A stretch of DNA of 34,978 nt from a virus. Taxonomy: Duplodnaviria > Caudoviricetes. Positions 1 through 34,978 of the stretch are shown piece by piece. The DNA is taken from positions 1-34,978 of the IMG/VR virus record IMGVR_UViG_3300025124_000022. One strand, written 5' to 3'. A program made the translations under genes and the position numbers. How positions within the stretch are numbered: the first letter of the stretch is position 1; every line of letters starts with the position of its first letter. The notes below the pieces were generated by a model. That model saw only the letters and a list, made by a program, of their open reading frames with translations, searched no databases and was not told the origin of the DNA.

Positions 1-602
1 GACTGGGCCTGCATATCCATGACGTGCAGGTTGGATCCCAGACCGTTGATTTGAGCCTCGATGCCGTCGAACTCGGTCGGAACGACCGAGGCATCGCCCT
101 CAAAGCAGAACACCTCGGCGTCGGAGAGCAGCTTGATGGCGCCGTTGGCCTGCTCAAGCGCGATCGAGTCGATCAGGTTGTTTTGCAAACTCTGCACGAA
201 GGTGACGGACCGGCGGTCCATCAGGTATTTGACCATCCCAACCCGGCGAGCATACACGCCGGTGGACTGGCGGATGGTCCCCGCCTCCCCGGTGGCGCTG
301 GAGCCGGGGAAGCCGCCGACGCCGCTCTGTTCCATCCACTCGTCGACGGTGGCGATCGCCTTGTTTTTCTGGAGCTGATTGAACAGGCGCAGGTGCTGAT
401 TGGCCTGAATCGTCGATTTCATGGTGCCGTCGAGCGACTGGGGACGGAGCGCCCCACCACCGGACAGGGCAGCAACATCAGTCCCGTATCCAGCGGTCAA
501 CGCCTTGTTGAGTTCACGGGCAACATCAAGGCCCATCGAACCCTGACCCCCCCCGCCTTGGCCCATGTTGGCCATCATCTGCAACAAAACTGGGTTCATC
601 AC
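1..602 (-). CDS. Major capsid protein, N-terminal part (runs off the left end; not in the ORF track)
   Basis: Manual translation after SD AGGAGG (GTG 602 / ATG 599): MNPVLLQMMANMGQGGGGQGSMGLDVARELNKALTAGYGTDVAALSGGGALRPQSLDGTM... Resembles the KS-xx-TGYG...GALR N-terminus of Herelleviridae-type capsids and lies downstream of protease and scaffold. Confidence 0.88.
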   Translation of the reverse strand, partial: MMNPVLLQMMANMGQGGGGQGSMGLDVARELNKALTAGYGTDVAALSGGGALRPQSLDGTMKSTIQANQHLRLFNQLQKNKAIATVDEWMEQSGVGGFPGSSATGEAGTIRQSTGVYARRVGMVKYLMDRRSVTFVQSLQNNLIDSIALEQANGAIKLLSDAEVFCFEGDASVVPTEFDGIEAQINGLGSNLHVMDMQAQ

Positions 603-635
603 AACCTCCTAATTCCGAGAAATGGCCTCAAAAGT

Positions 636-652
636 GGAACCAATCTGGTACC
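636..652. promoter_or_regulatory. Putative operator GGAACCAATCTGGTACC upstream of the capsid gene
   Basis: Matches the GGTACC-N5-GGTACC motif of the cro/cI region; intergenic. Confidence 0.5.
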
Positions 653-675
653 GCTTCAGGCAAAAAAAAGAACGC

Positions 676-1359
676 TTACCGCTTAGCCGCTGCGTCGATC
701 CGGGCCTTGATTTCAGGGGTCAACGGGATCGAGTTATTGACCATCGTTTCGACCCTCTGAAGATCGACCCCAGAGAATTTGCCCTCGTCGAACAACGCCA
801 TGCCTTTGGTCAAATATTCGCCGTCGGCACCCTCCCCATCGGGAGAAGCGGGAGCACCTGCCCCCGCAACCGAAGCGGGGGGGATGACGCTCAAGGTCGC
901 CATCCTGCCCCCAGGGGCGGACAGCGCCTTGCGCAAATCGCCCATTTCGGCACGAATGGAGGCGTTCTCGGCCATCAGCTTGCGGTTGATGTCAACCATG
1001 TTGCCGAGAGAAGACACCATCGACTTGGCCAACTGGTTTTGGCGCTTGCTGATGGCACGCATGATCGCAATGCCATCCAGCACATCGACCTCTTCACCAT
1101 CGACGGTCGCCTTCATGGCGATCATCGACTTCCCGAAAAGCTCATCGTCGTCGTCTTCGTCATCATCGCCGCCAGCCGCCTGCTGTTTGGCTGCAGCTGC
1201 AGCAGCAGCTTGATCGCTACCATTGGCCTTTTTCTTGGCCTCCTCTTGCCGTGAAACCTCTTCTTCATCGAGCTGCGCGCCCATGCTCTTGGTCATGTCG
1301 CCGTGACCAGCCAATTGGGCGAGCAACTGGTCGAAGCCAGCGTTCTGCTGTTTGCTCAT
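676..1359 (-). CDS. Putative head scaffolding protein
   Basis: Between protease and capsid; acidic, Ala-rich and coiled-coil-like; many x-K-S/A sites; start MSKQQ overlaps the protease stop (ATGA). Confidence 0.7.
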   Translation of the reverse strand: MSKQQNAGFDQLLAQLAGHGDMTKSMGAQLDEEEVSRQEEAKKKANGSDQAAAAAAAKQQAAGGDDDEDDDDELFGKSMIAMKATVDGEEVDVLDGIAIMRAISKRQNQLAKSMVSSLGNMVDINRKLMAENASIRAEMGDLRKALSAPGGRMATLSVIPPASVAGAGAPASPDGEGADGEYLTKGMALFDEGKFSGVDLQRVETMVNNSIPLTPEIKARIDAAAKR

Positions 1360-2222
1360 GGTTTGAGCCTCCTGTGTTGTTTGAGACCTCGTGCGAGATC
1401 GTCGAAGAAACGCTCCACCCACTCGGCGGATTGCGTCAGGGAAAGGCCGAAGAAACTGGTGCTGTGGGCAATTAGCTCTTCAGCTTTTGCCCCAACAGCG
1501 CCCGATCTGATCGCATCGGATATGCGATCCCGGTACTCGAAATAGGAGTGGGAGTGCCCCGCCATCGACTGGGGGCGGAGCGATCCTCCACCGGTCAGGG
1601 TGGCGGAGTCGGTTCCATAGCCTGCGGTCAACGCCTTGAAGAGGTCGAAGCCACCATCGGGGGACATTGATTTGGCGAAGGCACCAAAGGGGATTGCTGC
1701 TGCGGTTGGGACTGCGGGATTGACGGGGGTCTTACTCAGGCCGATGTTGCTCCACAGGGTCTTGGTAACCCGGAGTGGATCCTTGTCGTCGCGAGCTAAA
1801 ACCTTCCCGCCAACGCTGGGATACCACCGCTGGGGGGGGGAAACCTCAACAAGCGAGGCCCAGACCGCATTAGCGTTCTCTGCTGCGGGGCCTGAACCTG
1901 TGTAGAGCTCGGCCTTGACGTAGGTGGCAACACCAGCAATCTTGACCTCGACAGGCTGACCGATTTCGTACAATCCGTAGTTTGGGATCCCCATTCGCGG
2001 TCCAAGCTGCGTGAGGTGGTCGAGGTCAAGATTCCCATACTTCAGGTAGTAGTCGGCCGAAGCTTCGAGCGCCTTTGCCAAGATCGTCTCATCCTGGAAA
2101 TCCTGGGCTTCGTTGGACGCCTCCATGTAGATAAAGCGGCGCCCGCCATCCTCAACCGGCGAGGCCTTGAGGAATCCGTCGAGCACCACGTAGTCGATTT
2201 TGCCAATATCGCTGTCGTTCAT
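1356..2222 (-). CDS. Prohead protease (HK97/Herelleviridae-like)
   Basis: ASNEAQDFQDETI, LDLDH, YPSVGGKV and IGLSKTPVN motifs; position upstream of scaffold and capsid; start MNDSD after a GGGGG SD. Confidence 0.82.
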   Translation of the reverse strand: MNDSDIGKIDYVVLDGFLKASPVEDGGRRFIYMEASNEAQDFQDETILAKALEASADYYLKYGNLDLDHLTQLGPRMGIPNYGLYEIGQPVEVKIAGVATYVKAELYTGSGPAAENANAVWASLVEVSPPQRWYPSVGGKVLARDDKDPLRVTKTLWSNIGLSKTPVNPAVPTAAAIPFGAFAKSMSPDGGFDLFKALTAGYGTDSATLTGGGSLRPQSMAGHSHSYFEYRDRISDAIRSGAVGAKAEELIAHSTSFFGLSLTQSAEWVERFFDDLARGLKQHRRLKP

Positions 2223-2239
2223 CGCGCCCCCGACTGGGC

Positions 2240-2278
2240 AAAAAAAAACCGCCCTGCCACTGCGAGTGGCGGGGCGGT
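2240..2278 (-). terminator. Intrinsic terminator in the protease-gene leader
   Basis: Minus strand reads ACCGCCCCGCCACT-CGC-AGTGGCAGGGCGGT (14-bp stem, one mismatch) followed by a run of about 9 T. Confidence 0.75.
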
Positions 2279-2302
2279 TCATAAGAAGAACCCTGTTCCG
2301 GA

Positions 2303-2318
2303 ATCGTGGTGTCACGAC
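2303..2318 (-). promoter_or_regulatory. Putative late promoter GTCGTGAC-ACC-ACGAT
   Basis: Motif recurs upstream of five late genes. Confidence 0.65.
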
Positions 2319-2334
2319 GCCGGAGATCGCAAAT

Positions 2335-2544
2335 TCAAGACCTACGGAAGAACCCTACGACCCCCTTTCTTACCTCGCCCATCATCTGGGGGCCAAGACC
2401 GACCGTTTCCTTGCACTTTGGGCACACAACCTGAAGCCCGTCGGGTGCCATGATGATGGCCTTGGTGCGCAACATGGGGTGGCCATCGCGCGACACGGAA
2501 TCGAGCTTTGCGTAGCAACTCGGGCAGACCAATCCGACGCTCAT
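2335..2544 (-). CDS. Small zinc-ribbon protein
   Basis: CPSC...CPKC; 4-nt overlap with the upstream gene. Confidence 0.75.
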   Translation of the reverse strand: MSVGLVCPSCYAKLDSVSRDGHPMLRTKAIIMAPDGLQVVCPKCKETVGLGPQMMGEVRKGVVGFFRRS

Positions 2545-2792
2545 GGCTGCGCCGCCAGGACTTCTTCGAGAAGCCCTTTTTCCCGCATCAACGCAAGGTA
2601 TCGATCCCGACTCGTCCCGTCGGTCAACACCCCCTCTTGCGTTAGGCTGTCGGCCTCTTTTTCGATCTCGGACAACCTCTTTTCGGCAGCCGAAAAGATC
2701 AACTCCTCGGTAGCTTGGAACCGGCTACCAAGTGCCTCGACCTTGCCGAGCTGGTCCATGATCGGGGCGAACTGGTCGCGTGGTTTCGTCAT
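2541..2792 (-). CDS. Hypothetical helical protein
   Basis: 83 aa, fills the operon gap with tight coupling. Confidence 0.7.
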   Translation of the reverse strand: MTKPRDQFAPIMDQLGKVEALGSRFQATEELIFSAAEKRLSEIEKEADSLTQEGVLTDGTSRDRYLALMREKGLLEEVLAAQP

Positions 2793-2807
2793 GAGTTGAT
2801 CCTAAAA

Positions 2808-5800
2808 TCACGACGCCTTGGCTGCCTTTTGATCGTTCGCCGCATCCCCGGACCTAGCCGAATCCAGGTAAGAGGCAAGGCCAGTGTCGTCGATACCCTC
2901 AAACGGAGAGGTCAGGGTCTCGCGTAGCCCGTATTTCTTGGCGAGCCGATCACGCGCCGCCTTTTCCGACTGGTGGTCGGCAACCAAATCGATCAGCTCG
3001 ACGTCACCGGTCTGCCCGAGTCGATCTATCCTCCCATTGCGCTGAGCATGGGTCTTCGCGGTGTCGGGGGTGTCATACTGAACCAGCCACTTTCCGCGCT
3101 GCGCGTTCAACCCGACAGCGCCGGCATCGGATGCAACCAGGATGTCTCCATCCCCCCGGGCAAAGGCCTGCCGTTTCCGGTTCTTCTCCTTCGTGGAGTC
3201 GGCTCCGGTGAGGACGATGACTTTGTGACCTTCAGAGGTGAGCCTTTCGGATAGGGTCTTCACAGCCGACAAAGACCGGGCAAACACGATCCCCGGTTTC
3301 CCTTTCCGCTCCTGCGCGATCCTGGACACCTCGCCAGCCTTGGCCCCCTTGGGGTGCTCGTTCAGGATCTTGTCGACCGCAGTTCCCTTGAGGATTCCGA
3401 GGTTCCTCTGGAGCGACTGCGCCAGCGCCTCGTGCCCATTGGTCGGCACCCCCGAAAAACTCGACGGACTGATTTCCTTCATCGCCTCGACATCAACCCC
3501 CCCCTTGATCCTGGCGGCGGTGGCCCGGCCGATTGCAGCTTCAAGCCGAGACATATCGGCATGCTGCTCCTTCGATAGGGGGACATTGACCTCTGACTCG
3601 GTGGCGGAAACCCCGGAAGAGATGCGCCCAGGGTAGAGGTAGGCGGCCAGCTCCCGGCGGAGCTCGTCTTGGGATGCCGGGGTGTTGACCCCGTACCGGC
3701 GCATGAAGGCGTCGCGATCCGAATACCGGTCGGGATCGAGCTTCGAAAGCAAATCGAACACCTCGGATGTGTCGTTTTTCGCCGGATCGGCGGTGGCGTT
3801 CACGTAGTAGTTGGCGTTATCGGTCACCCCGTCGATCACGTTGGCCATGGTGCTGTTGGCCTTCCCGCTTCGGTTCAGCAGGTCGTGGCCCTCGTCGACC
3901 ATCACGTAATCGGCTCCGATCCCCTCCTTTTCAAACACCCCGCGAGACCACTCCTTGCGCTCCTCCCTCGACATACCTGCGATCCGGGAGACCATTTCGT
4001 CCTCGGTAATGCCCTCGTGGGCGGCTCCAAGGTGGACCAAATCATCGCGCAGCGACTGGTGGGTGACGACCACGAAGTGGTTTTCGGGGTTGCGCAGGGC
4101 GTTCAGACGCTCTTCGCGCGAAGCGCCGGGCTCGGCATGCCACTGGAATTTCCCAGGCTCCAGGTTCGTCAGGGCCTCGCCATTGAACTGGCCCTGGACA
4201 ATCGAGGGAACGACGAACAGACCGCGCTTGGCTTTTCCTTGACCCTGTAAGTGAGCAAAACCGGTCAGGCCGATGGTGGTTTTCCCAGACCCGACACCCT
4301 GAGCCAGCTGAATTCGGCGATTCGCCTCGATCAGCTTTACCGCGCGCTGCTGGTTGATGTACTTGCCATCCATCGTCCGGGCAAACGTGAAAGGCAGCTT
4401 TTCCCCGGGGCGGAAATTGCGCCCGACGTTCCCCACCAACGAGGCGAGCTGCCGCTCGGCGGCATGCCCCAGGGTGAACCTCTGCCCGGCCTCAATGGTG
4501 GGATCGGATGATTCCGCCTGCGGCTTCTCGCCCATGAACAGACTCATCTGGGCCTGATCCAGGGCTTCGCGGGCGGCCCGTGACTGCGCCAGCTTTTCGC
4601 TGACACCCCCTGAGGTGTATTTCCCCTGGAGGCGGTTGCGCAGCCTGTCGACCTCTTGCCGGTGGATTTCGTCGCGGCGACGCCTGGCATCTGGGTCGAC
4701 CGCGTCCAGGTGCTCAAGATCGCCCCGAATCGAACGGCTTCCAATCTTCAATGGGTCTTCGTGGATTCGGTTGTAGTGCTGACTGAACTCACGGGAGACG
4801 GCACCATTGATGTGGTCCTGGATGGCGGCATAGGCTGCCTCACGGCTGCCCATGTGGCGGATGTATCCATCCCACCCCAGGCGGGCCCCGGATAGCTGCC
4901 CCTGCATCTCCTCAACTCGCTTGTTCCACCCCTCCCATTCGGTGGACACGGCCTCACCGAAAAACCCGCGAGTCATTTTCTGCGGCTCTTTCGCCCGCAG
5001 CGCTTCCAGGTCGGACGAAAGCTGCTGGGCCTCGGGGGAGTCTCTGGCTATGTGGTTGGCGAACCACTGCCGGAGGATCCCCCTCCCCTCGTGGTCGAGA
5101 TCGCCGATGGGGGTGAATGCAACCTTCCCCTCGGGAATGGAGCCAAGGGTCCGATGCAGGGCCTCGACGGCGACGCCCTGATCCAGACGCTGCCGATGCA
5201 GGGGGGAGCGGTCGTTTCCAAACCGGTCGGAAACGAACCGATCAGCCAACCCTTGGAACTTCTCTTCGTAGGAATCGGCCTTGACCGGTTTCCCGTCTTC
5301 CCCGATGACCGGGGCAATCGAGCGCAGGGCTTCAAAGTAAGCCCCCCGGCTCCCCTCGGGGACGGTACGGATCAAATCTTCGTTGCGCAGGTCGGCCACA
5401 ATCTGGGCCGGGGCGTCGCCGTCGGCCATGCGTCCGCCGATGTAGTCCTTGATGTTTTTGCCGAGGTCTTCCCCGGGAGAAAATGGCTCGGCCATTCGAT
5501 CGGCAACCCCCATCTGGGCATTGCTCAGAAGATCGGGACGGCGGGCCATCCCCACAGGGAGCCACCCCTCCTCGTCCTGCTTGCCGGTCTGGATATCCAG
5601 GGAGGTTTTGAGTCGAGTGAAGTGGTCGCGATCAATGGGGGTGGTCAATTTGCCGATGGCGTCTGGGTTGACTGAGATGTGGGCTCCATCTGCATCCGTC
5701 GCGATTTCGAAGTCGCCATCCTCAAGGCCGATGGCTTTGGCCCGCTCGGTTGCCCCCTGCCGACCAACCTTGCCCATCGGCAGCTTCAGCGGTTTCCCGG

Positions 5801-8003
5801 CTGCATCCCGGCGCAGAGCCACGATCATGGCGGCCGTAGCCTCCTGCTCGCCCAGGGTCGTACCAAGAGCCTCCTTCATCGACTCGACGGCCTCCATGCG
5901 CGCCCGGTTGATGCGGAAGGCGTCGGCAATCCCTGCGCTGTCGACGGCATCCGGGATTTCCATCGACTCGACCTGCCTGCGCAGGCTTTCGACCTGTTGC
6001 AAGGCCTCGGTTGTTGCCTCCACCGAGTTGTCGAGGTGATACCGCTCAAGGGCACCGGCGATATCCTGGCACTTGTCATGTCCGAGATCGGAGCGCAGCC
6101 GGGCCGCCATGGCCTCGGCGGCCCCTTGAATCCCGAGTGCATCAACAACAGAACGGTCAAGTAGCCCCTGGCCGGCAACGTTGAGGGCGACCGAGTTGAA
6201 CCCGTTGTAGGCGCCGACGCCGAGGTGGCGCCGCATCGACTTGGCGTAATCCCGCCCCCCCACTTCCGAGACCTGTCCCAGAAAACCATGGGCGGCCATG
6301 GTCCTGACGTCGTCCTCGATCGATTTGCGGGCTTTCTCATCAAGGTCGACGTCCTTGGATGCCTCCAGGATGTAGGCGGTTGGGTCCGGGCTTGCGCGGC
6401 CCTGCTTGATGTCGGAGGCGGCCTTCTTTGCGGCCCGCTCGGATGCAGCCAGCTCTTTGCGCGCCTTAATGATGTCCAGCGCCTGGCTTGCCTCTTGGAT
6501 GTTGGCGGTCGGAAGGTCCGATTCCGGCTTGATTTCACCAGCCGTTTGCTCAAACCCTTCAGGGGTTGCTGCTCCCGACTCGGTAGCCGGCGGGGCGTCT
6601 TCGCCCGCCTCCTTTGGCTGATGCTCCTTGCCGACATCGGAGCGCTCTTTGTACTTCGGCGCAAAACCCAAACCGCTGGATGAGCCAGCGACAGGGTCGA
6701 GATCGCTGACGTCCAGAGCTGCCGCGCCATCGGACCCAACACCGATCCGATCAAGACCGGCGTCTTCACGCGCCGCCGGATCGTTGGCGAGCCAGTTCCT
6801 ACCGATCTTTTCGGCTTCCTTGGCGCGGCCCAAAAGAGCTCGGTGGTGCTCGTCGGCAACCGCCTGACGCTCCTTGTCGGAAAGACCTTCTAGCTTGTCG
6901 GCGGATGGCTTTAGGTCTTCGTCCTTCCACCCCAAAGCCTGGGCCGTGGCCTGGATATACCTCTTCTCGCTTTCCTTCCTGGCCGCGGCAACCTCGCCAA
7001 GCCGATCCTGTTTGGCCTGATGCACACCGGCGGCTTTGTCGGCCTTGACGCGCGCGCGCTCCTTCTCTTGGGCCTCCCTACGCTTTTCTGCGGACTCCTC
7101 CCGGTAGTGCTCCTCGCTTTTGACGCCTCGGAGCTTCAGGTAGTTGAGTTTCCCACCAGCCCCCCCGATGACGTGATAAACGCCAGTCCCGGGCGTCGAC
7201 TCCTTGACCAGCACCGGTACACCTTTGCTGTCTTCGCCGTTGGGGTGGACCGTGATCCACCGAGCCCCGGCAGGAATTGCCTTGAGGAACAATTCGGATT
7301 CGGGTAACGTCGATTTTTGAAAGGCGCTCTGGCCCCCAAACAACGACTGAAAGGTGTTTGGGGTGTATCCTCCCTCGGCCATACCAGTCGGGGGTGAGAT
7401 CCGGAGCGCCTTTTTTATTGTTTTCTCCTCGTGCACATGGATCGTCACGATGCAGTTATCCTCCCCTCCGTCCTTTAAGAACTTGGACGCTGCATAGACC
7501 ACGATTTTCCCGTCGTAACGAACGCGCCACCATTCCCACCGAATCGTCTCACCCTGTGCGTTTTTCTGGACGTCAATCGGCTCTGTCCTCGCCACATGCG
7601 GCAGCGCCAGGATGTCGCCACGGTTGATTTGTGACCCGCGCTCCTTTCCCGACATTTCACCGTGTTTCCAAAGTATTTTGACGAGCCCAAACCCCTTCTC
7701 CGTCCCGGCCGCACGCTTGAGCGCTTTCCCGGACACCACAATCTCCCCATCCCGTTCTATGGCAGGCCCCTTGGGGAGCAGAATTTCGAGATCGGAAGTT
7801 TTGATGGAAACCAGAGCGCTGAATGGCCCAGTGAGGGGGTCGGCAAGGGTTGAGTTCAACAGAGCCCTGATTTGCCGCTTCTCGTGCTTGATTCGGTGAT
7901 TTTCGTGGTCATCTCGGGGGGTGCTTCCGCCTCGTTGCCCGGGGCGGCCTTTGTGGCCCTTGAAGCTTTTCAGAAAGACGATCACTGCTCGACGAATGTT
8001 CAT
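2808..8003 (-). CDS. Large polyvalent protein: N-terminal PBECR-like (BECR-fold) RNase plus C-terminal SNF2/SF2 helicase
   Basis: Helicase motifs GVGSGKT, VDEGH, ATAD, DAGAVGLN and QRNGRIDRLGQ; GFGLVKILWKH resembles the PBECR3 GxGLxHIxxKH motif; start MNIRR at 8003 after SD AAGGGGG. Confidence 0.85.
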   Translation of the reverse strand: MNIRRAVIVFLKSFKGHKGRPGQRGGSTPRDDHENHRIKHEKRQIRALLNSTLADPLTGPFSALVSIKTSDLEILLPKGPAIERDGEIVVSGKALKRAAGTEKGFGLVKILWKHGEMSGKERGSQINRGDILALPHVARTEPIDVQKNAQGETIRWEWWRVRYDGKIVVYAASKFLKDGGEDNCIVTIHVHEEKTIKKALRISPPTGMAEGGYTPNTFQSLFGGQSAFQKSTLPESELFLKAIPAGARWITVHPNGEDSKGVPVLVKESTPGTGVYHVIGGAGGKLNYLKLRGVKSEEHYREESAEKRREAQEKERARVKADKAAGVHQAKQDRLGEVAAARKESEKRYIQATAQALGWKDEDLKPSADKLEGLSDKERQAVADEHHRALLGRAKEAEKIGRNWLANDPAAREDAGLDRIGVGSDGAAALDVSDLDPVAGSSSGLGFAPKYKERSDVGKEHQPKEAGEDAPPATESGAATPEGFEQTAGEIKPESDLPTANIQEASQALDIIKARKELAASERAAKKAASDIKQGRASPDPTAYILEASKDVDLDEKARKSIEDDVRTMAAHGFLGQVSEVGGRDYAKSMRRHLGVGAYNGFNSVALNVAGQGLLDRSVVDALGIQGAAEAMAARLRSDLGHDKCQDIAGALERYHLDNSVEATTEALQQVESLRRQVESMEIPDAVDSAGIADAFRINRARMEAVESMKEALGTTLGEQEATAAMIVALRRDAAGKPLKLPMGKVGRQGATERAKAIGLEDGDFEIATDADGAHISVNPDAIGKLTTPIDRDHFTRLKTSLDIQTGKQDEEGWLPVGMARRPDLLSNAQMGVADRMAEPFSPGEDLGKNIKDYIGGRMADGDAPAQIVADLRNEDLIRTVPEGSRGAYFEALRSIAPVIGEDGKPVKADSYEEKFQGLADRFVSDRFGNDRSPLHRQRLDQGVAVEALHRTLGSIPEGKVAFTPIGDLDHEGRGILRQWFANHIARDSPEAQQLSSDLEALRAKEPQKMTRGFFGEAVSTEWEGWNKRVEEMQGQLSGARLGWDGYIRHMGSREAAYAAIQDHINGAVSREFSQHYNRIHEDPLKIGSRSIRGDLEHLDAVDPDARRRRDEIHRQEVDRLRNRLQGKYTSGGVSEKLAQSRAAREALDQAQMSLFMGEKPQAESSDPTIEAGQRFTLGHAAERQLASLVGNVGRNFRPGEKLPFTFARTMDGKYINQQRAVKLIEANRRIQLAQGVGSGKTTIGLTGFAHLQGQGKAKRGLFVVPSIVQGQFNGEALTNLEPGKFQWHAEPGASREERLNALRNPENHFVVVTHQSLRDDLVHLGAAHEGITEDEMVSRIAGMSREERKEWSRGVFEKEGIGADYVMVDEGHDLLNRSGKANSTMANVIDGVTDNANYYVNATADPAKNDTSEVFDLLSKLDPDRYSDRDAFMRRYGVNTPASQDELRRELAAYLYPGRISSGVSATESEVNVPLSKEQHADMSRLEAAIGRATAARIKGGVDVEAMKEISPSSFSGVPTNGHEALAQSLQRNLGILKGTAVDKILNEHPKGAKAGEVSRIAQERKGKPGIVFARSLSAVKTLSERLTSEGHKVIVLTGADSTKEKNRKRQAFARGDGDILVASDAGAVGLNAQRGKWLVQYDTPDTAKTHAQRNGRIDRLGQTGDVELIDLVADHQSEKAARDRLAKKYGLRETLTSPFEGIDDTGLASYLDSARSGDAANDQKAAKAS
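7282..7310 (+). promoter_or_regulatory. Putative antisense sigma70 promoter TTGAGG-N17-TAACGT
   Basis: -35 at 7282-7287, -10 at 7305-7310, 17-nt spacer, directly upstream of a structured element. Confidence 0.5.
7317..7416 (+). ncRNA. Candidate ~100-nt structured antisense sRNA inside the helicase gene
   Basis: 13-bp closing stem, two internal hairpins and a T6 tail; its G-U pairs form only on the + strand. Confidence 0.55.
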
Positions 8004-8026
8004 CTGTTCCCCCTTGTGAGGGGAAC

Positions 8027-8050
8027 AGAATGCCGTCATGACACCACCAT
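8027..8050. promoter_or_regulatory. Bidirectional late-promoter motif (GTCATGAC with AnnnT on both sides)
   Basis: + reads GTCATGAC-ACC-ACCAT, - reads GTCATGAC-GGC-ATTCT; lies between divergent starts at 8003 and 8057. Confidence 0.6.
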
Positions 8051-8056
8051 GCGGAG

Positions 8057-8335
8057 ATGAACAGAATCATCAACTTCGGGCCTGATTTTCAGCTACGCCC
8101 CGGCGATGAGGTCGTGTCCAAATTGACTGGCCAGGCTGCGGAAGTCGCAATGGTTGATCGCGGAAACGAAAGGGCCGCCATCATCATCGGTTGGGACGAT
8201 CATGGCGGCCCCGTGAAATACGCTCGGACGAGGTGGGTCACGTTCTCCGAGATTGAGTCGGTTAATCCGAGACCGGAATTCCCGTGTCGATCCCTTGGAG
8301 AAAAACATCCCCCCCGAGCGCCGCAAAAGCCTTGA
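8057..8335 (+). CDS. Small SH3/KOW-like hypothetical protein, opposite to the late operon
   Basis: LRPGDEVVSKLTGQAAEV pattern; fills the gap between two large genes; promoter motif just upstream. Confidence 0.55.
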   Translation: MNRIINFGPDFQLRPGDEVVSKLTGQAAEVAMVDRGNERAAIIIGWDDHGGPVKYARTRWVTFSEIESVNPRPEFPCRSLGEKHPPRAPQKP

Positions 8336-11300
8336 GGACCTCCCGCTTGGATCGGATCACATCGACCAAGCGGTCAAAAGCGGCGTTGATCTTTTTGCGC
8401 TCCTCACCCTCGGGGAATGGGCGGTGCTCGATTTCACCGGTGAGAGGTGACCGGTAGTGCTCGTTCGAGGCGTGGTTCGACAGGTAGTCGTTTTTTCGCC
8501 CCATCTCTGCCAACCTGTCTTCGCACCACCCCTGGAATGCGCGGGCAGCCATCTCATCGTTTGCCGCCCAGTATGGCGTTTTCTTCCCCTCATCCAGCTT
8601 TTCTGCTTCGATGGCAAATGCCGATTTCGGGCTGCCAAACTTTGCCTCAATTTCTCCACCATCAGCATTCCCACCAAAGTGGGCGACTGCAATTCTCGTC
8701 CACCCATCCTTGTTTTTTTGCGCCTTTCGGCTGTTCCTTCCGCCAACCACAATGGAGGCGTCAATGTGGCGCAACGCCTCGGAAAGATCGGCGGATTTGG
8801 CAATCTTCTTCCCAATTTGGGTCCATCCCCCGCCATCCTTGAGGTTGTGCTTGGCAAGACGCACATCTTCTGCGGTGTAGACAAAACTTTTCGTGGACTG
8901 ATGGGGCCCTGACCGCATCGCAACCAAGAGCCCATCGAATGCCGATCGGATTTCGCGATCCTGCATCACAAGCGGGTTTTCGGTAACGTGGGTGCTGCTG
9001 GCTTTTGACTCCCCACCGGATGCCTCAGGGAGGAGGTTGTCGAGGGCGTGAAACCACTCGTGCGCCAAAGCCCCACCGCCACCCATCTTGGTCAGGTTTA
9101 TGATGCGGTGGGTGCCTTCCCAGTGCGCCCTAGCTGCACCCCCAAAACCGGCGTTGCCCCGACCGCGCGCCCCGAAGGCCATGGCAAGGCGCCCGTTCAT
9201 TGAAACGAAGTTATCGGGCACGCCGAGGATATCGGCCAAGTCGGCAAAAGCTGCCGCCGTGTGTTCGACGTGGAATTTCGCCGCCCCCGGATCGCTGAGA
9301 ACCCAATTCCCAGACTGGACCTCACGCAGATTGAAATGGCCCTTCAGGGTCGAAGTCGAATCGACCACCACTTCACGCCCACCGACACGCTCGTAACTGT
9401 CGGCGACCTTGAGCTGGAAACGAACCGTTTCGGCCCGTTCTCTTTGGACAGTAACCCTCTCCTTTTTGACCCAGTCCCAATCGGCAATTTTCCCCCTTTT
9501 CGCGCCCGCTACATGTTGCGCAAAGGCGTCGGATCCGCCCCTCATGCTGCGATACTTCAGAACGCCAATGAACCTTTCTCCCATCAGTTGCCACGCGCGG
9601 TGGATTGGGTTTTCGATTTTGTTGCGAAGTTTCGCCCCAGTGCGGATGGCGGAAATCTGATCCCTAATCTTGCGCTCTTCGAATTCAATGTCGGAATCAT
9701 GGGAAACCCACCCACCACCAAGATCACGGCGCTTTGATTCGAACTCTGGATGCGCGGCTTTCCATGCCAAAACCTTGTCCCACGCCGCGTCATGCCGTGG
9801 AGACAACTCCACGATCCTTTGATCAAGTTCTGGGTTCGGTTTCCACTTCCTGTCGATGCGTTTTTTCTGATCCCACCGCGCATTGCTCAGCTCGTTACCA
9901 AGCCGATTCGCGTCCTTCTGGAGCTCCTCAATCTCACTTCTCAGCTCCACCCGAGCTTTGCTCATCACTTCGAGGATGCCTTGCAGCTCCCCGATCCAAG
10001 TTGTTTCCTCTTCAGTCAGCATCTCGCCTTCGAACTCATCGCGAATCTCTCGCAGGACATCGGTCACTTGATTGGGGGTGATGCAGGTCTCCAGTCGATC
10101 GCGAAGTGATTCGAGGCCCAGCGTGTAGTCCTGCCGCGCCTGCGGAGACTCTTCCGAAGGCTTAGGGGCGATCGAGGCATAGATTCGATCAATCAGCCAC
10201 CCGGCCCCAGGATCCATCCCTTTCCCCTGGAGAGCATCCCAATCGACCTCCCCGAACAGGTGGCTTTTGGTGATCACATCCGCGGCTTCGCGCGGATTCG
10301 TCTCCAAGTCGGTCCAATCGATGTCGGTAGACCGGACGCGCTCTTTCGACCGGCTCATCCTCCTGATCGTCGCGGCCGCCGCCTCTTCTTTTCGGCTCCC
10401 CGCGACGTACCCCGTATCCCGGAATCGGTAGTTGGGGCTATTGGGGTCCAGATCATCAGCGTCGGCATAATCCGGGGTTTTCACCGCAGCGGTGGCAGTC
10501 CGGGGCCTCTGGGCGCGACGCGCCTTAATTTTTGGCGTTTGGGTGGGGGCAGATGACGCCGCACCGGTTTCCTCCTCCTCAGGGGTCTCGCGGCGCCACC
10601 GACCGCCCCTCAACACGTAGGTGACACCACCATCTTCCCGTGTGTCCCCCTCCTTCGGTCCGGTTTCCTCGGCGGACGGGCGCCAGTCCGATTGATCAGG
10701 CTTTTTGACCACCACCATCCTGGTCGACACGCCGGTGGGGCGGTCGGAGGACTTGAAACTCCCATCAGGTAGCTTCTCGGATTCACCACCAACCTTCTCA
10801 AGCCAGTTGCGGAAATCCTCGGATTTCTGGTTGCTCCGAAAGAATGGTGACTCGGACATGATGGCGACGAGCGTACCGCCCGGCTTCAGGAACTCGAAAG
10901 CGCGCTGGACATGATCGACGTCCTGTTGACCCTCAAAGGGTGGATTCATCACCACTGCATCGTAGGACGGGGACACGGGAAGGCCCAAAAAGTCCGAGCC
11001 TATGGTGTTGTAGCCCTTGGCGGTCAAGACGTTCTGGAGGCTGCTGCTCATCTCTACAACGTCAGGTGCAACACCGGCGAAACGCACTTGATCGGCGATG
11101 TCCCCCTTGCCTGCAGATGGCTCCAGAACCCTCATTCCCGGTGAAATCCCAGCCCTCTCGATCATCGTTGAGACGATCCCTTTTGGGGTGGGGAAATACC
11201 CTGGAATTTTCAGGAACCGGACCGCCTCCTCGGCGACCTTGATCGGATCCGGCTTTTCGACGCTGCCATCCCTGAACTTGGCGTACTCGGCCAAAGCGAG

Positions 11301-12380
11301 CTGGAGATCCTTCCGGGTGTGAACACCCAGCTTGTTCAGGCGGGTGATGGCCATGGCGTCTGTCTTGATGTGCCATGGGTTGCCGCCTTTCTTTTCCAGG
11401 TCTTTGATCAGCGACTTGGCCTCGTCATGGCTCAACATGACCTTGCCATCCTCCCCGACACTATCGGCGCGCTGCCGGAGCATTTTTGTAAGGGGCGATT
11501 TCTCATCCTTCAGGTCATTGGCATAGGATCGAGCCATTGGCCCCCAGAGACGCAATTCCGGCAAATCAGCTGCCGCCACATCGTCCGGCGTTGGGTCACG
11601 CTTCACGAACTTCATGGCCCGGCGCAGCTCCCTGTCTAGGGCCTCTACTGCGGCCCTAGTGGTCACCCCCGATAGGTACTGGGCTTCCCCAGATTCAATC
11701 GCTGCGGCCAAGTTGACCATCGTCTGCCCAATGCGCTGCCTCTTCTCGGCGTCCTCGATAGCACCGTTGCCCATGCGAGCACGCCGCGCGGTGTTCATAT
11801 TTCTGGGGCGGTTGATTTCCTCATCGGCAGCCGCGATGACCTTCTGGCCGGCCTCCCGGAGCTTGGCTGCCTGCTGTGATCGTTTCTTGATCCTGGAGTC
11901 GGTCTCCTCCTCCGAATGGTCCTCATCAATCCCCTTGGCCTCCCTGATCTCGCTGGCTGGGGGGGCGACATCGAGAACCTCCCGCACACGGGCAACAGGG
12001 ATTCCCCCTGCCTCGGCCAGTTTTTCCACGATTCCAGGATTTCGCTCAATTGCCTCAGAGACAGCATCGGGGCCGCCCATCTTCTCCACCGTCTCTTTCA
12101 GACGGTCTTCTGGGCTCTTCTCTTCAGTGGGTTGAGGTCTTGGCTGGCCGACGAACAGCAGTGTGGGTTGTTTTGGTGCTGGCTGCTCGCCATGGGGGGC
12201 GAAAAAGAGCACCCGTTGCTTCTGGGCATTTTGGGAGTCGGCTGCAATCTTACGCTTGGCGCGGTGGGGGCGAACGTAGGTGCCGTCTTTTCGGGTGTGC
12301 CCAGCTACCTGGACGACGGTGTCGAACAGGGTTCGAGCCTTTTGAAAGAAGGCAGCGAATAAGACTGCGGGTTTTTGCAT
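8262..12380 (-). CDS. Large polyvalent protein: N6-adenine MTase, zincin-like HExxH region and LPD1 domain
   Basis: YFPTP, LEPSAGKG and MNPPF (gamma-type MTase); LAMAFGARG...INLTK...LAHEWFHALD; EMAARAFQGWCEDRL...NDYL (LPD1-like). Confidence 0.88.
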   Translation of the reverse strand: MQKPAVLFAAFFQKARTLFDTVVQVAGHTRKDGTYVRPHRAKRKIAADSQNAQKQRVLFFAPHGEQPAPKQPTLLFVGQPRPQPTEEKSPEDRLKETVEKMGGPDAVSEAIERNPGIVEKLAEAGGIPVARVREVLDVAPPASEIREAKGIDEDHSEEETDSRIKKRSQQAAKLREAGQKVIAAADEEINRPRNMNTARRARMGNGAIEDAEKRQRIGQTMVNLAAAIESGEAQYLSGVTTRAAVEALDRELRRAMKFVKRDPTPDDVAAADLPELRLWGPMARSYANDLKDEKSPLTKMLRQRADSVGEDGKVMLSHDEAKSLIKDLEKKGGNPWHIKTDAMAITRLNKLGVHTRKDLQLALAEYAKFRDGSVEKPDPIKVAEEAVRFLKIPGYFPTPKGIVSTMIERAGISPGMRVLEPSAGKGDIADQVRFAGVAPDVVEMSSSLQNVLTAKGYNTIGSDFLGLPVSPSYDAVVMNPPFEGQQDVDHVQRAFEFLKPGGTLVAIMSESPFFRSNQKSEDFRNWLEKVGGESEKLPDGSFKSSDRPTGVSTRMVVVKKPDQSDWRPSAEETGPKEGDTREDGGVTYVLRGGRWRRETPEEEETGAASSAPTQTPKIKARRAQRPRTATAAVKTPDYADADDLDPNSPNYRFRDTGYVAGSRKEEAAAATIRRMSRSKERVRSTDIDWTDLETNPREAADVITKSHLFGEVDWDALQGKGMDPGAGWLIDRIYASIAPKPSEESPQARQDYTLGLESLRDRLETCITPNQVTDVLREIRDEFEGEMLTEEETTWIGELQGILEVMSKARVELRSEIEELQKDANRLGNELSNARWDQKKRIDRKWKPNPELDQRIVELSPRHDAAWDKVLAWKAAHPEFESKRRDLGGGWVSHDSDIEFEERKIRDQISAIRTGAKLRNKIENPIHRAWQLMGERFIGVLKYRSMRGGSDAFAQHVAGAKRGKIADWDWVKKERVTVQRERAETVRFQLKVADSYERVGGREVVVDSTSTLKGHFNLREVQSGNWVLSDPGAAKFHVEHTAAAFADLADILGVPDNFVSMNGRLAMAFGARGRGNAGFGGAARAHWEGTHRIINLTKMGGGGALAHEWFHALDNLLPEASGGESKASSTHVTENPLVMQDREIRSAFDGLLVAMRSGPHQSTKSFVYTAEDVRLAKHNLKDGGGWTQIGKKIAKSADLSEALRHIDASIVVGGRNSRKAQKNKDGWTRIAVAHFGGNADGGEIEAKFGSPKSAFAIEAEKLDEGKKTPYWAANDEMAARAFQGWCEDRLAEMGRKNDYLSNHASNEHYRSPLTGEIEHRPFPEGEERKKINAAFDRLVDVIRSKREVLKAFAALGGDVFLQGIDTGIPVSD

Positions 12381-12382
12381 GG

Positions 12383-12411
12383 GATCCCCCTATCGGATAG
12401 ATAGGGGGATC
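12383..12411 (-). promoter_or_regulatory. Perfect 12-bp hairpin covering the Shine-Dalgarno of the 1372-aa gene
   Basis: mRNA reads GATCCCCCTATC-TATCC-GATAGGGGGATC-CC-ATG. Confidence 0.6.
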
Positions 12412-12424
12412 ATCACGTCATGAC
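12409..12424 (-). promoter_or_regulatory. Putative late promoter GTCATGAC-GTG-ATGAT
   Basis: Recurring motif about 30 nt upstream of ATG 12380. Confidence 0.6.
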
Positions 12425-12572
12425 AGGGAATATTGGCACGGAAACAAAGCGCCGGGGTTATCCCCTCATCAGAACAAGCTTGGCAGCTTCATACGGAGCA
12501 TTTTCACCGGTAGTTGCTCCAAATGAGGCCATAATTGCTGTGCCAAGTGCCCGGTCGATCAGCCAATCATGC

Positions 12573-13133
12573 TCAAGATCGGCTAGAAACCTTATAGGTC
12601 CTTTCCCCCGCCTCCCTCCCTTTTCCCCGGAAGAACCCAACCGCCGCCTTGATCATCCGCGGCCTTTCCCGGGTGCTCAGCACCTTTTCCTTGAACTCAT
12701 CCATCGGCATTGCGGTGATGGGGCCAAGAAACCGGGGGTCGTCGTAGTGGTCGAGATACGCGCGTTTCGCCTCCTCCTCCGAACCGAACCCGAGCATCAC
12801 CTTGTCCTCGTCGTAGCGGTCCCATTTCCCTGCCTTGCGCTGGTGGACAATGTAGGCGATTGGGGCCTCAGCCTCCGGGCCGAGGTAGCAATCGACGTGA
12901 TCGCCGTCTACACCGAGGCTCCCCCGGATATAGCCGTAGGCGTGGGTCATTTTGGTCCGCCAGGCATGACCATCGCGGTCGACTCCGGAGCGGACCGATC
13001 CTTTTGGGTTCTCGATCGAGATATCGAGCCCCTGAAACCTGCGGTGCTGTTTTTTGTAATTCCCCGCCTCCAGCTGGCCCGGAGATGCGCCTTCCCCGGG
13101 GGGGGTTGCCTTGAAGAAAAGAAAGCTGTTCAT
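12573..13133 (-). CDS. Phage inorganic-pyrophosphatase-like (InPase) domain protein
   Basis: EAGNYKK, ISIENPKGSVRSG, YGYIRG, DGDHVD and DEDKVMLGF motifs; start MNSFLFFKA. Confidence 0.85.
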   Translation of the reverse strand: MNSFLFFKATPPGEGASPGQLEAGNYKKQHRRFQGLDISIENPKGSVRSGVDRDGHAWRTKMTHAYGYIRGSLGVDGDHVDCYLGPEAEAPIAYIVHQRKAGKWDRYDEDKVMLGFGSEEEAKRAYLDHYDDPRFLGPITAMPMDEFKEKVLSTRERPRMIKAAVGFFRGKGREAGERTYKVSSRS

Positions 13134-13309
13134 TGCCCCCACCCCCCAACTGGCTGACCAGACAACGGGCCATGACCATGGCTCGCTTTGTTCCAGTCCC
13201 CGCGACCGCAGTTCTCGCAACGGAAGATTCTCTCTTCGGCTGTTGCCCCTATTGATGGTCGACCGCATTTTGGGCAGCACAGCACCCCGGTTGGTTGTTC
13301 AGTCGCCAT
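13130..13309 (-). CDS. Small zinc-ribbon protein
   Basis: CCPKC...CENC; overlaps both neighbours. Confidence 0.6.
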   Translation of the reverse strand: MATEQPTGVLCCPKCGRPSIGATAEERIFRCENCGRGDWNKASHGHGPLSGQPVGGWGQ

Positions 13310-14519
13310 GGGTCGCCACCCCTCCTCCACCGCTCAACCTCTCCTTGGCCCACCGGACGAACTCCGGGTCGGCCCCAACCGGGGTTCCGGGGACAAGAAC
13401 CCACGCCCCGCGGCAGTGGGGGTGCTGCACCCCGGCTGCGGCCCACCACATTTCGTCCTTGGACCTGGGGATCAACTGCCCACCTACCCGCTGATTTGGA
13501 GCCGCATAGCGCCCCACATTGGTCTTCCCTGCCCAGACCTGGGTCTCGCCGTCTTTGCGCGGCTCAGAGGGGGAAACAACGGTGAAAACACGGTTGTTCA
13601 GGGACTGGCAGAACGGACAGACGCCGATGTAGGCCTCGATCCGCTTGACCTTTGTTCCAGGCTGAAGGGTGGAGATGAACCCCTCATTGATGTTGCGACC
13701 GGTCTCGGTCACCGCCACGCGGCGCCAATCCCGATTGAGGATCGCCAATCGGTCTTGCATTTCTGACTGGAGCGCCCAGATCGTAGCCGCGGGATCACCT
13801 CGACCGGCTGCCTCTTGATGGGCGATCACCATCTGCTTGACTGCGGAGCGGGCGTTTTCTCCAAGCTCTCGAATCGACTCGGCCGCACGCTCCTTGGCAA
13901 AAAGGATCGCGGCGATCCGTCCCCGAGTCATTGCGTCGATCCGACCCCGGGCGATAATCCCGACCTTCTGCGCCGACTCAAGGGTTGCCGGGATACCACC
14001 GACGAGCACGCCCATTTTGGCCACCGTCGGGGGTGGGGTATCGCCCGCCTCGATAGACGCCTTCAACTCCCCAAGTAGCACGCCACGGACGGCCTCCATT
14101 TCGGCGCGTTCCATGATGACGCTCCGCGGAAGGTGTCGGTGGATGACCAAGTCGACCACCTTCATCCAGTCCTCGATGGTGTAGTAGGTCGAGGGAGCTG
14201 ACAGCTCAGCCTCAATCTCCTCCATCTCCCGATCCGACCAGCGCGTCCAGCCCATGGCCTTTGCCAACAAGCCACGGCTTGAGGTCACCCCCCGCCCCGA
14301 GATTGCCGCAATCACATCGGCAAAAACCACCTCAAGGAAACGGCGACCCCAGCTGTCGTAATCCTCGATGACATCGCGAAACACCGGATCATGATGTGGG
14401 GCGGCTGCTGCAGCTTCTGGGGGCGACGTGATCGCCTTGTAAATTCCCTCCAGCGCCTCTCCGGTTTGGGCCTCGTTCAAGTTGCCGATATCGATCAGCA
14501 CTGTTTCTTCCTCTCTCAT
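13299..14519 (-). CDS. MuF-like head morphogenesis protein
   Basis: NRDWRRVAVTE, CPFC and HPHCRG motifs; downstream of the portal. Confidence 0.85.
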   Translation of the reverse strand: MREEETVLIDIGNLNEAQTGEALEGIYKAITSPPEAAAAAPHHDPVFRDVIEDYDSWGRRFLEVVFADVIAAISGRGVTSSRGLLAKAMGWTRWSDREMEEIEAELSAPSTYYTIEDWMKVVDLVIHRHLPRSVIMERAEMEAVRGVLLGELKASIEAGDTPPPTVAKMGVLVGGIPATLESAQKVGIIARGRIDAMTRGRIAAILFAKERAAESIRELGENARSAVKQMVIAHQEAAGRGDPAATIWALQSEMQDRLAILNRDWRRVAVTETGRNINEGFISTLQPGTKVKRIEAYIGVCPFCQSLNNRVFTVVSPSEPRKDGETQVWAGKTNVGRYAAPNQRVGGQLIPRSKDEMWWAAAGVQHPHCRGAWVLVPGTPVGADPEFVRWAKERLSGGGGVATHGD

Positions 14520-15076
14520 GGCCCAGTCCTTTCGCCAAGCCGTTCCAGGCTCCTGTTGATCGATTGCAGGGTTTGGTTGAGGACTGGATCATTCGTAGGT
14601 GGTGGCGTTGTCGCCCGTTGCCAAACCAGTGCGCCGGCGGCACAGACGATCGCGATCATCGCACCCATAACCCATCGATTGACCGCCTTCGAAGCAGCAA
14701 CGGGATCACGCATGTCACCCACGGTTTTTTCGAGGGCCTCGACTCGTGCCTGGCTTGGCAATTTACGCAGTTCTTCCGGGGTCGGCATTTTCGCCAGCGT
14801 GAGTTCGTGCCTCTCCGCCTGCTGTTCTAGGGTCGCAAGCTTTCCCCACAGACGACGGCGCTCCTGCAAATCCATCATCATCCGCTCTTCGATCCTGGCC
14901 AATTCAATGAGGGCGTTGGCAACCTTGTCCATGGTCTCATTGGTCTTTTGCCCAATTGCCGTAACGGTGGCGCCATGATCGTCAATCTTGCTTTTGAGAG
15001 CCCCAACCTCTTCCCGAATTGAATTCAGGGCAACATCTGTGACTCCGCCGCCGACTACCTGCTGCGCCGCTACCAT
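14516..15076 (-). CDS. Coiled-coil protein with a C-terminal transmembrane helix
   Basis: LIELARIEER coiled coil; hydrophobic segment WVMGAMIAIVCAAGALVW. Confidence 0.7.
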   Translation of the reverse strand: MVAAQQVVGGGVTDVALNSIREEVGALKSKIDDHGATVTAIGQKTNETMDKVANALIELARIEERMMMDLQERRRLWGKLATLEQQAERHELTLAKMPTPEELRKLPSQARVEALEKTVGDMRDPVAASKAVNRWVMGAMIAIVCAAGALVWQRATTPPPTNDPVLNQTLQSINRSLERLGERTGP

Positions 15077-15077
15077 G

Positions 15078-15563
15078 TCAGGCCCCCTTCAGCGGCCACA
15101 GCCACCGGCCAAGCCACGATTGCGTGGTTAACTGTGTCTCTGGCTGGATACCGGCAGGATCTGGGGAAGGCCCCTCAATCTCGGCGCTGCCGTCGACCAC
15201 CTGTGGGGTCGATTCTGCCGCCTTCATAAAGAGGTCCGTACCACCCCGGACAAACATCAGTACCTGCCGGCTTTTCGCCATCTCCTCTTCTCCCTCGATT
15301 TTCTGTGGTTCGCCGGCGACGAAAATGGTATCGCCATCTTCGCCACGCAGGATCGCGCCCCCCTCGCCTTCATCAACGACCCCGTAGCGGTGACGAGCCA
15401 TGACTTTGTGCCCGAGCAAATCGGCCCAGCGGACCTTGTGATGATCGCCAGCGGAGTGGACCGTCACCCCGTGTTCCCCTACCGCTTTCACCTCGCCAGC
15501 GCTCATGCCCCCCGGGTGGCGGAAATAAACGTGATCGCCCTTGCGCGCGCTCTTCGGCTCCAT
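15078..15563 (-). CDS. Hypothetical head-module protein (SH3/KOW-like N-terminus)
   Basis: GDHVYFRH...GEVKAVGEHGVTV; TGATG coupling to the portal stop. Confidence 0.75.
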   Translation of the reverse strand: MEPKSARKGDHVYFRHPGGMSAGEVKAVGEHGVTVHSAGDHHKVRWADLLGHKVMARHRYGVVDEGEGGAILRGEDGDTIFVAGEPQKIEGEEEMAKSRQVLMFVRGGTDLFMKAAESTPQVVDGSAEIEGPSPDPAGIQPETQLTTQSWLGRWLWPLKGA

Positions 15564-17305
15564 CACACCCTCCAAATCGTGATGGACTTTTGGAGGGGCT
15601 CCCCCCCTCCACCACCCGGTGCGGGAACATCGACCTTCTTGACTTTGTCCTTGGGCACCCGCGGCGGCAGCATGTCCCCATCGTTTTGCTTCTCTTCAGC
15701 GCCATCGCGCTTCTGCTCGCCGCCGTCATCGCCTTCAATCTGCCCAAAATCCTCCTCGCCAGGCTGACCTGCTTGGGCCTGCGACTGCTGCCAAACGGAG
15801 ATAAGGGCGGGATTGACCGGGGCATTGCCCCATGCCTCGTTGATCGGCCCGAGTTGGAGGCTTTGGCGTAGTTCGTTGACGATCAGAACATCCTTTTTGT
15901 CCTTCCTGTCCTGCTCCAAATCCTTTTGGTTTACACCTTCAAAACGGAAGACGAAATCAGGGTTGAACTCGGAGACAAGGTTGTCGCTCAGCGTTGTTTC
16001 AACCCACGACATCAAAGGGGTGAGTCCGTTGTCCTTGCTGGCAAGGAGTTTTTCCTGGGTGTCTCCACCAGATAACGATGATTTCTGGGAAGCAAAGGAC
16101 TCGAAGTTGATCTCATCGGGGGAAGTGCCGTAAATCGCACAAGACAAGGCAGTCAGGAACGTCATCCATTTCGCAAACATCATCTCATTGAATTCGACAC
16201 CGAATTTCTCGAAGGCGATGCGTGCATCAGGGTCGGAAGACACCATGATGGGCAATGCCCACCGGTTGTTGATGCCTTTGACCATCGCGTTCCAGAGCCG
16301 CCTGAATGCCTCTATCTGCTTGGTGTCGTACTCGCCGGTCAAGTGAAGAACACCATTTGGTATCGCGTTCTCATCGAACCCCTTGGCGTTGATGGTCATT
16401 GCGTTCAGGAAGCCGGTTACCACCCTGACCAATAGCTCAGGCTCACCGAGGCCGTACCCGCCCACCTTGATATCGGTTCTGGGGTTGCGGACCTCGTAGA
16501 TCAGGTTTTCGTAGGTATAGGCAGCAACCGGCCGCATATCGACCAGCTGAAGGGCAAATATTTCATCGTCGCCTTGATACCCTTGCTCCTGGCACAACCG
16601 AATCGTTGCGCCGTCAACCGAATAGAACCCGGACATCCCCAGCCCGGCGGCGCGCTTGTATTCGACTTCAATGGGGGAGGCATCCATCGTCAGGGTGTCG
16701 CGGGTCAGTTTCGCCAGGAAACCTTGAAAGTTGTCTCGTTTGAGCCTCTTCCGCATCCGGGGTCGTGGCTCATCGCCGCAGTTGTTGATGAATCGGACGA
16801 CCTCTTGGGCCTGTTTTTCGTCGGCCTTGGTCATCTTGTAGGCGGGATCGCGGTGGCGGATCACGTACCCAGCCGCGTCGAGGCTTTCCCGGGGGCGGGC
16901 AAAGCTGGACACCTGACGGATGCGGTTCATCACGATGGCTGACAGGATGGGGGTCTGATCGACCATGGTGCGTAGAGTGGTGTAGCCGACCGGAGCTGGT
17001 TTTTCGTAGTAGTCGCCCGAGGCGAAGATCCCAAAGCGGTCGATGTAGGCGGAAACGGTGCGGTTTTCTTTTTTGCCTACCGATGCATCGTCCAGCGTCC
17101 TTGATGCTTTCAGCATCTCGTTGCTGAACTGTGCATCCGTCTGGGCATCGCGAAACATCTCAGCGATTTCATTGGCGAGGACGGATTGCTCCATAGCCTG
17201 CTGGAGCGTCCCTTCCGCCTTCATGAAATCGATTTGTGCATCGTATCGCTCGTCCGCCGGGGCGCCCGGGTTTAGAGCAGTTTTGATTGGCTTGTCGGCG
17301 GGCAT
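15563..17305 (-). CDS. Portal protein
   Basis: Follows terL; VDGATIR, GYGLGEPE, IPNGVL, EMMFAKW and AIYGTSPDEINF; start MPADK after AGGAGG. Confidence 0.92.
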   Translation of the reverse strand: MPADKPIKTALNPGAPADERYDAQIDFMKAEGTLQQAMEQSVLANEIAEMFRDAQTDAQFSNEMLKASRTLDDASVGKKENRTVSAYIDRFGIFASGDYYEKPAPVGYTTLRTMVDQTPILSAIVMNRIRQVSSFARPRESLDAAGYVIRHRDPAYKMTKADEKQAQEVVRFINNCGDEPRPRMRKRLKRDNFQGFLAKLTRDTLTMDASPIEVEYKRAAGLGMSGFYSVDGATIRLCQEQGYQGDDEIFALQLVDMRPVAAYTYENLIYEVRNPRTDIKVGGYGLGEPELLVRVVTGFLNAMTINAKGFDENAIPNGVLHLTGEYDTKQIEAFRRLWNAMVKGINNRWALPIMVSSDPDARIAFEKFGVEFNEMMFAKWMTFLTALSCAIYGTSPDEINFESFASQKSSLSGGDTQEKLLASKDNGLTPLMSWVETTLSDNLVSEFNPDFVFRFEGVNQKDLEQDRKDKKDVLIVNELRQSLQLGPINEAWGNAPVNPALISVWQQSQAQAGQPGEEDFGQIEGDDGGEQKRDGAEEKQNDGDMLPPRVPKDKVKKVDVPAPGGGGGEPLQKSITIWRV

Positions 17306-17327
17306 GGAACCTCCTAGATGAGGCCCC

Positions 17328-17343
17328 ATGGTGGCGTCATGAC
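17328..17343 (-). promoter_or_regulatory. Putative late promoter GTCATGAC-GCC-ACCAT
   Basis: Recurring motif in the terL-portal gap. Confidence 0.65.
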
Positions 17344-17364
17344 GGCTTGGCTTGGTACAGCAGT

Positions 17365-19434
17365 TCACCTCCTATCAAAAAACGGGCATGCCGGATCCTT
17401 TGCCGCAACCATGGCGTTGATTTCCCCGCACAGCATGGTCTCCTCGCCGCAGTGCTCACAGTTGCCGCAAATGGCATTTCCGCCAAGGTCGACTGACTGG
17501 GTACTGATCAGCCCAGCAATGTGCCCGGGCAGGCCCGCAAAGTCGTTCGCGACATTTCCCACCACCGCCCCCGCTGTAGCCGACGAATCACCGCCTTCGG
17601 GGAGAATGAAAGTCGAGGTGCCATAGGCCCGTGCCCACGCCACGTCACACAGCATGTTCGCATAGGCGAAGTGGGGGTCGATCCCGACCTTCATCACCTT
17701 CCGACGCTTCTTGCCGACAATCATCTTTTTCGCGCCTGACCCCTGCTCGGTGGTCGTGACCACCAAGGCGACTTTGGTGAAGTGGAGGAAAGCCATCTCC
17801 TTGAGGATGGCCGACATCCGGCGCGTCCCCTTCTCGACCACCTCTTGAATCAGCCCATCCGGATCGGGGAACAAGCAGGCACCACTGGACAGCCTGGCAA
17901 GGGCCACCTGCATCATCTTGTACTGGTCGATCACCACGGTGTAGCGGTCGCGGTCGTCCTCTGCAATTTTCCGCTTCGCCTTGGTCATCTCGGTATCCCC
18001 CCACCTCACCATTTCCCCTTCGATGTCGGAGTAGGAGGCCAGAAAAACCTTGCCTTTGTGGCGTTTCGCGAACCGTTTGGCGTCGTTGTAATTCGGGAGA
18101 GTTTCGACCACGCAAACCTGAACGCCGTAAGACGCCATCAGCTCGTCGCATCGTGCAAACGGGTCGTCGTCGTAAATAGCCTCGACGTGGATCGTCGCTT
18201 GATGACCATCCGCCAAGCGCTCTTTGATGATGACCACGTTGAACGCGCCCATCTGGTCGATCCCCATGAGCGTCCCCCGGGCTCGGGTCTTCCACACCAC
18301 CCCACGGCGCATCCCTTCAACGGCAGCAGCGTTGAGCATTTCCAGGTTGACGGGAATCTGAGACGGGTCTTGGTAGGGGATCCCGAGCTTGCGGTTGTAG
18401 AAGTTTTGAAGGTCGTCGGCCTTCCTGTAGGACTTGATTATGTCTTCGGCCGAAACGGTAGAAGAAAGCACCTGGGGGAACTGCCACGACGGGAACTCTC
18501 CGTCCGGATTGTGGGCACGCCATTCCCCATTGTTCGTGTCGGGGATGAAGGTCTTGCAGACCTGACATTGGAATTGCCACCCTGGGGGGAAATTTTCGTC
18601 CTGCCTTCCTTCCCCTGTTTGATCGCCGTTGTACTGGATGCAGGCCGGGAACTGCTGGATCAAAACCACGCCGTCGTGGCACCCGCACCTAGCGTGGAAA
18701 TGCCGCTGGTCGCCCATCTTGAACCAGTAGTCGATATCGGCATCCGGCCACATGGCGGTCGATATCAACAACGCTAGCTTTACGATCGATGCCGACATCC
18801 GCTCGACGACCTTTTCGACGTCTGCCGGGGTCATCCCCTGCACCTCGTCGAATGTCACCACGTCCAACGGAAACGACTCGGTCACCATCCGACCGGAGGT
18901 CCACAGGAACAGGAATCGACTTGCACCCATCGTCCTGGTTAGGACGTTTCCCTCCTTTGAGGCCTTACCCCTCCCCCCAGACTCAACCACCAGCTGCTTG
19001 TATGCGTCGGGGATAGTGCGGAGCACCGGCATGAATCGCTCGGAGCTCTTGTAGCCGGCCAGCGACCTGTCGGGGACATAAAGGCCGATCGCCAACGGCA
19101 TCCACTTCAACCCAATGAAGACCGAATAGAGGAGCTCCATAACCGTAAGGCCGGTCTGGGCCCCCTTCATGATAACGTATGTCCCTTTGTGGGCCTCTTC
19201 GATGGTCGATGGGAGAGAAGCGTAGATTTCGCGCAGTGCGGCACGCCCCGCAAAAGTGAACGCCCGGCCGTCGACCTTCAACCCCTTGGTAGCCAGGTCT
19301 TCAACCCACTCCAGAAACGTTGTTTCTGGCGCGATTCCTCCGGATTCTTCCAGCAATGCAAGGGGGGAGATGCGGTCAGACAGCTGGGCAACGAGCTCAT
19401 CTAGGAGGTCAAAACGTTTTGGGTTGAACGCCAT
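17365..19434 (-). CDS. terL: Terminase large subunit, GpA family
   Basis: Walker A KGAQTGLT, Walker B VTFDE, Zn-binding C-x-C/CxxC, FYNRKLG, nuclease GID and DPHF. Confidence 0.92.
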   Translation of the reverse strand: MAFNPKRFDLLDELVAQLSDRISPLALLEESGGIAPETTFLEWVEDLATKGLKVDGRAFTFAGRAALREIYASLPSTIEEAHKGTYVIMKGAQTGLTVMELLYSVFIGLKWMPLAIGLYVPDRSLAGYKSSERFMPVLRTIPDAYKQLVVESGGRGKASKEGNVLTRTMGASRFLFLWTSGRMVTESFPLDVVTFDEVQGMTPADVEKVVERMSASIVKLALLISTAMWPDADIDYWFKMGDQRHFHARCGCHDGVVLIQQFPACIQYNGDQTGEGRQDENFPPGWQFQCQVCKTFIPDTNNGEWRAHNPDGEFPSWQFPQVLSSTVSAEDIIKSYRKADDLQNFYNRKLGIPYQDPSQIPVNLEMLNAAAVEGMRRGVVWKTRARGTLMGIDQMGAFNVVIIKERLADGHQATIHVEAIYDDDPFARCDELMASYGVQVCVVETLPNYNDAKRFAKRHKGKVFLASYSDIEGEMVRWGDTEMTKAKRKIAEDDRDRYTVVIDQYKMMQVALARLSSGACLFPDPDGLIQEVVEKGTRRMSAILKEMAFLHFTKVALVVTTTEQGSGAKKMIVGKKRRKVMKVGIDPHFAYANMLCDVAWARAYGTSTFILPEGGDSSATAGAVVGNVANDFAGLPGHIAGLISTQSVDLGGNAICGNCEHCGEETMLCGEINAMVAAKDPACPFFDRR

Positions 19435-19805
19435 CAGTTTTGCTGGGTGTTTAGCGGGGATGCCACGAGGGACAAAGCGATTCCGTCATCGGTCGGCTCG
19501 ATGCCTGCGTGGAGATCAACAACACCTTGCCGAACCAGCCAATCAAGCACATCAAGAGCGCGCCAAATGCCTGTGCCTGAATAACTCGACCCGAGTGGTC
19601 CAGACAGAGGGCAAAAAAGGCGCACCGTTGAGGTCTCCGGACCAACCCCCTCAAGGGTCATCCTGATGTTACCGTCTCCAGCCAACGCCAATGCGATTGA
19701 TGCCAGCATCTCGTCGTTTGTTATTGCCGCTGCCGGTCTTACAAAAATAGGCCCTTTGCGGTGTCCAGCTTTCTCCTCAACCTTTGGTATATCCGCGCTT
19801 GGCAT
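19434..19805 (-). CDS. Hypothetical protein
   Basis: 123 aa between terS and terL, coupled to the terL start. Confidence 0.55.
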   Translation of the reverse strand: MPSADIPKVEEKAGHRKGPIFVRPAAAITNDEMLASIALALAGDGNIRMTLEGVGPETSTVRLFCPLSGPLGSSYSGTGIWRALDVLDWLVRQGVVDLHAGIEPTDDGIALSLVASPLNTQQN

Positions 19806-20350
19806 TCTGGTGACTCCAGCTCAATTTCTCGGAGGATAATTTCAACCATTTCCCGCTGCTCCTTCACCTCCAGGTACAGCTTTGCTGCGTCCACCCCGGC
19901 GCTCAGTAGTTTCGCCTGAACCGTGACACTCTGAAGGTGGAGCTTGGTGTTTCGGATCCGACCATCGGCGCCCTTTGAGTGCTTGATTGCCTCATCGCTC
20001 TCGCCGATCAACCGGTTTAACCGGCCGATCAGGTCAATCGGCTGGTGGGGGATGATGTCCTCCTCCACAACTTGTCTGGTCTCGCCCTCTTCGCCGCCGA
20101 GTTTGTCCGGCCTCGTCGGGACAACCCCGAGATACTTCGGCTTCCCGCCGGCGCGGTTTCGGGTTGCCATCGCAAATTCGCTGCGAACATCACTTGCCCA
20201 CCGGTATACCGTCCTTTTGTCTACACCTTTCAGGACGTAACGGTCCGTTATTTCGCCGAACGGGGCGTCGGGACCATGGGTCTCGAACCACTTCAAAAGA
20301 TCGGCTTTCCCGGATTTTCTGAGGTCCTTTTTTGACAGGGTGACAGTCAT
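19739..20350 (-). CDS. Putative terminase small subunit
   Basis: HTH-like GVDKRTVYRW, helical C-terminus, upstream of terL. Confidence 0.65.
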   Translation of the reverse strand: MTVTLSKKDLRKSGKADLLKWFETHGPDAPFGEITDRYVLKGVDKRTVYRWASDVRSEFAMATRNRAGGKPKYLGVVPTRPDKLGGEEGETRQVVEEDIIPHQPIDLIGRLNRLIGESDEAIKHSKGADGRIRNTKLHLQSVTVQAKLLSAGVDAAKLYLEVKEQREMVEIILREIELESPECQARIYQRLRRKLDTAKGLFL

Positions 20351-20454
20351 CAATCCACCACTTCAGTCTCTACTGGATGACAGCATTCTGTCCGGGCCGT
20401 CAAATATTTGGCCTCCCCTGACAGTTTTTTTGTCCGCAGCATCGCTGGGGATAC

Positions 20455-20802
20455 TCAGATGGCACATTTCGGCACGATAGACACTTCCGTCACGACGCTA
20501 AATGCGTCAACTGCTGTGGTCTTTTGACACTTAATGCCCGCATCTTTGCCACTGGGTGTCTTGGCCGCGCAAATGCATATATCTGTTACTATTTTTCCCT
20601 TTGTCACCTCCCCACAATTGGAGCATTTGACAAAAATAACCCCCATTTTTTTGCCACTGAGAAGCCTCCCGAGACATTTTTGACAAAGGTGATCCTCTAA
20701 ACGCCATTTCCCATTCCACCTCCCAGGCTTTGGATGAGCAGAGACGCACTGATCTTCCTGACCGTCAGCAGCACCTCGATCGAAAAGTCCGGTCTGTTTC
20801 AT
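20455..20802 (-). CDS. Cys-rich zinc-binding hypothetical protein
   Basis: HLCQKC, CSNC and CIC; last early gene before terS. Confidence 0.75.
   Translation of the reverse strand: MKQTGLFDRGAADGQEDQCVSAHPKPGRWNGKWRLEDHLCQKCLGRLLSGKKMGVIFVKCSNCGEVTKGKIVTDICICAAKTPSGKDAGIKCQKTTAVDAFSVVTEVSIVPKCAI
20481..20496 (-). promoter_or_regulatory. Putative late promoter GTCGTGAC-GGA-AGTGT upstream of terS
   Basis: Same motif, inside the 3' end of the preceding gene, about 130 nt before terS. Confidence 0.45.
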
Positions 20803-21278
20803 TCGGATTCACCCGGGAGGGAAACCGTAGGGGGGAGATCGAGGTATCGAAGCAAAGCGGCCCACGCCTCCTCGCATCCAAAGCAAATCAGCACCTGATT
20901 GCCTAGGGACAGCAAGCTTTCATGGACGGCTTTCTGGTGTGGTAGAACCCGGCCATTTGCTGAATCCTTCATCTCGATGTACAGACTGAGATAGCCGCCA
21001 CGCCCCACGGGCAGGTGATAATCGGGCATTCCCTTCTTCACCCCCATGCGCTTCATGACCTTCCCAGACCCTGTCGTCCTCTTACCCCCATTCCCAATGT
21101 GGTAGAGGAGGTCCAGCTCCGGGTAATCGTCTGGTGATTCTTCCAAGTGTTGGTTGCGCTGCCGGATCAGGGCCTCGCAGGCGAGTTGTTCGCGCCTCGC
21201 GCGTGGACGATCCTCGCCGCCTGGGAGACCACCGAAGCGGTCGAAATAACCAGCCTTGCTCCCGACGGCATCATGCAT
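20799..21278 (-). CDS. VRR-NUC domain nuclease
   Basis: HIGNGG, GVKKGMPD, LYIEMK and Q motifs. Confidence 0.88.
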   Translation of the reverse strand: MHDAVGSKAGYFDRFGGLPGGEDRPRARREQLACEALIRQRNQHLEESPDDYPELDLLYHIGNGGKRTTGSGKVMKRMGVKKGMPDYHLPVGRGGYLSLYIEMKDSANGRVLPHQKAVHESLLSLGNQVLICFGCEEAWAALLRYLDLPPTVSLPGESE

Positions 21279-22086
21279 GGGCGTGCTTTCTGATCAGGTT
21301 GGCAATCTCTCCTGAACTCACGAGGGCTATACCGAACTTGGCCTCGAACGACACGAGATGCTCCGGGGTCACCGAGCGCATCGAGCCGATGCCAAAAATC
21401 TCCTTCACCTTCTCCCGATTCCAGGTGGAGTAGAGCCGCACACACTCGGTGCGAATCACCTGAGGCGTAAGAGGTGGCTGCCCCCTGTTGTTTCGCACCG
21501 CATTGATCGCAGCCTGCCACTTGGCTGGATCGCTGATTGTGTGGATGCCGACGTTTCCGGTGTGGTAGTTGAATTCGAGGGGGAAACACCACAAGTCGGG
21601 CACTTTCAGGCTTGCGCCAGAACCGAGGGTGAGGTCGCGCAAGTGGTGGGGGTGCACCGTGTCCCCGATAACACCGGAGACAAGACACGGCTGGGAAGCG
21701 ACCCATTCGCGGTACTCCCTGCACTCGTCACCACCAGCAAGCCGTTTCCACAGTTCAGGGTTACGCCAGACCTGGGCTCGATCCATGGCGCTGGCAATCG
21801 CACCGCCGAGTTGTGGCCCTACCGATTCTCTGGGGGAATGTGCCTTCGCCTGCCTGCTGCCAGGAGCAGGGGGCGTCACCACCCCCTCTGCAACCCTGGC
21901 CTTGGCTTCGATCACGACAGACTTCCCAGGGTCGGAATCCATGAAGCATTGCCACGCCTCACGGTCGACCTCGAACTCGACGAGATAGATGGGGCCATCC
22001 TTCGTCTTCCGGCTCTTCGGTTTCGGGTTGCGCAAATCTAGGTGGAAGAATTCGCCGGGGAAATCCAAGGGGTTTCGACCGTTCAT
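21271..22086 (-). CDS. DUF968-like (His-Me finger) phage protein
   Basis: YREWVASQPCLVSG, PHHL, KVPDLWCFPL and H...GIH. Confidence 0.7.
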   Translation of the reverse strand: MNGRNPLDFPGEFFHLDLRNPKPKSRKTKDGPIYLVEFEVDREAWQCFMDSDPGKSVVIEAKARVAEGVVTPPAPGSRQAKAHSPRESVGPQLGGAIASAMDRAQVWRNPELWKRLAGGDECREYREWVASQPCLVSGVIGDTVHPHHLRDLTLGSGASLKVPDLWCFPLEFNYHTGNVGIHTISDPAKWQAAINAVRNNRGQPPLTPQVIRTECVRLYSTWNREKVKEIFGIGSMRSVTPEHLVSFEAKFGIALVSSGEIANLIRKHAHA

Positions 22087-22292
22087 GGCCCCACCACCCT
22101 ATTGGGGCACTCGGTGGCGCCGCACCCGTTTTCGTCAACTCCGCCGCAACACGACTCGCACCCAAGAACGACGTGGGGATCGCCAATGGCGGAGCGGAAA
22201 CGGGCTGCAATCTCCTCCCATTCCACGACCAGGATGATGGCAACCGCCACGGCTATCGCTATGAATCCACGGTTTTCGGTCATCATCTTCAC
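22083..22292 (-). CDS. Small membrane-anchored hypothetical protein
   Basis: Hydrophobic N-terminal helix, Cys-rich tail, ATGA coupling. Confidence 0.5.
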   Translation of the reverse strand: MKMMTENRGFIAIAVAVAIILVVEWEEIAARFRSAIGDPHVVLGCESCCGGVDENGCGATECPNRVVGP

Positions 22293-22300
22293 CCCGCATC

Positions 22301-22317
22301 GTTACCCTATGGGTACC
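22301..22317. promoter_or_regulatory. Putative operator GTTACCCTATGGGTACC
   Basis: GGTACC-N5-GGTACC motif, intergenic. Confidence 0.55.
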
Positions 22318-22339
22318 ACCATGGACAAAAAAACACGCT

Positions 22340-22846
22340 TCACGGGCCCACGACGGAGCCATCTCCGTCCCAGGTGAATTCGGGCAATGGGAAGTGGCCG
22401 CAGCAGTGGCAACAAAATGTTCCGGTGAAGAACGACGGATCGCGCGCATAGGTCTCGGCGACAGGCGTGCTCATCGTCGTCAGACCACCGCACTTGCCGT
22501 GGATGTAACTGTACCGCAATGGCCTCAAGAAACCCTTGGCCCTTTCTTCCTCGGAAAGGACAAGGTATCCATTCTGTTGTCCGTTCTCCCTGATTTCTTC
22601 ATAGCCAGGGGTTGGCTCGCTCCCATCCGCCAAACACGTCTTGGGCTTCTCTTTCATCGCTTTGCACTCCTTCTCGGCAGCTTCGAGAACACGTTGCAGG
22701 CGGCCTGCGAATTCGTACTCAACGTGAGACGCCAAACACCCGGGGGTGATTGAGGGGGTAAACCCCGAGTATCGATACCCATCGGCATCGAGATGCTTCG
22801 CGTAGATCCCCAGCTTCCAGTCGTCGATAACCACAAGAGCCTTCAT
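22340..22846 (-). CDS. Phage hypothetical protein, possibly two in-frame modules
   Basis: YLVLSEEERAKGF.RP, ETYARDP and FCCHC in the C-terminal half; internal SD and ATG at 22657. Confidence 0.75.
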   Translation of the reverse strand: MKALVVIDDWKLGIYAKHLDADGYRYSGFTPSITPGCLASHVEYEFAGRLQRVLEAAEKECKAMKEKPKTCLADGSEPTPGYEEIRENGQQNGYLVLSEEERAKGFLRPLRYSYIHGKCGGLTTMSTPVAETYARDPSFFTGTFCCHCCGHFPLPEFTWDGDGSVVGP

Positions 22847-22881
22847 TTCAGACCTAATTTGTTGTAAGGAGCCAGCAGACC

Positions 22882-23076
22882 TCAGTCCCAGCACTCATTT
22901 GGTGTCGACCGACATCCTGGGTACCCCCACTGGGCGAAGTTCTCCCGGTCCTTCGGCTCCAGGCACGACAGAAACTGTTGCAGCTCTACCGCAACCTCTT
23001 CGTCGGTCATGCCGTCGAGATTTCGACAGTTGTCGACCGCCTGGACAATCTGTCGGCAAAACTCAGCTTTGTTCAT
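22882..23076 (-). CDS. Hypothetical protein
   Basis: 64 aa from MNKAEF, G-rich SD, overlaps the end of the P-like gene. Confidence 0.55.
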   Translation of the reverse strand: MNKAEFCRQIVQAVDNCRNLDGMTDEEVAVELQQFLSCLEPKDRENFAQWGYPGCRSTPNECWD

Positions 23077-23806
23077 CACCCCCCCCTTTCGTTTTACCGA
23101 TGTTTTTTTCCCTCCACGCCCGAAACCTCGCAGCAAGATGCTTTCGCTCTTCCTGGCTCAATTCCGGCGCCTTCTCGGGGGAAAACCCGATGGCTGGAGG
23201 GATCGTCACTGCAACCTCTTCGCCGCGGCAGACCCTATCGATCACGACGTCCCACACGCGACCCCAAACAGCCCTGCTCCCCTCCTCTGAAATTTCCAGC
23301 CACCGCGGTTCCTGCTCGAAGGACAATTCTCTGACCACATCAATGACCGGGTGTCGCCCTTCTTTCCGAGGCTTCATCGCCTCATAGTACGCCGTCCACT
23401 TTTGGGGAAGGCCGAGATCCTCGGGGCGAGGACGACACAGGCGCAAGAACTCTTCGACGCCATCCGGTGGCCACGTCTTCCCACTGGAGAGGAGGTTTTT
23501 CACGCCTCTCTCGAACTGTGCTCGGGTTATTCCGCTCGCCTGGATGGCGGCCGACCAAGTGGCCATTACCTTGGCGGTGATGTCGTTTCCACCGAGACGC
23601 AAGGACTGGCTGAATTTACGCCCGTAAAACGACGTGAGAGTGGTAAAAAGCGCCCCGACGTCGCGGTCTCCAAGAGGAGGGGTGGGATCGTCATCATCCG
23701 ACGACCTCTCCGTCGACGATTTCACCATCATCGTCGCCAAGGAATCTGCTGAGATCCTGACCACTTGTGGCTCCAGGAGAGCCCCGATACGCGCCATTTG
23801 CTGCAT
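23063..23806 (-). CDS. Lambda P-like replication protein (helicase loader)
   Basis: WSAAIQASGITRAQFERGV...WPP...EFLRLCRP; downstream of the O-like gene. Confidence 0.75.
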   Translation of the reverse strand: MQQMARIGALLEPQVVRISADSLATMMVKSSTERSSDDDDPTPPLGDRDVGALFTTLTSFYGRKFSQSLRLGGNDITAKVMATWSAAIQASGITRAQFERGVKNLLSSGKTWPPDGVEEFLRLCRPRPEDLGLPQKWTAYYEAMKPRKEGRHPVIDVVRELSFEQEPRWLEISEEGSRAVWGRVWDVVIDRVCRGEEVAVTIPPAIGFSPEKAPELSQEERKHLAARFRAWREKNIGKTKGGGDEQS

Positions 23807-24773
23807 GCTTTCCCTCCACGGATGGTTCGTCATCAAAGCGTCGTTGGTTGAGCCACAACGCCGCATAGGGGGGGGTCGAGCCCCTGGCGAGGAGAGCGGG
23901 GCGCCGGGCAGCTTCAATCTTGGCTCCCTCGGTCGCCCTCTTGGCCACGCCAGTCGTTTTGACGTTTTCCGCCCAGGCAGCGATTGCGCCGGCAAGGCCA
24001 TGTTTGAGGTCGAAGGCCGCCCAGAACCTGGCGAACGCCCACGCCGACAATCCAGTGACCTTCACCTCCCGGCGTTTCTTCCCGCCGACGATCCCGATCA
24101 ACGCTGCCGACTCAGGGATTTCGTCTCGCTGGCGACCGAGCAAAAACCGGAGCCAATAGCGATTATCCTTCCCTTCCTCGCCGTCTTCGTCGTCTTCGAG
24201 GTCGTGTGGCCTCGAATCTTGTTCGAGGCGAATTTTCTGTTCGGAGCTACTAACACCTTCCCCTACTGGGGTACCTTCTTGTTGAGTGTTCTCCTTGTTA
24301 TATAGAGCGTGCGGATTTTCAGGTTCTAGCGTTTCTTTTAGCGTTGTATTTATCGTTTCGTCGCGTTGATCTTGGCTTTGATAAGACTCATAGTTACAAA
24401 CACTTAGGACTGTTATAGTGCGTGCGGCAGAGCGTGCCGAGGTGCGTGCAAGCGAGCGTGCGACGAGCGTGCGGCCATCAAAATCGAAAATTTCGAGCAT
24501 TCCCTCGCTTACGAGGGACGCAAGAAACCCCTGAACCTTTGAGCTCGACCACCCCCAGGCGTCCATTAAGTCTCGTACCGAGATGGGCAGTTGCCCCCTC
24601 CTAAGAGGCACAGAAACACCTCTGATTTGCCGGGTGCAGTCGCCCCAAACCGCGCTGAGCAGGAGATCTATCCAAGCCTGACCACGACTGTAGGGTTTCT
24701 CATCCCACAGCCAATTCCGGCGCAGTTCCCGGTGGAGACAAATCCACCCTGACGATGGGGCACCGTTGAGCAT
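23694..24773 (-). CDS. Phage replication initiator (O-like)
   Basis: GWICLHR...AWIDLLL...RGQ...LMDAWGWS wHTH; C-terminal FARFWAAF...WLNQRRFDDE; internal iterons. Confidence 0.85.
   Translation of the reverse strand: MLNGAPSSGWICLHRELRRNWLWDEKPYSRGQAWIDLLLSAVWGDCTRQIRGVSVPLRRGQLPISVRDLMDAWGWSSSKVQGFLASLVSEGMLEIFDFDGRTLVARSLARTSARSAARTITVLSVCNYESYQSQDQRDETINTTLKETLEPENPHALYNKENTQQEGTPVGEGVSSSEQKIRLEQDSRPHDLEDDEDGEEGKDNRYWLRFLLGRQRDEIPESAALIGIVGGKKRREVKVTGLSAWAFARFWAAFDLKHGLAGAIAAWAENVKTTGVAKRATEGAKIEAARRPALLARGSTPPYAALWLNQRRFDDEPSVEGKHAANGAYRGSPGATSGQDLSRFLGDDDGEIVDGEVVG
24285..24472. repeat. Putative replication origin: GWGCGTGC iterons plus AT-rich tract
   Basis: Copies at 24418, 24430, 24442, 24454, 24465 and 24305, flanking an AT-rich stretch inside the initiator gene. 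Confidence 0.7.
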
Positions 24774-25324
24774 CAGTTGCCGTCGACGTTTCCGTTGCTC
24801 AATGCCGCCTGGATGAATCCGGCAAGATCATCCGAATGGGCGCCATATCGAGACGCAACCTCGCTGAACTCCTCAATGGAATGGGGCTGAATTGCCCACA
24901 CTGGATCCCCTTCCTCGGTGAATCGCTCTTCACCGTCGGAATTGATGGCCTGTGCCATGTGGCAGGTCTCGTGGAAAATCAGGATCTCTCTTTGCCGGTC
25001 GGATGCCGCAGACCACCAGTAATGGTCAATCGTCACCAAGTAGTCAGGGACTCGGCCGTAGATGTTCGCCAGCGCCCATGCGAAGACGCCTTTCAACTTG
25101 CCCTGAACCGTCGGAAGGTGGACCGTGGCAAGCGTTGCGATGCCTTGCCTGATCTCGGCGCGGTGGTCGAAGAGGAAGACTACGAAGGGGGGAGGAAGAT
25201 CGAGCCTTTTAGCGTGCTCAGGCAGTGCCAAGACGCGCTCGAAATAGGGGTATGGATCGTTCTTGGGATCCAGAGATGGGTCGGGGATTGAATACCGACC
25301 GTTTCCGTCGTCAACTTGCTGCAT
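24773..25324 (-). CDS. Putative phage metallopeptidase-family protein
   Basis: PDYLVTID...ILIFHETCH...HSIEEF.EV..RYG. Confidence 0.85.
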   Translation of the reverse strand: MQQVDDGNGRYSIPDPSLDPKNDPYPYFERVLALPEHAKRLDLPPPFVVFLFDHRAEIRQGIATLATVHLPTVQGKLKGVFAWALANIYGRVPDYLVTIDHYWWSAASDRQREILIFHETCHMAQAINSDGEERFTEEGDPVWAIQPHSIEEFSEVASRYGAHSDDLAGFIQAALSNGNVDGN

Positions 25325-25841
25325 CTGGGGCTCTCCAGGGTGTACTCGGGGCCTTTGCGACCCTCTTTGCTCCAGAGCGAAAAGCTCTTATGACCGCTTC
25401 GACCGCATCTCTGGCGAAGTAACTGACCTCACGGCAGGTGCGTCCGTCGGTTGTGTATAATTGGTATTCTGTAAGTAGCTTTGCCTCCCCAGGGACATGG
25501 CCACGCCGGTTAAATCCCCGTCGTGCATCCAAATCGCGGTTGTAACAATTTATGCAAAACGCATTCAGTAGCAGTCGCCCGGACGCCGTTTTCCCGCAGC
25601 GAATGCAATTTCTCTGTGGCAGGTGAACGGTCGATATTTTGGTATCAACGCCAGCCCGGGCAGCGCCATCCGAGCAACCAAAGCAGCGGTGCCACGGGAT
25701 CGTCACCTCGGTCGTCGGATTCTTCGAGGCGATGCCCCACCAGTTGGCACACCTGTTCGGCAGGATCCGTAGGTCAGGAGCCTTGGCGCATGTGATCAGT
25801 GTCAGATTGCTTGTGTTGCTGTCCTTCTCCTCTTTTCGCAT
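25311..25841 (-). CDS. Cys-rich zinc-finger hypothetical protein
   Basis: CFGC, CIRC and CINCYNR. Confidence 0.7.
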   Translation of the reverse strand: MRKEEKDSNTSNLTLITCAKAPDLRILPNRCANWWGIASKNPTTEVTIPWHRCFGCSDGAARAGVDTKISTVHLPQRNCIRCGKTASGRLLLNAFCINCYNRDLDARRGFNRRGHVPGEAKLLTEYQLYTTDGRTCREVSYFARDAVEAVIRAFRSGAKRVAKAPSTPWRAPDAAS

Positions 25842-26115
25842 TTTCGCCACCCGTGAACCCGAAGTTCCTTCGAACGTCCTCAACAGACATGTTGAGCTGG
25901 TTATGACGCCGGAAATGCGAACAAATAACCTCGGCGAGATCCTCCGACACAGGAGCGGCACGGATCCCAAGCAGGGCGTGCCGGATGTACGTCTTCGACA
26001 CGCCAGCATCGTTGCCGCGCCCCAGACCCGCTCGTTTTGCGTCGCGGCTGATCATGGTTACCGCGTCATTCCTCCCAGCCGTGGTGAGGGCGAGGTATGC
26101 GGTACGTAACTCCAT
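25774..26115 (-). CDS. Cro-like early regulator
   Basis: First gene of the leftward early operon, divergent from the repressor; HTH-like GVSKTYIRHAL; good SD. Confidence 0.6.
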   Translation of the reverse strand: MELRTAYLALTTAGRNDAVTMISRDAKRAGLGRGNDAGVSKTYIRHALLGIRAAPVSEDLAEVICSHFRRHNQLNMSVEDVRRNFGFTGGENAKRGEGQQHKQSDTDHMRQGS

Positions 26116-26139
26116 AGGTGTTTCCCCCTTGTTGCGCAC

Positions 26140-26224
26140 TGGTACTAGATTGGTACCAATCTAGCAGGGAATCCGTCGGCGCGGAAGCGGGATTAGTTGA
26201 GTTTCTGGTATCTTTTGGGTACCA
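26140..26224. promoter_or_regulatory. Immunity operator region
   Basis: Perfect 20-bp palindrome CTAGATTGGTACCAATCTAG (26145-26164); motif copies at 26141-26157 and 26207-26223. Confidence 0.75.
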
Positions 26225-26243
26225 ATAAGCTACATCAACTCAC

Positions 26244-26711
26244 ATGAATGAGGCTGCAATGAAACATCCGGATGAAAATCAGAAAGACTCCGCGACGGGG
26301 GGGAGTAACAAACCCGTATGGATTGCTCGCGGCGAATACGATGAGGTGCTCAGGCGGATTAACGATGCCATCGCCGAGCGCGGCCTGTCTTTTCGCGAGT
26401 TCGCGGAACAATCCAAACGGCTGTCTCCACCCGAGAGGTTTCACCACACTACTTTCTCGAAGTTGGAGCCACGGGGCTCCGATGAAAAGGCTCAGCACTT
26501 GAGCCTCCAACGGATGCTGGCAATCGCAAAGCTTCTGGGGAAACACCCGTCGGAGTTTTTTTCTGACAACCCGATCTTGACCGCTCTGGAGTTGCTGAAG
26601 CCGGATGACCGTAAAGTCGTTTTAGGAATGCTAGTCGCGATGTTGCGGAGCTATGAGCGGGGGGATGTGCTGTTGGCGAAAATTCGAAAGGCATATCCAC
26701 GCCTGCTGTAA
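26244..26711 (+). CDS. XRE-family HTH repressor (cI-like, no peptidase domain)
   Basis: ERGLSFREFAEQ...TTFSKLE...LSLQRMLAIAKLLG.HPSEFF. Confidence 0.8.
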   Translation: MNEAAMKHPDENQKDSATGGSNKPVWIARGEYDEVLRRINDAIAERGLSFREFAEQSKRLSPPERFHHTTFSKLEPRGSDEKAQHLSLQRMLAIAKLLGKHPSEFFSDNPILTALELLKPDDRKVVLGMLVAMLRSYERGDVLLAKIRKAYPRLL

Positions 26712-26889
26712 TGAGGCGTAGGCACAGAGTCGATATGACCTCTTCGGCCCGTATTATCGCCTGAAGGGCTGCGCCAATGGCGGCGATGTCGCCCAGGATT
26801 TCCTCGCTGTACATGGAGGACCCCTCCTCGCTGGTGTGAGTCTCAACATCCGATATTCCACTGCCTACGCTTTTACAGGTTCTGTCCAT
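26449..26889 (-). CDS. Possible small gene convergent with and overlapping the repressor
   Basis: Strong SD GGAGGAG before ATG 26889, next to an operator; the 3' part overlaps cI antisense. Confidence 0.35.
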   Translation of the reverse strand: MDRTCKSVGSGISDVETHTSEEGSSMYSEEILGDIAAIGAALQAIIRAEEVISTLCLRLITAGVDMPFEFSPTAHPPAHSSATSRLAFLKRLYGHPASATPERSRSGCQKKTPTGVSPEALRLPASVGGSSAEPFHRSPVAPTSRK

Positions 26890-26922
26890 TAACTCCTCCG
26901 TGTGGGTTTGTGTTGCGTTTGA

Positions 26923-26941
26923 TGGTACCAATCTAGTACCA
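26923..26941. promoter_or_regulatory. Operator TGGTACCAATCTAGTACCA
   Basis: Exact 19-bp inverted copy of 26140-26158. Confidence 0.75.
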
Positions 26942-27014
26942 TAAAACGCAACAACATCGGGACCGGTTTAGATCCGCTCCGCTCCCGTCCACCTCCAACC
27001 CCATCGGGGGAACC

Positions 27015-28205
27015 ATGGACGCCCAGCCATTCAGAGCCTCTGCAATGTCCCAGGATCACGCCGCAGGCTCGTCGGGAATCTACCGAATCCCAGTCATTGG
27101 GAAGATCCGATCCGGGACTAAACGCCTGGCCCAAAAGGCGGCATCAAACCAGCAGTTATCCGAGATTTGGAATCGGCGGTCTCACGAGGGGATGGCCCCC
27201 CGAGAAATCGAAGAAGAGATCCGCACAAAGACCGGTGCTGACGGTTTCTCCGTACCTACCAACACCCAGCACTTCAACTGTTACGCGGCCGATTTTGTCG
27301 GGGGGAAACAAACCACCGACCTGCTAATGCGGCTCTTCGGTGAGGATCGCGGCGAAGGGATCAAGCTCTACCAGTTCCCGGCAATCATTCCGGTCGATTC
27401 GTTTTCGCTCGCCCTCCCCCACAACCTCAGGTGCTGGGGCTCTACCGGCCTCAAGTTCTGGTCAGAGACCGACGAGTCCGGGGACCGGTTTTGCATGGCC
27501 CGCCAAAACCCAACCGTCGATCCGAAATCCCGACGTGCCCGTCGCCAATTCGGTCCCCGGCAAATCGTCTCACGAGGGCTGTGCTCCCCGGAGGATTGCG
27601 AGGAATACCAAGCCAAAGCCTGCAACCTCCAAGGTTCGCTGGTCGTGCAAATCCCTGGGCTTCCTGGGAGCGGCTTCGTCGAGATTCCCACCTCGTCGAT
27701 CTACACCATCAAGGGGTGGAGGGAAGCGCTCTGGGCGGCAAAGCAAGCCTGCGGGACATTCGAGGGCAGGGGCCCGACCGGAGCCCCCATTTTCTGGCTC
27801 ACCAAACAGCGCAAGGAATTAAGCCGACTCGATGATTCCGGCCGCCAGAAGAAGACCAAGCACTGGATCCCCGTTCTTGAGATGCGGGCACCGCTCGCCA
27901 TGCTCGAACCACATCCAGCCACCACCCCATCCCCTGCCGGGCACGTGGTCTCTCTCGATCGGTATTTCCCGATCCCGAGCACCCCAGAGGAAATGCTCGC
28001 GTCGATTCGAAAAATCATCGCCGCGGTTGGTGTTTCCAGGGACGAATGGATCGCTATCGCAACCAGAAAATGGGGGGCCCAGTGGAACCACAACAAAGAC
28101 CACCTGTGGGAGCAGATCAACGTGTTGAAGGGCATTGCAGCGGACGGAATCAAGGGGGTGGAAGCAGTCGAGGATCAGGTCTCACGACGCCTTTTACCAT
28201 TCTGA
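27015..28205 (+). CDS. Gp3-like / recombination-directionality-factor-like protein
   Basis: IPVIGKIRSG, HF, LRCWG, C.PEDC....KACNL.G.L and EIPTSS.Y. Confidence 0.7.
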   Translation: MDAQPFRASAMSQDHAAGSSGIYRIPVIGKIRSGTKRLAQKAASNQQLSEIWNRRSHEGMAPREIEEEIRTKTGADGFSVPTNTQHFNCYAADFVGGKQTTDLLMRLFGEDRGEGIKLYQFPAIIPVDSFSLALPHNLRCWGSTGLKFWSETDESGDRFCMARQNPTVDPKSRRARRQFGPRQIVSRGLCSPEDCEEYQAKACNLQGSLVVQIPGLPGSGFVEIPTSSIYTIKGWREALWAAKQACGTFEGRGPTGAPIFWLTKQRKELSRLDDSGRQKKTKHWIPVLEMRAPLAMLEPHPATTPSPAGHVVSLDRYFPIPSTPEEMLASIRKIIAAVGVSRDEWIAIATRKWGAQWNHNKDHLWEQINVLKGIAADGIKGVEAVEDQVSRRLLPF

Positions 28206-28296
28206 GGTCATGGCTTTTGGCCAGTCGTGCTCTGTATAGGCGCATCGCAATTTGCGGATCAATTCGAACAGCCGAAAACCTTTGGAGGAACCCCCG

Positions 28297-29520
28297 ATGA
28301 AAATCATCCACACCGGCGATATCCACGAATGCCCAACCAATCAAGACGAGGTGGATGTCGTCATGGCGGCACTGCTATTAGAAGCCGAACGGGATCGCCC
28401 AGATGCGTTCGTATTTGCGGGAGACTTGTTCGAATCTGGGGTGTTGCTCCACTCCACGACGACGGATAAGGCGGTCAAACACATTACCGCGTTCGCTTCG
28501 ATTGCTCCCGTTCTGCTCCTGCAAGGAACGTTCTCACACGATGCTCCTGGATCGTTGAACGTCTTCAAGTCCCTCCATACCACTCACCCGATTTTCGTTG
28601 CCGACCGCATTTGCCAAGTCGCCATCATTCTCGGCGGGAACTGGGTGCAATCGGCAGGGGCTCAGTTCCATGCGATCCCCCCAGGGGCAGATGCCGTTTT
28701 CTCCTGTTTGCCAACCGTGAACAAAGCCTATATAGCGGCGATGTTCGGGGTGAAAGGGGTTGGCGCTGCTGCGACGTCCTACGTTACCGACATCCTCCAA
28801 GGCTTTAGACATCTCAACCGACAATGCCGTGCTGCCGAAATCCCGGCCATCTTTGTTGCCCACGGCACCCTCAACGGGGCTATTACGGAGCATGGTGTCC
28901 CGATGGTTGGCTTCGACCATGAATTTTCCCAGCGGTCGATCGCCGATGCCGATTTCACTGCTGGAATGCTGGCCCACATCCATAAGCCGCAGCGGTGGGA
29001 CATGGATGACGATCTGATCATCTCCTATTGTGGTTCCCCGGGGCGCTACCACTACGGCGAGGAGGGGGACAAGGTCTTCAACCGTTGGACGTTCGCCGGC
29101 GCGCGCCCTTCTCTGGAGACCGTCACACTTCCGGCTCGGCGCCTGATCCATATCAGTTTCGATGGCCCCCCCTGCTTCGACCGACTTCACGCAGAATCAG
29201 CCGATTGTTCTGGGGCGCATGTGCGTGTTCGGTACTCGATCGATGAGGAGCACCGCCATTCAGTGGACAACGATGCTATCCGCGCCATCTTCATTGACTG
29301 CGGCGCTGCCGACGTAAAGATCGAGCCACGCACCAATCCTGTGCAGCGGCAGCGCGCTGCCGGAATCTCCGAAGCCCCTACACTCGCCGATAAGGTTAAA
29401 CGCTGGTGCGAGATCACCGATTCGGATCCCACGCCGCTCCTGCCTCGGCTCGGAATGCTTGAACACTCAGAGCAGCCACAAGATATTGCTGCGAGGATCA
29501 TGAATCAGACTGAGGCCTGA
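28297..29520 (+). CDS. SbcD/Mre11-like metallophosphoesterase (nuclease)
   Basis: HTGDIH, AGDLFE, GTFSHD, VAHG, LAHIHKPQ and YCGS motifs. Confidence 0.88.
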   Translation: MKIIHTGDIHECPTNQDEVDVVMAALLLEAERDRPDAFVFAGDLFESGVLLHSTTTDKAVKHITAFASIAPVLLLQGTFSHDAPGSLNVFKSLHTTHPIFVADRICQVAIILGGNWVQSAGAQFHAIPPGADAVFSCLPTVNKAYIAAMFGVKGVGAAATSYVTDILQGFRHLNRQCRAAEIPAIFVAHGTLNGAITEHGVPMVGFDHEFSQRSIADADFTAGMLAHIHKPQRWDMDDDLIISYCGSPGRYHYGEEGDKVFNRWTFAGARPSLETVTLPARRLIHISFDGPPCFDRLHAESADCSGAHVRVRYSIDEEHRHSVDNDAIRAIFIDCGAADVKIEPRTNPVQRQRAAGISEAPTLADKVKRWCEITDSDPTPLLPRLGMLEHSEQPQDIAARIMNQTEA

Positions 29521-29536
29521 TTTTTTTGCCAGTAGT

Positions 29537-29553
29537 GTTACCAATTTGGTACC
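29537..29553. promoter_or_regulatory. Putative operator GTTACCAATTTGGTACC
   Basis: Motif copy just upstream of the SD of the 29567 gene. Confidence 0.65.
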
Positions 29554-29566
29554 AGTGGAGACCTAA

Positions 29567-30115
29567 ATGATTCTGAAACCGATCTTTCTCATCGAATCAG
29601 GCCCAGTGCTCGAAACCATCCAGAAATGCATTGAGCGCCGCGATAAAGCGATGTCGGCGGTGGCCGAATTCATTGCCCGCTTTGGGGCAGAGGATTGCGC
29701 TGCTGTTAGTCACAAAAACGACGCCAACTCTCTTGTGGTGACTGGTTTGATATTTCCACAAGGGTTAGAAAATAAACCAGGATGGGTTAGGTCAGCAGTT
29801 GATCCATCTGTTTGGATTCCCGATAAAATAAGCATCGGCGGTAGAGGCATTGATGCTGAGATGCGGTCCTTGGCGATACCTGGATTTTCTGCGGCCATCA
29901 AGGCAGCTGGGGCCAAAGAACTACTGGTGTCAAACGGCATCGCCACTGCACCGGCGGTTATCCCGGTCGAGAGTGGCGAGTCGATTATCTGGTTCATGAC
30001 AATCCCGGTAGATTCAGGGGGAAAATTCCCTGTAGTACCTAAAGGAATGAGGGAAATACCGGTCGCAGAATTTCTTGCATTGTCTGCTGCAACCGACAGC
30101 GAATCGGTCGGATGA
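29567..30115 (+). CDS. Hypothetical phage early protein
   Basis: 182 aa, SD GGAG, coupled to the next gene. Confidence 0.75.
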   Translation: MILKPIFLIESGPVLETIQKCIERRDKAMSAVAEFIARFGAEDCAAVSHKNDANSLVVTGLIFPQGLENKPGWVRSAVDPSVWIPDKISIGGRGIDAEMRSLAIPGFSAAIKAAGAKELLVSNGIATAPAVIPVESGESIIWFMTIPVDSGGKFPVVPKGMREIPVAEFLALSAATDSESVG

Positions 30116-30339
30116 TGAGCAACAACGCCCAACTGCTCCTCGAAATCCTTTCGACTGGGCCAATGCCAACGCCAGCATTCATTCAAAAAACAGGCGTGCA
30201 CTACTCGCCATCCTTCCGTGAAGAACTTGAGAGAGACGGTCACAGAATCATCACTCGGATTTCAACCTTCGACCCACACGACGGAACCTCCCCCATGCGA
30301 TGCGCCTGCTTACACCTTGAGGGTATCTGCCATGGATGA
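30112..30339 (+). CDS. Small winged-helix protein
   Basis: LLEILSTGP...ELERDGHRIIT. Confidence 0.6.
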   Translation: MMSNNAQLLLEILSTGPMPTPAFIQKTGVHYSPSFREELERDGHRIITRISTFDPHDGTSPMRCACLHLEGICHG

Positions 30340-30703
30340 TCCCTGTTTCAAGTGCCAAATCCCTGCCGAAATCTGCGGCACCGACCCCATCGGCTGTCAT
30401 CACGCAGACACACAACGCGCAAAAAACTCGGCTCGCTGCAAGATCAACTACACCCGAAACAAAGAACGTTACATCGCCCGGGCGATGCAGTGGGCGGATA
30501 ACAATCCAGAAAAGAGGCGGGCGATCTCGAAAAACAGGTATTGGAAAAATCCGGAGGCGCACCGCATGGCCAAGTTAAATAGATACCGCCGGACAGCGGC
30601 AATAAATAGGCAATGGGCCGCAATCATCGGCATGGACTCAATTAGAGCCCCTGGATCTTCTGGGAAAATCCTATTGGTCGGTAGGAGGAGGAATCGTTGC
30701 TAA
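30332..30703 (+). CDS. Hypothetical basic protein with N-terminal Cys cluster
   Basis: Start MDDPCFKC; W..NNPEK and Y.KNPE repeats of the kind found in phage HNH-associated regions. Confidence 0.6.
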   Translation: MDDPCFKCQIPAEICGTDPIGCHHADTQRAKNSARCKINYTRNKERYIARAMQWADNNPEKRRAISKNRYWKNPEAHRMAKLNRYRRTAAINRQWAAIIGMDSIRAPGSSGKILLVGRRRNRC

Positions 30704-30727
30704 AAAGCAGTGGAAAGGGGGGGAAAA

Positions 30728-30886
30728 GTGAGCGACAAAACCAGACGCCAAGAGTGGATTGATTCCTACCGGAAAGACTGGATGACGGACGACCAGTGGG
30801 AGTGCTATCAGTTCTTGGCGGACCTATTTTTTGGCTTCAACCATTTGTTCGGGAAGGTTCACAACAACAGAGAGACCCACCCATGA
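30728..30886 (+). CDS. 52-aa hypothetical protein (not in the ORF track)
   Basis: GTG start after a G-rich SD: MSDKTRRQEWIDSYRKDWMTDDQWECYQFLADLFFGFNHLFGKVHNNRETHP; ATGA overlap with the MTase. Confidence 0.6.
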   Translation: MSDKTRRQEWIDSYRKDWMTDDQWECYQFLADLFFGFNHLFGKVHNNRETHP

Positions 30887-32049
30887 TTCCCGGCGTCGAC
30901 CTCCTCATTGGCGATTGCCGGGAACGCTTGCGCGACCTCCCAGATGAGTCGATCCATTGCGTGGTGACCTCGCCTCCCTATTACGGCCTGCGCGACTATG
31001 GGACGGCCTCCTGGGAGGGGGGAGCAGCCGACTGCGACCACGGCGTTTCCCGCTGGGAGGGCGAAAAGCAAACCCAGGGGGCACAACAGTCGGGCCATGC
31101 CGCCAAGGCCGACAGGCTCGACAGGCTCGACAGGCTCGACAGGAAGACCTGCGCCCACTGCGGAGCAATCCGCATCGACCGGCAGATCGGCCTGGAAGAG
31201 GACATCACGTCGTTCATCCAGGCGTTGGTCGAGGTGTTCCGCGAGGTGCGCCGTGTCCTGCGTCGTGATGGAACCCTTTGGGTCAACATCGGAGATTCCT
31301 ACCTGAACCAACGCGGCAATGGATTCAACGGCAATTCCCGCCTGCCCGACCGGGACAAGGACGTAGCCCGGCGGGGGGCGCCTGAGATCAAGCCGAAGAA
31401 TATCGCAGGCATCCCCTGGCGCCTTGCCTTCGCCCTCCAAGAGGACGGTTGGTACCTACGCCAGGACATCATCTGGGCCAAACCCAACCCCATGCCGGAA
31501 TCGGTCAAAGACCGCTGCACAAAGGCCCACGAGTACGTGTTCCTGCTGTCCAGATCGGAACGGTATTTCTACAACCACAAAGCGGTGATGGAGGATGCGG
31601 TCGGGGGGGCACGGCGAGGCAACGCAAACAGTTTCCGCCGTGAGGGGAGCAAACGTGGCCAAGTGATCCCGTCGGCGAGGTCGGCAACCCACAGGCCGGA
31701 TAGGCCGGACATCAACTACGACGGCCCAAAGCGGGGGCGCCGATCCGTCTGGAGCATTCCAACCAAGCCCTATTCCGGGGCCCACTTTGCGACGTTCCCC
31801 CCTGAGTTGATCGAGCCCTGCATCCTGGCGGGGTGCCCCGAGGGTGGGGTGGTACTCGACCCGTTCGGGGGCAGCGGAACGACAGCCGGCGTCGCGCTAC
31901 GACACGGACGCAGGGCCATTCTAATCGAGCTCAACCCCTCCTCTGTCGACGAGCGGCGGATCCTGGAGATCGCCAACTCCACCCCCCCGGATGCAGGGCT
32001 CGATCAGCTCAGAAAACACCCTTCGCTTTTTGGTGAGATAGCCCCATGA
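30883..32049 (+). CDS. N4-C/N6-A DNA methyltransferase, beta class
   Basis: VTSPPY precedes DPFGGSGTT; IIW.KPNPMPES.KDR and HFATFP. Confidence 0.93.
   Translation: MIPGVDLLIGDCRERLRDLPDESIHCVVTSPPYYGLRDYGTASWEGGAADCDHGVSRWEGEKQTQGAQQSGHAAKADRLDRLDRLDRKTCAHCGAIRIDRQIGLEEDITSFIQALVEVFREVRRVLRRDGTLWVNIGDSYLNQRGNGFNGNSRLPDRDKDVARRGAPEIKPKNIAGIPWRLAFALQEDGWYLRQDIIWAKPNPMPESVKDRCTKAHEYVFLLSRSERYFYNHKAVMEDAVGGARRGNANSFRREGSKRGQVIPSARSATHRPDRPDINYDGPKRGRRSVWSIPTKPYSGAHFATFPPELIEPCILAGCPEGGVVLDPFGGSGTTAGVALRHGRRAILIELNPSSVDERRILEIANSTPPDAGLDQLRKHPSLFGEIAP
31110..31143 (+). repeat. 9-bp tandem repeat (CGACAGGCT) x3.8
   Basis: Encodes DRLDRLDRLDR in frame. Confidence 0.9.
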
Positions 32050-33455
32050 CCGATTCCGTTACAGCTGGGGGTGGCAACGTGTTCCGCTACCTCTCCCTAT
32101 TCTCCGGCATCGAGGCGGCCACACAGGCATGGATGCCGCTCGGTTGGGAATGCGTAGCGGTGGCGGAAATGGAGAAGTTCCCTTGTGGCGTGCTGGACCA
32201 CTACTACCCGGATACCCCCAATCTCGGAGACGTCACTAGAATCACCGCGGAGGTCATCGCCGACCTCGGACCCATCGATCTAGTGGTGTTCGGCAGCCCG
32301 TGCCAAGACTTGAGCGTGGCCGGAAAAAGGGCCGGTTTATCCGGCGAGAGGAGCGGACTGTTTCATGTGGCAATCGACATTGTGGGGTGGTCCCGGCACC
32401 ACTGCGGCACCAGATTCGCCCTCTGGGAAAACGTCCCAGGCGCTTTCAGCAGTAATGCAGGAAGAGACTTTGCGGAAGTGGTTAAGGCGCTGGCAGGGAT
32501 CAGTGACTGTCCGGTCCCAATCGCAGGATGGGGGACGGAAGGTGCAGCGCTCGGCGAGTTGGGGCTCGTCGAGTGGAGCGTACTGGACGCGCAATGGTTC
32601 GGAGTGGCGCAGCGGCGCCGTCGCGTGTTCGCTCTCGCAGATTTTGGAGACTGGTCCAGTAGACCGCCGGTACTACTTGAGCCCGAAAGCTTGCGCGGGG
32701 ATTCTCCGCCGAGCCGAGCAGCGGGGTCGGCAGTTGCGGCCATTACTGCAAATGGCGTTGGAACGTGCGGCGCAGACGGATACCAAGGACAAGCTGGACA
32801 CTTAATTCCAGTCACCCAATACGGTGACATCGCGGGCACACTCACCTGCCGTCACGACTCTTCTCCTTGCTCCGACCGCGGGACAAACGTAGTCGCCTTC
32901 GGCGGTAACAACACCAGCGGTCCCATCGATGTCTCCCCTGCCCTAACCGCCCACGGTTCATCATCAGGTCGCCTCGACTTCGAATCCGAGACGTTTCTTG
33001 CCTTCGATTGCAAGGCCTCCGGGCGTAATGGGTTCGGTGAAGGCCAGGTTGCGCCAACTATGCGCGCCATGGGCCACAAGGACAGCCACCAAAATGGGGG
33101 GGGGCATGTTGCCGTCGCCTTTGCTATCCAGGGTGCAGCAACACGCGAAAACCCATCATGCGGACCTGATGGGATTGGGGTGAAATGCGACGGAACCGCC
33201 TATACGTTGGAGGCTAGATCAGAGGTGCAAGCGGTGGCATATGGCTTGACTGTGCGACGCTTGACCCCAACCGAATGCGAGCGCCTCCAGGGATTCCTCG
33301 ACGGTTACACCGACATTCCATGGCGAGGAAAACCCAACAGCCCAGACGGCAGCCGCTACAAGGCCCTGGGTAACTCAATGGCCGTCCCCGTCATGCACTG
33401 GATAGGGGAACGACTCCAGGCTGCCCTACGCCACAAAATCGAGGTCACGCCATGA
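32046..33455 (+). CDS. C5 DNA cytosine methyltransferase
   Basis: LFSGI, GSPCQ, ENVPG, QRRRRVF, RRLTPTECERLQGF and GNSMAVPV. Confidence 0.95.
   Translation: MTDSVTAGGGNVFRYLSLFSGIEAATQAWMPLGWECVAVAEMEKFPCGVLDHYYPDTPNLGDVTRITAEVIADLGPIDLVVFGSPCQDLSVAGKRAGLSGERSGLFHVAIDIVGWSRHHCGTRFALWENVPGAFSSNAGRDFAEVVKALAGISDCPVPIAGWGTEGAALGELGLVEWSVLDAQWFGVAQRRRRVFALADFGDWSSRPPVLLEPESLRGDSPPSRAAGSAVAAITANGVGTCGADGYQGQAGHLIPVTQYGDIAGTLTCRHDSSPCSDRGTNVVAFGGNNTSGPIDVSPALTAHGSSSGRLDFESETFLAFDCKASGRNGFGEGQVAPTMRAMGHKDSHQNGGGHVAVAFAIQGAATRENPSCGPDGIGVKCDGTAYTLEARSEVQAVAYGLTVRRLTPTECERLQGFLDGYTDIPWRGKPNSPDGSRYKALGNSMAVPVMHWIGERLQAALRHKIEVTP
32365..32805 (+). CDS. Overprinted +1-frame ORF resembling the M.EcoHK31I beta polypeptide
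   Basis: YWTRNGSEW..GAVACSLSQILET...YYLSPKACAGILRRAEQRG..L..LL..AL. Confidence 0.65.
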   Translation: MWQSTLWGGPGTTAAPDSPSGKTSQALSAVMQEETLRKWLRRWQGSVTVRSQSQDGGRKVQRSASWGSSSGAYWTRNGSEWRSGAVACSLSQILETGPVDRRYYLSPKACAGILRRAEQRGRQLRPLLQMALERAAQTDTKDKLDT

Positions 33456-33898
33456 ATTGGTTCATCCGCAGCATCCAACCCGGGAAAACACTCCCTCGAT
33501 TCTGGGGAGCGGCATGGAGCGACTATCAGTCGAATACTGTGGTGGCTATGCCGGTTCCGCTGAACCTTGTCTTCCCCCTGTTTCGAGCCCTCTGGATCTT
33601 TGCCCTTGCCGGGTGGAGAGGCATTCACTGCGACCCCAGGGATGCATTCCATCAAGGGATGAAGACTTATGTCGGGTCAATCCTGAAAAAGGCAGCACCG
33701 GGTGACATTGTCGTCCTGACCTTATCCGGTGGGGGGGTTAGCTCCCAACGCCTCGACAAAATTCGTTCGGTCATGGCTGAATCCCCCAGCGTATCCATCA
33801 TCGTTCTGGAAAGTGGGCAAAGCCTTATGTCCTTGCCCGAAGCCGCCATGGCCAAAGCTGGATGGGGCAGGAATCGCCGACTTTCCCCCAGCCCATAA
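33452..33898 (+). CDS. Hypothetical protein
   Basis: 148 aa, ATGA coupling to the C5 MTase. Confidence 0.65.
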
Positions 33899-33968
33899 TC
33901 GATCTATCAAATTCATCGTTTTTGATAGATCAACACCAGCATTTATCAATCTCCGATACGAGAAAAAC

Positions 33969-34439
33969 ATGATCAACAAGGTGATTTTGGTCGGCAATTT
34001 GGGCCGTGACCCAGAAGTCCGATACACCCCAGGGGGGGACCCAGTCGCCACGCTTAATGTGGCCACCACCGAACGTTGGCGCGACAAACAAAGCGGCGAA
34101 CAAAAAGAGGCCACCGAATGGCACCGGGTGGTGATTTGGGGCAAGCAGGCCGAAATCGCCAAGCAATACCTTGGCAAGGGGCGGCAGGTCTACGTCGAGG
34201 GACGGCTACAAACCCGTAAGTGGACCGACCAGAACGGGCAAGAGAAGTACACCACCGAGGTTCGCTGCGATACCTTCAAGATGCTGGGCGGTCGCGGCGG
34301 CGAAGGCGGTGGCGGATTCGACACCCCGCGCGGCGGTGGCGCCCCCAGTCATAACCAAGACCCCTTCGGGCCCCAGGGGGGCGGCGACAACGGCCCCGTA
34401 TTCGACGACGGCTTCGGCAACGACGACATCCCCTTCTGA
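33969..34439 (+). CDS. ssb: Single-stranded DNA-binding protein
   Basis: [21 protein letters not shown] and the C-terminal DDIPF tip. Confidence 0.97.
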
Positions 34440-34737
34440 TGACGACCCAGGACCTTTTCGGAGGCAGCCGAGGGGCCGAGTTCAGCCCCTGCGGCTTATT
34501 CCGCTTCAATCTGGGACCCATCCCTCCCCTACTGCAACTTCGTCATGCTCAATCCGAGCACTGCCGACGTAATGACCAATGACAACACCGTCGAGAGATG
34601 CGAGCGGTATGCAAGAGGGTGGGGATGGGGGGGGCTCCATGCGACCAACATTTTCGCGCTACGTTCTACAAATCCGAAGGGTCTCTACTCGTTTCAAGGA
34701 GACCCAACCGGAGAAGGCAATGATGCCGCCATCCTAG
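34439..34737 (+). pseudogene. DUF1643-family gene, frameshifted and IS-truncated
   Basis: AEFSPCG.FRF.L lies in one frame and WDP...FVMLNPSTAD...NIFALRSTNP in another; the frame then runs into the IS end. Confidence 0.8.
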
Positions 34738-34978
34738 GAGCCTGTCGGACTTGCCCCATCCCCCTATTGGGGGAGCGCTAAACCGTCGTCGATTGTCGTA
34801 CCCGAGTCGGCGAGCAGGGCTGAGTGAACGGGGGGCTGTTTTGTGCGCGATTGAGGGGCTGAAACGGCGTTGCCCCGTGGACAGCAAGCCTTATTCAGGC
34901 CATGCGCAGCACATTCATCCGTTTCAGGTTCCAGGCCAACGCCACCAGGATCCATTCGCCACTGACCTTCGCCAGGCC
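34738..34978 (-). mobile_element. IS1182-family insertion sequence, right end
   Basis: Terminal GAGCCTGTCGGACTT after CTAG; transposase C-terminus on the - strand. Confidence 0.8.
34895..34978 (-). CDS. Transposase C-terminus (partial)
   Basis: GLAKVSGEWILVALAWNLKRMNVLRMA-stop, a typical IS1182-family ending. Confidence 0.8.
   Translation of the reverse strand, partial: GLAKVSGEWILVALAWNLKRMNVLRMA

Follow-up and report, generated by a model that had tools for sequence, protein, structure and literature searches.

A candidate antisense small RNA gene linked to a predicted PBECR-type RNase domain in a phage polyvalent protein

In toxin-antitoxin systems of type III (ToxIN, CptIN and TenpIN), which also occur in phages, an endoribonuclease toxin is neutralised through binding of a structured RNA, and the RNA is described as a tandem series of pseudoknot repeats, lying upstream of and on the same strand as the toxin, with a shared promoter and a terminator between the two (PMC12283969). 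The prophage toxin AbiF is reported to be neutralised by direct binding of the adjacent non-coding RCd22/abiF RNA, in cis as well as in trans (bioRxiv 10.1101/2025.04.15.648962). RatA and SR4 are type I antitoxins that base-pair with messages for small hydrophobic peptides (PMC4152353), and the 786 nt STnc6030 RNA of prophage BTP1 is antisense to late genes (PMC7067206). For the MuF-fused BECR toxin BECR-Tox3/DUF6883, the predicted antidote is a downstream DUF4926 protein (bioRxiv 10.64898/2026.08.28.747851).

PBECR-type domains are reported from as many as 26% of polyvalent proteins in phages; they carry a His in an N-terminal helix along with a C-terminal Thr/Ser, and are fused in mosaic fashion to portal, SNF2, ddrB-ParB and other virion proteins (PMC5512222). 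No self-protection has been described so far for PBECR domains fused in mid-protein, and a cognate RNA within a 'disordered linker' would supply one. Here we examine a phage DNA stretch of 34,978 nucleotides (the window), in which a first-pass annotation had proposed such an RNA. Full-text literature searches listed no paper on an RNA of this kind, and subscription papers and supplements, such as the motif tables of RNA screens, could hold the motif; the main text of a 2026 preprint on RNA mining by genome language model mentions none of BECR, MuF, polyvalent or barnase.

The host gene, the RNase domain and the linker

Upstream of the host gene, the late cluster contains terminase, portal, InPase and LPD1 genes. 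The domain is absent from all 82 host-gene orthologue loci inspected, and in 38 of the 65 distinct orthologues the start lies no more than 45 residues from the WITV motif. The cassette (Table 1) is mobile among proteins. Partial duplications of the domain end together with the element are present at two loci (L152 and L088).

Table 1. Features of the host gene, the inserted cassette and the predicted RNA in the window
Feature	Position	Strand	Remarks
Host gene	2808..8039	-	1743-aa polyvalent protein, C-terminal SNF2-type helicase; late cluster
Inserted cassette (domain + RNA gene)	7281..7976	-	an FLK motif at either end, 7968-7976 and 7281-7289
PBECR-type predicted RNase domain	7425..7895	-	about ORF residues 49-205; 155 residues; family without Pfam model
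Lys121	7677-7679	-	invariant putative active-site residue
His126	7662-7664	-	invariant putative active-site residue
Thr199	7443-7445	-	invariant putative active-site residue
Predicted -35 box TTGAGG	7282..7287	+	4/6 match to TTGACA
Predicted -10 box TAACGT	7305..7310	+	3/6 match, weak in window copy; spacer to TTGAGG 17 nt
Predicted RNA, ~100 nt	7317..7418	+	three-way junction; ends inferred from promoter and U-tract; fold z -5.34
P1 closing helix	7320-7332 / 7401-7413	+	5/5 scored inner pairs with double changes
P2 hairpin	7333..7365	+	stem 7334-7342/7355-7363; 8/9 pairs with double changes
GUAUC junction motif	7365..7369	+	invariant; 60/64 homologues, three reading frames
P3	7368..7399	+	stem 7372-7379/7387-7394; covariation, covariance-model columns, held-out recovery
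U6 tract, predicted terminator	7411..7416	+	T6 in DNA; Lys-Lys codons on other strand

The first-pass annotation had called the domain a PBECR RNase, and the active-site pattern agrees with this: a His in the N-terminal pre-alpha helix, a Lys before it and a Thr/Ser in the last strand (Lys76, His81 and Thr/Ser154 in domain numbering) are invariant in 61/61 homologues. An AlphaFold2 model (pLDDT 93.9) has helices followed by strands at 110-114, 120-128, 134-144 and 147-157, in agreement with the helix (here 73-81) and four- to five-stranded meander of the BECR fold, the last strand being 147-157; a single-sequence structure prediction reached pLDDT 35 and was not usable. Foldseek returned weak matches to MuF-C proteins among viral structures (E 0.011-0.04, best 0.011) and, in the PDB, to a toxin-antitoxin chain (E 0.059, the best) and a CDI chain (E 0.075), the last of which is not mentioned in PMC9086364. 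Atlas features place the domain with PBECR3/PBECR1 at 0.91-0.92 with a low recognition score, and profile comparison with PBECR3 gives E 0.005 at a probability of 7%. It matches no Pfam family, the PBECR1-5 and MuF_C models included, so the assignment rests on evidence other than Pfam, and neither a word-index protein search nor a PDB sequence search placed it. We treat it as a predicted PBECR-type RNase on the basis of the weak Foldseek matches and the active-site motif.

The peptide beyond the domain had been taken for a linker. The predicted RNA gene does lie directly behind the domain, and the sense reading of its invariant motif, GATAC, falls into the three reading frames in 41, 8 and 11 cases; a stop codon separates domain and promoter in only 4/58 homologues, the frame usually continuing, and 10/142 protein homologues end no more than 25 residues past the domain. 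Because the key nucleotides are found in each of the three frames and the domain end is where some genes terminate, the 'linker' is probably best seen as an overprinted RNA gene that is read through on the other strand. Linkers in polyvalent proteins can thus be overprinted RNA genes, which protein-centred mining would miss.

Fold, conservation and signals of the antisense element

On the + strand of the window (7282..7420) every coordinate claimed earlier agrees with the sequence letters. RNAfold gives the proposed three-way junction both as minimum free energy structure and as centroid, at -53.4 kcal/mol, with none of 200 shuffles equally stable; the - strand folds at -41.8 kcal/mol (z -3.07). 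P2 closes at the junction with a C7333-G7365 pair and has an 8 nt loop, GACUGAAA (7345-7352). The base of P3 is formed by a U-A pair (7368-7399) and a C-G pair (7369-7398), its loop is CAUACCA (DNA CATACCA, 7380-7386), and the GA at 7398-7399, part of the junction, is nearly invariant among homologues. P2 loops of homologues are mostly 8-10 nt of the form GA...AA; neither the P2 nor the P3 loop is constant in sequence, and in some copies P3 contains additional helices. A covariance model (R1), for which the window belonged to the training set, matches it at 7293-7428 with 59.8 bits.

The first-pass annotation had proposed looking behind homologous domains for a shared structure, covariation and promoter, and all three were recovered. 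GUAUC lies on the opposite strand, no further than 200 nt from the end of the domain, in 60/64 distinct homologues, compared with 1-7 of 56-64 in control bins, and each of its columns is 95-100% conserved over 64 covariance-model matches; at the protein level the dipeptide DT is found in 108/126 protein-representative tails versus 14/98 controls. As read from these alignments, the conservation is at the nucleotide level and independent of frame. Double changes occur at 18/22 pairs of the junction, and the helices keep pairing without keeping sequence, since 83.9% of alignment cells are paired versus 30-52% in slid registers. P2 and P3 were recovered again in a held-out set of 22 sequences (13/15 pairs with double changes), in which RNAalifold did not recover P1. 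Fold stability is below z -2 in 25/30 sequences of a hand-picked set, and in 8/28 held-out copies with a fixed window (median z -1.1).

The three non-canonical pairs in the window fold are G-U on the + strand and A-C on the other, as had been claimed, and the bias holds across model matches (G-U 76 versus A-C 19). Together with the -10 box and the U-tract, this suggests that the RNA is made from the strand opposite to the domain gene. The proposed promoter, TTGAGG-N17-TAACGT, is present, and a promoter scan of the window does not list it. It is a weak consensus match supported by its position: TAACGT aligns with stronger -10 boxes of relatives, in which the A and T are at least 90% conserved (30 sequences). 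A -10 box stands at the expected offset in 41/58 homologues versus 2-13 at other offsets (17/58 lack one), and 30 of the 44 homologues with a scored -10 have a -35 match of at least 4/6 at 16-18 nt spacing. TTGAGG overlaps, on the other strand, the codons for Leu-Lys in the FLKA motif of the host gene. The T6 end of the first-pass annotation is likewise in place, 31/58 homologues having six or more T within 8 nt, versus 0-9 at other offsets (missing in 27/58); a terminator scan of the window does not list the element, whose P1 is not a short hairpin but encloses the RNA as a whole.

The suggested pseudoknot fared less well. CGACTG (7344-7349) is complementary to CAGTCG (7385-7390) in the window, but a 6-bp match of this kind is found in 1/62 aligned copies, the window itself, and the mean longest match (3.65) does not exceed that with permuted partners (3.75); we reject it as a family feature. 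An Rfam 15 scan (including tRNA, CRISPR repeats, C4 and abiF) gave nothing at or above gathering threshold in the window, only suhB at E 6.1, and no match at the element in 20 loci. Cultured phages and plasmids gave no match, and an exact search with the P1-arm pattern yielded two unrelated loci.

Association of the RNA with the domain

Covariance-model matches occur in 60/67 domain sources, all antisense, and are absent from 63 host-orthologue loci (388,766 bases). Starting from the RNA, 9/11 model-positive pattern matches adjoin the domain, as opposed to 0/63 model-negatives; among 151 genomes both RNA and domain are confined to the same 3, and when five whole genomes were searched with the model, the element came up only at known loci. 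By sequence comparison, RNA and domain co-occur whichever of the two is searched for first, orthologous host genes have neither, and the likely RNA travels with the domain between unrelated head-associated phage proteins. The link is not absolute, as RNA copies lacking an adjacent domain exist (second copies at L114/L140 and L146, and the copies at L180 and L241); these orphans keep GUAUC. RNA and domain identities correlate with rho 0.29 (51 loci), which we do not count as co-evolution because linkage alone gives such a correlation. Promoter, three-way junction, U-tract and linkage agree with the claim of a self-contained + strand small RNA gene tied to a PBECR-type domain.

PBECR3 domains have a different antisense RNA core, CG-U--GG-CGU, at the same place in 5/7 cases, to which model R1 gives no match, and for tails belonging to other domain families Rfam finds nothing. 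Where a different insert precedes this host gene, the insert's tail shows a promoter and stable fold in 4/18 loci scanned, equal to 4/9 of those with RNase-like inserts; the same scan found none behind three LPD3 inserts and one PBECR2 insert. We put at about even the chance that BECR-type RNase domains of phages are, as a general class, mobile cassettes of enzyme plus RNA, in which a family-specific antisense RNA behind each domain binds the nuclease and controls or directs it. If true, this toxin-antitoxin or ribonucleoprotein architecture would have no described precedent; it would also account for active RNases sitting mid-virion-protein without immunity proteins.

Candidate functions and comparison with known systems

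The explanation we favour, to which we would give an even chance, is that the ~100 nt RNA binds and neutralises its cognate RNase as an antitoxin, with type III-like action and without membership of that type. A host sigma-70-type polymerase would transcribe the RNA independently of the late operon, and the domain would recognise the shape and letters of the junction, as the invariant junction and the family-specific cores suggest. The RNA could hold the RNase quiet both in lysogens and in the cell producing virion proteins, and the domain, which would enter the virion and the next cell together with its carrier protein, would then act on host RNA in a new cell devoid of the RNA. With the RNA gene inside the reading frame, enzyme and antidote may move jointly as a single block; a separate gene for an immunity protein could not do so with an enzyme in mid-protein. 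The frame-independent conservation, the covarying helices, the strand bias, the linkage, the catalytic pattern, the finding that different domain families carry different RNA cores, and the precedents of type III and AbiF/RCd22 support the antitoxin reading; the weak window promoter, the copies missing a U-tract or -10 box, the modest held-out fold stability, the orphan copies and the weak Foldseek matches weaken it. If true, it would add an RNA family not known before, and possibly a new class of RNA antitoxin, and give a minimal two-part system of ~155 residues and 100 nt.

The convergent geometry, overlapping the toxin message, equally fits a base-pairing antisense RNA. Such a type I-like cis-antisense repressor would pair with the message 3' of the RNase domain, trigger RNase III decay and silence leaky expression in the lysogen. 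Convergent overlap with a toxin message is described for txpA/RatA and bsrG/SR4 (PMC4152353), prophage antisense RNAs against late genes are known (STnc6030, PMC7067206), and in the 10/142 homologues that end shortly past the domain the RNA would lie over the 3' UTR. However, complementarity is automatic here and leaves the invariant junction letters and family-specific cores unexplained, the long P1 closes the RNA and no free end is conserved, and orphan copies still keep GUAUC; we consider cis-antisense repression unlikely.

A role as cofactor or substrate would be compatible with the conserved junction letters too, and the RNA could be the domain's positive partner, serving it as a cofactor, scaffold, guide or processed substrate, the ribonucleoprotein being packaged and delivered against host RNA or defence. 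This would account for the same linkage and invariant letters, as well as for the variable loops and the extra P3 helices, and RNA-binding roles and crRNA targets have been suggested for PBECR domains by Iyer et al. (PMC5512222). We think it improbable to a similar degree: there is no array or long variable single-stranded segment able to guide, the RNA's own promoter suggests expression separate from the late protein, and an active late RNase would presumably still need restraint, for which no immunity gene fits mid-frame.

A decoy for host defence (a tRNA or CRISPR-repeat mimic) that merely hitch-hikes with the domain seems to us very unlikely. P3 loops are mostly 7-8 nt with C first and AA/AC last (14/23 seven-nt loops versus 20/189 controls), an A37-like position is present in 20/23, the base of P3 looks like the stem of a type I-E repeat in 6/58 and orphan copies exist, but the U33-type position is conserved in only 6/23, ARAGORN calls no tRNA gene in 15 loci, and neither anticodon nor CRISPR-repeat mimicry is supported as a family feature. 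Rfam shows no tRNA or CRISPR-repeat match at the element, and hitch-hiking does not predict different RNAs with different domain families. Equally remote is a DNA-level signal (an attC-like recombination or mobility site for domain cassettes) or a plain terminator rather than a functional transcript, which would suit the mobile cassette, the partial duplications and the folding of the - strand, but not the conserved U-tract and -35/-10 boxes at fixed distance, the G-U over A-C bias or the restriction of model matches to known loci in five whole genomes.

Among known systems, the locus resembles type III in its phage-borne combination of a predicted RNase with a structured RNA with A-rich loops (PMC12283969). 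It differs in having a single three-way junction downstream of the domain, on the opposite strand, with its own promoter and inside the reading frame, in nearly all loci as one copy and not as tandem repeats, and in having no conserved pseudoknot (1/62); the BECR-type domain is fused to virion proteins, and for the ToxN/CptN/TenpN family there was no Pfam match and no fold match among the matches listed. With repeats, strand, pseudoknot and toxin family all different, we do not place it in type III. Like AbiF/RCd22, it combines a phage-borne candidate toxin with an adjacent candidate RNA antidote; AbiF, in contrast, is described as a stand-alone abortive-infection protein linked to Cas13 ancestors, whose RNA has two abiF motifs (bioRxiv 10.1101/2025.04.15.648962), and Rfam abiF does not match at our element. 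It shares with RatA, SR4 and STnc6030 an antisense RNA locus that overlaps a toxin or late-gene message, whereas the candidate toxin is a 155-residue domain in a 1743-aa protein rather than a small hydrophobic peptide, and the RNA, unlike those described, is compact with invariant junction letters behind a nuclease domain. The His/Thr-Ser pattern, virion-protein fusions and mosaic architecture are those of the PBECR domains of Iyer et al. 2017; here there is no Pfam PBECR/MuF_C match, and the parts of that paper available to us describe no associated RNA (PMC5512222). A parallel in layout is BECR-Tox3/DUF6883, likewise a BECR RNase fused to a phage head protein with an adjacent predicted antidote, but as reported that antidote is the DUF4926 protein, whereas here the candidate antidote is an RNA over which the reading frame usually continues (a stop in only 4/58).

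Conservation and structure of the antisense element

All parts of the element described in the first-pass annotation were found where it had placed them, and the + strand between 7310 and 7425 folds into the predicted three-way junction (helices P1, P2 and P3). Its energy is -53.4 kcal/mol (z -5.34), and of 200 dinucleotide shuffles none was equally stable; the - strand at the element gives a z of -3.07. The proposed promoter is present as sequence, but it resembles the consensus only weakly and was not picked up by a consensus scan, and the proposed pseudoknot or alternative pairing occurs in the window alone (1 of 62 aligned copies). Nor does the element have the form of a classical terminator hairpin, a terminator scan of the window having passed it over, and no family in Rfam 15 matches it.

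The 84 domain loci fetched through locus scans yielded 66 distinct tails (the stretch behind the domain), or 64 once one frameshifted locus and one copy identical to the window were removed, a few near-duplicates persisting among them. GATAC lies no more than 200 nt from where the domain ends in 60 of the 64, as against 1–7 of 56–64 in seven control bins, and is spread over the reading frames 41/8/11; its main frame, read as the protein motif DT, is present in 108/126 tails and 14/98 control windows. When 30 antisense tails, hand-picked for their canonical length, are aligned by sequence only, GUAUC and GA are invariant and a -10 box lines up; RNAalifold returns the same junction from this alignment, with double changes in 14 of 16 pairs. 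Extended by hand to 22 pairs, 18 of them with double changes, the structure pairs 83.9% of cells compared to 62% when shuffled and 30–52% in slid registers, the latter control being lenient as the structure was derived from those same sequences. The covariation and structure that the annotation had proposed seeking behind homologous domains thus emerge in the junction. A held-out set of 22 sequences yielded P2 and P3 on its own (double changes in 13/15 pairs), but not P1. Fixed-window fold stability falls below z -2 in 25/30 of the chosen set and is modest in the remaining loci (8/28, control 1/28). G-U pairs outnumber A-C pairs on the RNA strand by 76 to 19 in the model-fitted alignment.

A conserved promoter, also proposed as a check, is evident: the -10 box is at its expected offset in 41/58 loci (2–13 at other offsets, 16 on the opposite strand), and in 30/44 at least four of the six -35 positions match. 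The U-tract is at its expected offset in 31/58 loci (0–9 elsewhere). Sequence comparison thus describes an antisense element that is conserved, covarying, flanked by promoter and U-tract and tied to the domain, and we consider it very probably a real small-RNA gene.

Coupling to an inserted domain

R1, a covariance model of the element, matches 60 of 67 domain-bearing sources (30 being training sequences), always antisense and behind the domain, and none of 63 loci lacking the domain. Starting from the DNA pattern, 11/74 loci are R1-positive, nine of which adjoin the domain (four of them new), and the domain occurs in none of the 63 R1-negative pattern loci. Among 151 genomes of one order, with only ∼21 RNA candidates per genome scored, RNA and domain both occur in the same three, one being the seed; in five whole genomes all nine R1 matches fall at known loci. 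The cassette of domain and RNA adjoins 12 upstream and 18 downstream protein clusters, some split by contig ends. The reading frame is open through the RNA in 54/58 loci, and 10/142 protein homologues end at the domain. Some RNA copies have no domain next to them, several of these retaining GUAUC; they may serve as orphan immunity or be remnants. Tandem copies also occur; at L152 the second lies behind a repeated piece of the last strand of the domain, which points to recombination where the cassette ends. Two related loci carry a C4 antisense RNA (Rfam RF01695) away from the element.

The annotation's PBECR RNase domain matches no Pfam model. A full phmmer search returned 168 relatives, Lys76, His81, Gly73, Gly82, Asp97 and Thr/Ser154 are invariant in 61 aligned sequences, and AlphaFold2 models the domain with confidence (pLDDT 93.9). 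Its fold matches are weak, the best being to MuF-C proteins (E 0.011), followed by a toxin-antitoxin chain (E 0.059) and a CDI chain (E 0.075); the Atlas points towards PBECR3/PBECR1, and profile comparison with PBECR3 is marginal (E 0.005). It is likely a predicted PBECR-type RNase of an unnamed family.

The window is a complete virus record of 34,978 bases, and one leftward cluster in it encodes terminase, portal, InPase, an LPD1 protein and the 1743-aa SNF2-type host protein. Eighty orthologue loci, retrieved with the sequence immediately downstream of the element, gave 65 distinct orthologues, 38 of which start within 45 residues of a WITV motif; the domain is absent from all 80 and from two pattern loci, and other orthologues among them have InPase, MuF_C, PBECR2 or LPD3 at the same point. 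Because orthologues without the domain start near WITV and others hold different inserts, domain and tail are, as judged by these comparisons, an inserted cassette, flanked in the window by two FLK motifs. Inserted domains in this phage group (window; L001–L080) are flanked by (F/L)LK(A/S)-like motifs, possibly a protease or packaging signal, and in 40/65 orthologues K[AS] occurs no more than 16 residues ahead of WITV. The window also encodes a phage metallopeptidase. GTC(A/G)TGAC precedes several late genes, and a CGTGAC-type motif coincides in part with the in-frame stop upstream of 30/63 orthologue starts, often ∼15 nt before the start codon; these are likely late-promoter or regulator sites.

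Antisense candidates behind other domains

A PBECR3 search of 702 genomes gave seven matches above cut-off. In five of them the domain is immediately followed by the antisense core CG-U--GG-CGU, and most of these five show a -10-like box upstream by eye. R1 does not match these cores, and Rfam does not match the RNA candidates, in which a U-run and -10-like box are mostly present. Scanning for the core pattern found 16 distinct loci, eight of them behind PBECR3-like sequence (by eye), five of which represent one clade. One MuF_C insert (L021) is followed by a long antisense hairpin, and weaker antisense candidates lie behind unnamed domains at L030, L063 and L064. Five of nine RNase-like inserts gave no antisense RNA signal in a promoter and fold scan.

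Positions of features in the window and in related loci (L-numbers; positions local to each locus)
Feature	Location	Strand	Signals
CG-U--GG-CGU antisense RNA candidate, PBECR3 tails	L253, L255, L256, L257, L285		
Further CG-U--GG-CGU antisense RNA candidates	L261, L268, L271, L281		
Long antisense hairpin directly behind MuF_C domain	L021:2790-2925	-	z -8.3, -10-like box, U-tract
RNA copies without adjacent domain	L114:1761-1893, L140:2579-2707, L146:3439-3579, L180:865-1000, L241:708-798		
Tandem RNA copies	L088:2950-3169; L152:642-1001		
C4 antisense RNA	L129:1940-2022, L083:4039-4118		
FLK motifs flanking cassette	window 7968-7976, 7281-7289		
Phage metallopeptidase	window 24773-25324		
GTC(A/G)TGAC before late genes	window 8035-8042, 17336-17343, 12417-12424, 2318, 20496, 32858		

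Proposed function and relation to known systems

We propose that an RNA transcribed from the antisense element would bind and inhibit the domain as an antitoxin, the domain itself presumably being delivered. If active, an RNase produced in quantity alongside virion proteins would have to be restrained, and writing an antisense gene into the open frame would be a way of carrying that restraint mid-protein. From the sequences we give a binding antitoxin about an even chance. Protein recognition fits better than base pairing because the helices keep shape but not sequence, the junction letters are invariant and the cores are family-specific. Cis-antisense decay of the message is unlikely; the RNA is complementary to it, but complementarity is automatic for any antisense RNA. 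That the RNA is instead a positive partner of the domain is similarly improbable, and an unrelated decoy or a DNA-level signal is more doubtful still, each having only a slight chance.

The RNA family is very probably real, and it is conserved and coupled to an unnamed PBECR-type domain. It is apparently new, no description of such an RNA having been found in the open-access full texts searched; if binding is confirmed, the antitoxin reading would constitute a new variation on RNA-antitoxin logic. The likeness to type III toxin-antitoxin systems and to AbiF/RCd22 is an analogy in the proposed mode of working, although the present system differs from type III members in arrangement, repeats, pseudoknot and toxin family. 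RatA and SR4 have a geometry in common with the present element but a different type of toxin, and STnc6030 has its location in common with it.
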